DNA of 64,000 nucleotides from positions 11,160,001 to 11,224,000 of the forward strand of contig CM106585.1 of the NCBI GenBank assembly GCA_048013815.1. Reading direction: 5' to 3'. The notes beneath the pieces are model-generated. The model was not told the DNA's origin. It saw nothing but the letters and a program-made list of their open reading frames with translations, and made no database searches. Made by a program: the position numbers and the translations under genes. Positions 1 through 64,000 of the stretch are shown in pieces (the stretch's first letter is position 1; each line of letters opens with the position of its first letter). Source of the stretch: Setoptus koraiensis (Eukaryota; Animalia; Arthropoda).

Positions 1-496
1 GGTATGTCCATGACCGGATCGCGGACCGGCGAAAAGCCCCCAAACAGATCGGATATCCGCGCCCGATGCTCGCAGCGAGATCGGGCGTAAAGAGTGAGCG
101 CATGGCCGCTCGGCCACCAAGTGGCCAGAACAAAAAGAAAATAATATATTTATATTCAACACACTGCAACACATGTGACAGCATTTACCTGGTTGCGCCG
201 CTACCTGTAGCAACGAAATGTGTGAAAATATTAAAATGAGAAGACAATCAGTCGCCATCGTCATCATCGGATCCCTTGTTTTTTGATCCCTGTTACGTAT
301 TTCAATATTTATATTAATATTACTATTATCATTACAAACTGTAATAGTTTATTATTGCCAATATTATTAGTAGATAATCACTAAGCACAGCAACGCTACA
401 AATGATATTAATATACCATCTATTATTATAACAGGTTAACAATGTTATTATCTTATTCTTTTGCGAACAATATCGAGAGTGCTGCAGTTGGTAAGC

Positions 497-733
497 ATGC
501 AGTCTAGAACAAGGAAGCCCAAAAGACAGGTCCAGCAAACTATGCTTGCAAAAGAAAAAATTGAAAAAATACAAGACAAATTGAGTATATCAGAGAGATT
601 TGATCACGAACTAGAAATTAATTTAGCACAACAACGAGTTGACCTCAATAAAAAAAGAACCAAGGAATTCATTGATATTCAATTAAAATTAAAGGATTAC
701 GATTGGATGTACAAGAAATTATGCCTTACTTAG
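497..733 (+). CDS. Small 78-aa coiled-coil-type ORF, weakly APC16 (ANAPC16/EMB-1)-like; stop codon overlaps the SRP9 start
   Basis: ATG at 497, TAG at 731-733. C-terminal KKRTKEFIDIQLKLKDYDWMYK resembles the R..[ED][LF]..L...L..D[ED]W.[FY]K end of APC16 proteins, and an upstream SERF word is also present in human ANAPC16 (recalled, not searched). Confidence 0.45.
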   Translation: MQSRTRKPKRQVQQTMLAKEKIEKIQDKLSISERFDHELEINLAQQRVDLNKKRTKEFIDIQLKLKDYDWMYKKLCLT

Positions 734-951
734 CGAATTGGGAGGAGTATAGTAAGCAGGCTCAAGAGTTGTATGATAAAAATCCAATGGGGTGCCGTGT
801 CGTATTTAAATACAGACACAACGATGGTCGCCTTGTGCTCAAGGTGACAGACAATAAAACATGTCTCCTATATCTAGCGGAGCAAGCTCAAGATGTCAAA
901 AAGATAGATAAGCTATTGTCCGGTATGATGCGAAATATGGTGTGCAAATAA
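721..951 (+). CDS. SRP9: Signal recognition particle 9 kDa protein (76 aa, intronless)
   Basis: MPYLANWEEYSKQAQELY...RVVFKYRHNDGRLVLKVTDNKTCLLY...QAQDVKKIDK matches the SRP9 family throughout. The true ATG is at 721; the ORF track starts at a TTG at 703. Confidence 0.96.
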   Translation: MPYLANWEEYSKQAQELYDKNPMGCRVVFKYRHNDGRLVLKVTDNKTCLLYLAEQAQDVKKIDKLLSGMMRNMVCK

Positions 952-1249
952 ATATTATCACGATAAAATAAAGTTTAGGATGATGGATATATATAAACAC
1001 GCTACAATTCTGATTCAATGCACACAATAAAATGCCACACATATTGAATGCAAACAGTAAATTACTTCATTTACTAGATTTTATATAATATTCATATTCA
1101 GAATATTTATTTATTAAACAATATATTACATACACATTTGCATACATCTCATCAGAGTTGATTCAATATCCACATCAAAGATCGATAATCACATTGGGGA
1201 ACATTTCATGGTGAAAACAATAGACACCCGGCCTCGGGAGTATCACTGT

Positions 1250-2761
1250 CTACGGGGATACAGCTCTCTGTTTTTCTTCTGAATCAGATTCATATTGTCG
1301 CATTCGTGCCTCAACTAATGGTCTGAAGTGTCTAATCAATCCTTGTATGGGCCAAGCTGCGCCATCGCCCAAGGCACATATTGTGTGGCCTTCAATCTGT
1401 TTTGATATTTCATATAGCATGTCAATCTCTTCGGGCCTTGCATTGCCATCGACGAATCTCCACATGATCTTATTCATCCAATCTACTCCTTCTCTGCAAG
1501 GGGTACACTGGCCACAGCTCTCATGTTTGTAGAACTCAGTTAGCCTTGCTATGGCTTTGATTATATCAGTTTGTTTGTTCATAACAATAATCGCTGCGGT
1601 ACCAAGACCTGTCTGAGCTTGAATTAATGAGTCAAAGTCCATAAGCACAGTTTCACAAGTGTCTTTCGGTATGACAGGCGTGGATGATCCACCAGGTATT
1701 ATGCCCAGTAGGTTGTCCCAACCCCCAAGAACACCACCAGCGTGACGCTCTATCAATTCTTTTAGAGGTATCGACATTTCCTCCTCTACAGTGCACGGAT
1801 TATTTACGTGTCCAGAAATATTGAACAGTTTTGTGCCTGTGTTGCGGGGTCTTCCTAAACCAGCGAACCATGAGCCCGTTCGACGGCAGATAGTTGGTGC
1901 AACGGCAACAGTTTCTACATTAGCCACTGTAGTGGGACATCCGAATACTCCTACGTCAGCTGGAAACGGGGGTTTCAATCGAGGTTTTCCTTGTTTTCCT
2001 TCTAGTGATTCGATGAGAGCAGTCTCTTCACCGCAGATATACGCTCCAGCCCCGCGATGTACATAAACATCGAAATCATACCCGGAACCGCAAGCGTTTT
2101 TTCCTATATAACCTGCCTTATAAGCTTCATTGATTGCAACATGTAGATTACAGCTTTCGTTGTAAAACTCTCCTCTTATGTAGATGTAGGCAGCTCGAGC
2201 TCCCATGGCTCGGCCGGCAACTAGACAGCCCTCGACTAGTTTGTGTGGGTCATGGCGCATGATTTCTCTGTCCTTGCATGTGCCCGGTTCTCCCTCGTCG
2301 GCATTAACAACTAGATATTTCGGTCTACCGTCACTGGGTTTGTTCATGAAGCTCCATTTCATTCCAGTCGGAAATCCCGCACCGCCTCGACCGCGCAATC
2401 CAGATTCTTTTATTTCATTTATAATCCATTCGTGGCCTTTGTTTAGAATCTCTTTGGTTTTATACCAATCGCCCTAGGATTAGTAAGAACAAAAATCAAG
2501 ATTATCAACATTTGTATTATAAGAGAGTAGAACGATTTTTCAATAATTCTTTGTGGCTCTTCTTTCATAGACCACCAAAAAACTTACCCTCGATTCGGCT
2601 CCTTTCAGTCTCCACTCGTGTCTCCCGTACAAATTTGTGAATATTCTATCCTGATCTTTCAAAGGTCCTCCGCGAGTCTTGGCCGCGGTCGCGGTCGAGC
2701 TCGATCTCGCCACTATCTGAAATAGCTGCCATGGAGAGGCCTTTAGCAAATTGTTTTGCAT
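1250..2761 (-). CDS. NDUFV1: NADH dehydrogenase [ubiquinone] flavoprotein 1 (51 kDa complex I subunit), 465 aa; exons 2761-2588 and 2473-1250
   Basis: [21 protein letters not shown] (NADH/FMN site), [13 protein letters not shown] and the [10 protein letters not shown]...C 4Fe-4S motif. A 114-bp phase-0 GTAAGT...CTAG intron joins ESR|GDWYKTKEI. Confidence 0.98.
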
Positions 2762-3608
2762 TTCGGTTGAGCTTCTATCGATGCAATATGTGGTATAAAA
2801 ACAACCTTAGTGGATTTATTTCATAAATATAGGTCCAGATTATTTTTGTTAGATAAAAAAGCGTCAAGGTGATTCAGTTTTGTTGTTGTCTTGCGTGACA
2901 AATTTTTGTCTTATGCTGTAAAGAGCACTCTGTGCCTATTGTGCACACGTCTCTCATTTGCGCGCAGGATCGCCTATTGTTTGCGCCTCTTACAATGTAC
3001 TTTTCAGGTTTACTAAAACAACCGCGAGAGGCTCTGCTTAGCTGCCCTGAAACGAGGACGTACTTAAGTCTGCATAGAAGCTACCGACAGACAACAGTGA
3101 ATGCTCGGGCTCACCCCAAGAAGCTCCTGCGCTTTCCTGCTTTACTGAATGCCAGAGCAAGCGATCAGACAGAGTAAACATTTATCGAGACAGTCCACCA
3201 TCAATTGTTCAATTTAAAACCGTTTCCAGAGCCTCTACCGGATATTTTTGTAAACCGGGTTAAGTAAATTGGATAAAGGACAAACAATAGAAATGAGCAG
3301 AGCTTAGGTACTCCAGGGCAGAGATAGAGTGGGTCGGTCCACAGCGATGGCTTCACATTACGAAATCACTTGACAGAATAAACATCATCATTATAAATCA
3401 GGAAACAACAAAACTATATCACCTTCATTTGACGCTTTTAACTCACTCAATAAAAATTCAATAACAAACATATTGAAATTCTTTTTAGATCACATATTGT
3501 ACATCGACAGAAGATCAACCGAAATGCAAAACAATCTAATTCGAGTTTCTCGGTCGCAGCTATTTCAGATAGTGACCAGAGCGAACTCGAGCGCGACACA
3601 GGCTCGAC
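2676..3608. repeat. Diverged inverted duplication (arms approx. 2676-2890 and 3404-3608) covering promoter, 5'UTR and mitochondrial presequence of NDUFV1 and SDHB
   Basis: On the sense strands the genes share identical blocks TCAACCGAAATGCAAAACAAT (21 nt) and GCAGCTATTTCAGATAGTG (19 nt), a shared CACATATTG and an upstream AACAACAAAACT...TCACCTT...TGACGCTTTT block. Confidence 0.9.
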
Positions 3609-4405
3609 ATGACTTAGGTCCGAAAGGATCCGAATTGAAGGCTAAAGGAGAGAAGAAAATCAAAAAATTCAGTATCTATCGATGGGATCCCGACAATGCC
3701 CACGTTAAACCACATCTTCAAACCTACGAGGTTGACCTAAATTCTTGTGGTCCTATGGTATTGGACGCATTGTTCAAAATCAAAAATGAATTAGATCCCA
3801 CACTAACATTCAGACGGTCCTGTCGTGAAGGAATTTGTGGATCATGTGCAATGAACATTAATGGCACTAACAATCTTGCATGCATATGTAAGATCGATAA
3901 AGATAGTGACAAACCTATGAACATTTACCCCTTACCTCACATGTATGTCATCAAGGATCTGGTTCCTGACATGAACAACTTCTATGAACAATACAGATCT
4001 ATTCAACCTTGGCTACAACGTTCCGATGAGAATGTCACGGATCGCAAACAGAATCTACAGAGTGTAGATGACAGAAAGAAACTTGACGGATTGTACGAAT
4101 GTATTCTATGCGCCTGTTGTTCTACTGCTTGCCCCAGTTATTGGTGGAACGGCGATAAATATCTTGGCCCTGCAACACTAATGCAAGCTTACAGATGGGT
4201 CATCGACTCTCGTGATCAAGCCACCGATGAAAGACTTGATAACCTAAGAGATCCATTTTCTGTTTATCGTTGCCATACAATCATGAACTGCACACGGACG
4301 TGCCCGAAAGGCCTGAACCCTGGAATGGCGATAGGGGAATTGAAAAAGATTCTGTCTGGTTGGTCAACTAAGCAAAACCCAGAGCTTCAAGGACAAGCTC
4401 AGTAA
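3524..4405 (+). CDS. SDHB: Succinate dehydrogenase iron-sulfur subunit (complex II), 293 aa, intronless
   Basis: [23 protein letters not shown] (2Fe-2S), [17 protein letters not shown] and [17 protein letters not shown] cluster motifs. The true ATG is at 3524 (MQNNL...). Confidence 0.98.
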
Positions 4406-4761
4406 AATCGTATGGTGATAATGCAAAACACACGAGAAGAATAATACTTGGGCACTATTCGAGCATGTTGCCTATTTTAACTCGTGATCTCAATTTTAAT
4501 AACTTGAGCCTTCATTGAGCTCGAAGAGCTTTGACATTGTAGCAGTGGAAATCGTTGAAAACGAATAATAAACTGTCATGATGCTTTTAACCGAAAATTT
4601 GAATGGCAAATAATACCCAAAAAAGAGTGCACTTGTTTGTGTGAACTCAATTTTACTTAAGTAGCTTTTTCGCTTCCTCGACGGCCTGTTATTGTAGACG
4701 AAACACAAATAAGAAATACAAGATGAGATAATAGTGTGACTTTTATGGACTGGTCTGAATG

Positions 4762-5766
4762 TTATGTGGCAATATCACTTACCTCCTTATCGTCCCATTT
4801 GTCTGACGACGAAAACTTATCGACGACTTCTTTCAATAGGGCCACTGCACGTTCTTTGTCGCGCTTCAGAACGAACAACGTCTTGGCAATCATTACTTTG
4901 TTCTTGGAATAGAAGTCCTTATCAATCTCTTCGGCCTTCTCGAACATCTTCAAGGCAACCTCGATATCGGCATCAGGAAGAGCAGCAAAGGCTATGCTGG
5001 CTATCTTTCGTTCCCACCAGGTTACGTGGTAACAAGAGAAGTGCCATTCTCCCAGTAGATAGTAGCTTGTAGCATCGGTTGGTGCATACTCGATGGCTTT
5101 CTCCATATGAGTTCTTACATTGAGCACTTGAAGAACGCGTTCTTTTTGTCCCTTCAAAGTACTCACAGCGTCCAATAGTATAGCGGCCCACTTGTGAGCC
5201 AAGCCATTCTTGTCATCCAATTCCAGAGAATGCTGAATATGAAGATAGGCAGTGTTCAACAATTCTTCATATTTGTCTTTTTGATCTTTGATGGCCTTAG
5301 ATTGGGTGTATTCGCAACGAGCTACGCGCCACAGCACTTGTTCGTTGTCGTACCATCCTGTCTGTGATTTTAGCAACTCGATGACCTGGTCGTACTGTCC
5401 CTCATCGAACAGCGCATCAGACTTCTTCAGGGTGTCCCAAGTGACACCCTTAATATCGGTAGCTTGACCTTTATCCATGAAAGAAAAAGCTGCTGCTAGT
5501 AGAACCCCGTTGAATTTTCTCAGTAATAAAGGTTTGATGTGATGATTATATATCGCCAATAGATAATTGCTGTTTTTGGTGCGATCCCGAAACGTTACCA
5601 CTCTAAGGCTAGGCTTTGTTGGCCTGTTGAATTGTAACCTGTTCAAATTATCAACTTTTGCAAAATACTGACGATGTTTTTTTCTAATCTCGTTTATTAT
5701 CCTTGAAGATGTTTGTAATCTCGACGATTGTACTCTGATGGTATTGATAACGCTAAAAAGTGACAT
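4762..5766 (-). CDS. RMDN1: Regulator of microtubule dynamics (RMDN/FAM82-like) TPR protein, 334 aa
   Basis: DALFDEG...LWRVAR...AHKWAAILL...ERV......HMEKAIE..P.DAT..YLLGEW...V.WWERKIA..F..LP...ALKMFEKAE..FYSKN.VMIAK is the RMD1 family pattern. N-terminus looks like a basic targeting sequence. Paralogue assignment (RMDN1/2/3) is uncertain. Confidence 0.85.
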   Translation of the reverse strand: MSLFSVINTIRVQSSRLQTSSRIINEIRKKHRQYFAKVDNLNRLQFNRPTKPSLRVVTFRDRTKNSNYLLAIYNHHIKPLLLRKFNGVLLAAAFSFMDKGQATDIKGVTWDTLKKSDALFDEGQYDQVIELLKSQTGWYDNEQVLWRVARCEYTQSKAIKDQKDKYEELLNTAYLHIQHSLELDDKNGLAHKWAAILLDAVSTLKGQKERVLQVLNVRTHMEKAIEYAPTDATSYYLLGEWHFSCYHVTWWERKIASIAFAALPDADIEVALKMFEKAEEIDKDFYSKNKVMIAKTLFVLKRDKERAVALLKEVVDKFSSSDKWDDKEVSDIAT

Positions 5767-6052
5767 GACTGCCTAGATTAATTTCGATCTATGGCATATT
5801 GTTTATGTTTGGCTCACAGGTGGCTGAGCCCGTGAACAGCTTGTTGTTATGTTTCTCAGGATAGAACGCACTTTAGGATACTTTAGTGTAGTAGTGTGAT
5901 GAAGTGTGTTTAAAGCTCACAAATGATGCGCACGATTGGCTCAACAACAGATATCATCAAGATCGCTTCCGCTTATTCGGTGCGTATTAAAATTAAATAA
6001 ATTGTCAGAAAGGGGCTATCTATTTATTTATTACTATTTTGGAGGGGCAAAT

Positions 6053-6901
6053 TTACATTTTCTCTTTTTCTTGGCCTAAGTCTGATTGTCGTGAGGCAAA
6101 CACAATCTGACTGACTATGTCGTGTAATGGAACAAACTGTTGTACTCCATTGGCTCTACTTAAATCAGTCAAGCGAAGTACAGTGGACCCATTGGAGATG
6201 GGCCGAGTAACGGCCTCAAATGTTGGTAGGGACTCAATCACGGACTGAACGTCTTTCCAATCGCAAACTTCTGTATTTGATTTGTGCTGGGGGTTTTCGA
6301 TGTGCTCCCGCAAGGACTCCACCCTGCGGTCGCATAATTCGCAGTAAGGTCCTGGGCGCACTCTTTTAGTTTGGCAGTTTGTTTGGTTTGGTGTAGTGTT
6401 TGGAGTAATGTTTGGAGTAATGGACAGCGGAATTGGTTTTGTTAATCTAATGAGGTTTGGTTCGGGCCATCTGGTGAACTCCGCGCATACGGGCCTATAT
6501 TTTCCCTCTAGATCCTCGCATTTGAGAAAGGGTGGCCTCAAGTCGCGGGCATTGTGCTTGTTTTCATCATCGTCGTCCTCGCTCCAATTAGATGATAGGA
6601 AATTTCTACAAAAGGCGAGACATTTGTCGGCGCTCATCAATTTAATACCCGCCTTCTTGGCCCTAGTTAAAAATGGATCAGATCCATTACTACCGTCTAC
6701 ATCGTCTTCCTTAGGCCAATTCTCTTCGGGTACGTCCGTCACTAGGTAGGCCTTCTTGTCTAGGAACTGTTCTACTCTGCCTTCGAATTCTTTAATAAGC
6801 CTCTTCAGGCTATCCTCTAATTGTGATGAGTATCTGATATCTAAATAGAAATTCTTGTTGGCGAATATATTCTTCTTCTTCTTTTCGCTCGACATGTTCA
6901 T
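6053..6901 (-). CDS. DBF4: Dbf4/ASK/Chiffon-like activator of Cdc7 kinase, compact (282 aa)
   Basis: Motif N (FYLD...GRVEQFLDKKAYLVTD), motif M (LRPPFLKCEDLEGKYRP...F...P) and a Dbf4-type zinc finger (YCELC...ESLREHIENPQH...W..V..VI), in the expected order. Confidence 0.85.
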   Translation of the reverse strand: MNMSSEKKKKNIFANKNFYLDIRYSSQLEDSLKRLIKEFEGRVEQFLDKKAYLVTDVPEENWPKEDDVDGSNGSDPFLTRAKKAGIKLMSADKCLAFCRNFLSSNWSEDDDDENKHNARDLRPPFLKCEDLEGKYRPVCAEFTRWPEPNLIRLTKPIPLSITPNITPNTTPNQTNCQTKRVRPGPYCELCDRRVESLREHIENPQHKSNTEVCDWKDVQSVIESLPTFEAVTRPISNGSTVLRLTDLSRANGVQQFVPLHDIVSQIVFASRQSDLGQEKEKM

Positions 6902-6964
6902 GGTGGACCACAGTTATTAGTTGAAATGTTTGAGAAAGAAGCTCCTCTTTTGAGATTATATTGA

Positions 6965-7043
6965 GTCCACCATATATTGGTCTTATCTTCACTTATAATT
7001 TTTGTGTCCACCATATATTGGTGTAATCTTCACTTATAATTTC
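6965..7043. repeat. Tandem duplication, 41-bp period, upstream of DBF4
   Basis: GTCCACCATATATTGGT(C/G)T(T/A)ATCTTCACTTATAATTT at 6965 and 7006. Confidence 0.9.
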
Positions 7044-7580
7044 GTGAAAATCGTTGCACACAAACTAGTGTTCTCGCCACCGAAAACCAAAACACAAAAC
7101 AGAGCGCGACTATCAAAAGCACAAAACAAACACATTCCTATGTACGCACCCATTCAAAACAAGGCGCTCATTTGACCATACACAGCACACACCGTACCAT
7201 GTTCTGTGAACAATCGGCAGATTTGGCGGCAGGATAGCGTCCAGTTTTAACTGCGGCAAACGCCAAGTGTTGCCATCAAAATCACCACTGTTAATTAGTC
7301 AACAGTCATTGGCCATTTTTACCGGCAGAGGCTACCATTGTGACAAAAGCGGCGTGTCATTAATTTTACAGGGCCCACATTGTATCGGCCGCAAGAGGGC
7401 TCTGTATAGATATATATAATTGGCACCATATATGAACAAACAAGTGAAATGAGGAACAGAAACGACAACGAAAAGCCCAATTGCCAGACTGAGGACGGCG
7501 ACTTGTTCTGTCGTGATGAAGTGGCAAAGTCTTGTGTAACATTGATTATAATAATTTGGAGCTTTATTATTAGTAGTGGC

Positions 7581-8251
7581 TTAGAATCTCAGCTTGCTGA
7601 AGAACCACTTATTTTTGCCTGTTTTGTAGCGTTCTTGGAACTTGGTTTTGATTTCGCCTCTGGCTTTCCTGCGTTTTGCCTTGTCCTTGAGAACGTCTCT
7701 TGCTGTGACAGTTTTGTCGAATTGAATATCAACAAGGTATCTTGTGGGCATCAAGTGACTGTAGTTGTAGCATTTAATGAATGGCTTGACACGGCAACGC
7801 TTCTTTCTCACCTCCTTATTGTGCAGTCGGTAGATCGGTTTCGGGTATCTATCAATGCCGGCCACAATTGCGTGCCCGTAGCTCTTTTCGGAGTTACCGT
7901 CATCGTGGTTCTAAATTACAATTAGAGTGGAATGAACAGAAATTGAGTCGAATGACGCATAGGAATAGAATTGAAATTATGAAATTAGTGTTTGGTCACC
8001 GTTAAAGGGTAATGTGTAGTAGCGATTCATGACACATTTATGGTCGTGTTTTTGTCAATTGTGATACCAAGAGGCTCTCTAGCGTGGATCTTTCTCTCTC
8101 CATAGCTACAATATATAATCTATATTCAATGTGTATATGTGGGCTCCATCACAAGACCAGATGCTCTTACCTTAAGGATGACTGCCTTCCTTCCAGCGTA
8201 TCTACCGGCCAAAATGATGACCACCTTGCTTGGCTTCATAATCTTTCCCAT
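7581..8251 (-). CDS. RPL27: 60S ribosomal protein L27 (eL27), 136 aa; exons 8251-8171 and 7910-7581
   Basis: [27 protein letters not shown]|NHDDG...GIDRYP...[10 protein letters not shown]...[15 protein letters not shown]. 260-bp phase-0 GTAAGA...TTTAG intron. Confidence 0.97.
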
Positions 8252-11200
8252 GTTTGTTTATTGATTAATTGTATGTCCTATCCAAAAGTTACTTGAAAAA
8301 TGATTTCTCCGAATAGAGAGTCTAAATATTGAGTGAATTGTTAAATTATTGATGTTCCAGGATACAGTTAATGATTTTTTTAAATATAATGTAATAAATG
8401 TGGACAATGCTACAGGCGTTGTTGTGCATTCGACATGATCCATCTGATGCACAGCGGAAACAAGAAAACGTGCATTGAATGCTGCATAATGGTGGATGCT
8501 TGGAGACATCACGCATGCCTGAGCTGATGGCGCCAAACTTGAAATAAAAAAAAAAACTTCTTGCCGGCTTCTGGCGAGTCTCATCATGAGACTCTCATTA
8601 TGAGACTCTCATGTCTTTCCAAGATCACTGTGAATCGTCAAAATTCTAAAAGTTGTTTCGATCTGCTGCCATTCCGTGAATGGTTTCTTTCTCGAACAAC
8701 AGAATCAATTGATATAACCCAGAACTGTGAACTAATTCCATTGATGACAATGATACTCTTTGGCTGATACACAAATCATGACCTACCTGTATATAAAGCA
8801 ATGTGTCCATCATAAACTTGTACATGCACCTGTCACAAAGGGTATACAAGAGCAGACGCTAGTTAGATATGATGGATAGATTTTGGTTTTATGGGAAACT
8901 TTGTATCTTTCTTTCTTTCTTCCTCTCTCTCTCTCTCACTCTATATATATATATATATATAGTGATAGGCAAGTGAGTGAAGTAAGCGTAAGAAAAATGG
9001 AGCAATTTTAAGCTTAGGACACGATTAAATCATTGAAGCATCAGTGCACAGACAAGGCCAAGAATTAAAAGTATACTTCACCTGCAAACTGTTACGTTTG
9101 CCTATATGTAGTAGATGTAGTGTAGTGTTGAATATGTTTACCACTGTATCATCAATAATAAACGATAATCGGGATTAAGTTGATTCGATGCTGAACATTA
9201 TTGAGATAACGCGCTATTAAGTGGGTTAGTCGATCAGAGTAATCAATAATTACAAGTTGTTGTAGCGTATGATGCACATCTACATACTTAGGAGATAGTA
9301 AAATGACCACTGGTTGTCCACTAATGATTAAATAGCAATTTATTCTCAATCGTTTATGATTTCGATGATCACTACATTACATGGTTATTAATTGGCGATG
9401 AGTTTGTATTTCAACATGATCATAGTACAGTTCTATAGAGCAACCTAGTTTGTTGCTGTTTATGTTGGTATGAGACAGAAGAACAAACAAAGTGACAACA
9501 ATAAGCAACTGACTATAATTATCAACTGCTCTAACAATCGTTTGAGTGGCGATCACACATTTTTTTGCATCATTGAATGTAGATGTATATAATAGTTGAA
9601 GTAGCGAAAGAGTTATCTAGTTCATATAATTACCATACATATTGTTGGAGACAATGAACTTGTAATTGCAATGATTTATAAATGTAAGTCAAGTCTTGAC
9701 TGTTTGTTAGTACGAGTTATGTTTGAATCATCTTTAAATTATGTAATTAATACACATGTTATGCAAATGTTTTGCTTTCAATTACAATTGCATGCGATTA
9801 CAAATGGAATAAATATTAAAAGATAAAAGTAAGCCTTCATCTACTTTTTGTTCTTTCTAGACACTTGCTCGGACACACTCCCATTTCGAGTGTTGTTTTG
9901 TCTGGCAAAGATACTAATTTGCTGCTACTATGTTGGCTGGGGCTGGCAAACAAAGACGAAGACTAAGATGAAAAGAGGCCACTATGGATTTCCTTTTTCC
10001 TTTTAACCCAAATCTTCATCGGGAGCCACACGCTCATCGCGCTCATGCCATTCAAGGCGATCATAGGCTCAACATGTGCATGCAACTGGATTGGCCATAC
10101 GATTGGCCGGATCGCAGGATTAGCCCCAGGGACGCTATTAACCGCCGGAGTTTTGCGATAGGGTCTCGGCAGAAGGACGACGACGACGACGACAACAGTA
10201 CCGGCGTTTGCAATAATTATAAGTCACGACTGCTGTTGTTGTCTAAAAATTGAATTATTGATAGCTGGCGCAGCGGCCGACAGAACAAGCGGCCGAGAAC
10301 TTGTTTACCTGTCGAATGTGTGCAAGTTGTATGCAAATTAATCTGCTCGCGCCCATTCCTGTCTTCGTGTGTGCGCGCAATCACCAAGACCATATTTAAA
10401 TTTCAAGCTCGCCAGCATCGGCGGCACCAACGACAGCAGCAACAACAACAGCAGCAACAACGACGACAACAACAGCACCGAGGGTGCATGAGAGGGCGCC
10501 CATTCATTTCGCTCATTATCGGAGTTAGCCTAGTTTTGCCAGGTTTGTTCGTCATCGGATCGCACACTCGCACTGACACTGACCGTGCGCTGTTGTCGAG
10601 AGTCAGATAAATTGTTTCACCCTAGGTCCTCAGGGCGGACATGTGCTCAGCCCTGGACCGTTTGGGCTTGCTCCGGCGTGTTGCCACTATAACAACCTTG
10701 TTGCTGCAATTTATTGCAACCTGTTAACTGAGCACCCTTAAGTATACCAATTTGCATATTGCATGCCGGCCGTGTTGTTGTTGTTCATGACTACAAGCAC
10801 GCTTTGGCGCATTTGCTGCATTTGTTGCGTTTGTTGCGTTTGTTTTCAAGTTCAAGTTTACCGAGCTCAATAGTTATTTATTTTAATTTTATTTATACAT
10901 TGCATTGTACGTTGCTGCACATTGCATAATGTGTATGTTTATCATGGTGATTGTGGGCATTATTTATTATTATTGTTATTACATTTGGTGTGTAACAAGC
11001 TCAAACTGTGCCATAAGTGCACCTGTTGTTACACACTGTTGCTGTCCAACTGTTACTTTTGCAACAGCAACTGTTACGCCGATACTGTTACGCCGATACT
11101 GTTACGACGACGGGCTGTTTAGATCAAATTGAGATCATCATTCCTAATTGGTTTACCACCATTCCGGCCATCAGGTGATTACTGGCGCTGCTGTTGGCGC

Positions 11201-11975
11201 CGTTGTTGCCGCCGTTGATGGATGGGTGCTCGTCATGAGCTTGCCGTTGCTCGTTACGCAACAACGAGATACACTTTTGCTTGTACACACACACACAATC
11301 GCCGTTTTCTCTTTATCAACTGCTCCCATTATGCAGCAGCACAGCAATTATGCGCCTCTCATTAATTAATTATGGCTGCCTGTCTGGCCGTCAGACAGCT
11401 CAGACACGGAGACACGAAAATGAGAGTTTTGGGTGATCCAAATCGGACTACTACGTTGTGTTGCAGCAGCCAGTGGTGGCTGTCATGTTTCATGGGCAGC
11501 CACACAGGTGCTTGGCTCGCAGCGAGTCGCTTGGCGAGTAGATGAAAAATAGCCGACACACAAACGACACAGAAACACACTGCTCTTGCTCCAGATCTCA
11601 TTCTCATCTGATTACTAATGAGCATCGTCTCATTAGTGATGAGCCGTCCACCAATGAGCCGTCAGTCACTGGCCGTGAGTATATGCCAATTAGTCTACAA
11701 TGTAAATTATCTTGTCCGCTTGTTTCGCGTATGTATGCTCGCCATACGAATGAACATTCCAACAACTAACTGACCACGCCACGCTCACCAGATGCAATGA
11801 CGCAACGATGCGCACCAGTGCGGCTCGTGTAACTCTATTTTGCATACAAGTGCGTGTAATTTTACACGCACTTGCATGCATAATAGACTCATTTTTCACT
11901 TGTTGCACGCGCGCACGTAGCGGGGGTCAACGACACTTAATTGAGGGGCCGGTGTGTCTTGCCAGCGCATCGGAC

Positions 11976-12007
<32 letters not shown>

Positions 12008-12982
12008 AATAATAATATTAATAATAATAATGTTAATAATAATAATGAGAGTAACGAGACTGTCATTGTGAGAGTGCCAACAGACACAATTACGGTATGT
12101 GTACGGCAGTGTTGTAATTGGATAATTTGTGACGCATCAACCTGTGGCGCCAATAATTTTAACTGCCAACTGGGTAAGAAGGGTTAGTTGCGGCGCTTGT
12201 GGCTCGGTTCGGCGAGCCAGCAGCAAGGCCGCCGACGACGACAGTGCGAGCGACGGAGCAAAGGCAGAAAGTTTCGGCTGGCGCTCCCACGTTATTAAAA
12301 GGTTTTAGTTTTTTCCCGACCGAAATCGGACCGAAGCTCGAGAAGCCCGACGAGCCCGACGAGCCCGACGAGCCCGACGAGCTCGCGAGGCTTGCAAGGC
12401 TCGAGAGGAAAATGATGAGATAATGTGTTTGCTACATATACATTATGTCATCACATAACTGAACAGTGTGTGCGTGTACGGCAATTTGGCGAGTGTGGCC
12501 ATAATAGATTGGTCACACCGCCAATAAAATGACTAATAAAGTGCCTAGACCGGTCATTAAATTGGCTGGACGACCGGCTGTGTGCTGTGGCAGCAACGTC
12601 GCCGGCGACGACAACAATGGCGCTGCTGTCGTCGCATAACTCTCATTTTGGATTTGCTCATGTCTGTCGCCAATGTTGTTATTATTTTAACTGGGGGCGG
12701 TCAGCTGAAATAATATCAGCGATAATTATAATCAGCGGGCACGGTTGCGTCACGACTGTTGTCAGTCATCACCTGTGACTCACAAGTTGTGAGGCGCATG
12801 GAAGAGGCTCGATGTGGCGCCAAGAGTGTCGCACTGGCAAACTCAGCTGCGCTGGTCAGTTGGATGTGGGCAGCTTCGTTCGGACGGGACGGGACGGGAT
12901 GGGAAATGTTGTCGTCGGTAAACGAAACTAATGACACTTTCGCTTGTTGCCGGCCCGCTGGCTCGCCGCGCAATTTGCCGAT

Positions 12983-13067
12983 GCGTATACATGGACACGG
13001 CGTATACATGGACACGGCGTATACATGGACACGGCGTATACATGGACACGGCGTATACATGGACACG
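12983..13067. repeat. Minisatellite, 17 bp x 5 (GCGTATACATGGACACG)
   Basis: Five perfect copies starting at 12983, 13000, 13017, 13034 and 13051. Confidence 0.95.
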
Positions 13068-13606
13068 GAGTGTACATAAAAGTGGTGATATAAAACTGTG
13101 AATGTTTGTCAATTTTCGCATTGAGCCATAGAGTACATGTGTTGCGCTGCTCACTTGTCATTTGGCCATTTGGCTCGGCTTGCTGCGTCCATGCGTCTAT
13201 GCGTTTATGCGGCTCAAACCTTTTCATTTACCTATCCCTCGTTTAACGGTTGTCAGGTGAGCAGCCGCATCAGGCGGCAGCGGCGAGAGTGAGCTTGTCA
13301 GTTACGACATAACGACCGACAATCTCACTGTTACATCACGGCGATATAAGTGATTATTGTCGCCGAATGGTCAAACGGCCCGGACACTGCATGTGCAAAT
13401 AACTGGACACTGCGAGCGGCGTGAGCAAGCGGCCAGTGGCGGCCAGTGCGAGAGTTATTATTTTTAGTCGCTGTCACTCGCGTCTTGGGCTATTTTTGTT
13501 TATGGTCGCCGATTTATTCGACCGATTTGTGCCCACTTCCTGATTTTGGGCACTTTGGCGGATAATGGCCGCCGCCATCGACAGCTACGTACGGCCGCGA
13601 TAGCAT

Positions 13607-13657
13607 TAGGCCGACAGTTATAATAGGCCGACAGTTATAATAGGCTGACAGTTATAA
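13607..13657. repeat. Minisatellite, 17 bp x 3 (TAGGCCGACAGTTATAA)
   Basis: Three copies with one substitution. Confidence 0.9.
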
Positions 13658-14180
13658 TCGCAATGCAACGGTGTTTGCGATTGAGCTGTCAGTTGTAGCT
13701 GGATTTTATCCGCTCCGTTGGGCCAAATGAAGCGCATAAAATCAGTCGAGTGTCGCCATTGGCGTGCCGCGTTCGGCCCAGTGCGCCGCCAAGCGGAATA
13801 TTGCTTTTGCCTAACGGTTATTATTGGATGGCCGTTATTATTAGCTAGTTATTAGCTAGCTATTGGCTAGTTTGCTTATGATATGTGATTAGTGCCAGCT
13901 ATGCGATTATTGCCCGCGTTGCCAGTATCGCCGGCGTTGCCATTATCGGTGGCATTGTGATTCGCATTATTAGCGCTAATTATGCGATAACGCATGGCAC
14001 AATCTTATCTGGCCGTTGTATCATGCCCGTTGATAACTGGCAGAGATAAGCAGATTAGTGGCTCAACAACAGAGCTGCAAACAACGGGCTGCTGCCGCTC
14101 CACCGAGCCAGCAACCTGTTGCCGCTCAACATTAACAGCCAATTAGCTGCTCGACTGACCAACTGCAGCCAGCGCCGATC

Positions 14181-14330
14181 CCGCGGCCCGAGACTGCGCG
14201 GCCCGAGACTGCGCGGCCCGAGACTGCGCGGCCCGAGACTGTGCGGCCAGAGACTGTGCGGCCAGAGACAGAGAGACAGCGGACAGAGACAGAGAGACAG
14301 CGGACAGAGACAGTGGACAGAGACAGTGGA
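14181..14330. repeat. Compound minisatellite: 15 bp x 6 (GCGCGGCCCGAGACT) grading into GAGACA-rich units
   Basis: Visible tandem units with stepwise sequence drift along the array. Confidence 0.85.
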
Positions 14331-16035
14331 CATGATTCAAAGTGGACATGATTTAAAGGGCGCATTCATCATGCTGTTGCATGATGGCGAAATGAATTGG
14401 CGCTAATTGAAAACTGTCAACTGGCCAGTCGCAACAATTATCGCGCTTATCGCTCGTTCTCAATCAAACAAAACAGTTGTCGGTGTGTTGCGCTGTCCAA
14501 TTGAATGGCTCGCCAATTATGCGCAGCTCACCTGAGTTGTGCTTCTATTTCTATTTCCATTTCTATTGAATTGCATACGCACAACAAGAACTATTCAATT
14601 ACAGCGCTCAAGTGGCCACAAGTTGCCCAGTGTCGTCGTTCGTGCCAGTCTAATTTCATTAAGTCGCTGTTAAATTTAAATTAGTTGCTGCAGCGCTCTC
14701 ACAAGTCAGAATGAGCGACGTTGCGTAATGTTGCACAAATTTGCATTCATGCTCAAATATCAGCAGACATGTCATATCAACAGCCCAATATTGAGCCGCT
14801 CAAGCGAGCAAGTGAGCACGCAAGCGACTCGCACAAGATTTATGCTGCTCGTTGCGTCCGTTACGTAATACATGCTGCGTATGTGATATGCGTTACACAT
14901 TATGTAACTTACATAGGCATAAATGCAAATACGACTGCAATTTGATGCAACAGGCTACAACAACATTGCGTCACATACGGGCGAGCTTTGAGTGCATGAG
15001 TTGAGTTGTGGCGTCTCCAACTGGCGCAAATGAAGTTGCCACAAACGAACACTGGCCCAACTGACTCGATAAAGTCGCTTCCGCGCGCAGCTGTCATAGG
15101 CCGTGCGTTGGCGTGGGTGGCGCCGACAGCCGACAGCCGACAGGCACCGGTCAACGGTCAGCGGGCCGACAGGTAGCGGTCAGCGGGCGAGCAGCAAAGA
15201 ACAATGATGACCTTGATACATGGCAGCGGTGCAAGGTGCAAGCAGCCTATCGAAGGATTGTGTGGCAACAGTGACAATTTGTTAGTCGGCCGGACAAATT
15301 GTCATTTGTTGTCAGTTTGTTGTGCCGTCATCCTCTCTCTCTGTCAACATGCTCACTGCGGATCGGATTGTGATAATAAATAATTTTTTTTTTCTTCCAA
15401 AAACCGTGCCCATCATGCAGCCATGGATCATGGCAGCATATTTTGGGCTTTTCGCTTGATAAAGCGCCAATAAATCCCAAAAACATGCCCAGTGCAAAGA
15501 GCTTTTCGTTCATATTTGTACCGTTATGTTCGCGGCATACATATATTATTATAATTATATGTTCATGTCGGGGTATGTATTGTGTATTATATCCCAACTC
15601 ATATTATTTGTTGGCGGCAAAAGCCCGGAAAGGCGCAAAATACACTATCAAAATGGGCCGAAATCGGCCACCGTGTGCCCTGAAGCTGCTTCGGATGGGC
15701 ACAATGTAGTGATATCCAATGATTTTAGGAGTATCCAATTCCGTCATCTGGCGTCGCCGCTGACAAGCGCTGGCACCACGATGGGCGCAACAAACGGCAG
15801 AATAGAGTCGCCAATCGACTGCGCTGCCGGAAAAGACAAATGTCACACGGACGAACAACGATAAATCATTAACATTTGACGACCAGCCGAGATCATCCGC
15901 ATCCGAGGCCGGTTCGGCCAGTGGCGGCGCGACGGTTTGGCGCTGATAATTGTCGGCGTTGGTCGCTTCCTCAAATTGGTTAGCCAGTTAGCGGATGGCG
16001 TTGGCCCGGCCGGCACCGACTCGCAAGTCGCAAGC

Positions 16036-16089
16036 GAGACGCCGAGACGCCGAGACGCCGAGACGCCGAGACGCCGAGACGCCGAGACG
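16036..16089. repeat. 8-bp tandem repeat (GAGACGCC) x 6-7
   Basis: Direct reading; abuts the AT-rich coding-like island. Confidence 0.95.
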
Positions 16090-16090
16090 A

Positions 16091-16663
16091 ATCACCCTTA
16101 TTAGCGACCCTCCAAGTCAAGATAAATTCGAAAGACCTTACAGAGAGATAGAATTCTTCTACAGAGGGCAAAAACTGAGAGGAATGTTAAATGAAGTTGT
16201 AAGATATGCGAAACAAGATGATGACATGTCCCGAGTATATTCACAAGCAGCTGGACTAATACCTGATACTAATATCAATGATATAACCCTGGTACTAACC
16301 CAACATAGAATTCTCCCTCAATCGACCAGAGTAGGAGATGTATTCAAAGATCCATACAGCACGGTATCTATCATAAAAGATGATGATAGAATACGTTCCT
16401 TCAGTGATAAACGCATAAAGATGACGTTAAACATTATGGAACCAAGACAACTTTGAACAGACAAATAATATGTCATGAACGACCGATTCAATATCTTGCT
16501 CTGTTTCACAGTGAACATAACGGAAGTTGTATCACACATGTATAGCGGCCAGAAAACTGTTCCCATGCTAATAAAACCTGAGAAACTCAAAAAATATTTC
16601 AACATCTTTTTCAGGAGATTGCAACTCGCATTCGAGATCCACAGCAGATTTCTTAATCTTTGA
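16091..16663 (+). pseudogene. AT-rich coding-like island: 121-codon complex reading frame followed, after two in-frame stops, by a 62-aa ORF in the same frame
   Basis: The protein-like, non-repetitive translation (DKFERPYREIEFFYRGQKL...HRILPQSTRVGDVFKDPYSTVSII) contrasts with the GC-rich low-complexity flanks. There is no clear start, and stops fall at 16454 and 16466. Family not recognised. Confidence 0.4.
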
Positions 16664-18846
16664 CTTTACTCAATTTGCTTCAGCATATCTGAAAATTTCG
16701 CACATACTTACGCGTCACAAAGCGAGTGTTCGTGTTGCGATCGAAGCCGCAATCGGTTGCTGCTGCTCGGAACTCGTTTGTCATCAGCAGTATTGGTCAG
16801 ATCAGCAGTATTATCCACTTTCAAATTCAGTCGAGACGCCGAAATCGATTGGCCGCTCGCCGGCTCCGTCTGGCTGTCGCGCTCGCCGTTCGCAACGGAG
16901 CGAAACCGATTGGCCCGTCTGACGTGGTGGAGAGGCCCCGCTGGCTGACGCGAGCTGCCGTAAGAGCTCGCGCGCTGTCGCTGAAGTTTTCGTCAATCCT
17001 CAAAATGGCGACTTGAAAGAGACGCGCAATCACGGTTGGCGTCACACCGACACTCTGTGCGATCAACAGTCAAATTGATTTATCTTGTTCGCTACGTGAT
17101 TTATGCGCATGTCATGTTGTCTTGCCAGGGCCGCTCGTCTGGCCACGGCGGGCTCGTTGCGCGCTTGCGCGCTTTGTCGAAATCGTTGGCGCCCGCTCGC
17201 AAAATTTGTTTGCCGGATAAAATCTTCTCACGCTCGTTGTCGGGGGCGCGTCCAGCGCGATGCGCATCGGAACGGGGCTGAAACACGGCCAAACAGCCTG
17301 TTTGGCAAGGGCTGCCGACTTGGCAAGGGCTGCCAACGAGACACAAATCACTGACAGCTCGCCGCTCGATCGATCTATTGTATCTGGCGGCCGATTGGCG
17401 CACACCAGCACTGACAATTGTGAGCACAGGTACACAACATCGTACGGTCATAATGGCCCGTTTGATGTTGCGCAACAGCAGCCAGTGTCGCTGCCACAAA
17501 ATTGAGTTTCGCAACGAGATTCCCGAGCGGAGAGCGAGCGATCGAACGGGAGAGCGGGAGAGCGGGGGAGAGAGAAAATTGACAAGTGAGTGAGAGATAA
17601 TAATCGATTGATATCGTACAACAATGTTTGCAATGTTGCCAACGTAACAGGTGATTGACTAGCGCCAGTTAGCTGTGACGCAACACCGATGACGCTGATG
17701 GCGCAACAGGTGAATGGGTCACCTTTCGCTCTGTTCGCTCTATGCGCTCTGTTCGCTCGATACGCTCCGTACAGGTGGCAGCGACGCCAGTTACGCGCGC
17801 TTGTCAGTTTGGCCGGCAACAATTAGCCTGCGCATCGGCCACCACGCACCTGTTATACGTTTTTTATTATTATATTTTATACGTTTTGTGTGTTGCGTCA
17901 TGTTGTGTCCATTGCTCACCTTGGCCCGTCTCTTGAGCGGCCCATGCAAGTTGCATCATGCAAGCCAGCACAGGTGACCGATGGGCAGCGTCCGTTGTTT
18001 GGCGTGCCGTTAGACGATCATCATACATCATCATCACTGCTGCAGGATATGTCATGCGCTGTCTCTGTTTTCGTTGTTGTTGTTGCCTTGGTTGTTGTTG
18101 TTGTTGCCTTGGTTGTTGTTGTTGTTGCCGTGGTTGTTTCCGTGGTTGTTGCCGTGGTTGTTGCCGTGGTTGCCGTTGCTGTCGCTGTGGCGCCGGTTGT
18201 AGTAGGCGTAAGAGCACCGGCAACAAACTCTCGTTGCTCAAACTTGCGTTGCGTAACAACGCCAGCGTACACAACAGTGCCACTGTAGTGCTGCCATTGG
18301 ACAGATTGAATAATCTTTATTTAGCCGGAGCTGGCGGCGAGTAATGCGAATCATGATGAGATTGTCGGCAAGTAAGCACAAAAATTAGCAATCAAACCTA
18401 AACAGACAGCTGATATTCAAGTTGTTGTTGTTGTTGTTACATCACACACATGCGAGTGGTAGTGTTGTTGTTGTGGTTGTTTTTGGTGGCACTCGTTGAG
18501 CAGTTTAGAAACAAGTCAACAAACTCAACCAGACCAACTGGCATGACCAGATAGACCTACCAGCAACAACTAACCGGACAACAACTAACTGAACAACAAG
18601 TCAAAAGTCAACAGTCAAGCGATAGAGATAAGCGACAAAAAGATGTCACTTGCGAGCATCGTGGTCATGTGAGCATCAACCATTAAAAATCATCAAACTA
18701 ATTACTCGCAATATCTCAATTGAACACACACTCACACTCACATATATATATTGCATCATCACAATCATTGTTTGCATCTCCTCATCGCTTTAATTTCACC
18801 TGCAATTGACACACAACAGTAATTTACTGGCTGCATTACGTAAGCT

Positions 18847-18848
<2 letters not shown>

Positions 18849-18899
<51 letters not shown>
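18849..18899. repeat. (TG)n microsatellite, about 25 units
   Basis: Direct reading. Confidence 0.98.
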
Positions 18900-18900
<1 letters not shown>

Positions 18901-21429
18901 GGCTTGAATGGTTGAAATTGGTCATATCACACAAACGATATCGCACAACCAGCGACCAGTCACAGCTTACGTAACAGACTCAACATTGCTTGTATATGCG
19001 CAAGCCTGCGACGGCCACAACAGGGCGATAATCGCAAGCCAACTTACATCATTATCGTATTGTTTGTCTGTATTAAGCATACACACTTTATTACGTAATA
19101 CCGTTGACAGTGACTCACCTGTGCGAGTGTGTGTGTGTGTGTGTGCTCACGTGTTGCACCAGGTGAGTGCTGATGCCGATTGTTGCAGTTGCTGTCGTTG
19201 TTGCTGTTGTTGTTGTTGTTGCGGAGACGGCAGACGAGAGACGAGACGCGATTATAACTTGATAACACAACAACGAGTAGCGAGTCTAGATTAGATAAAA
19301 GAGTAAATTTAATATCAATAATAATAATAATAATAGTTATAGTTGTAATAATAACGACAACGATAATAATAAGATTCGCTCGAACGGAGGCAACAACTTT
19401 ATAAATAACAACACAATACCAGTCGACTGATAAGGCCCAAAGTGCAAACATTGGCTGCCGACGGAGACGAGTTTGAGCTTCGACGAGCACGGCAGCTCGC
19501 AAATTGCAAGAATCTCTTTGTTTATTTTTCTCACATTCGCCACACTCGCACTCGCGGCACACGGAACATCTTCTCATCAGCGAGTGATCAAGCGAAATCT
19601 CCGAACAATTCCGACGCAACCACTTGTTAGTTGTGAGTGATATCACGCCCGAGCCGGCAAACAAGCCAGCCAACAAGCCAGCGGATGCGCCAAAGCACCG
19701 AAGCCAAACTAAAGCTAATTTGCGATTATTGGCACGCACTTTTTGTGATTAATGATTTATTTATTTACAACCAATTCACAAATAAATGCAACGAGATCCA
19801 ACGAGCTGATGTTGCGATCAAAACTCGTGCTTGTTGCGCCCAATTAACCGCAGTTTGCAATAAACAACAAATAAATATTTATTCGCGTTAACAACACCGA
19901 AACGCCGAGACACCGAAACGCCGAGACACCGAGACAAAACCGAAAATTAATTGCGATCAAATGAATGCGAGCGGCGTGTCAGATTCGTCATGATATTCAA
20001 ATGTGGTGGCCCGTTGATTGTGTAACTTGCGCCCTCTCAACAACATATCCGAACAACAACTCCCATATCTCAGTATCATCGCGGCGCATATCGTAGTGGC
20101 GCATATCATCACAGTGTGTATCATGAGAGTGTGCATCATGAGAGTGGTCGTCGTCTAGCCAACACAAGCTAACCAACATAAACTAACATAAACTAACACA
20201 AACTAAGGTGAAATAACAGACAGAGACTCAGCAAGTATCATGCGCCGCCTCCCTGAAAAGTGATTGCAAACAATTATGCCCTCCTATCGCCTATCCGGCG
20301 CTCGCCTTGTTCTCATGCAACAAGCCACAGATTGGATATTATCGTCGTCGGACGGATTATTATCACACTGCAATCTGTAATCTGTAATATCTGTTGCAGT
20401 GTTGCAAACAAAACAACCAAAACAAAAATTCTAGCTGCCAGCACAGCGAATAGCAGAATAGGAGAATAGCAGAATAGCAGAATAGCAGAATAGGAGAAAG
20501 CAAACGAAATGTTGGCTCAAATAATCACCATCCGCTATTTATACACATACAACAAACAAGCCACAGCACAGGTGATCAAGCAGCACAGGTGAGCCAGCTC
20601 TGAGTGTGTCTTAAATCAATGAACGCCGCTAAATGATAATTAACAGCATTGCATAACAACACCCAATGGTCGGACACGGGGGAAGGCACACTTACCAAGA
20701 AATAGCTTACCTGTACAGTGTACCTGTGCTTGTGTGTGTGTGTGTGTGTGTATTACATTATTACATTATATTATATTATATCATATATTATATGTTATGT
20801 TTGCCTGCTGAATCATATCACAAACGTGCCAGCGTCGAAAGCGTTACGACACTCAAGCGACAGACAGAGCGACATTAAGAGATAAAGTTGAAATTTTAGA
20901 TATAAAAACCGTTATCCAGCAATCGTTGCATCTCATTCGCAACCATCAAGCCACTGGCATCGTCCATTCGCCCTTATACCCGATATTGACATTACTACAT
21001 CTGTTCTATATCTCACAATATCATCATCACAATACCATCAATTATTTTAATAATTGATTGAATTCCATTAAAACAGCAGTCGTTATTAATTGCAATACTA
21101 CAATAATGTATTCAAGTGTCGCAACCAGCTCGCACACAACAGCATCTCACAACAGCAGCAGCAGCAGACACAACGCAAATGTCAAACGCAACAGTAATAA
21201 CAATCTGATCTGTCGCCCCCAATTATGTAATCGTCAATCGTTATTGTTTTATTGGCCAGTGGACAGTGTAGACAGTGAATCAGTGAAATCAAAATCATCG
21301 TCGCTATGCAAATGCTACACGAACCCAATGTCACCAATCGACAGGCCTCCTCTGACACTGATTGACAGCAGCAGCAGCACCATTGATGATATCAGAGAAG
21401 CAACAACTCTGGCGAGACATCATCACACA

Positions 21430-23094
21430 ATGGCCACAAGAATCGTGACACACTTGCCAAACGGCAGCACGTTCGCATCGGACCCAACTGAATGCACAAC
21501 AACATCCGGTTGCCGGAACAAGCACAGGTAAGTTGTAACTCGTTGCTGCTGCCAGATATATGTCATGTGTCATATGAACATATGACACACATGGACACAC
21601 AAACAGAACTGATGATTAATTATCTTTGAAACAACAATGATTGATTTAGTTCAAGTTGGCGCATAGTTGGTATAGGGCGCATAGCTGCGCTCAGATGTTA
21701 TCCGTCAGCTAATTAGCGGCAAACAACTGTCAAGTGGTCAACTGTAATTATCATTGGGTAAACCAATTGATTAACATTGAGTGAACCAATTAATTAATCA
21801 TCGCCAATTAATTATTAATAACAACACATTAATAATTAATGGCCAGTTTATGACTAGTGATGATGCAATGGCCAATGAAGTAAGCCAGTGCCAATTGATC
21901 AATTGTTGATAATTAAATTAGCCAATCAATTCAATGATGCAACTGTACTGTATTATATAATGAGTAATCTCTGAATATTTGTTGTTTATTGTTTACTTTT
22001 TATTATTGTTTTTATTATATTTTTATAAATGTTATGCAATGCGAAAAAAACATATTGCTCTAAATTAATTATTGCTTTAAATTAATTAATTAATTAATCA
22101 ACAGCCAACATTCTTTTAATAGAACAGGCAAGAGCAAACTGGTGACACATAACACATTGCTTTGCGCGCTGCTAATGATCACCTGTTCATGCATACTAAT
22201 TAGTTTATGTGATGCAACTCAATCAATTTCAACAGCGCCAGCAAGCGGCAAAACAAGGAAACATTCTGCTTCGCCAAAAGCCACCTTCATTAAGATTCAC
22301 AATCAACAAAAGAGTTTATCATCATTATCGTCATCATCGTCACCCTTTCATTCAAGTCCAATCAAGTTTATATCGATAAAACGAGCTGTGGTAGGCCAAC
22401 AGCAACAACAAAAGCAACCAACCAAAGATGACACAAAATCAATAGCGTCAATTAGCGACAACACCAAGCAATCGCTCAAGCCTACTGAATTTGCCACCAG
22501 TGACCACAACCAATTGACCAGCAGTGATTCACCTGCACCTGTAACAATTAATTCTGTTTCGAAACAATTGGCGGCCACTATTATTAGTGCGGCAGCTTCA
22601 ACTTTAGCACAAACTGCCACAGAATCCGTATTGAAGGCAGTTCAAACCGGAAGCGGCGCCGGAAGTGCGCATGCAATTAAGCGACCCTCAAAAATATACA
22701 ATCTGCCGGTGAAGTTTGTCTCTAATGGTCAGCCGACCAATTTTGTCATGGGTGAGTTGTCATGGCTCAGTCAAAATATCGATAATTTTCTCATGTCAAA
22801 CACGTTTTCTCAATGCTTTCCAATGCAAATTTATTTACATTTATTTACGTTTATTTACGTTTATTTATCCATCTCAATCCGTTCATCGCCATCGACGAAA
22901 CGACAGGATTGAAACAACATTTGGCCAGCATTAAAAAATCGTCAGCGAAGAACCAAAAAAATTCCGCCAAGAAGACAACGAACAACAAAATGGGCAAGAC
23001 GCCCGTTTTCAAGCCCAATTCTAAATTTATCTATTTACCCCTGAAGTATTTGTCGAATGCCAAGCCGTATGCGGTGAAAAAGGGCGAATATTAG
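21430..23094 (+). CDS. Putative secreted or signal-anchored Ser/Thr/Lys-rich protein, about 304 aa, with a duplicated C-terminal motif; exons 21430-21527, 22123-22751, 22907-23094
   Basis: Phase-compatible junctions CACAG|GTAAGT (phase 2), TAATAG|A, ATGG|GTGAGT (phase 1) and GACAG|GA give 915 nt in frame. Hydrophobic TLLCALLMITCSCILISLCDA segment. Motif copies SKIYNLPVKFVSNGQP and SKFIYLPLKYLSNAKP. Start codon uncertain (alternative at 21328). Confidence 0.65.
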
Positions 23095-24725
23095 AGATGC
23101 CGGCCGGATTGCCAGGATTGTGATGAGTGTATGCAACGATAAAAGGAGAAAGAGAGCGAGAGAGAGGTAATGAATTTGATGAAATTTCAATGTATCTTAT
23201 ATGTATGCAGACTTGCATTTGGATCAAGCTCACCGACTCAAAAGAATCGATCTGACAATGATGTTCAGTCTGACAGCACATGTAAACGTGTCAAATGTCA
23301 CACATGCAAACAAACAAACAATTATGATTATTATTTATATATTACGTGCAATGGATGAAACGTATAATTACCGGTATTGTATATGCACGTCAACTGTCAG
23401 CAAGCAAGTCTTTTCAATGTCAAAATAATCAAAGTTTAAAAGTTAATAGTTGATTGCGTCGTTATTATATATATACATATATATTATTCAATTATACCCT
23501 GCATCGTATTAAATAACCATTGATGTAGAAGCCTATAATTTAAATTAGAATTGTGGTACGCTCTTTGGCCTCCAATCGAGCTATAGATTGTTATAGCAAT
23601 GGTAGACGGTCGCCTTGTTTTTGAGGCGGTGTCGCAATACATCGTCAGTTGCTATAAATATAAATAATAATAATAAACAACAAAGTGAAAATAATTTAAA
23701 TTTACAGTCTGTCACGAACAGCTCCCGCTTGAATGATCTTCGGGTCCTCAAACTCAAACGGGCCTCAACCGGGTTGTTGGTGGGTGTTGTTATTGCTGCT
23801 ATTGATGATGTGAACAACTCGTGCGGCACAAGCACAATTCATGCAATCTAGTGAGTGATTGATTCTGTTGCTGTTGCCATAGGAATTCAAAACCGGAAGC
23901 TGCTTTCCAAGTCGCTCAATTTCGCGCCACGTTTATCTTTAGAGCCAACTAACTCGTAATATCACCATACTTACTTAAGTGATCCATTGAGCTATCAGCG
24001 CAAACGAGGACAATGTGATAGCCAATCGATCACCTATTCGTTTCACCACAAACAACAAGTTTCAAACAAACAAGCGACTGATGGCGCAGGTCAAATCACG
24101 TTGAGCAAATTGTAACAGCTAGACTGAATTTGAATCGAAGCGCTCGATACTCGAATATATCGCCAACATTTCGTTCTCAAGAAAATACCATAAAAATATC
24201 GGCTATTAGCGCCCAAATCAACAGCTTCACAGTGAAACAATAATGACAACAACTCTTCGAAATAATGTGCCAGAAACGATGTTGAAAAAGAGTCTTCTCG
24301 TTCGAATGCCTCACTGAAGATGAGAGGTTCGATTTTCCGACAACTCCAATTTAAAGAGGCCATCAATTTACAGCAAGCAACAAACACTGATTCTTCTGGG
24401 CTACAGATGGCGCCACCGCTAGCGATTTTTCCATTGTGAGCCCTGAATCATCGTCGTCTCTCGACTATCTCGATCTTTCGAGATTCAATAATTAATTAAT
24501 ATTTTTCGAAATTAATTATGTTAGCCGGACAATATAGCAGATATTTGGCATGAAACGTCTTCTCTTTCTGTGACAATTGATGCCATGTTGTGTTTGAAGA
24601 ACGTTGTTAGACGAGCAATGACAGGTGAAGACTCGAAGTGACTCGAAGTGACTCGAAGTGACTCGCGGTGATCGCCGAAATAGACTAACAAATAAATTGC
24701 AAAATCGCTCATTTTTTCGCGCAAA

Positions 24726-26127
24726 ATGTTTACCGGCCAGCCAGACGAGAGGCGAAACATGAGAAAAGTAGCGCGAGCCGACAGCCGCATGAGCGACCAA
24801 ATGGACGCCATGGAGGACGATCGGCTCACCATGAGGGCGCTGATAACGTTCTTCTTGAGGCGCTGGTTCACCCTCACCAATGTCATCGAGTTGCTGCTGG
24901 TGGCCAGCTTGATCGCCTGTTGCTCGTATCAGTGCTACGAGATATTGGACGAGTATTACAATTATCCGACCGCGGTGAAAATAGCCGAGCAGGCAAACGG
25001 AAACTTTTACGAGGACGTGCCAGCCATCACGATATGCAACAACAACAAGTATTCGCGCCAGAAGATAAAGCAAAAATTTCCGCACATATACGCGAAAATG
25101 CTCGACTTTGAGCAGCGTCTCACCAAGAGCGAAAGCTTCGGCAAGGGCCTGCAACAGGGCCTGCGAATTCAGGAGATGCTCAACCTGTTCAAAGTGGACG
25201 AGTTTCGCGCCAACCACAAGCCGGCCCCCAAGATGGCGCCCAATCAAACTGAGCGCGGCGAGCGCGTTCCAATCGCGACCAACGCCACTCACCTGGCCGC
25301 CAATGGCACAACTAGTTACGCAATCAATAACACAACCAATTACGCGACCAATCGCACAACCAGTTACGCAACCAATTACGCAAACGGCACTGGGCCGGTC
25401 GGCGAGCCAAACGCAAGCGCAGCGGCGTCGCCCGAACAAGCAACAGAAGCGGAAGAACAGCCGGACAGTTTGGAGTTTCTTAATTGGACCCAATTAGAGC
25501 GCGACATGGGCAACGGAACCATCAGCGGCACCTATCGGTACGCGCCCGATTACGATCTCATGGACGAGATCGATTGCGCCACCATTTGGGGCATCAAGAT
25601 AAAATGTCGCAACGTGGAACGAATAGAGACCATTCAGCCTGGCCAGCGGATTTGCTATACGATATTTCACGATGCCATAATGGAACAGGTTGAGTTTGCC
25701 GAACGCCGACTGATGGCGCGCTTGTCGTCGAGCAGCGATCATCAGCAGTCAAGCCAACGACAAACCATCAGTCAGCAGCAGCGCAATTTGGAGGAGCACG
25801 CCGGCGAGCACAATCGCAAAACGGAACAAGACGTTCCTGTGACACTGTCAACTTCCGGTGCAGGCGCACCGCCTAATAACGGCAAGCGAATGCAACAAGC
25901 GGCCTCTCATGTGCCAAACAATAATCTTTTTTCGCAAATGAAGGTGTTCGAACACAACGAGATATTGCGCATTCACGTGAACTTCTCGCGCGACGATTAC
26001 GGCGACATTCTCGAGTCCATTGGGGCCAGCCTGACGGTGGGCCCGCGAAACGCCGTCGGCGACCGCAGTCACGTCTCCTACGAGATGAGGCCCGGCAACT
26101 GGTACGAGTACTACATCGAGCGGGCAG
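24726..26127 (+). CDS. DEG/ENaC gene exon 1 (TM1 and N-terminal ectodomain)
   Basis: WFTLTNVIELLLVASLIACCSYQCYEILDEYYNYPTAVKI, DVPAITICNNN; donor GCAG|GTGAGC. Confidence 0.88.
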
Positions 26128-29100
26128 GTGAGCTTCATTTCGGTGATCGCACTGATTCAAATTGATCGTCGTTTTCGCAAACTGTTGCGCCGTTGGCCGC
26201 TCTCGAGACGCTCGACACTAATTGATTACTATCACTAATTACCGATTTATACCGATTTAATTCATCTAATTCGCATCATCTGGCGACATGTCGGCGATCG
26301 TGTCGGCGATCGTGTCGGCGCAGACTACCAGCGACTGCCGTACCCGTACGAGTCAAACTGCCACGGCTACCTGAAGAAGAAATTCAACGAGGAGCAAATG
26401 GCGCAGCGCATCCTCGAGGACGAGGCCCAACTGGTGGACGAGTCGCAAGTGGTGGAGGACGGCTCAAACATCGATCTGGGGCCCGGCGCCGATTTGAAGG
26501 AGCCCGCCTATTGGTCGCTCACCGTGGACCCGCACACCGACAAACGGGCCCTCATGGACCGCACATTTGGTCGGGTAAGTCAACGGAGACAAATCGAGAT
26601 AATTGGACTCATAATTGTAATTGCAATTGTCAACCAGTTACTGTTCAACCAATTACTGGAGCAAGTTGTTGCAAGGTGGCGCTTGAAGTGTCTGCTTTTT
26701 CGGGCGCCAGGGTGAGCCATGGTCGCCAACAGGTTGCAACATATGCTTTTATGTTTATTTCGCCATGTTGCGCCGAGCCCCTCGAATGTTGGCCGCTGAT
26801 TGAGAGCACAACAAATCTGACAAATCAATCAGCGAGTCGACTTATGCAAATCAGCTTCACATTGGGGCCTGTGTGATGTGAGCAGCGTAATTGTTTGTGC
26901 TCGCTGGCTGGCGGCTTGAGCTGACCGGCTGACAGGCCGGCCGTTGCCAGACGTGAGTATGTTTATAGGTTGGCTGACACGGGCCGGGCCTGTCAGCGAA
27001 ACGGACTCAATGACGGACTCCTGTCCCGTCATTGAGATCCTCCGCGAGGGCAGCAGAAAGCGCGCCAGCGACCGCGCCGGCAACCACGACAACGCCGGCT
27101 GTTCGTGAGGTCGCTTCTGACAGCGATCATACAAAATCATGAGGGTGACGGCGGGCAAAAGTGGCCAGTTGAGCAGTTTGATTTTCAATTAAAATTCGCA
27201 CAATCGGCGTGTGTGCGCCGGTAAACGATGCAACACGATGCAAGCGACCGCCAGCATCCCCGGATAATGGCGGCCCGATAATGGCGGCCGGATAATGGCG
27301 GCCGGATAGTCGAGAGACGGCGCCGGATAGTCGAGAGACGGCGGCGGATAATGGCGACGCATCGATCACAATCGGAGCGCCAGAGAAACTCGAGCAACTG
27401 TTGCCTTTGTTGCGGGCCGGGCCGACGGTGTCCATTGTGGTCGCTGGCCGGCACGTCGAGCCAACGGGATAGGGGCTTCGATCGTGACCATTGTTCGATT
27501 TGTGCCGGCGCGGCCGGCAGCCCGAGCTGGCGTCGGAGCGGCTATCAGTTCTGGCGATCTCGACGAGCCGCTCGTCGGGCCGCTCGTCGACTCGCTCGGG
27601 CCGGTCTGGCCATCCTGTCGTCCGGCCTGCGCCGACTCACTTCAGCCATTACGTATGCGTTATCGTTGGTGGCGCCATCATTGCGTCGACAAGCCGACGA
27701 GCGGCCCGATTTAGAGCGGCTCAGGTTGTTGCCGGTGTCGTTGTTGTTGTCGTCGTTGTTGCCGGGCTGTCGGTGCGTTGGGTGGGGCGAATTGAGGCCA
27801 GCGGCCAAGCGGAGCTAACGAGTGGCAAGTTGCGAGTCGCCAGAGGATAAGTGGACGTCGACAGCGGCACACAGCCAGAGATGGCGTAGGCAAGATAAAC
27901 AACATTCGGACCGGATTGCGGGATAGGCGCACACTGACGGCTCCACTCAACAGGTCGCCGGCTGTGGCGCATTTCGCTCGCCTCTGTCCGACAGAGTCTG
28001 TCGGCTTGCCAAGCGCGGCTGTCCGACGATGCCCGACGATGCCCGACGATGCTATCGCTTATTGCGCGGACTCGGCTTCGCGGGCGCTCTAATTATTCGC
28101 TAGTCATTGCGTGTGCCTCAATTACCCGTATGCTGGCGCCACTTAGCGACCGATGTGTCCACTTGTTGCCGCTCGCCGGCCACAAAGCTGTCCGGCCGGC
28201 TACCATGGGCTCGTCCGTCGGGCGATAGGGCGATACAAATCGAGACAAACACTGGCCAATTGAGTGGCCGCAATTAGCCCGGCGTCGGCCTGTTGCGCAA
28301 CACGGCCGCTTGTTGCGGGCCGGCGGGTCGGTCCGTCGGCCCGTATAGGTCTCGCGTACAGACTGCGCGGTGCGTTGCTATTGTTTCTGGCGATGTTCTG
28401 GCGAGCTCGATCAATCATTGGCCAATGGTGATCGAGCCGATCGGCGCCGCACAAATATAGAGTTACGCAACTCGCCTTGGTCAGCTGATCGGCTGGTCGG
28501 TTGTGTTGCGGCGGGCAACAACAGCAGCAACAACAACAACAACAACAGCAGCAACAACAGCAACAACAACAAAATTGGGCATGCAATTCAGAGTGTCATA
28601 ACAACAATAACAATCGATTTGCTTCAGCTGGTCGCTTCGTTGTGACGCAATACTTACGTCAGTGGATGCGCTCTCTCGAGTGGCCGCACTTCGCAATGAG
28701 AAAATCTCATTGTGTGTTTAAACACTGGGCTGGGCACACTCGACTGGCTCACCCATTCATTATGTAACTTGTCCAGTGGCTATTTGGCTCTAATCGAGTG
28801 GCGGCCACGTTGAAACTTGTTTTGGTTATATCGTATTTGCTGTGTTGCTTGCATAGGCAGTGGCGCTGGCTCGCCAACCGGCGATTTGATACGATCCAAT
28901 GGCCGATCGCACATGCCCGTTGGACGCAATCTCGGCGGCATCTCGATCTGGATTTGATTTGATCGGATCGGATCTGATCTGATCCAATTTGGTCCGATCC
29001 GATCCAATCCGATCAAATTAGATCCGATACAATTGTTGGCATGCGCTCGCCGTGAAAGCCATCGTCAAAGTCCCAACCAATCGGATCGCACTCAATCCAA

Positions 29101-29384
29101 TTGGCCCAGTCTGGCGCTGTCACCGGATAATTGGACGGCGCTATTTGGCAACGGCATTTGCCAACCGCTTGTTGTAATGACACACAATTGTCATTATTGT
29201 CTCGCCAATGTCACTGCTACAACAACACATTCGCTATGGTCGCTTGTTGCGTCATTTGGCGCTTGTTGCGTCAGTTGGCGCTTGTTGCGCAACAGGCTGA
29301 ACAGGTCACACACGGACACACATTGTTGTGGCGAAGTCGTGATGTAAATAGGCGCTCATTTGCACCGCTTGCCCTGGTGCGTGC

Positions 29385-29436
<52 letters not shown>

Positions 29437-32400
29437 ACGATACACGGCCTATGCGACATGGGCCGCCAATACACAAATTGGTGCCTCCGTCGTGACGTTT
29501 GTCGTGCCATTCGGAGCAACATTCGAGAAGCGCCACTTGCGCTCCGACGTCGAACGAGTGCCGCTCGCTTTCCGTTTCCATTCGAAATTCGAACTCGGAG
29601 TTCGAAACTCGCAATTCGCAATTCGAAATTCTAAACTCGGAGTTCGAAACTCGAAAGCTTCGAACTCCGAAGCTCGGAATTCGAAGCGAGCTGCGGCAAC
29701 AATTAACCGTTAACTGGACACTCACCGAAACGGGCTGTCGGCCAGCTGATTACGCCAATCACATCATACCGGCATCATCAGCTGATCCGCGCCGTATATT
29801 ATGCGTCTGTTACGCCGTCTTGTATCACTGCTAATTTGTCAGTGAGCATCCTATTGCGACCGGTTTTGTGGTCGCTGACGCGACTTCCGGTCGGCTCGCA
29901 GTCACTCAAAGGCTTTGAGTCGAAGCGGCGCTGACGGCGTGCCGGGCCGAGCGCGAGCACCGGCGGCTAATTAGCTCGCGTTATCTCATCTTCTGGCGCT
30001 TACCCTGCAGGATGCGGCGCTTGTGACATGCGAGCAGCATCTGGTCAGTGTGCCGGTCGCCGGGCCGGTCAGTTGGTGTCGGCCCATCAGCGGTGATTGC
30101 CGGTTGGCCGTCGCGCAGTTTCGGGCAGTCTCGGGCAGTGTCGGGCAGTGTCGGGCAGTGTCGAGCGGAGCGGACAGGCTCGGGCGGCGCGGACAAGCGT
30201 GCCCGACTTTTTATGCCCCCGATCGGGCACGAAAAGAGCGAAAAGCATAAAAAGCGCAGCGAATGAAAGGGCCATTTCTGCTGTTATCGTCCCGAATGGG
30301 TGGTCGTTCTCGTTTAGTGCCCACTGGCGAGCCTGCTGGCATTTTTGCAACTTGTCGGTGCGGTTGTCGCCAGTTAGCGCCGGTCGGCGGTGTCCATTGT
30401 GGCGCCTGTTGGCGCACATTGGTGTTTATGGCTGCCCGTTGGTGCGCGCCCGGTGCGTGTCGGGTCCGCTCAAGTGCGCCGCTGTCCGTGGGTGTCCATT
30501 GATGTTTATTGATGGAGTGGCCGGGGCAAAAAGTCGGCCGAACAGTCGGGCAAAAAGTCGGGCAAAAAGTCGGGCGAGAAGTCGGGCAAAAAGTAGCGCG
30601 TCGACACGGCGCACTGTGCCGTTGGGCACCGCCGGCAGCCCGACACGCCGGCAGCCCGACACGCCGCCAGCCCGACACGCCGGCAGCCCGACACGCCGCC
30701 AGCGGCCGGATAACGCTCTCTAGCGGCCAGATGCGGCGCACAGATAATGGCCAGTGTCGAGTGGGGCACGGGCACTTGTTGGCCGCTAGTCGGGTGGTCG
30801 CGAGCGGCGATTGTTGTTTGCGCGGCCAGCACAAATTGTTGTTGTCGCTGAAGTGGCCGAAATGATCGCTGCCGGTCGCTGTCGGTCGCCGCCGAGCGGG
30901 CGGAATTCTCGCCGCTCCAGCGACCGTTGGCCAGTGTCGCCCCAATAATTGAGTGGTCAAACAGGGACTGACGCGGCCACACGTTGGCGCACACACGCAG
31001 CGGCGGCGCCAAAACGATAATCAACAGTTGTCCGTTTGTGCAACCACTCTAATGAGCGCGACCTCGCTCAATTGGCTCGAGAGGCGCTGCCGGCCGAAGC
31101 GTCGGGCGTTCCTTTGGCCACTGTGCGACTCGGCGTTCGACGGCCGCTGACCAGCCGACGACGGCGTTCGACGAGCAGCCGCGTTCGACGGGACGACGGC
31201 GTTCGACGCGAGAACGGCGTTCGAAGAACGCCCTGCGCCGCGGTGCGTGCGTTCCGCTGCGCTGGCCAGCGTCGGTGTGTGTGTGTGTGTGCCACCAACG
31301 ACGATCTCCTCGGCCGTGATTGAGATGTCGGCCACCACCCAGGCGACGTCTCAATTGCCAACTCGATTCTCTCATTAGGATTAGCAGCGGGATTACGGCG
31401 ATGCCGCCAGTTGTGCCGTTTCGAACGCCAATTTCGAATTCGAACTGCGAGTGCGAACTTGGAATTGGAATTGGAATTGCCGATGCGAGCTCGAGCTGCC
31501 TTTCGAATGCCTGACTGACGGTTCGAATTCGAATGGCCGAAGCGGTGCCAATTGGACGGCAGGGCGAAATTCGAGCCAGAGCCAACTGCGAGCGGACGGT
31601 TGGCCGTCCCGTGACTTTGGTGGGCCGCCAAGCGGCGGCCCGGTGGCGAGGTGGCCGCCACCAAAGTCATGAGCGTCATAGGTGGCCCGTCCGCAGCTAA
31701 TGACCGCCGCAGCAACAGGTACAGCAACAGCAACAACAGCAGCAACAACAACAGCAACAACAACAGCAACAACAACAGCAGCAACAACAGCAACGGGCCG
31801 GCGCGTATCAGCGCCATCTTGGCTTTGTTGTTGTTGGCCGGCCAGCGGCGTCGTCTTGTGTCGGGCCGGCTGATACTGAGCATAGCAAGTTGCCGATGTG
31901 AGCTGGCGGCCGGCGCACTGACAATTGGCAGCTCGCAGCGTTCGCGGCGCTCGCCATCGGGGCATTCGAAGCGGCCGTCGGCGTGCAGCCCGCAGAGAAC
32001 GCACAGCGCGCCGAGAGAAGCCCGACGACGCGGGCGACGCCGACAACGCCGACTAGGCCGAGGGCAGAGAGAGAGCAGCGAAAGAAGGCGCAAAGAAGGG
32101 CGAAAGAACGCGGAGCTGAATGGAGCGGTTCCATTGTGGAAGCGGCCGAGGTGAAGAGGGCACCTGGGCAGCGCCCTTGAGTGCGGCGCACGCGAACCGA
32201 GCGTCTGCGGTGTGTGTGATGTCTCAATCACGGCATGGTCATTTCGTTCTGGCTCCAAATGAACTCGCCATTGTGCCCATTGTGTGCAGTCGGTCGCTTC
32301 TCGTCGCTTCTTCTCCTCGTCGCTTCTCCGTTCTTCTCGGCCATTCGCGGCATTGTCCGCCGCCGTCGGCCGCTCTCCGAAGTTCTCCCAAGTTGTTCGC

Positions 32401-32817
32401 TGTTGTTGGCCGTTGTTCGCCGCTCTTGGCTGTTCTCTGCGTCGGTGTGCCACTGCAGACAACAGCCAACAACAGCGGCCTTGCTCGGCGCTCATTGGCG
32501 TCGCTCGGCGTTCTCGGCGACGCTGGCCACTTGCTGGCAGCGCGCAGCGCCAACGACATGCAAAAGAACGCCTCCCACTAGCCGCTGACCAGCCATTCTA
32601 GTGACCAGAAGATGCGCCATTGTTGCTGTTGCTGTCGTTGTTGCTGTCGTTGTCGTTGGTGCTGTTGCTGTTGTTGCCGTCGCTGTCGCTGCTGGCGCTG
32701 TTGTTGGTGCTGTTGTTGGCGTCGTCGTTGGCGTCGTTGTTGGCGTCGTTGTGCGAGCAGTGCCAAAGAACAATTCTCGTCTCGTTCTGGAGCAAAGGGC
32801 AGCGAATCTTCCCTGCG

Positions 32818-32910
<93 letters not shown>

Positions 32911-35900
32911 CAACTCCGACAGAGCGCCAGATAGACACATAATAGGCCGCTCTGGCCTATTATGTATTTGCTCACATATCCAGCCATGTCTAGCCATGTC
33001 CAGCCGTGTCCAGCCGTGTCCAGCCGTGTCCAGCTCATATGCTGCCAGCCAATGAATGGCAGCGACGATAATGGCGATTCGCGGTGGCCAGCTCGGCCAA
33101 ATTGGCCAGCTCGGCGTAGAGGCGGCGCTACAGCGGCCATAGCTCGCCAAATTGCGAGCAAATTGCAGCCGCGACTCGCTGCAAGCGAGCGAGTAGAGAC
33201 ACAAACAATTGCTGGCCAGATTGAACGAGCATGATTACCGATGGGCATCACAATCGTTCTTTCTGGCTTCGTTCGGCCGTCCGCTTTACGGCGACCCGAC
33301 CGACGCCGGGCCGCGCCGACCAATGGCAAGACTAGATTAAATTGGCTCCGACCAACCTGTTGCCGGTGCCGTCGTTGCCGTTGTTGTTGCCGTTGTTGCC
33401 GTTGTTGTTGTTGTTGTTGTTGTTGCTGCTGGCGCTGTCGTTGTGTCGGCTGTCGTTGTTGTTGCTGTTGTTGGCTCGGCCGTTGTTGTTGTTGCTGCTG
33501 CTGTCGTTGTGTCGGCTGTCGTTGCTCACGGCGGCGCGCTGGTGGCGATGGTGGCCCACCTATAATCGCACCACCTAACACGAAGCATTGTAGCCGACAG
33601 CAACAAGTGCAACTGCGGCCAACTGACAGGCCGCTCAAAACAACAACGACGTATCTCGCTTGTTTATCACTGCACACATCGCCCCCCGCTCACCTGTAGC
33701 GCCTGCCAACTCGGGCCCGTCTATAACAACAGCAGATATAATAATAACAACAGCTGATATAATCATAACAACAGCTGATATAATCATAACAACAGCTGAT
33801 ATAATCATAATAATAGATGAAATAATAGCAATAGCAATACCGATAGTGATAATAGCAGTCGCAGTAACGATGGTTGGCGCTGCTCGCGATGCGGCCGTCG
33901 CTCGCAACATCCAGCTCGCAACAACCAGCTCGCAACAGCCAAGGTCTGGCTCGATTCGCGTCCATTCAGCTCATTGGACATCGTCGTTTATTCTGTAGCA
34001 AAGCCAGCGAAACGCCAAAGCCAATCGCCCCATTGCCGAGACGCCACCACCAAATCTAATCTGCTCGGCTCGCTCACTGCGCCACATTCGCGCACTTTGC
34101 GTAACATTCGCGCACTTTGCACAACATTTGCGCGCACTGTGCGCCGCGCACAGGTGCAGTTACCTGGACAGGTGAGGCTGACAATTTTATTTGTGTTGAA
34201 TTTTGCTTGTGACGCACAGGTTGCGTGAGCAGAGCGGGCATCGCTGGCTCGCGAGAGATTGCGCAACCAGTTGATTCGCGCGAGAAAACTCGCGCTCGTG
34301 TGCCAGCACCGCACACAATCGGCAATTGGCGCTCGAATGCCGGCTCGCCAAGAGAGAATTTCCCCATCAGGTGCCCGTTCGAACGGGCATTCCGATGGGC
34401 ATTCCAATGGGCATTCCAGTGGGCATTCGAATAAGCATTCCAATACCCCTTCGAATGCCCCTTCGCTCGGCGAACAAGCTGGAACTGGCCGGCAAAAGTT
34501 GTTTTGTGCTCAACGACGACTGCCTATAGGTCTCACAGTGCGACGAACAATGGCCAGGGCTCATTGGCGCCCATATAGATTAAGATAGATGGCGCATGGG
34601 TGAATGTTCTAATTATAGGTCGAGTGCCCAAGCCGGGTTAAGCCAGACAACAATTGACGGCCTGCCGAAGCCGCCTATATTTGCGCAGCGTCGTGTCCCC
34701 CGAGTCTGGCCGAGCGGCCGAACTGCGGCGCCGCACTCGACGGGCCGGCGCACCGGCACACTGGTCGGGCCGGCGAGTCGGTTCGCAGCGAAGCGCAAAG
34801 AATCGCTCGCTGCAATTGTCTAAGATAATTTAAATAATAAGATGCCATTATGTGGCCCTAAATTGTGTTGCGCTGGCAGTTGGCGTGATGAGTATGACGC
34901 CTAATGCGAGCCTAATACGCGACCTGCCGGCCATTGTGTGAGTGCGCATCTCGCCGAACGGCTCGCGAGCTGGCCAGCGAACGCTTCGCTGGGCCGGGCG
35001 CAAGGGCCGCCGAAGGCGCCTACAAACGCCAACTGGTCGCTGGCGAGCTCTGAGTTGCTGTGTAAGTTGTTGCGCAAAAATATCGTGATGCACAACAACG
35101 GCAACAGCAACCACGACGCCATCCATAATCCATTCCATTTCGAATTGAATCCAATTGGAATTGGAAGGCGAACGCGAACGCGAATCCAAATTTTCCGAAT
35201 TCTTACGCCAACGAACGGCAGCGAACGGCCAGAAAAGAAGCACAAAGTGCGACCAAGCCAAGTTAATAAGCCATTGAGTAGGCCATTGTTCTTTGGGCGA
35301 CTCTTGGCTGGCGAGTTTGTCCGGGCGAGCGACTCCAAGCGCAACCAAGTGCCTACAAATTACAATACCGACTGCTACATGTTGTTGTCATTCGTGTACG
35401 GCTACCCGTTTCTCGGGCCGTCGTTGGCGTCTGGTTGTTGTCGCTGGCGTCGTTGTTGTCGTTGTTGTTGTTGCTGTTGATGCTGTTGTTGCCGCTGTTG
35501 TTGCTGTTGCTGCTAAACACGGCCACCAAGCGCCAGCGAGTAATCTAGTTGATGGGATTCAACAGGTAGCTGCGCCGCATTGTTTTTGCCTCTTCTCCTT
35601 ATTCATCTATTTTTAGTATCTCTCTCTCTCTACTTGACTTCACATGGGATCTATCAATGGCCAGCGACGGCACAACAACAGCACAACAGCAACACAACAA
35701 CAGCAACAGCACAACAGCAACACAACAGCGACAGCACAACAGCAACAACTCTAGCCAGGCGCACCACACAGCTAGCAAGAAGATATCAGTCAAGTACAAA
35801 ACGACCACCTGTCAGTGTCAGGGCGATTGAGAATTTTTAGCACATCAATGACAGCGAAGCCCAATTGGCAATTGCGTTGCAGACAAACAGACGGTCGGTG

Positions 35901-35990
35901 CTCGATTCGCAGACAACTGCTGCGAATTGTCGATTCCAATTCTTCGACAGGTACGCTTCGACTCGGATCACACACAATATAGACTGTCGT

Positions 35991-36067
<77 letters not shown>

Positions 36068-36924
36068 TTGTTGTTCTCCCAACGCCAACGAATGCCGCCA
36101 CCTCGAATGCGTCTCAATGGTCGCCACTTGAGTGCGAGCGTCCCACTGGTCGCGCCGGCCAACTCGAACAGCGAATTGTTCTCCTCGCCTGTTCTTCTCG
36201 CCTGTTCTCCTCACCTGTTCTCCTCACCTGTGTGTGTGTGTGTGTGTGTGTGTGCTCTTTAAAAAGAACAATCTCCTCTACTAATCACCAGTTGATTACG
36301 TAACCAAAAGTTCGGCTCGCACAAACGATGGCCCGCCATGCTTCATCGTTCACCCATAACATTGCATACTGCCGACTATTTGCAACACTGTCCAGTAGAT
36401 GCTGTTGCTGTGGCCGTTGACGGGCGCTGAACCCTTGCTCACCTGTCGCCGGCTGACCACTGTCCCATGCACTGTGCCGTGCCGTTTGCTGCGCCATCGA
36501 TGTCTTCATTTGACGTCTGCATCACCCGTGTCAGTGCGCTGCTCAGTGTCTGAAATTGCTCAGATTTTAGACATGAGCACAGCAATTCTAACAAGTAAGT
36601 TGCAAGTGTGACAGTTGTCGCCCCAACAATAATTGACCAATCAGTGCAGTTATTGCCAGTTATGAATATGCTGCTTGTAATTGTAACAACTTGTGCCGCC
36701 ATTCACGACTGCGAGCCCACTAATTTTGTAGTGCTAAATCAATAATTGTTGCTTCTCGGCACAGCTTGCCAGGGGCCCAGCGTGAGCTGAAGAAGCGGAC
36801 AACGAGAAATGGAACTCGGAATGCGGATTGCGCAATTCGAATCAATTTGGCCGTAATCGTACGATTTGTGTCACGTCGGTCAACCGCTTGTTCGCTTGTT
36901 GCTGTTGGTCAAAACAACCGGCAG

Positions 36925-36956
<32 letters not shown>

Positions 36957-39900
36957 ACCACGACGACTTCGCCGCCAGGTGAATACTGCCGCTCGAACAG
37001 GCCACGCTCGAACAACAACAACAACAACAGCACACACCGACAGGTGAATGGACACAGGCGAGGTGGGTGGACAACAGGTGAATAGGAGTGAATTGTCACA
37101 CACACACGGCGCTACGGCCGTCCTTTCACTGTTCACCTCATGTATGTGCGCGCCACACATAAAGTTGTTACATAAATGTTACATCACACTCACAATACGG
37201 CCAGTCATACAATGACCGCCGGTGTTGCTGTTGCGCAAGCTTCTCGTTGTGTTGCGTTGTTGCTGCTCGGTGTGCGTTGGCGTCGCCGGCCAACAATGAA
37301 CGAGCGTGTCTGCTATTGAGTGCAGCAGCATAGTTATGTAATATGTTTATGTCTGCGTCCACAACAGCGCAACAACAGCAATAACAGCAGCAACAACAAC
37401 AACGACACAACAACAACGACACAGCAACAACAACAGCGACAACGACAACAACGGCTGGACACCATCGATGCATGCAAGATTGTCAATTGCGACAATTGCA
37501 TCATTTTGTTGTTGTGTGTGCATGTCGAATGTGCGACAGTGCCTGCCGAGCGAATGTCATGCGTTCACTGGCGCGCTGTTTGGTGTGTCCAGCGTGTTCG
37601 ATGTGGCCAGAAAATTGACAACTCACTCAACTAATCAGCTGATTGTCAGTGTCTGGCAACTGTCAGTGTGTCGCAACTGTCAGTGTCTTGCAACTGTCAG
37701 TGCATACGACAATTGGCTCGAAAATAATAGGCTCAATATCTAACAATTTGTGCCACTGTCATTGTTGCGATCCTTTTCATATGAGCACCCACGCGTATAG
37801 CGATATAGGGCATGTGTGTGTGTGTGTGTGTGCGTGTGCGTGGCACCCAAGCGTGTCTTGGCGACTATAAAGAGAGCAGGCTTTGTCCTATAATTACGCA
37901 ACACTTATGCACTTATGCAATATACAACTGCGCCGTGGATTTGGCCTGACAAACTTTGCACTGATTTCGTTGGTCGGCATCACAGATTGTTGTCAATTGT
38001 CGACGATTGCGTCATTTATACAATGGCTTATCGTCGGGTATTGGGGTATTGAGGGGCAATCGGGTATTTTTGGCCTATTTTGGGTATTGGCGGTGTGGAG
38101 CCTAAGCACTAATTAGTAACCGTAATTATCTCTCCTTCTGTCTGCTGCTCGCGCCCACTCACACAAACATCGCAAACAAACGGATCGGCCAACAAATGTC
38201 GACAAACGGATCGGCCAACAAATGTCGACAAACGGACATTGAGCAGATCGAGTGTCTGAGATCGTGCTTCGGCGAGCAGCAAGCGAAACATTGCGGCTGC
38301 TTGCCAAAGAACAACATTTACGTTCGCAACACCAGACTGGACAGAAACAAAACTCTGCGCTGGTGCGACGATTACCGCGACAACAGGCCGGCCAGTGGCG
38401 TCGCGATTGACTCGCCACCGAGAAGCGACAGCAAAAACGCGACACCAGGTGAGTATTAATACAAACTTATCTGACGATTGCGAGGCTCCTCGTTGGCACA
38501 CAAAATCCCCGCGCCAAAACCCCCCATAAACGATGCACGACTCACAGGCGTCAAGTCAGCAGCGATAAACAATGGACGAACAAAGATTAATTGTCAATTG
38601 AGAGTCGAGTTTGTCGCTTGTCAACGAATGTCAACAAATGTCAACGAATGTCAAATGGGCACGTTGCCCCGTGCACGTGCACCGTGATTGATGCTGGCGC
38701 CGCCCGTATGCGCGTTTTGTGAGTTATTTTGTGAGTTGTTTCGTTAGTGGTTGTGTGTTATGACAGTTGCACGCAAGGTGCGCACCAAGACCAATTGGTG
38801 ACAGCCGGCCGCCAGGGCTGCCCCTAGTGGCGGGCGACTGCTTTTCTAGTGAATCTTTCTGCGCTAACAATTATTCTTGATTTAGACGAATAATCAGCAT
38901 GACAGTTGTTGTCATTTTAGGCTCGACGTTTAGCCGACGCTAGCCAAGCCAGTTGACAGTTGTCAGTTGTCAGCTGACAACTGTCAACTGTCAACTGGCG
39001 GCCATAAGTAATGGGCATGCGGGCGCCGGTAAACTTTGTTTTGTTGGGCACACTATGAGCATCCCCGGCTATTGCACACACACACACACACTAGCACTAT
39101 GAGCTAAATTGTAAATTGTAAATTGTAAATAGCCGACTCTGCTCATAATCACCTAAACTCACCTGAGCGAGCCAACAATGAATATTCATATTGGCCCTGC
39201 TGTTGTTGGCATGGATATGTGACTGGCATTCGTTGATTGTGCTCGTCGCCGTATGGATGCATGACATGACATATTACATAATAATAATAATAATAATAAT
39301 TGTTTCTCTCTACGGCGATACAGCAGACGAGCGTCGGTGCAGTTTTTATTACGGCGACCATTAGGGCCGCTGCTGTTGTTGCTGGTGCCGGCAGCATCGC
39401 TGCGAGCCGTGCACTTGTCGCAACAGCGCCGGCACGACGCCACCAACGAGCACACGGGCAACTAGCCATTGTAAGGCCGGCCAACAATCAAGCTCGGGCT
39501 CACATTCAAATTAATATCGTCTTAAACGATTGCGCAATGAGCTTATAAACAACAACAACAACAACTTGTCCAACTGTCATGTCTACATGTCGCCAGGGCC
39601 ACAGCCACGGCATCAGTCGGCGGTGACACACTGCATGAATAGCCACTAACAGTTTTTTAACAGCTTTCTCAACGTTAATTGTCGCCTCATGCACCTGACA
39701 TGATGATACCTGAGATACCTGTTGCCCTAATGACTCGGCTGCCTTTGTTTTGTGCCCCTGTCGTTGTGTCAGCTTGTGTCAGCTTGTGTCAGCGAGCCAC
39801 ACAAACTGCAGTGTTGAGTTAATTAGCCAAATGCTGCTGCTGCTGCTGTCCATTGATGCAATGGCCACTAACATCAGCTGCTCAGTTTGTCAAACTAAAC

Positions 39901-42900
39901 AGCTGATCACTAACAACACAAGCTATTGCGCAACCATAAACTAGAGATATTTGACAAGACACAACCGCTTGCACAACACAAACCAAACTGGTCATTATGA
40001 TGCTGGCGAGCCATCATAATGATTGCGCAATGTTGGCGCGGCTCATGCCCATTCAATATGCTGCCGGCTTATGCTAATTTGACATTGCGATTGCGCCATT
40101 TGATTAGCTTGGCTATTTGATTAGCCCAGATTTGCAGAGTCGCGCAGCTATCACTGCAAATCACTATTGCGCAACGTCACTGCTGGCCGTAAATTGGGCG
40201 ATTGCGATTGCAAGATTGTTTAAATTTAGATGATTCAATCAATTTGCGTTAATTTGTTCATTTGTTGATTTGCCAACACACTAACACACGCGTTCACTTT
40301 TGCACTTGTGTCAGCAAAAGGCCATCTAGCGGCGATGCCCATCTAATGCAATTGGCCTCATTCCGGGCCACTGCTCACTATTACTCATATCAGATATTAG
40401 TATTATACTGACAACTGGCCAGTTTGACATTTGCCACCGGGCGCCTTGACCGGCCCTAGTCACTAGGTCTAGTCACTAGATGGCTCACTAGAGTCTAGTG
40501 AGTCGCTCAGAGTTGCATCAATCGATTCGGGTTCGTTTCAATTTGCTAATTTGACGTTACTGCTGATTTTATTGTATTTTGTATCAAATGTCGTATGTTT
40601 CTATATTCGTTTCTGTGGCCACCAATGACGGCGCAACGCCGCCAATGCGGTCCCGACGAGCATCTTTCAACGAGCAATATCCAGTCTAATCACGCCAACT
40701 CTGTCCTCTCTCCCTCTCCCTCAACATCAACATCAACATCAACAAACAACCTGTCGCTCGCCTATCAACAATCGGCTCTCAACAATATACAATTTATACA
40801 TAAATAATGTCGTCACGTATGACGCGCTAACCGACGCCAGCGAACGGAACCGCGCTAACCACATCGGAGTGCATGATATTACGTAAGACCTTCATCAAAT
40901 ACTGCCATGAAAGTTGTTTGCACGAATGCAGGTAATTAATTATTGATAATCAGCTCACTCAATCAGACTGACGAAGACACACCATTGGATGGCGCAACGC
41001 TGCCACGCATCTGGTTGCCCTGGTTACCAGTGATGCAATGTCAGCCGATTTTATCTGAATTTTATCTGGAATTTATTTTTGTTTTATTCAAAACAAAAAT
41101 TTCGCCGGCTCGGCGCCTGCCGCCTACCTGCGTCGCTGACGATGCTTGGTCATTGCGATTTATGCGGCCTGAATGGCCGCATAAATCGCAATTATCGTCG
41201 GCCATAATCACTTTGTGTGTCATGGCGAATGCCCATATCCCCGCACCATTAAACTCTTAAAGTCCCGACAGCAACCCCAAAACAACAACAGCTGTCTCAA
41301 CACTGTTGAGTCAACAGGCTGCGAATCAAGCTGCCCAAAATGAGCTAACCCGAGACAACCACAAAACAACTGCCAAGTAACCCCAAAAAGCGCTCTCTCC
41401 CATGCCGCCAATTCCCAATCTAGGGCGTCCAAGTTTGATGTGGTGGCGTATCATCGGCCGTGGCCCTCCGTAGAGGCAATGGTGAGTATTACGTATTATG
41501 GTGTGTTACGCAATGATGACGATTCTCGCGGCCTATAAAGCGCCGATCAATATATAGGCAGCGCCTAGCCGTCATCGCTGATTGGGTGCTGTTAACAGTG
41601 GTCGGCCTATCACGACGGCACTGACTGGTGGTTGTTGCGCAACAGCAACTTGTTTGCATCGATTCTTGCATTTGTGACTCACAAATTGTGAGTGTGTGTG
41701 TGTGTGCCGGGGTGCCAGTCGTTGACCTATGTGCGCCAACAAGTGGCAACTTTTTGTGATGATTTCGCTGCTAATGCAACAAACTTATTAACTTGGCATG
41801 TCTCTCTTTACGAGCTCACCTGTTTCACCTGCTCTCATGGCGCTGCTGCGTTGTTGTTGAGCTCGGCAATTACCCGACCCAATGGCGTCGTTGCGCAATA
41901 GCCAAGCCGGCTGCTGGCAGCAGTAGTTTGCATATTGGCCAATGTATGCTTGTTGATAGCTCGGTGATGTGCCGGCGCCGACGACGGCCCACTGGCGAGC
42001 GCCGACGATGGCCCGATGGCGAGATCGGGCCGGCATCGGGACGCCGGCAGCCGGCAGCATGCAGCATGCAACAGGTGGGCCGCGGCGAGCCGGGCACCTT
42101 CGGCCACCACGTCAGCAACAACTGCAACAACCGACAACAGCAACTGCAACAACCGACAACAGCATCAACGGCAGCATCAACGGCAAAAGCAGCAGCAACA
42201 ACAACAGCCTGAAATGATATTGCGCAACGACGGCGGCCAGCTAATTTTAATTTCCATTTGATCATTATTAGAAAGCCATTAGGCTACCTGTGCGCTGCCC
42301 ATTGCGTCTCGGCGAGCGACCATGACGGCCATTGTGACGGCCACCATGATGCCATCGGCTCAGCTGATCGTGACGCAAAGCCGGCGCTGGCTCGCAATGG
42401 CAGCCAGCCGGCGATATTTGCAGCGATACCTGAGATATCTGAGATAGCAACCTGTTGTCTCGATGTTTCGATTGGCGCCGCTGGCCAGAGAAGCGCCACT
42501 CTGTTTCGCGCAATGGGCAATAGAATCAGCAAGAAACGAATTCGCAGGCATCGCGCCGAATCGCTTGCGTCACCGGCCGACGCTCAAATCATGTGCGCAA
42601 CTCAATCACCTGTAATCACCTGTATCTATCAGCTGTGTGTGTGTGTGTGTGTTGCTGTTGATGTGGCCGGTGACAAATGCGATTCGCCCAGCGACCCAAT
42701 CGGCGCCAGTTGCGCAACATTTGGCTAGCTCGCCATTGGAAGGCTCGCCAAAACTCGCAAGCTCGCCTGTGAATGGGTGCTCGCCATTGAGTGAGAAATA
42801 AATCTCTCGATTAGATAAGATAATGAGAGCACTAATGCGACGGCGCACAACGAAGCGTCAATGATTAACAGCCACAATAATGGCTGATAATGCATTAATA

Positions 42901-43679
42901 GCCTAGCGTCTCCTTGGCCCGCCGTCTGCCGGTTCCGTCGGCCGGCCGGGCGCGGCTCACCCTGACTCTGACATCCCAACACAGACTCTCTCACATCTCA
43001 ATTTGGCCCGGCGCTGCCAGTTGCCGCATTGAGTCGGTCGGTTTGACCATTGAGCCGCAGCTCCAGTTTCAGTCTGGCGGCTTGTCGGTCGCTCGAGCGC
43101 AAGTTGCCCGGCTCGAGCGCAAGTTGCCCGGCCCGAGCAGCGCCCCGCATCGGCACTAATGGCGACACTCAAGCAGATTGTTCCTAATGAGCACATTGCT
43201 CGCTGGCTCACACAGGTGAGCTCATTCTTGTTGTGGCATTCGAGCCAACTAACAACTTGTTGACCACCCAGGCGCCACTCGACGCATTTCGCATTCTTCA
43301 GCGCCGCCGCTGTGCCTGTGCCGGCCGCTGGGCGCTGCGCCTCGGTCGCCTTGTTGCGATTCCCGCATGCAGCAGCGTTAGCAGCGTCGCTTCGAGTCGC
43401 TTCGAATTCGCTTCGAGTGGCTCCGAATTCGCCCGCAACTCGCCTCTCGTTCGCCCGCAATCCGCGCCGAACTCTCCCGCCAGATCGGGCTGCGCCAACG
43501 CTGCAACCGGCCCAACCGGCGCGGCTGTTGCAGCGGTGGCCGCGCTCGCCCGCTCAGCGCACAAAGGGCGCCTCGCCCTGGCTAGCCCAGGGCGTGCGTG
43601 TGTGCGCTCCGTTGGCGTCTGTCCAGCTATGCGAGCGAATGTGTGTGTGTGTGCGTGTGTGTGTGCGTGTGTGTGTGTG

Positions 43680-43722
<43 letters not shown>

Positions 43723-46700
43723 GTGTGGTCAGTTGGCGCTGGCAGGTCGATTCGGCCAGGTGAATGGGCCAGCGAGCGCTGGCCGAGAATCGGACAGAGT
43801 CGCTCGGTTGCCGTTCGAAGCGTTCGCAGTTGGCAGTTCGAAGCGTTCGCAGTTGGCAGTTCGAAGCGTTCGCAGTTGGCAGTTGGCAGTTCGAAGCGTT
43901 CGAACTCGGACGCCGAGTTATGCCGTCGCCGGCGAGTGCGGCCAACAAGACGACGCAATGAGAACACACAATAATAACATTACGTGAGCCGCTCGCTGTT
44001 CGTGTGTGGCCCGTCTCGCAACCTGTCTCTTGTCCATTTGATACACGCCACGCCGTGCACACACACACACGCACGCACACTCTGGCCACACTGACCACTG
44101 GTCACTGGTCGGCAATGGGTCGAGTAGCGCAAATTGAGCTGTCTCGCGGGCTGCTTGACTTTTAATCTGGCTTTTGGTGCGCTCCAGTCATGACAAACGG
44201 CACGCCAACTCTCACCTGGTGCCCGTCGCTGGCACCTTGCGAGCGCGCTCGGCCAGCTCACGACCGTCGTGGCTCGCATCGGCCGCTGGCCCACGATGCT
44301 CATGACCGGCCCATGGCGCTCTTGACGGCCGCTCGGACGCGGCCCGCTCGGTTGTGTGACGCTCGGACACGGGCCGCTCGGTTGTGTGACGCTCGGACAC
44401 GGGCCGGCCGGTTGTGGGCCGGCCCGCGATCATGAATACAATTCGGCGAGTAGCAATTGTCGGCGCACCATCTGCAGTCGCCCATCAGCTGATCTGAGGC
44501 GTTTGCAGCAACAGCAGCAGTTCGACATGACTGATACCCTCTACACACCGCTCCGTATATAGAGACTCATCACTTGTCAGTAATAACAGACAGACAACAA
44601 TAAATGACTGACTGACGGGCCGTCAGCTGTTCGTGTCACTATCAGCTGACGAAGATGCCTTGTTGTGTCATTGCGCATGAGATGACACAACAAGACTGGA
44701 TAGGTCACCCAGTGGCACAATGCGCAATCACGTGCCTGTGCGTCACACGGTGTGTGCGTTACATGACATGTCGACGAGGGCGGCCTCACTTCCGGTCGCT
44801 ACTTATTTGGGCGCTGGCGACAAGTTGTTGCGCATGCGGTGCGCACAGACAACTCGCGCTGCAACTTGCTTGAGCGACGACGTCTCTGTTATCTATACTG
44901 TGCTCATTGCGCAAGTTGGCAGCTCACCTGTTGGCGCAACAAGTGCAGCGACAAGTGCACAACAAGCGCGGTCGCGCTCGATGAGTGGCGCTGCCAACGG
45001 TGAAAGCGGCCACCATTGCGTCATGCATATCGCTGTCGTTGCCTCACTGTTGTTGCCTTACTGTTGTTGCCTTACTGTTGTTGCCGTCGTTGTTGTTGTC
45101 GGTTGTTGCTGTTGTCGGTTGTCGGTTGTTAGGTGGCCACCAACGACGACAACCACGACGACGAGCGGCACGACGATGACGACGACAATGACGATGACAA
45201 GACGGCGAGAGAGTGGTCAGACGAGAACGCCGACTGGACGAGATTACCAAACAGCTGATGCAAACAGATAGATGGAGATGGCATCATTCGGCCGGCGTTT
45301 CCATTGAGATTATCGCGCTGACCAGCGGAGATTATTGTGAGTGTGTGTGTGTGTAAACTAATGAGCGATCATGCCCAAACAAACGCAATGGCGGCAATAA
45401 AATCAATACAACAGCGGGCTGGCAAGACACGATAATGCAGTAATAACATTCGCGCCGACCGCTTGTTAACCGGGCCAGCGACCATCGGCGATATTACGCC
45501 AGATATTCGCTCGCTCGGCGGCTCGCTCATTCGCATATTCGCTGGCATATTCGCTGGCATATTCGCTGGCATATTCGCTGGCATATTCGCTGGCATATTC
45601 GCTCGCATATTCGCTCGCATATTCGCTCGCATATTCGCTTATCCGCATGGACGCATATTCGCCCGTTCGGCGATGCCGAGATTCCGAGATCGGCGCTCGT
45701 CGGCCGTCCGCATACGAATATGAATACGAGGTTGAGTTTGGATACGAGTGTGAGTATCAGTGTGAGTATGGATATGAGTGTCAATATGGATACTGTTGGC
45801 CGGCGTTTGACGTCGGACGGACCCGAGCGGCGCGCCGGGTCGCTGTCAGACGGCGCCGTTGGTGGCGCGCAGCGCGCCGACTTATGGCCGGCGCGGCTCA
45901 TAATTTATTTGGCGGCCCTCGTTAGCGCCGCCACCCGTTCGTTGCCGGCCGGGCCGGCCGTCGTACCGTTGACAGAGTGTGCAAAGCGGCCATAAACCCG
46001 CCGGCCGGCCGTAATGAGCGTAATGCAGGTTGCCGAGATTGAATTGAGAGTCTGGCTGGCTCACGTCCGACGTCAAACGTATCACAATCAATATCTCACT
46101 AGATGGCTCGCTCAGATAAATGGTGATGATGATGAACGAAAATCATCAAGTTGCGACTGGATGACACACGCATCGCAGACAATAACAACACGACCAGAGA
46201 TGGTCAAGCAATTATAAGCCAAACAAATGGCGCCGTTAGCCGCTCCGCCGGCCCGTCACTCGGTCCGTCCGTCCGCCTGTTATGCGCGAACTATAACTCG
46301 CCAGTCCGTTAGCCCGTTAGCCAGCTAGTTGGGCCATCACAATAATCACAATAATCGCAACGCTCACAATGACCGTCCGTCATTAATGAGACGACGCAAC
46401 AGGTATGCGAGCCGGCCAGAGTAATTAAGACAAGTGAGAGTGGACAGCGACAGGTGAGGCCTATAAAGCGTTTACACAAATGAGCTGGTCGCGTCACCGC
46501 GACAACAAAGGCCAAATTGATTGAGTTGGCAATTGTCAGATTATCTCTGTCGCGACCCGCGAGCGTTATCTTTTGTGCGGGCACAGCCGCAATCGGTGCG
46601 CTCATTAGTCGGCCGCTCGACCAATAAGCCGACTGTTCTAGTTTCGTCGCTTTTATTATTATTATTGTCGTTAATCGCCGGCCCGCACCGACGCGCCGGA

Positions 46701-49700
46701 AATCGCCTGCGCATCTCGGCGCGCCGGAAATCGCCTGTGCATCTCGGCGCGCAAGCCGTTTCCGCGCCACACTAATATTACTATTATATTACTATTATGC
46801 ACGACCCGAGCTATAGGTCGGGTGCTCGCCGATAGGCGCGCCCGATGACAGCTCTCCACTCATTGGATGGGCTCCCTCCGACGGGCTCACAAATTGCGGC
46901 TCACGATCGCTGTCCGGCCGGCAATCGCGCCGCTCCATATAATGAATGGGGCACAGCTCGCTGTGAGCGATGCCCCATTCATTATTATTTGTTGTCGACT
47001 TTTTATTGATATCTGTTTTTGATCATAGGCAGCATCATTGATCAACGCCAGGTATTTATGCAAATTTGCACATGTCCCACCGATGTGTCGCCATAGGTGT
47101 ACCGGCCCGTTGGTGGCGCTGGTCGGTACGACACCAAAACGATATTAAAACGATACCGAAACGTTGCTCGTTGTAAAATGAAAATGCGGCACAGCGAGCA
47201 GTCTGCGCCGCTCAATCATTTGCGCTGCGCTGCCAAGCCGGCGAAAGTCGCAGGACTTTTGGCCTGAAAGTCCTGCGACTTTCGCCAATGGCTGGCACAA
47301 CGAGGCGAGCAAAAAACAGCAAGCAAAACGCGCGTCTTGCTCGCAAGTCGCGCTGAAGGTGATATATGGCCAATTAATAATTTATTATAATACAACATAT
47401 TGTGCCGAGAATGAGTCACGAGCAGACGAGCGACCAGGGCCGCTAATTCACCATGCTGGCCGATGGACGACGCCAATGGAGAAGACGCCCGACGCCAACG
47501 GCCGCGCCACACAGAGAGATGGGCGACTTCTTGGCCGGCCCGTCGGTCGGCCGGCAACCAAATTGGCCCGACGCTGGCCCGACGCTGGCCCGACGCTGGC
47601 CCGACGCTGGCCCGACGACCACCTATGGGCACCCCGTTGGCGCGCGTGCTCGTTAGGCGGCCGTAATTGAGATATTGGCCCGCGATTGTCGGGCCCGGGA
47701 CAGCGGCGGGAGCCCAGTGTGCGCCAGTTTAATCGATTAGCGTCTGACGGTGCCAGCGTGAATCGGCCGGCCGGCCCGCCTGACATCTAAATCAGGTCTG
47801 AATCCGGCCCGTTGGCGGCCATAACAATGGGCTTCTTGGTGGTCGCTTTGTGTGCGCGTGTTTGCACGCTCGTCCGCTGTTTGCACGTGCTGAGTGCCTC
47901 AGTGACAGGGCGAGCGGCGCCCTGCGATCGCCAACTGGCACCAACTGATTGTTTGCTCCAATTGTTTGCCTTGCTCGCCATTGTGAGCCGCGCATCGTTT
48001 GGGCGAGTTGGGCCGGCGCGGCCGGCGCGGGCAGCGCGGATAACGCGAATGATGCTGACTACGCGGACACTGCGGGCAGCGCGAACAATTCGAGGGCAAA
48101 CTGCGCCAACTCGGCCGAAGGAACGCGCCGGCGAGCCGGCGCTGCCGCGACGTGTGCGGGCCGCCGCAGCGCCGACGATTCAATTTGGCCGAATTGCGGC
48201 CGAATTGTGGCCGAAATTGGCCGGCGCTGGCCGGAGTGCGAGAGTCGGGCGAAACAATTTCATCGTGTGCCAATATTATCATATCGGTCGACTGTGCGCT
48301 GGCGTCTGGCGCTGATGGCGCTTGCAAGACAAATAACGGCTCTTAAAGATGGCACCCAACAAAGAAGCGAAAATATTTGTTTGGCAAACACTGTGCTGTC
48401 AGCGGACGGCCACTGAGACCGTTCAAAGTCGCAGCCATTCTGCTCAACTTGGCCGCCATAATGGCCAAACCGACGCGCGCCGATCGGCCAAAATAACTGT
48501 CGATCGGCCAAATAACCAAATAACTGTTGATCGAGCTGAGCTTGACCACTCGGCCCGTGACAGTTGAGCGACCGGCACCCAAGCGGCCGCAAATGTTTGC
48601 ACTGGCATTGGATGAGAGCGCACACCAAAGCCGATATATTGCGGCCGATGTGCGCCAGCGCCAAGCGGGATTTTGCGCTGGCCGCTCGCTATGCTGGCCG
48701 TTTGCTGCTTGCTGACCGTTTGCTGCTTGCTGGCCGCTTGCTGCTGGGTGGTGCGCGCGGCGTCGCTGGTGGCCAGCCGGCATCCCGATGCGCCCGATGC
48801 GCCCATGTCCCGCGCCTTGCGTCGGGCCGAGCGACCGAGCCGGGCGGTCGGGCCTGTTGACATGTCCGAGTTACAACGGAGCCAGCACCGGCCAACAGAG
48901 AATGCGAGAATTTGCAACGGCACAAACGCGGCCGCGACAGTCGGAGCGGTGCAACCGCAACCCGGCAGCGGTTCCGCTGTGGCGCCCGTCGCCGGCGAAC
49001 CCTTCCTCGGCGCGAAAGAATTCTCGTCCTTCTATTCGGCTTGTCATGTCACGCTCAAACGCTTTGTACTTTTGTGGCAGCTTTATGATGCCCACAGAAC
49101 GCGGGCTGCTGCTGCCAGCGCCAGCCAATCTTAATCCGCCGTTGCAAGTCGCTTGAACCCGATGGGCGCTCCTCTCGAAAATATGCCGCTGGCACACAAT
49201 TTACAACTCGCCTGCCCAGACAAGCCCCGCAACAACCGACTCAACAACCGACAAACTAATGCCGGGGTGCCACGTGGTGCCAGCCAGCAGCAACGACAGC
49301 GCCAACGACAACAAAAACAACAGCAACAACAACAGCAACAACAACAGCAACAACACCAGCAACGACAGCAACAGCAACGACAACAACAGCGACAGCAACA
49401 ACAACAGCGACAGCGACAATTGTCAATTAACGACGACTGACCAGACGGGCGCTTGCACTCCATTAGCCATGAGAACGGCAGCGCCCGGCGTGTCAGACGC
49501 AGCGACCAAACAAACGACGATGACAGCTACTAATGGCAGTTGTAAACTAGTGCCCAACTCAAACAAACCGCCCGTCCATTCACGGGCCGCACCCTGCGCC
49601 TCCGCCAGCGCCGGGCCGGCCGCTCACACCGAGTCGCGCGCACTCAAACTAAGTCGGGCGCACTCAACCCGGCCCGGCCCGAGCCGCGCCGCCGTGACTA

Positions 49701-50995
49701 CTGGCGCAGACAGCTGAGCAGCCGTCTGAGGCTGTCTTGTCGCAAGCTGCAACAAGTGGCCAGTTTGTTAGGGCGCAACAAGTGGCCAGAGCGGTAACGT
49801 TGCCGCTGTCCGCCCGCCACAGACACTGTAGCGGCGGCCCGTGACAAACTGTTGCTCGCTGCGCGCCGATCGCCACGATAAAGCTCGTTTCGTCCGATCG
49901 AAGCGGCCGGCCGCAAGCTGCTTCGTGGGCCGGCCGCGAGCCGTTTCATGGCACCGGCAACAGCGACAACAACTCGCACAAACGTCAACAAACCATCAGA
50001 AACAATCTCTGGCGTGTCGGTGATATATGGGCTCATGTCCGACAGCAAAATAGCACAAACAGCGCGCACGAGCTTGCTTTTGGTCGAGTGATGACTCAAT
50101 CAACTGAGTGCCGGTTGGAGAGTTCTCTCGCCATTCGCGAGACAGCATAAATGATAATGGCTCTCGTTAATTAAGAGGCGAAACTGGAGCGAACAGCCAT
50201 AGATCGCTGGCGCGGATAAGAGTGGCTCGCCGGCACGCTCCAGCAGTCGATGTGATACAAACTTTCGATTGTATCAATGGCGAGCAACAGCGACCGCCAG
50301 ATCGGTGCCGGTGTTGGCGTTTCGATGTCGTTGTCCAGGCCGAAACTGCCGATCGAAGCGAGCCAATGTTGTCGAGGGCGCCCCTGGCGGCCAGAAAAAC
50401 TAAACCTACAAATTAAACCGAACCTGCAAATTAAACCAAACCTCTCCCTCTCCGTCCCCGTCTCCCCGGCTGAATTGTGGCTCGCATGTCTGCCCGAACT
50501 GACCATCGCCGCGCACTGGACCGGCCGCGGCCGGATGCAACGGACCGAACCGCGATGGAATGCGACGCAACGGGACGAAATGGAATGGAATGGCCACCGC
50601 AACCCAAACGAAATGGCAACCGCACTGCGAATGGAACGGCCGGCGTCTCGTCGCGCCCGCAGAGGTATTTGCGCGACGAGGCCCGCGTGCAAAACCTGAA
50701 GCGCGAAACGAGTTGCTGCTCGATATTGTCCATCATATACAACAAGGCAACCACCACGGTGCACAAATACGAGGCCAAAGTCACGCTGGACGAAGTGATA
50801 TCGGTCATTGGGGGCAACATAGAGGCCTGGGTGGGTCTGTCGGCCATGCATTTGTTCGTGTTCCTGGACAGACTAGTGACGGAAATGGTCGACTGCGGCC
50901 TCGTCGAGTCGCCGCTGGTCTACATGAGGCGCCTCAGGGATAATTTAGTGCGCTTGTTCAGCGGGCCGGCAAGTCGCTCGAGCGCCACCGCGTGA
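24726..50995 (+). CDS. DEG/ENaC (pickpocket-like, amiloride-sensitive sodium channel family) subunit, about 778 aa; exons 24726-26127, 26324-26574, 38247-38448, 40841-40931, 41424-41481, 50663-50995
   Basis: Family signatures appear in order: TM1 ending EYYNYPT; PAITICNNN; RLPYPYESNC; CLRSC...CGCLP...C; C...CHESCLHEC; WPS; Y...KVTLDEVISVIGGN...VGLS (TM2). All five introns are GT-AG and phase compatible (1,0,1,2,0); the summed 2337 nt is divisible by 3. The 5' end is less certain (possible acceptor at 24740). Confidence 0.88.
26324..26574 (+). CDS. DEG/ENaC gene exon 2
   Basis: CGCAG|AC TAC CAG CGA CTG CCG TAC CCG TAC (YQRLPYPYESNC); donor CGG|GTAAGT. Confidence 0.88.
27261..27360. promoter_or_regulatory. 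Tandem array of YY1/Pho-like (ATAATGGCGGC) and GAGA-factor-like (GAGAG) motifs; candidate Polycomb response element
   Basis: 14-bp CGGATAATGGCGGC x3, then 21-bp CGGATAGTCGAGAGACGGCG(C/G) x2, then CGGATAATGGCG. The functional call is inference. Confidence 0.4.
30524..30594. repeat. 12-bp tandem repeat (GGGCAAAAAGTC), about 6 degenerate copies
   Basis: Direct reading. Confidence 0.85.
30631..30700. repeat. 16-bp tandem repeat (GCCGGCAGCCCGACAC) x 4
   Basis: Direct reading. Confidence 0.9.
32819..32912. repeat. (CA)n microsatellite, more than 40 units
   Basis: Direct reading. Other (CA/TG)n tracts lie near 29387-29433, 36229-36253, 36928-36953 and 43640-43727. Confidence 0.98.
33723..33806. 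repeat. 21-bp minisatellite (ATAACAACAGCTGATATAATC) x 4
   Basis: Copies at 33723, 33744, 33765 and 33786. Confidence 0.92.
35990..36075. repeat. (GCTGTT)n hexanucleotide microsatellite, about 12 units
   Basis: Direct reading. Confidence 0.95.
38247..38448 (+). CDS. DEG/ENaC gene exon 3 (thumb cysteines)
   Basis: GAGCAG|ATC GAG TGT CTG AGA TCG TGC (IECLRSCFGEQQAKHCGCLP...LRWC); donor CCAG|GTGAGT. Confidence 0.85.
38949..38998. repeat. 50-bp near-perfect palindrome built from GTTGACA/GTTGTCA units
   Basis: CCAGTTGACAGTTGTCAGTTGTCAGCTGACAACTGTCAACTGTCAACTGG equals its reverse complement except for one mismatched pair. Confidence 0.9.
40841..40931 (+). CDS. DEG/ENaC gene exon 4
   Basis: GCTAAC...GCCAG|CG AAC GGA (NGTALTTSECMILRKTFIKYCHESCLHEC); donor TGCAG|GTAATT. 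Confidence 0.8.
41424..41481 (+). CDS. DEG/ENaC gene exon 5 (WPS motif)
   Basis: TCTAG|G GCG TCC AAG (ASKFDVVAYHRPWPSVEAM); donor ATG|GTGAGT. Its phases bridge exons 4 and 6 exactly. Confidence 0.8.
43813..43904. repeat. 23-bp minisatellite (GTTCGAAGCGTTCGCAGTTGGCA) x 3 plus a partial copy
   Basis: Copies at 43813, 43836 and 43859. Confidence 0.92.
45533..45640. repeat. 12-bp minisatellite (GCATATTCGCT[G/C]) x 9
   Basis: Five G-variant copies, then C-variant copies. Confidence 0.95.
46939..46985. other. Hairpin: 15-bp perfect inverted repeat plus a 4-bp inner stem
   Basis: ATAATGAATGGGGCA / TGCCCCATTCATTAT with an inner GCTC/GAGC. Confidence 0.85.
47231..47297. other. Pre-miRNA-sized hairpin: 20-bp perfect stem, 7-nt loop, extended imperfect base
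   Basis: GGCGAAAGTCGCAGGACTTT (47240-47259) / AAAGTCCTGCGACTTTCGCC (47267-47286), flanked by TGCCAAGCC / GGCTGGCA. Confidence 0.85.
47565..47617. repeat. 11-bp tandem repeat (GGCCCGACGCT), about 5 copies
   Basis: Direct reading. Confidence 0.92.
50663..50995 (+). CDS. DEG/ENaC gene exon 6 (TM2 and C-terminus)
   Basis: CCCGCAG|AGG TAT (RYLRDEAR...SILSIIYNK...YEAKVTLDEVISVIGGNIEAWVGLSAMHLFVFLD); TGA at 50993. Confidence 0.88.
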   Translation, partial: RYLRDEARVQNLKRETSCCSILSIIYNKATTTVHKYEAKVTLDEVISVIGGNIEAWVGLSAMHLFVFLDRLVTEMVDCGLVESPLVYMRRLRDNLVRLFSGPASRSSATA

Positions 50996-52656
50996 CTGGT
51001 CGGGCCGTCGGGCTGTCGGGCCGGCCGGCCGGCGTCCATTTGCCGGCTGGCCGGCCAGCCAGCGATGGACGGTTGGCTGGCCGGCCGGCAAATGGAGAAA
51101 GCGAAATGCGCAATGGAAAATGGGACGTCGAAATAACAGATATAATTATAATTGCGTTATCATGTCAGTGTAACACTGCCAAATGATGGCATCACTTGCG
51201 AGCGTAGCAATGAATAAACTTTGCCTGTTGTTGCTTTATTATATATAAAAATAAATAGTTGGCCCGCGAGCCAACAGAGCCGACAGACGATAAATTGCAT
51301 TGGCGCTGCCGTCGGTGTTGTTGTCGGTGGTGCGGTTGTCGGTGTTGGCGTTGCTGTCGTAATGGACGCGGCAACCACTTGCTGGCTGAAAAGTGGCGCT
51401 TGCGGTGATTGGGCAAGCATGAGAAAAGTGATTAGTGGCGCATGTGAGGCGCCGAATGGTTGAGAAGGAATGCGCTCGCTGCGTCCGACAACAACAGCAA
51501 CGACAACATCAGCAGCATCAACAGCATCAACAGCATCAACAGCGTCAACAGCGACAGCAACAGCAACGACAGCAACGACAGCAACAACAGCAACAACAAC
51601 AACGTCAACAGCGACTAGCAGCGATTGTGCAATAATGTCGCTGCTTTGGCGCTGCCAGCCGAACGGGCAATTTTAAATTTGCAACTGACCATTTGCGCGG
51701 CGCTGGCCGCAAACTGGCGTTTGTAAGCCAGCGGCCAATGACGTAACACTTGACTTGAGCCAACTGGACTGGCCAGCACAACAACAACAACAACAACAAC
51801 AAACGAGCGATGGATATAAACAAGCAACAGTGGATATAAACAAGACGCGTAACCGATATTGCCAGTTACAAGCGAGTTGGTTGTTGTGTCCAGTATAGTA
51901 GCGAGTTAGTTGTTGTGTCCAGTGTAGTAGCGAGTGGCCAGCAACGAGGGGCGCCCCACTCGCTGTTGTTTGGCAGCCCCGGCAGCTGGACTGTGTTGTC
52001 CGTGGCAACCAGCACGAGGGGGCCATTTGAGAAGGCGGCCATAAATCTCTGCTGCGGCAATGTGAGCGGCCGCAATGGCCGCTCACATTGCCGCTCGCCC
52101 TTCGGACCTGGCGGCCAGGCGGCCCGCACACTCGCATTGTGAGCGGTCACATTTGGCCAGTCACAATGCTGGACGGTTGTTGGCCGGCCTGTGCAAGTGG
52201 GCGCTTGTTGTTGGCCCACTAATAAAGTCATCAGCGCACCACTAATAAAGACATTAACTCCCATTGGTCTCCCATAGAGGCTGCTCGGTCGGTCACGCTC
52301 GTCATGGCGCTGCCCGTCACCGGGCCACCTCTGGTCGGAGCGGCCGCTCCGACCAGAGGTGGCCCGAGTGTTCGGAGTGGCCCGAGCGCTGAGCGGGCCG
52401 ACGAGCCTGACGGGAGCAGAGGGTGACGCTGCTGCCAAATGCGACGCTGCCAGATTGGAGGCAAACAACGAGATGAGGCGAGCAAATGGCAGCGCAAAAT
52501 AACAGCCACAAGATAATATAATGATAATAATTGGCGCTCCACAAACATGTGTGTGCCGCGGCGAGCAACAATTGGTTGTTGCAATTGGCTAAAATTGTTG
52601 TTTGCCGTCGCTTGTTTGCCGTGGTTGCTGCCGTTGTTGTTGTCGTGTTGTTGCCG

Positions 52657-52700
<44 letters not shown>

Positions 52701-52967
52701 GCTGTTGCTGTTGCCATTGCCGTTGTTGTTGTTGTGGCCGTTGTTGTTGGTCAGCAACAACAGCTACAGCGGCCATTACCACCATCCGTGGCGGGCGCTT
52801 CCTCTGCCGCGGAGCCGGTTGCATCTTCGCGTTGGCAGGCATGCCCGACGTGCGCCCCGGCCAGCGCCGGCCAGCCCCGTCTTTCGACCTCTTTTCTGGG
52901 CCGGCGCAAATCGTGAGCGCGATTCGCCTTGCGACTCGCCACTCATTCCTGTCCATTCGAGCCTCTC

Positions 52968-53051
52968 GAACGTTCCGAAGCAACTGGCCGCTTCGAACGT
53001 TCCGAAGCAACTCGCCTTTTGGACGTTCCGAAGCAACTCGCCGCTTCGAAC
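52968..53051. repeat. About 27-bp minisatellite (GAACGTTCCGAAGCAACTCGCCGCTTC) x 3
   Basis: Copies at 52968, 52995 and 53021. Confidence 0.88.
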
Positions 53052-56000
53052 GGTATCTGGTCGAGTGTCGGCACTCATATAGTTCACATACATACGGTCA
53101 TACATATAGTTTGGCCAGTGGCCGCAGCGCCGGTCGCGTCCATCGCACGACTCTCGCTGGCCGGACACCAATTTAACACGCCGGCCAGCCAGGCCTGTCA
53201 TTAGGGCCAATCTTATCTCTCGGCGGCGATCGCACAATCTCACCAACTGCTCACCAACTGCTCACATTTCTCTCGCGTCTCTCATTTTTCTCGTCGCGCA
53301 TCTCGGCGCTGCCCGCTGTTGTTGCTGCTGTCGCTGTTGTTGCTGTTGCGTCGTTTGTGCGGCATAGATCACAACTCGGCGGCGAGCCAATTGCAACGGA
53401 CAGCGGCCGACGTGAGACGGACAGTGTCAGTTTTGAGCCGGCCCGCTCAACGGCCCCCAGTTGGACGCCTATCGGCTCAATAAGCAAAATGTCGCATTGT
53501 CCAGCGTTGTGCGATATGCCGAAATCGGTTGCCATCAGTGCCTAGTGGCCAATCATCGATCTGTAATTAACCGTTGGGGGCCGCTCGAATCCGGTGCGCT
53601 CGGCCTCGGCAGTGCCGAGTCGGCACACAGGCGCAGGGACACAGAGGCCGTTGGCTCACGATGGCCGGTCGCTCGCGATTGCCGGCCTCTTGGCCCAAGA
53701 GTTTTGGGGCGCTCGGTGCCCCCAACAGCCGGTTGTCGGCACACCGCTGGCCGCGCCGAGCGTGCATGTGCACAGGCACAGTGAGCGTGTTTTGTGACAA
53801 TCGGCACAGTTGCAAATAATAATTCCAGAGTAATTCTGGCAGAATTGTCTCTAGAAAGTTTCGAGGCGAAACTTTCGAGCCAAAAGGCGGCTCTGAGCAA
53901 GGGGCAGTTCTGAGCAACAGGCTGCACAGGGCCGGCACAATGCGCACATGAGTGGCAGGACAATGCGCTGCAATCTGCAGGACGAGCGTGTCCAGCGGAG
54001 CGGGGGGGGCGGGCGCTGTTGTGTGTGTGGCTCACTCACAACAGCGCAGTCAGTGTGGCTCAACAGTGACTGTGTTGTCAGTGTGTGGAAATTGTTTTGT
54101 GCACTCCACTGGCATCAACTGTGCTGACCACTGCACCGCTGCACCACTGCACCACTGCACCACTGCACCACCGCACCACTGCACCACAACAACTGCTGCC
54201 TGCATCATACTATAGTGCAGGCTGCCAGGAGGACGGAGCCGACAGGCTGATGGAGATGTTACCTGATAATAGACAGCGAGAGATAATTGAGATCTTGTGT
54301 GTGTCCATTTGGCCGTTCGCTTGTTTGCGCGGCCACAGGCTGGCCGCTTGCTGTTGGGCAGTGTTTGCAGTGACCACTGATGATGGTATCTCATGGTTCG
54401 CGTCGGCAACGCGGTGCGGGCCACGGCCAGCGGCTGGTCGCCTCGGCCCATGGAGCCGGCACGCACTGAGCGCCACGGTGACGGCCCGACCGACGGCCAT
54501 TGTGATGCCCAATGGCGCTGATGGTGATATCTCACGAGAGAACGCCAATGGCCAATTTTCGCCCAACGAGCAACAAACAAACACACACACACACACACAC
54601 ACACACGCTAATAAACTCATAATTTTGGGTGCCAAACGATGTCTGTTTGTAGCGAGTCAGTAGCGTTGTGTTTGCATGCCATCGGTTGCCGCCATGCGCG
54701 CTGGGTGCCGCGCTGACCGTGGGCCTTGTCCGAAGGGCGCCAGCGGCCCGGTCATGATTGAGCCGCTCGCAGCGTCCAGCGGCGTCCAACAGGTTGCTGT
54801 GTTTGCGTGCGCCAACTGGCGCTGGCCAGTCCGGCGACGGCCGCTCGGACGGCCGCTCGGACAGCCGCGGCCGATGCAGCCCGCTGATGCAGCCCGCCGA
54901 TGCAGCCTGCCGATGCAGCGCACCGTCAGCGTGGATGCGGCCTGTATCATACAGGCTGTGTGCAACGAAAGAAGTAGCAACTTGTTGCACGTTGCTGCCC
55001 AGGCGACCGGCGCACCGCCGACCGCTGCACCGCGCACCGCTGCACCGACAACTGGGCCGACATGTCAGGCGATCAGATATGCGCTTCAATATAATGCCAT
55101 GGTATGCACAAGGCCGGTGCGCATGATGCGTACGAATGTGTTTGCGAACATGTCCGAATTCGAATGCGAGTGCGAATGCATGTTCGAATGGCGAATGCAT
55201 GTTCGAAAGCGCTCGCATTCGAACAGTGTGCGCATGTGAACACAACGGCCGGCAGCGCAAGATCGATGGGTGCACGCGATGATAAATCATGGCTCGGGGT
55301 GCCAGCGCTGACAAACACCGGCCAGCAGCCAGCTAATAGAGACATCAAGGTTGGCATCACTTTCCCACTGATCTGTTTCTGGCTGGCTGGCACCATTGTC
55401 TCGCGCTGCAGCGTCGCCCATGAGTCACGCACCGGCTCTTGCACCTGGTCTCACCTGTTGCGTTGGCCACTCTCACCGACTGACCGTTCCACTGACCGGC
55501 GGACCGCGCCCCCGGGGGCTGTCGAGTCCACTATGAGTCGACAGTGTCGACTGGCGCGCCAGTTGGCCGCGGGGTGGCGCTCGCCGGCGTACACAACGCA
55601 CTGCAACAGAGCTAACGGACTTGCAACTGGACAGCGGTGGCTGCGAGCTGCCGCTCGGTGCACGTCGCCGCGCAACGGCGCAAGCCGGCCGGCCCGGTGC
55701 AGCATGGGAGCCCTCCTGTTGATAAGTTATCGCGCACCGTCAGCCTGACAGTGTGAGGGCACACACAAGGTGCACCATCGAAGGCGCACCATCGAAGGTG
55801 CAACACAGGCCTGCGAGCGGCTGTGTTGCCCGAGCGCATTCGTTCGGCGCAAGAGTGCAGACGGCCAGGAATGTTTGTCATGGCATTCTTGGGCTCATTA
55901 AACTGACCATTCGTGTGTCACTGCGACCGCGGCAGCACCATCGTGCGCCAGTATCATGCGCCGGCGACATCGCCAGCCGTGTTGTATGTCACTTCTTCTC

Positions 56001-57956
56001 GCTCCGGCTGCCGCCATTCGTCTTGCGCCTGTGCCTTGCCAACGGCCGACTGACCAGTGGCCAGCGAGCGAGCGAGCAGTACCTGTTTATCGTCGTTTGT
56101 TAAACGACGATAAACAGGCGGCATTTTTGTCAATCGGGCCGGCCGATCATGTGTGCCGCACCGCCGCCAGGTTGTAATGTTGTGTGTCCACGCACACACA
56201 TTCATGCACCGTCCGGGCAGCGTGCACCACTGATGCAGCGTCAGCATTGGCATGAGCACCGTGGCCAGCGAGATGCGCCAATAGCAGCAGAATAGCAGCC
56301 CTCGGAATATGCAGCCAAATTCAAGCCAGCCCACATGACACTGTACACACAACATGGCGCATCACGCAACCGCATAAACAAACAAATCAACACCCTGCGA
56401 TTGCATGCTCACTGTCAAGTGCAACACCCAGCGGCAACTGGCACACGAGTCTCCATCGCTCGACTCGATCCATCGCCATTGCTGCTGGCATGCAAATAAC
56501 TGGCCAGCGACAAGTTTGCGTCCCGACTTTGCGCTGCCAACGTTCCAAACCTCACAGTCCGAAGTGAGTTGTGTTGGCCCGAGCAAACGTTGCCGACGGC
56601 GACCAATAACAATACCGATCGCCGGTCGGCGGGGTCACGCGGGCTCGCAATCTGGCGGCGCACTTTCGATCGAACCTGGGCCATCTCTGGCCCTCGTCGG
56701 CGCACGCCACGAGCCAGCTGACCGGTCTGCATACTCACATTTGTATGTTTGTGTTTATTCCTTTTGCCAACTATGCCGTTTGGTCGCTGGCCAGCGAGCT
56801 GTCTGCGGCTACAATGTGACCCATGTTACATGTCGCCAGATCGCTGTCACAAAATGGACGCTCGTTGTTTCATAACAATCACTAACAGGCAGCAAACTTT
56901 CGCCTGCAAATGTCGACTGCCGCCGGAGTGCACGATTGTCTTGGCACAGAGCGTGCACCAGCGCGCAAGTGGTGCACGCTTAGTGGCTGCATCGCGTTGC
57001 ATTACTGGCGACTCGCGGCTGTGCACTCGGTGCGGATAGAGTTGGCCGTAGAGTGCGCACCGTTTGCGTTGTGCTGCGTTGTCCAGCCTGCAGCGAGCGA
57101 ACCACTGCGGACCATTGTAATTGGCAAACATTCGGACTCACAAGTCACAGTCAGAGGCTCATGCGCGCCAGTCTGTGCCGAATGGTGCAGCTCTCACGGT
57201 GCGAGTGTGCGGGCGGGGGAAAGAAGTGAGTCACGACGCAGGCGAGTCTCCTGTTACACACTCTTGTGCTCTCACACAGCACAGTGCAGCAAAAGTCGCC
57301 ATTGGCCCACACACTTTGTTATAGGTGCGCACTGCTCTGCACCGAGTGTGTGAATACAGGGACAAACTGTGCGCACAGAGCGCAAAGCGAGCGTGTGTGT
57401 GTGTGTGTGTGTGTTGTATAGGCCGCGGCTGCCTGTTGCAGGGGGCGAGCGAGAGAGCGCGACGTGTGCAGTCGCGATCGGAGCTTCAGTGTGTTAACGT
57501 CGCGCCGCGTTGACGATGCCCAACCAACTCAATCAAACAACAACAATAGTGACTCAGATACGCGATATATTTAAATTTAAATAATACTCCAACACACCAC
57601 ATATCCAGTACACAATTGCCAGTGCCCATCCACTTATCCAGATACAATTATCCAGATATTCTTGTGCTCACACAGATACACTTGTACGTATATAATTCCA
57701 ACATTAGGCACGGACACGAACCCAATCAGCGACCGCTCGCCGGCCACCATCACATATCATCGCACCGTCGCACCACCGCACCATTTCACCATTTCACCGT
57801 CGCACCGCCGCACCGCCGCACCGTCGCATCATCTCAGCAGCGTGTCAGTAGCGTGCCAGTATCATAGTATCTCAGCAGTATAAATAGCAGTATCATAATA
57901 AATATCATACATCAATATCAATCAACATTGTCGACCGCAACGCCAGCGCCCACAAC

Positions 57957-59468
57957 ATGGTGGTGAAAGAGGAAGATCTCGAGATCGATATTGGCGACAT
58001 GGCCAGCTACGAGCTCAACGACGACGACAACGACGACGAGCTCGACCTGGACGACCCAAAGCTAATGCATCGCCACTATCACGCCAGCCAGGCCAGCGGC
58101 CAGCATCATCGACACCACAATTTAATTAGTTCGTCCTCGCCGGCAACACCGCCAAACAGCAACGGTAGCATGATGACCAACGGAAGCAGTAGTGGCAGCA
58201 GCAGTGGTAATAGCATATTTATTTGTAGCTATTGTGATAGACCCTTCAAACACAAACGCAGCAGAGACCGTCATCTCAAATTACACACAGGTGATAAGCG
58301 ATACAAATGTCCGCACTGTCCTTGCGCCTTCTCTCGCAGCGACCATCTCAAGATACATCTCAAGACTCACGATCACAGAAAACCATTCCAATGTAATATT
58401 TGTAATAGGGGCTACAATACGGCCGCGGCGCTCACCTCTCACATGCAATCTCACAAGAGGCCACCATTGGCCATCACAAATCAAACAAGTCTGGCCATCG
58501 CAGCTAATCAGCACCATCAGCTTTCGGCGGCCTCCGTTCCGCAGCACCATCAGCACAACAGCAACAACAACAACAACAGCACCAACAACAACAACGATAA
58601 CAACAGCGGAAACAACAACAACAACAACAGTACACAAAACAACAACAATCATGATAACAAAAATTCTCTACTATTGCAAACGGCAACAACAAATGACCAG
58701 TTGTCGGCGCCATCGTCGCCCGCCTCAACAAATCATCATTATCACCAGCGCCCCGACAACAGCCGATCGCCAACATTAAACGTGGATAGTCACCATCATC
58801 TACAATCGCTAAACATCAATACGACAACAACCAACCAAACAAACAATAATAATAGCAGCCCTACCAAACAATCCAAACTTGAACTACAACACCTATTACT
58901 CCAGCAACAGCAACAACAAAGACAACAACAGCATCAACACCAAATACAACAACAACAATTATATCACAGTTTACAAATGCATCAACATCACCAGCTAACT
59001 GCTGCGTCACCCTTGGCTAGTCTCATGGCGGCTCAACATACCGCCAATGGTCAACATCAACAGCATGAGCTTGCTATTCAACAATTATTACAACATCAAT
59101 CGGCCATGGGACAATTGTTTCAAACGTCTCAGCAGCCGCCTATTATTCCTAGCACTATACCAAATCCAGCAACAAATACTACTAATGTGGCCTCGGTTGG
59201 ATCGGCCAGCGTTGCCGCGGCCAATCACTATCAAAACTATATACAGCAGTTAATACAGCAACAGGCTCTTGCCTCAGCTTTACAGCAACAACAACCGCCG
59301 GCCCCAACTGGACCACCACCGCCGCCACCTCCTCAAGCGTTGTCATCGCCAGTATTAGCATCAATGTTTGCACAACATCAGCAACAACAACAGTCTCAAT
59401 CTAATCAGTTCTTGTTAGCGGCACAATTTGTAGCATTACTATCGCAACTATATCAAGTCAATTCTTGA
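57957..59468 (+). CDS. C2H2 zinc-finger protein, ZNF423/ZNF521/Oaz-like but with only three fingers plus an N/Q/H-rich tail (503 aa)
   Basis: [49 protein letters not shown]...[26 protein letters not shown] is almost identical to the N-terminal finger cluster of ZNF423/Oaz ([20 protein letters not shown]...[15 protein letters not shown]). Good Kozak context (ACAACATGG). Confidence 0.85.
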
Positions 59469-60045
59469 TAGCCTATAGTGTTAACCAATAACACTTTTAT
59501 AAATTTCAGTATTTACATGGATAATTTCGAGATTGATTCTTGGAACATCATACCATGATTAAATAAAAATAAAGTAAAGGGCTCGTTCCCAGATATATAG
59601 ATAGTATTTCAAATCGTGAAGTTCTGAGGTGCCATCACTTTGAGTTGTTCAAATCTCTCTATATTTTCTATAGTAACTTATATTCCTACACCTAACATTG
59701 GTCTCTATTGAGTGCTGATCGCTTTCACTTGGGCGATGTGATTAGTTAGTCTTGATAAAATCTACTAGACGATATTTCAATTTATATATGTACTTCATAA
59801 TATACTTTATGTATGTAGTGTCCCGAAATGCTAAACAATAGATTCAAGGGAAATATAAAATTTGTCTTCATCCTCGTCAATGAGGGACTATATTATTATT
59901 TACATATTGTATTGGATATCATATTCTGGTTGATATGTCGACTCGAAAGATGATAAGATCTGTCACCAGTGAATGAACAACCTATATGTACAAAAGATGG
60001 TCCATTCGCTAACCTACCCGTATATATGTTTACAAGAGTCCTGTC

Positions 60046-61852
60046 TCAGCAAGCTCTATTTTGGTCTGCCATGTAATCCGTGTTACTCAACCTGAGAATT
60101 TCCTCGCATACGTTCTTGTAATTCCAAGCGTCACCTCGGATCCTCTTGCGCTGAATAGCACACTGATCATTGAATTTACACACCTCCAAAGTGAATTGCA
60201 AGGAATCGGTTGCACACTTGAGTGAAAAGTCTTTCCTCTTGCATTTGAATCCTTTCTTTACTAGAGCTTGATTGAAGTGCTCCAAACAGAGATTCGGGTC
60301 TACATAAGATGTCAGTGTTATGTTCATTATTGGATCGTTCTGTTCCAATAAGATCTTTCTTGGTTGTTTCAATCTTGAGGGAGTCGCAGACTCTAGAATT
60401 CGTTTCATGATAGATTTCTTAGGAGTTGGCTCGTATATGAAAGCTGACATCCTATCGTCTGAATTAGGAGTCGTTGTCCTCAAAGGTGTGATAGCAGCAA
60501 ATGGTCTCTTCTTTTTAGATGGTGAACATTCAACACTAGCCGGGACCTTCTTTTCTTCGATTGCTTCGAAAGCTATCCGTTTGGCTACAGCTCTTCGTTT
60601 GCTGGGTGAAGAAGATAAATCAGCTATAGACATCTTGTTATCCGGTTGGATTTGAGCAATAGTCCGTTTGTTGGGAGAGTTTCTAATGACAGCAGTCTTG
60701 CCACCTGTAAGACATGGCCGCCTCGGAACTACGGGTGGAGTTCTCTTTACCAATGGCGGCGTTCTAGTGACCAAGACTGGTCTTCTGTACTGTCTTCTCT
60801 CGGTATTGACCGGTTCTTTCAATGGTGTCACTACATCCATTGGCTGGGGTATTCTAGTTTCTGGCTTTTTGTTGTTTATTTACCTGGTATCTTGTGTTTG
60901 GTGGAACTATTCTCGGCGTAATAGTCGGGGCTGGGATCCTACTAATTACATTCTGCTCTATAGCCTCCAAAGCTGCTGGTTGGCGCTCTCTGTTACTAGG
61001 TTGAGCGAAGTTCTTGGGGACCCTTGATTTGATCCAAGGATGGAACAGAACTTCAGGTACAGTTATACGCTTGGAGGGATCAACTGTGAGCATACGTCTT
61101 ATGAGGTCGCTTGCTTCCGGAGATAAATGAGGTGGCAGTGTCTTGATTCCTCTTTGGATTTGTTGATATAATTTGGTGATACTGTTGTCATTGAATGGTA
61201 ATTGTCCGACTAGTAATGCGTACAGCATCACTCCGGCTGACCAAACATCAACAGCTGGGCCCGAGTAAGCACGACCAGAAATCAGTTCCGGCGCTGCATA
61301 AGTGACGCTTCCGCAACATGTACGCAATTGATCGAGTGAGTTGCCCGTAAATTTAGATGAGCAGTTAGCTGCCAGGCCAAAATCTATGAGTTTTATGCTA
61401 TGCTTATCATCAAATAATACATTCTCTGGCTTGAGATCACGATGAGCAAAACCATGCAAATGAATAAATTCCAAAACTCGCATCAAATCGTTAATAATCA
61501 AGGCTGATTCATCTTCTTCCAATCTAGATTTGCTGACAATGTAGTCAAATAGTTCTCCACCTGCACAATATTCCAACACTAGATAGATTGTGGTATCCGA
61601 TTCATACACATCCAACAGTTGCGCTATATTCTTATGTTGCAACTTGTTGAGGCACTCAATTTCATTGTATATCCTTGGTAGCTCACTTCCTACTTTCGAC
61701 TTGTCGATACATTTGATAGCCACCTTCTGACTAGTGGCCAGATGAGTGCCAAGTCTCACTTTGGCGAATCCTCCTTCACCAAGTTTTGTGGCGTGCATAT
61801 AATAATAGTTAGTGATAGGAACGCCTTTCTGTATCGTTGTTTTGGACTTCAT
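60046..61852 (-). CDS. MELK: Maternal embryonic leucine zipper kinase (AMPK-related Ser/Thr kinase with KA1 domain), about 588 aa; exons 61852-60884 and 60843-60046 (the 40-nt junction is uncertain)
   Basis: LGEGGFAKV, VAIK, LEYCAGGELFDYI, HRDLKPEN, DFG, TCCGS..YAAPELISG..Y.G..VDVWS. TP-rich linker. KA1 with QFTLEVC...RKRIRGDAWNYK..CEEIL. Confidence 0.9.
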
Positions 61853-62403
61853 TGATGATGATGAGATTATCCACTAATAATTGAATAAGCTTTCATATAT
61901 GTTCATGTAAACCTTTGTTGGTGTTGAAATAAAATTCCATATATTTTAAGTATGCCAATAGTAGAAAAGTCTCTCTTTCTTTGATTATCTGACAGAAGAC
62001 AGCATGATATAATGAAATAAATAAATGATGCACGTACAAAAATGATGTAAAACTCTATCATAGCGAGGAAAACATTGAAGCGCCGCCCTGGCGGATTTTT
62101 CTGAAATTAAGTGTAAGTAAAACGGTTTTTCACTAGAGAAACAGCATATTCGTTGGAGACGCGTGCTCAAACCCGTGAGGGCGGTTCCAACTAAAAGACC
62201 AAGAAAGTGCCGGTGTTGTCGTTGGTTAGCAAACCTACCATGCATCATTAGAGGGCCTTCGATAGCTTCTTGATCCTTAATTAATGAGAGTTAGGCCTAC
62301 TGGTATACAAATGACAGTTGGTCGAGGAGCGACAAATCCCGCCGACGGTTAATTTAGTGTCACCTGCCTCGCACCGATGTCCCATTGAACCAGATCTGGC
62401 AAC

Positions 62404-62447
62404 AGCGCAAAATTCAAATCGAATTTGATTTTTTTGAATTTTGCGCT
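62404..62447. promoter_or_regulatory. 15-bp inverted repeat upstream of MELK; each arm reads GCGC-N4-TTCAAA (CDE/CHR-like)
   Basis: AGCGCAAAATTCAAA (62404-62418) / TTTGAATTTTGCGCT (62433-62447). The repeat is seen directly; the regulatory role is inferred. Confidence 0.45.
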
Positions 62448-62740
62448 ATGTCCGAGAAGTGTCCGCGCGAGACCAAATTTATATGACAACAACAAGTTTG
62501 TCTCACAATCGCTCTCATCAGCTTACGTTGTTACATAATTTTGTGCATATGTGAGACATAAATCAATTGTAATTAGAGAATAAGATGCCCGAATGGCTTC
62601 CTTTCAACAAGGATAGACCTCACTGTCCAGCTTGCACTTGTCGCCCGTAGAGTCTTTTGGAAATCAATAGTGATTTATTCATGAAACAACTCGCAATTGA
62701 TACTCTCAATAGACGATAGGGGGTGCTAGCAAGCTGCGCG

Positions 62741-63240
62741 NNNNNNNNNNNNNNNNNNNNNNNNNNNNNNNNNNNNNNNNNNNNNNNNNNNNNNNNNNNN
62801 NNNNNNNNNNNNNNNNNNNNNNNNNNNNNNNNNNNNNNNNNNNNNNNNNNNNNNNNNNNNNNNNNNNNNNNNNNNNNNNNNNNNNNNNNNNNNNNNNNNN
62901 NNNNNNNNNNNNNNNNNNNNNNNNNNNNNNNNNNNNNNNNNNNNNNNNNNNNNNNNNNNNNNNNNNNNNNNNNNNNNNNNNNNNNNNNNNNNNNNNNNNN
63001 NNNNNNNNNNNNNNNNNNNNNNNNNNNNNNNNNNNNNNNNNNNNNNNNNNNNNNNNNNNNNNNNNNNNNNNNNNNNNNNNNNNNNNNNNNNNNNNNNNNN
63101 NNNNNNNNNNNNNNNNNNNNNNNNNNNNNNNNNNNNNNNNNNNNNNNNNNNNNNNNNNNNNNNNNNNNNNNNNNNNNNNNNNNNNNNNNNNNNNNNNNNN
63201 NNNNNNNNNNNNNNNNNNNNNNNNNNNNNNNNNNNNNNNN
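62741..63240. other. Assembly gap (500 N)
   Basis: Run of N; the round length suggests a placeholder size. Confidence 0.99.
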
Positions 63241-63647
63241 CTCCGTCGTCGCTCCCGCGACGACTGCGTGCGACGGGAACCCTTCGGGTAGGTTTGATGA
63301 GCGCTTCGGGTATCGGGCTGCGCCCTCTACCCTCCGCTCACATGACTGCAAACCATAGACGAGAGTAAGAGACAAGAAGAAAAGTTGAAAGCCTCGGAAC
63401 ATGATTCAAGCGCTTCGACGACTTGTGTGGCGACATGTCTGAGCCTCTTGGCGCACGTATTTTCTCGTGCGCGCGAATATTTCGTCCCGGGCGGAATACC
63501 CGCGCGGTTTTTCCTGAATATCTCTGGAACCGGAAGTCGCACAGGCATGAAATGGACTACATTGTACTGAGAATGACTGTAGTCTGCTGCATACCAAGTT
63601 TCATGTCTCTAGCTCGAAGTTGAAGCTAAAACCGGAAGGAGTAATTT

Positions 63648-63998
63648 CTACACTTCCGGTCTAGAAGAATCGTCATCAGGGGCCTCTAGAGTACCCACAT
63701 GGTGAGTTTCGTGGTGATCTGATGGGTGCCCACTTCGCAAGAACACCCCAAGTATCTCTGAACAGTTGGGTAGAATGTTGAACTTAAGCATTTTCTTCAA
63801 GTTCGAGTCTTTGTCCTCAAATAATAGTTCGATTTGTTGTTTGATAAGTGTACCTTCGCCGCCGTTGAATGGTGTTGCTACAATAAGACAAGGTTCTCTG
63901 GGTTTGTTGGTGTTCTGTAGTATGTGGCCGAATTCGGGCAAGAGTGTGAGGTGTGCAGCGCAATCGTTTATAATACTCGCTTCACGGTTTCCTATGTT
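63648..63998 (-). mobile_element. Possible retropepsin-like (LTR retrotransposon protease) fragment, open to the window edge
   Basis: IINDCAAHLTLL resembles a degenerate D[ST]GA..[ST]++ active site, and FNILPNCSEILG..L resembles the distal F.+.....ILG.DFL motif. It lies next to an assembly gap. Weak similarity only. Confidence 0.3.
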
Positions 63999-64000
63999 GC

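Follow-up and report, generated by a model that had tools for sequence, protein, structure and literature searches.

The gene pairs stoned A/B and Adh-Adhr of Drosophila are arthropod dicistronic genes, and the upstream cistron of stoned is reportedly poor in AUG codons. In both pairs, as in the mite locus described here, a single strand codes for two unrelated proteins whose ORFs are separated by a short spacer at most, and this layout persists across species; the mite pair further resembles stoned in its AUG-poor upstream cistron. The mite locus differs from both systems in that its cistrons overlap by 13 nt, its first cistron encodes an orphan protein of 57–79 residues, its single mRNA is one that we infer, and the two genes occur apart in one lineage. 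The locus belongs to a known kind, i.e. arthropod dicistronic or overlapping gene pairs, and the well-conserved case involving SRP9, together with the orphan microprotein family associated with it, is new. A literature search returned no paper combining 'SRP9' and 'dicistronic'.

The locus is located in a 64,000-nt stretch of DNA (the window) from the genome of Setoptus koraiensis, which comprises 48.8 Mb in two contigs. Published gall-mite genomes are 32–35 Mb in size, largely intronless, and contain tiny intergenic regions, and one of them was assembled as two chromosomes (PMC7738191, PMC11879100).

Reading of the sequence confirmed the layout given in the original prediction: a 78-codon ORF extends on the plus strand from an ATG at 497–499 to a TAG at 731–733 and runs, without a spacer, 13 nt into the SRP9 ORF, which lies in a different frame and extends from an ATG at 721 to a TAA at 949–951. 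The latter was assigned to the SRP9-21 family on the basis of its match to Pfam PF05486 (E = 7.5e-13; 49 bits, the curated cut-off being 21), and its homologues share 51–93% identity with it. The family of the small protein is represented by a single copy in the genome. NDUFV1, the neighbouring gene on the minus strand (1250–2398), is arranged tail to tail with the small-ORF–SRP9 pair. The closest relatives compared were a Logan contig (L001, encoding protein P0001) and an ENA contig (L002), in which the small ORF is cut at its 5' end. The features of the locus are as follows.

497–733, plus strand: small-protein ORF, putative first cistron, 78 amino acids, basic, single copy (dN/dS, alignment A3, AlphaFold2 helix)
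721–951, plus strand: SRP9 ORF, putative second cistron, 76 amino acids (Pfam PF05486)
721–733, plus strand: 13-nt segment common to both ORFs, in which ATG CCT NNN xTA G of SRP9 is read as ..C-L-x-stop in the small ORF (identical TAG position in the window, L001, L002, L005, L007, L010/L011, and L012)
677–721, plus strand: clade-specific insert of 15 codons (residues 61–75) that contains DYDWMYK (alignment A3)
704–729, plus strand: 26-nt segment spanning the SRP9 ATG, zero substitutions in three species (window compared with L001 and L002)
424–496, plus strand: conserved leader or promoter-proximal block 5' of the small-ORF ATG, including ATGTTATT at 442–449 (comparison with L001)
947–972, plus strand: two AATAAA hexamers (947–952 and 967–972) at or just 3' of the SRP9 stop, likely poly(A) signals of the unit (sequence reading)

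Another AATAAA, which is located within the small ORF (647–652) and is kept in L001, probably represents mere Asn-Lys codons in AT-rich DNA.

As judged from its substitution pattern, the ORF at 497–733 is a genuine gene under purifying selection, far beyond what chance would produce. P0001, which was recovered by word search, also consists of 78 residues and is 97% identical to the window protein, and L002 carries the small ORF with the identical 13-nt overlap. The dN/dS values of the small ORF are 0.04 against L001 (dS 0.28) and 0.10 against L002 (dS 0.81), and those of SRP9 in the same pairs are 0.05 and 0.06, respectively. Differences between the window and its relatives are concentrated at the third positions of codons in the small-ORF frame, and both other frames are closed by stops across the small ORF in the comparison with L001 and L002. 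The non-coding DNA upstream has strongly diverged between the window and L001, whereas the small ORF is conserved; conservation with L001 starts again at about 424, after the diverged stretch. Similarity to L002 is lost after about 955, just 3' of the SRP9 stop. No differences from either relative are present in 704–729, whereas the flanking coding sequence differs from L002 at about 1 in 6 nt. The check proposed in the original prediction, dN/dS and synteny in related mites, therefore came out in favour of the ORF, which is under purifying selection and recurs in relatives with its SRP9 overlap. The GTAAGC hexamer to which the same prediction had pointed is present at 491–496, directly 5' of the small-ORF ATG; the accompanying caveat that it could be the donor of a 5'UTR intron is unlikely to hold, because its GT reads AT in the sister species L001.

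A full HMMER search of 1.84 billion representatives with the window protein recovered P0001 only, and the family was therefore followed by synteny: SRP9 loci at 50–66% identity were fetched, and the upstream DNA of each was read for ORFs. The loci L005, L007, L010/L011, and L012 each contain an ORF of 57–79 amino acids terminating 13 nt inside SRP9, and the overlap with TAG at the same position is found in six lineages. The ORF of L005 matches the window protein in BLASTP (E = 2e-4). Alignments of the proteins (A2 and A3) contain invariant positions around KFE.EV and ELHKKRL, those in A3 being K, F, L, and K-R. Eleven further members (P0016–P0026), all from Logan assemblies and all without Pfam domains, were identified by a profile word search, and an HMM built from A3 and run over all fetched loci matched at family sites only. 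Upstream ORFs of this type were not found at the SRP9 genes of Halotydeus destructor (L003), L004, and L008/L009. Synonymous sites are saturated between the distant lineages, among which the small protein evolves about 1.5–2 times faster than SRP9 (pN 0.20–0.33 vs. 0.10–0.21), and all family members are basic (pI 9.1–10.2). SDHB and TMA7 lie downstream of SRP9 in L005 and L012, a synteny that is reshuffled relative to the window.

Single-sequence searches of Pfam and the PDB with the window protein yielded no match, searches of the ESM Atlas with the window protein and P0018 yielded no usable match, and a scan of JGI metagenomes with the family alignment gave 429 pattern matches, 0 of which were confirmed. 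A homologue with a known role was not found in the Pfam, PDB, HMMER, ESM Atlas, profile word, or Foldseek searches. On this comparative evidence, the window ORF is a local, divergent member of a new orphan microprotein family of 57–79 residues, which has so far been seen in compact mite-like assemblies only and whose breadth is judged solely from the SRP9 divergence of Logan and ENA contigs (51–66% identity). The family is unannotated, its predicted structure is a single helix, and it has been missed by standard gene calling and by family libraries.

We lean towards the reading that the small ORF and SRP9 are expressed as two proteins from one intronless dicistronic mRNA, that SRP9 is translated by leaky scanning, and that the small protein serves a separate function; the joint mRNA, the way in which SRP9 is initiated, and the role of the small protein are all points that we infer. 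The two ORFs lie on the same strand, encode distinct proteins, leave no room for a separate promoter, and are kept across species. The 13-nt overlap in six lineages, the lack of a spacer, the ATG-poor first cistron, and the change from GT to AT at 491 back one half of the original prediction, that of a bicistronic unit; the other half, according to which the unit combines SRP9 with an APC/C subunit, is not supported, no match to APC16 having been obtained.

In all six lineages with the dicistronic arrangement, the sequence reads ATG CCT NNN xTA G, which places the TAG at the same site; this TAG, created by the conserved codons 4–5 of SRP9, terminates any upstream ORF in the small-ORF frame. 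The Pro codon of SRP9 is CCT in every dicistronic lineage, and of the three monocistronic SRP9 genes, those of L003 and L008 use CCG, a pattern taken as a sign of selection on the overlap. The bodies of the small ORF, from its own ATG to that of SRP9, contain 4 ATGs in 936 nt in five lineages, whereas codon shuffles predict 9.4 (P = 0.005) and mononucleotide shuffles about 15.6; SRP9 contains 43 ATGs in 1062 nt in the same comparison. Internal ATGs are entirely lacking in the first cistrons of L007 and L012, and two, both in frame (542 and 707), are present in the small ORF of the window's clade. This depletion of AUG in the upstream cistron is of the kind expected of a dicistronic gene and fits leaky scanning, which is favoured because a first cistron poor in AUG is expected if ribosomes scan it to reach SRP9. 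A purine occupies position -3 of the small-ORF ATG in all lineages (A in the window), and this good context of the first AUG argues against abundant leaky scanning.

In the proposed mechanism, one intronless dicistronic mRNA would carry both ORFs. Ribosomes initiating at the first AUG, with its A at -3, would produce the small protein, and those passing it would scan the nearly AUG-free first cistron and start at SRP9. Reinitiation, in which ribosomes that have terminated at the TAG would start again at the SRP9 AUG just upstream, is our second choice and is less likely than leaky scanning. The invariant segment 704–729 fits leaky scanning, reinitiation, or an internal start site.

The last of these leads to a reading that is unlikely but quite conceivable, namely that two overlapping genes are transcribed separately, with SRP9 having a start site of its own within the 3' portion of the small ORF and both mRNAs being monocistronic. 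Under this arrangement, which would suit a very compact genome, the segment around the SRP9 ATG that does not vary among three species could represent a start-site element. However, the ATG poverty of the first cistron would be purposeless if ribosomes never scanned it to SRP9, and both the arrangement and the exact overlap have been kept across lineages in which synonymous sites are saturated.

It is improbable that the small ORF is a conserved-peptide uORF whose sole role is cis control of SRP9 translation, e.g. by stalling or by setting the rate of reinitiation. Its position upstream of and overlapping a main ORF is as expected of such an element, and the overlap forces a choice between two starts; however, at 57–79 amino acids the ORF is long, it is conserved along the whole helix, and one lineage retains it as a stand-alone gene without SRP9. 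In the latter lineage (contig L013), the gene for P0024 has its own TGA, is followed downstream by AATAAA, and lies tail to tail with an NDUFV1 gene whose product is 88% identical to that of the window, thus occupying the site at which the window has the small-ORF–SRP9 pair. The SRP9 gene of the same sequencing run is found alone on another contig, L008. P0024 shares 85% identity over shared residues with its nearest dicistronic relative (hand count of the listed sequences). Because the L013 lineage keeps the small gene without SRP9, the comparison argues for a function of the small protein itself, beyond that of a regulatory uORF. The likely history, as read from these sequences, is a dicistronic ancestor followed by separation in the L013 lineage, because the C-terminus of P0023, the nearest relative of P0024, is still the Cys-Leu that the start of SRP9 imposes. 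In L013 (2501–2803), the SRP9 cistron is absent from the DNA separating the small gene from NDUFV1; an ATG persists at the former SRP9 start, and the frame behind it is unrelated to SRP9.

As to what this function may be, AlphaFold2 predicted one long helix both for the window protein (residues 8–77) and for P0018 (residues 2–60), with a pLDDT of 89.8 in each case. On the strength of these models, the small protein probably acts by docking its helix on a partner or by forming a coiled coil. A Foldseek search of the PDB with the helix model gave no match. Prediction of a complex between SRP9 and the small protein gave an ipSAE of 0.02, which counts neither for nor against binding. It is quite improbable that the small protein arose in the gall-mite lineage from the leader of SRP9 and, as a basic RNA-binding helix, cooperates with SRP9, the Alu domain of SRP, or the ribosome, with the overlap setting the ratio of the two products. 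A role as a replacement for SRP14 was ruled out, as SRP14 is present in the genome.

The family profile matched the linker and first SAP-like helix of MANF/CDNF in the PDB over about 40 residues (E = 0.1–0.8), and these matches were taken as chance. A relation to MANF/CDNF was rejected on comparison with the MANF of the mite itself (L014), which gave no match to the family (hhalign probability 0.4%, BLASTP E = 26), and the small protein showed no significant similarity to MANF/ARMET (PF10208 and PF20145). A second ARMET_N match (E = 2.9e-19) was observed in the genome some 2 kb away from the canonical MANF gene, inside an open frame of 551 residues (L016; G000:C1:15406420-15406680, minus strand), and this frame may represent a MANF-domain fusion or a paralogue.

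The identification of the small protein as APC16 is highly improbable and is not supported by any of the sequence tests applied here. In structures of human APC/C, APC16 consists of a single helix, and the mite protein shares with APC16/ANAPC16 (PF17256) its small size, fast evolution, and predicted single long helix, a trait that is not specific. The original prediction likened DYDWMYK in the mite protein to the C-terminal end of human ANAPC16 and C. elegans EMB-1. This motif, however, lies in the insert confined to the window, P0001, and L002 and is absent from the other 13 members of A3; Trp is absent from 12 of the 16 family members, and thus a Trp-containing C-terminal motif is not conserved. 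The proposed HMM comparison with the ANAPC16 profile gave no match at E<=10 in any of the six members scanned, and a search of the whole genome with PF17256 was likewise without a match, as was the same search in its control genomes. The APC16 chains of human APC/C in the PDB were not recovered at E<=10 either by phmmer with the window protein or by two family-profile searches. Every member of the mite family is basic, whereas human APC16 is acidic, and the full HMMER search yielded no relative outside the clade. Finally, a programmed -1 frameshift that would fuse the small ORF to SRP9 in the overlap has a negligible probability: the two frames overlap and are one base apart, but the overlap lacks an X XXY YYZ slippery heptamer, the conserved Met-Pro also marks the start of SRP9 in species that lack the upstream ORF, and the small protein exists alone in L013.

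The dicistronic unit would be a clean and deeply conserved addition to the few dicistronic genes of animals. Its AUG-poor first cistron provides a testable signature of the start of the second protein, and the lineage in which the pair is separated provides a natural control. Two-protein messengers may be in routine use in streamlined mite genomes, and if this is true, the annotation of such genomes would change.

Several sequence motifs were observed in the DNA upstream of the unit, a region in which an Rfam scan detected neither 7SK nor any other family at E below 0.28. Motifs resembling ATGTTATT are located 55–68 nt upstream of the small-ORF ATG in L001, L007, and L012, so that, with the copy in the window, four lineages carry it; this element may be a start-site or promoter element. 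The ATG contained in the window copy would open a mini-ORF of 21 codons ending at 505–507. The sequence AAATTAAATAGCGCGCGG, possibly a promoter motif, is present upstream of the dicistronic unit in L005 (about 2735–2755) and L012 (about 2345–2365). Farther upstream in the window, a block at 92–240 (1096–1244 in L006) is conserved with L001 and precedes the diverged spacer.

What the first reader, a model, noticed from the sequence alone, without database searches (positions are those of the whole stretch)
2676..3608. Complex I (NDUFV1) and complex II (SDHB) subunits share one duplicated mitochondrial presequence cassette, head-to-head
Seen: two unrelated respiratory-chain genes are divergently transcribed 762 bp apart and start with homologous peptides, [27 protein letters not shown] and [27 protein letters not shown] (17/27 identical). 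The DNA forms an inverted repeat that includes identical 21-nt (5'UTR plus first codons) and 19-nt blocks with unchanged synonymous sites. Established: presequences of unrelated proteins are normally non-homologous; presequence capture by duplication is known for organelle-to-nucleus transfers in plants (sdh and rps genes), but I do not know of such a case for these animal genes. Inference: an inverted duplication gave one gene the other's promoter, UTR and targeting peptide. Faint similarity continues into GPLKD (conserved mature NDUFV1) versus GPKGS in intronless SDHB, which suggests NDUFV1 was the donor. The identical blocks hint at gene conversion or a shared RNA element that co-localises or co-regulates both mRNAs.
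Basis: partly seen in the sequence, partly recalled or inferred. Interest (0 to 1): 0.9.

Follow-up and report, generated by a model that had tools for sequence, protein, structure and literature searches.

The report
Respiratory genes sharing one import leader
In gall (eriophyoid) mites, two unrelated respiratory-chain genes, NDUFV1 of complex I and SDHB of complex II, start with copies of one promoter, leader and mitochondrial import signal, and within each species the two copies have stayed more alike than the same gene's copies are between species, which points to repeated copying between the neighbouring genes.

Summary
NDUFV1 (minus strand, ATG 2761) and SDHB (plus strand, ATG 3524) lie head to head, 762 nt apart. 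Their first 27 residues match at 17 positions. The DNA arms 2688-2887 and 3404-3597 are about 85% identical and include exact 21-nt and 19-nt blocks. A second pair of inverted blocks lies symmetrically about position 3131/3132.

Every related eriophyoid mite I could sample (nine species-level pairs) has a homologous leader on both genes. This holds whatever the arrangement: head to head, tandem in either order, or 5 kb apart. Outgroup mites, spiders and ticks do not share it. So the sharing is old, and this palindrome did not create it.

Leaders are 55% identical within a species but only 35% between orthologues, and lineage-specific insertions occur in both genes. That indicates episodic gene conversion or re-copying, with purifying selection on the peptide in between.

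In relatives both genes also carry a TTCTAGAA-type box 84-140 nt upstream. I found no other protein family with this leader.

Which gene donated the leader is unresolved. A shared RNA fold is not supported.

The scan has noted other presequence swaps elsewhere in this genome; I did not test those.

The parts
2588..2761 (-). NDUFV1 exon 1: the leader plus the first conserved mature residues ([28 protein letters not shown])
   Evidence: The ORF and a GTAAGT donor follow codon 58. Spliced to exon 2 it gives a 465-aa protein that aligns with NDUFV1 from end to end.
2474..2587 (-). NDUFV1 intron, phase 0, 114 nt
   Evidence: It starts GTAAGT and ends CCTAG, and the reading frame continues as [10 protein letters not shown]. 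The relatives' NDUFV1 genes are called as single ORFs with no intron here.
1250..2473 (-). NDUFV1 exon 2, running to the stop codon
   Evidence: ORF 1250-2398. It is 84-90% identical to arthropod NDUFV1 and carries Pfam Complex1_51K, SLBB_2 and NADH_4Fe-4S.
2681..2761 (-). NDUFV1 copy of the shared presequence (27 codons)
   Evidence: It matches the SDHB copy at 17 of 27 residues. It has 3 basic residues, no acidic residues, and Arg19 followed by small residues.
3524..3604 (+). SDHB copy of the shared presequence (27 codons)
   Evidence: Same comparison as the NDUFV1 copy, with 4 basic and 0 acidic residues. An RNA-type contig of run X11 starts at 3483 and covers it.
3524..4405 (+). SDHB coding sequence, intronless, 293 aa
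   Evidence: ORF. It is 70-86% identical to arthropod SDHB and carries Pfam Fer2_3 and Fer4 domains.
2688..2887 (-). Outer arm on the NDUFV1 side: promoter-proximal DNA, 5' UTR and 25 codons (-126..+74)
   Evidence: Local alignment scores 125 against about 21 for shuffles, with 154 of 182 positions identical.
3404..3597 (+). Outer arm on the SDHB side (-120..+74)
   Evidence: Same alignment as the NDUFV1-side arm.
2750..2770 (-). Exact 21-nt block spanning the start codon (-9..+12). Its partner is at 3515-3535 on the plus strand.
   Evidence: Only two matches in the window, with 0 expected.
2711..2729 (-). Exact 19-nt block (codons 12-17, QLFQIV). Its partner is at 3556-3574 on the plus strand.
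   Evidence: Only two matches in the window, with 0.01 expected.
2974..3036 (-). Inner inverted block, NDUFV1 side
   Evidence: It pairs with 3227-3290 at the same distance (95 nt) from the axis at 3131/3132. It scores 50 against 17 +/- 2.3 for shuffles.
3227..3290 (+). Inner inverted block, SDHB side
   Evidence: Same evidence as the NDUFV1-side inner block.
3037..3226 (.). Central spacer with no detectable symmetry
   Evidence: No arm-to-arm alignment, no Rfam hit, and no similarity to relatives' intergenic DNA by blast or tblastx.

Best explanation
The promoter-proximal DNA, the 5' UTR and the first 27-45 codons of NDUFV1 and SDHB are two copies of one 5' cassette. By composition, the coded part is a cleavable mitochondrial matrix-targeting presequence.

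The cassette was duplicated onto the second gene in or before the common ancestor of the sampled eriophyoid mites, replacing that gene's own start.

The two genes have stayed within about 0.3-5 kb of each other in a small gene block that is often rearranged. The two cassette copies have been re-homogenised from time to time by non-allelic gene conversion or re-copying. Between such events the peptide evolves under purifying selection.

In the window's species the genes lie head to head, so the two cassettes form an inverted repeat. The latest homogenisation left mosaic identical tracts from -126 to +74, plus inner blocks, which makes the intergenic region a degenerate palindrome.

The likely consequence is that both subunits are transcribed from like promoters and imported through the same signal.

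What is shown: the homology, its distribution across the clade, and the pattern of greater similarity within species than between species.

What is inferred: the conversion mechanism, the import function and any co-regulation.
For: Homology in the window.

Distribution across the clade. Both genes start with a homologous leader in L001, L005, L006, L007, L009, L010/L011, L015 and L017, in five different gene arrangements. A leader HMM splits 240 SDHB and NDUFV1 proteins cleanly. Thirty-eight proteins of both families score at least 24 bits, all from unnamed mite assemblies. All others score 15.6 bits or less, including Tetranychus, Panonychus, Halotydeus, spiders, ticks and insects. The mature proteins of the seven leader-bearing species that were in hand when the tree was built form a clade against trombidiform outgroups, with support 98/99.

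Concerted evolution. Mean leader identity is 0.545 within species, against 0.35 for SDHB-SDHB and 0.36 for NDUFV1-NDUFV1 between species. With 7 species the true pairing is the best of all 5,040 pairings. With 9 species only the true pairing reaches the observed value in 200,000 random pairings. Lineage-specific insertions occur in both genes: +4 aa in L009 and +8 aa in L010. Lineage-specific starts do too: MQNNL with QLFQIV in the window, MAAL with RRL in L005, and MSSLVLSMP in L010.

Tract evidence. L010 has a direct repeat 84% identical over about 340 nt, from about -200 to +135, ending exactly where the mature proteins begin. The window has exact 21-nt and 19-nt blocks.

Selection on the peptide. 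dN/dS is about 0.05 in L010, 0.28 in the window and 0.33 in L005. L005 keeps 18 of 34 residues but only 5 identical codons.

Presequence character. Every leader has 2-4 basic residues, no acidic residue in the first 28, 32-50% Ser/Thr/Ala, and a nearly invariant Arg at position 18-27 followed by small residues.

Shared promoter box. TTCTAGAA occurs 10 times in the relatives' loci, and 9 of these lie 84-140 nt upstream of the SDHB or NDUFV1 ATG. The NDUFV1 genes of L001 and L010 have the variant TTCCAGAA at the same place.
Against: No population or long-read data show a conversion tract directly.

In L001, L005, L006, L007 and L009 the DNA similarity between the two 5' regions is at or near the shuffle range. 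There the case rests on short peptides of about 30 residues.

In L007 the pair is only 34% identical.

L015 and L017 are close relatives and keep gene-specific leader features. Their NDUFV1 leaders are 70% identical to each other, which is more than either is to its own SDHB leader. Homogenisation is therefore episodic, not continuous.

The window lacks the TTCTAGAA box.

Import, cleavage and transcription start sites are untested. RNA evidence is limited to two small contigs over the SDHB ends in one run that is only presumed to be RNA.

The NDUFV1 N-terminus of Fragariocoptes, an eriophyoid with a named genome record, could not be obtained. Its SDHB has no NDUFV1 within 10 kb, so the age of the event is bounded only loosely.
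Confidence: 0.75

Rival explanations
1. One reading: one recent inverted duplication in this species gave one gene the other's promoter, UTR and presequence. On this model the sharing began with the palindrome.
For: The arms are inverted and symmetric about 3131/3132, and they include noncoding DNA. Among the four head-to-head loci tested for it (window, L005, L015, L017), only the window shows inverted DNA-level symmetry upstream of the ATG.
Against: Eight other species-level lineages share the leader in other arrangements. The window's NDUFV1 keeps the NDUFV1-type linker KTRGGPLKD that is seen in relatives.
Confidence: 0.05
2. One ancient duplication with no later exchange. Within-species likeness would come from parallel selection or from species-specific composition bias.
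For: Synonymous sites are saturated in L005 and L009 while the peptides stay alike. Presequences have a biased composition.
Against: Both genes share lineage-specific insertions and unusual motifs. Noncoding upstream DNA is shared in the window and in L010. Between species, SDHB leaders are no closer to each other (0.35) than they are to NDUFV1 leaders (0.34), so there is no orthology signal.
Confidence: 0.08
3. Repeated fresh captures. In several lineages one gene's 5' end was replaced anew by a new duplication of the neighbour's 5' end during local rearrangements, rather than by homology-dependent conversion.
For: Gene order and orientation differ in almost every species sampled. The downstream limit of homology varies: it reaches the mature junction in L010 but stops at about codon 25 in the window. 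Unchecked scan notes report other 5' swaps elsewhere in this genome.
Against: The data cannot separate this from long-tract conversion. The mosaic of short exact blocks in the window fits short conversion tracts better.
Confidence: 0.12
4. The leader is generic, for example carried by a mobile element or common to many mitochondrial genes of these mites.
For: None found. The scan's other swap notes involve different leaders.
Against: A leader HMM hits only SDHB and NDUFV1 in about 200 kb of six-frame translation. A 36-leader profile searched against 1.84 billion representative proteins found one NDUFV1-like fragment and one unrelated repeat protein. The exact blocks are unique in the window. 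One caveat applies: clustering at 50% identity can hide mite members inside clusters of conserved families.
Confidence: 0.03

Closest known systems
Presequence acquisition by duplication of an existing targeting signal in plants. Rice rps11-1 took its presequence from atp2, Arabidopsis sdh3 from hsp70, and carrot rps10 from hsp22 (Kadowaki et al. 1996 and others, as summarised in PMC2631504).
   Same: A non-homologous mitochondrial protein carries a copy of another gene's presequence, and the homology stops at the junction with the mature protein.
   Different: The plant cases follow recent organelle-to-nucleus gene transfer, where the incoming gene had no signal. Here two ancient nuclear genes of an animal are involved, so one of them must have lost its own working signal. 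The copy includes promoter-proximal DNA. The two copies also evolve in concert across a whole clade.
Common use of one presequence by SDHB (SDH2) and RPS14 through alternative splicing in rice and maize (Kubo et al. 1999 and Figueroa et al. 1999, cited in PMC2631504).
   Same: SDHB's targeting signal serves a second, unrelated mitochondrial protein.
   Different: In the plants a single genomic copy is shared by splicing. Here there are two genomic copies, each contiguous with its own gene, on opposite strands or in tandem.
Concerted evolution of linked repeats and palindrome arms by intrachromosomal gene conversion, for example the arms of sex-chromosome palindromes (from my own knowledge, not checked here).
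   Same: Copies within a species are more alike than orthologous copies between species. The copies are physically close. The window has an inverted-repeat geometry.
   Different: The homogenised unit is only a 5' module of about 100-350 nt, attached to two otherwise unrelated genes, so each tract must stop at the mature coding sequence.
Other 5'-cassette and presequence swaps noted by this scan in the same genome: NDUFS8 from citrate synthase, LRPPRC from STOML2, PNPase from eIF3g, NDUFAF4 and NDUFB11, and SCO1 and ZnT9 from mRpL22. These are AI notes and are unchecked.
   Same: Each is a copy of a neighbour's upstream region, leader and first codons placed on another mitochondrial gene in the same mite.
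   Different: Where a follow-up summary exists, those cases are described as one-off or recent swaps. This one is shared by all sampled relatives and shows repeated homogenisation.

Membership tests
Cleavable mitochondrial matrix-targeting presequence | An N-terminal extension that is absent from the conserved mature protein | tested here: met
   The leaders come before the conserved KxFxIYRW of SDHB and GPLKDxDRIF of NDUFV1 in all species.
Cleavable mitochondrial matrix-targeting presequence | Net positive charge, no acidic residues, rich in Ser/Thr/Ala/Leu | tested here: met
   Across 16 leaders there are 2-4 Lys/Arg, 0 Asp/Glu in the first 28 residues, and 32-50% Ser/Thr/Ala.
Cleavable mitochondrial matrix-targeting presequence | Amphipathic helix and a processing-peptidase site with Arg at -2 or -3 | tested here: inconclusive
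   The hydrophobic moment is 0.43-0.83 by a simple calculation. A nearly invariant Arg is followed by small residues. No dedicated predictor was available.
Cleavable mitochondrial matrix-targeting presequence | Directs import and is cleaved | not testable with these tools
   This needs import assays or N-terminal proteomics.
Presequence acquired by duplication of another gene's signal | Significant sequence homology between the presequences of non-homologous proteins | tested here: met
   The window scores 125 against 21 for shuffles. L010 scores 258 against 20.5.
Presequence acquired by duplication of another gene's signal | Outgroups have unrelated presequences on the two proteins | tested here: met
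   Tetranychus, Panonychus, Halotydeus, spiders and ticks all score 15.6 bits or less against the leader HMM, and their SDHB and NDUFV1 N-termini differ from each other.
Presequence acquired by duplication of another gene's signal | Donor and recipient can be identified | tested here: inconclusive
   Outgroup leaders of both genes resemble the shared leader only weakly. The window's SDHB has lost the SDHB-type linker QPKxEETQAPAK, while its NDUFV1 keeps the NDUFV1-type linker. A marginal match (p 0.01-0.05) links the SDHB linker to the end of NDUFV1 exon 1. Together these hint that the latest transfer in this lineage went from NDUFV1 to SDHB.
Concerted evolution by gene conversion | Paralogous copies are more alike within species than orthologous copies are between species | tested here: met
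   Identity is 0.545 within species against 0.35 and 0.36 between species. The true pairing is unique among 200,000 random pairings.
Concerted evolution by gene conversion | Both copies share lineage-specific indels or rare states | tested here: met
   L009 has a +4 aa insertion and L010 a +8 aa insertion in both genes. MQNNL, MAAL and MSSLVLSMP are lineage-specific starts found in both genes.
Concerted evolution by gene conversion | Discrete tracts of identity that include silent and noncoding sites | tested here: met
   The window has exact 21-nt and 19-nt blocks, and 14 of 17 conserved residues use the identical codon. The upstream region is about 85% identical in the window and in L010.
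Concerted evolution by gene conversion | Conversion events seen directly, as polymorphic tracts | not tested
The one variant seen, 3585 A>G in run X11, changes SDHB codon 21 to the codon that the NDUFV1 arm has. That is suggestive only.
Bidirectional (divergent) promoter pair | Two genes head to head, less than 1 kb apart | tested here: met
   762 nt in the window and 301 nt in L005.
Bidirectional (divergent) promoter pair | Divergent transcription from a shared regulatory region | not tested
   Only SDHB-end contigs were found in one presumed RNA run. Two plant-or-host-labelled RNA runs held none of this DNA.

The most novel reading that the evidence does not exclude
Eriophyoid mites keep a selectively maintained, shared 5' module on the flavoprotein subunit of complex I and the iron-sulfur subunit of complex II. 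The module comprises a promoter box, the 5' UTR and the import presequence. Recurrent exchange between the two genes keeps it uniform, so their expression and import are coupled. The module would be one visible product of a genome-wide tendency in these very compact genomes to swap 5' cassettes between neighbouring mitochondrial genes.
Probability: 0.4. Interest if true: 0.85.

Novelty: new variant of a known kind. Interest (0 to 1): 0.72.

Why it matters
Presequences are usually treated as gene-specific, fast-drifting and non-homologous between proteins. Copying of a presequence is documented mainly for plant genes that recently moved from the organelle to the nucleus.

Here two ancient, essential nuclear OXPHOS genes of an animal share one targeting module across a whole mite superfamily, and the module evolves in concert.

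If confirmed, this would show three things. A working import signal and promoter can be replaced in core respiratory genes. Short 5' modules can behave as a unit of concerted evolution between unrelated genes. And there would be a natural system for asking how much of a presequence is specific to its passenger protein, and whether a shared promoter and leader couples the supply of complex I and complex II.

The same loci also give a dated series of small rearrangements for studying how such cassettes move.

Tried and rejected
(1) Collinear extension of homology into GPLKD / GPKGS is not above shuffles. The best match downstream of +74 is non-collinear and marginal.

(2) A shared RNA structure is not supported. 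Z-scores are -2.9, -0.3, +0.3 and -0.2, the folds differ, and Rfam gives no hit in 1-8000.

(3) The generic-leader idea found no support. I ran a six-frame HMM scan of the window and 11 loci and a profile search of 1.84 billion representatives. A word-based search with region 1-40 of P0003 found only three close SDHBs and was uninformative.

(4) Polarity could not be read from outgroup leaders, because their scores are too low to decide.

(5) The other head-to-head species show no DNA palindrome. I first thought the roughly 760-nt spacing was conserved in L015 and L017. That is a coincidence, because a conserved micro-ORF gene lies between the two genes there.

(6) The window's inner inverted block does not align convincingly with the TTCTAGAA region of relatives.

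(7) The RNA-seq runs labelled with the same organism as some DNA holders contained essentially none of this DNA. They are probably host material, so no transcription start sites were obtained.

(8) A species tree built from the two mature proteins resolves the clade but not its internal branches. I could not decide whether the head-to-head order in the window and in L005 is shared or independent.

(9) Literature searches found no description of this case or of presequences in eriophyoid mites.

The single read-laying run used 3,301 letters.
Full report
**What is in the window**

NDUFV1 lies on the minus strand. Exon 1 is 2588-2761, a 114-nt GT..AG intron is 2474-2587, and exon 2 is 1250-2473, giving 465 aa. 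SDHB is an intronless ORF at 3524-4405 on the plus strand. Both identifications rest on 70-90% identity to arthropod orthologues and on the expected Pfam domains. The two start codons are 762 nt apart. The first 27 residues match at 17 positions.

**The inverted repeat**

The arms are real. The repeat finder gives 2688-2801 / 3484-3597, plus 2839-2887 / 3404-3457. A gapped local alignment covers -126..+74 against -120..+74, with 154 of 182 aligned positions identical. It scores 125, against 21 +/- 2.6 for shuffles and a maximum of 65 for random genomic pairs. The exact 21-nt and 19-nt blocks are unique in the window.

A further inverted pair, 2974-3036 / 3227-3290, sits exactly 95 nt on either side of an axis at 3131/3132. 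The whole intergenic region is therefore a degenerate palindrome around a 190-nt asymmetric core.

**Assembly and RNA evidence**

A 9,769-nt contig from a run filed under another sample and study spans 1200-4500 without a difference, though the tool warns it may be this DNA's own source. Several other runs hold most of the 31-mers. The arms are only about 76-85% alike, so an assembly collapse is not a concern.

In a run that is probably RNA, small contigs cover 3483-3694 and 4247-4497, which are the 5' and 3' ends of an SDHB message. The first begins 41 nt upstream of the ATG, inside the shared block.

**Which organism**

An earlier scan note calls this genome an eriophyoid (gall) mite. This fits my results: the nearest named SDHB is from Fragariocoptes, the next are trombidiform mites, and the closest hits of all come from unnamed assemblies.

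**The key comparative result**

I fetched the contigs that encode the closest SDHB and NDUFV1 relatives. Wherever both genes could be read, both begin with a homologous leader, whatever the arrangement:

- L001 and L007: SDHB(+), then TMA7 and another gene, then NDUFV1(+), 4-5 kb apart.
- L006: SDHB(+), TMA7(-), NDUFV1(+).
- L009: SDHB(+), NDUFV1(+).
- L010/L011: NDUFV1(+), SDHB(+).
- L005: NDUFV1(-) and SDHB(+) head to head, 301 nt apart.
- L015 and L016/L017: NDUFV1(-), a micro-ORF(-), then SDHB(+).

The leader consensus is MNSLxLxxKSKNLxxxAxRAASTAxAAQxK.

A leader HMM separates 38 proteins of both families, at 24 bits or more, from all the rest, at 15.6 bits or less. The rest include Tetranychus, Panonychus, Halotydeus, spiders, ticks and insects, whose SDHB and NDUFV1 N-termini are unrelated to each other. 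In a tree built when seven of the nine pairs were in hand, those seven leader-bearing species form a clade on their mature proteins, with support 98/99.

The sharing is therefore an old, clade-wide state. It is not a product of the window's palindrome.

**Concerted evolution**

- Within-species identity between the SDHB and NDUFV1 leaders averages 0.545.
- Between species, SDHB-SDHB identity is 0.35, NDUFV1-NDUFV1 is 0.36, and SDHB-NDUFV1 is 0.34. The leaders therefore carry no orthology signal.
- The true species pairing is the best of all 5,040 pairings with 7 species. With 9 species it is the only one to reach the observed value in 200,000 random pairings.
- The qualitative evidence is stronger still. 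A 4-residue insertion in L009 and an 8-residue insertion in L010 are present in both genes. The same holds for MQNNL with QLFQIV in the window, MAAL with RRL in L005, MSSLVLSMP in L010, and ASAAAA against ATAAAA in L015 and L017.
- In L010 the two 5' regions are 84% identical over about 340 nt as a direct repeat. The repeat runs from about 200 nt upstream to the last codon before each mature protein.

Homogenisation is episodic. The close relatives L015 and L017 retain gene-specific leader features, and their NDUFV1 leaders (70% identical) are closer to each other than to their own SDHB leaders. In L001, L005, L006 and L009 the DNA similarity has decayed to about the level of shuffles, while the peptides remain alike.

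**Selection**

Rough Nei-Gojobori estimates give dN/dS of about 0.05 in L010, 0.28 in the window and 0.33 in L005. In L005, 18 of 34 residues are conserved but only 5 codons are identical. The peptide is therefore constrained in both genes.

In L010 and in the window the upstream noncoding arms are about 85% identical over the aligned columns. This looks better conserved than synonymous sites, where dS is 0.8-0.9. It hints at constraint on the regulatory part or at more recent exchange there. The samples are small and local alignment favours conserved stretches, so I treat this only as a lead.

**What the cassette contains**

By composition the coded part is a typical matrix-targeting presequence. 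It has 2-4 basic residues, no acidic residues in the first 28, and abundant Ser/Thr/Ala. A nearly invariant Arg followed by small residues is compatible with a processing site. Import itself is untested.

Upstream, the relatives share a palindromic TTCTAGAA box, with TTCCAGAA or TTCTCGAA as variants. It is often preceded by GC-rich TGCG/GCGC motifs. Of 10 exact occurrences in the relatives' loci, 9 lie 84-140 nt upstream of an SDHB or NDUFV1 start. In L005 a single copy sits between the two divergent genes. The window has no exact copy.

The few bases around the ATG are the most persistently identical DNA between the two genes in several species: 21 nt in the window and 14 nt in L015, with further conservation in L009 (-16..+12).

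**How the window's palindrome probably arose (inference)**

The genes TMA7, a micro-ORF, SRP9, SDHB, NDUFV1, a zf-DBF gene and RPL27e form a small block whose order and orientation differ in almost every species. The window shares the tail-to-tail NDUFV1-SRP9 adjacency with L009, where SDHB lies in tandem upstream of NDUFV1. Inverting one gene in such an arrangement would bring the two already homologous cassettes head to head. Exchange between the arms would then produce the present mosaic.

The other three head-to-head loci tested (L005, L015, L017) show no inverted DNA symmetry upstream of the ATG. That part is therefore specific to the window's lineage.

**Polarity**

Two observations hint that the latest transfer in this lineage went from NDUFV1 to SDHB. 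First, the window's SDHB has lost the SDHB-type linker QPKxEETQAPAK that several relatives conserve, while its NDUFV1 keeps the NDUFV1-type linker. Second, the SDHB linker [10 protein letters not shown] matches [10 protein letters not shown] at the end of NDUFV1 exon 1, in frame, at p about 0.01-0.05.

The original donor in the clade's ancestor cannot be told from the outgroup leaders.

**Rivals**

- A generic leader or a mobile element found no support. The 50% clustering of the large library could hide carriers in conserved families.
- Pure parallel selection does not explain the shared insertions or the shared noncoding DNA.
- Fresh re-capture and homology-driven conversion cannot be separated with these data. 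I treat them as two forms of the same non-reciprocal copying.
- A shared RNA fold is not supported.

**Comparison with what is known**

[quoted passage not shown] SDHB shares its signal with RPS14 by alternative splicing in rice and maize (PMC2631504).

I found no report of two ancient nuclear OXPHOS genes of an animal sharing a duplicated promoter and presequence module, nor of such a module evolving in concert.

The scan has flagged other presequence swaps on other DNA of this same genome. I did not test those. If they hold, this locus is the oldest and most dynamic example of a general habit of these mites.

Noticed in passing
L001:9917-9924, L003:6975-6982, L005:6008-6015, L007:9890-9897, L008:7032-7039, L010:4301-4308: A palindromic TTCTAGAA box lies 84-140 nt upstream of the SDHB or NDUFV1 start in most relatives. 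Nine of its 10 occurrences in the relatives' loci are at these promoters, and the NDUFV1 genes of L001 and L010 have TTCCAGAA at the same place. The window has no exact copy. It resembles a heat-shock-element core, and which factor binds it is unknown.
   Followed up: partly
window 497-733 (+); L001:9640-9783 (-); L010:3882-4052 (-); L015:3330-3461 (-); L017:9334-9474 (-): The micro-ORF that another note calls APC16-like, just before SRP9 in the window, is conserved across relatives (tblastn E 2e-5 to 4e-2; L015 against L017 gives 2.5e-12). In L001, L010, L015 and L017 it lies head to head with SDHB. In L015 and L017 it ends about 72 nt upstream of the NDUFV1 start, in the position SRP9 occupies elsewhere, which may mean the two are co-transcribed.
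   Followed up: partly
window 2474-2587: The window's NDUFV1 has a 114-nt phase-0 intron between ...GAESR and GDWY.... All sampled relatives have an uninterrupted NDUFV1 ORF, so this is either intron gain or retention in a lineage otherwise poor in introns.
   Followed up: no
window 3606-3635 against 2593-2622: The SDHB linker [10 protein letters not shown] matches the end of NDUFV1 exon 1 ([10 protein letters not shown]), in frame but not collinear, with 22 of 30 nt identical and p about 0.01-0.05. It could be a remnant of a whole-exon copy followed by an internal deletion, or it could be chance.
   Followed up: partly
window 3585: Run X11 reads G instead of A here. That changes SDHB codon 21 from AAC (Asn) to AGC (Ser), the codon found at the mirrored position of the NDUFV1 arm. 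It could be the ancestral state or a polymorphic conversion.
   Followed up: no
window 1-7000 and loci L001-L017: The small block TMA7, micro-ORF, SRP9, SDHB, NDUFV1, zf-DBF gene and RPL27e is reshuffled in order and orientation in nearly every eriophyoid sampled. SDHB and NDUFV1 usually stay within 5 kb of each other, but in L003, L008 and Fragariocoptes (L012) no partner gene is found on the stretch of contig held (5-10 kb to each side).
   Followed up: partly
L015:3350-3505 and L017:9336-9487: A block of about 150 nt is conserved between the NDUFV1-SDHB intergenic regions of these two relatives (score 73 against 22 for shuffles). It is explained by the micro-ORF coding sequence.
   Followed up: yes
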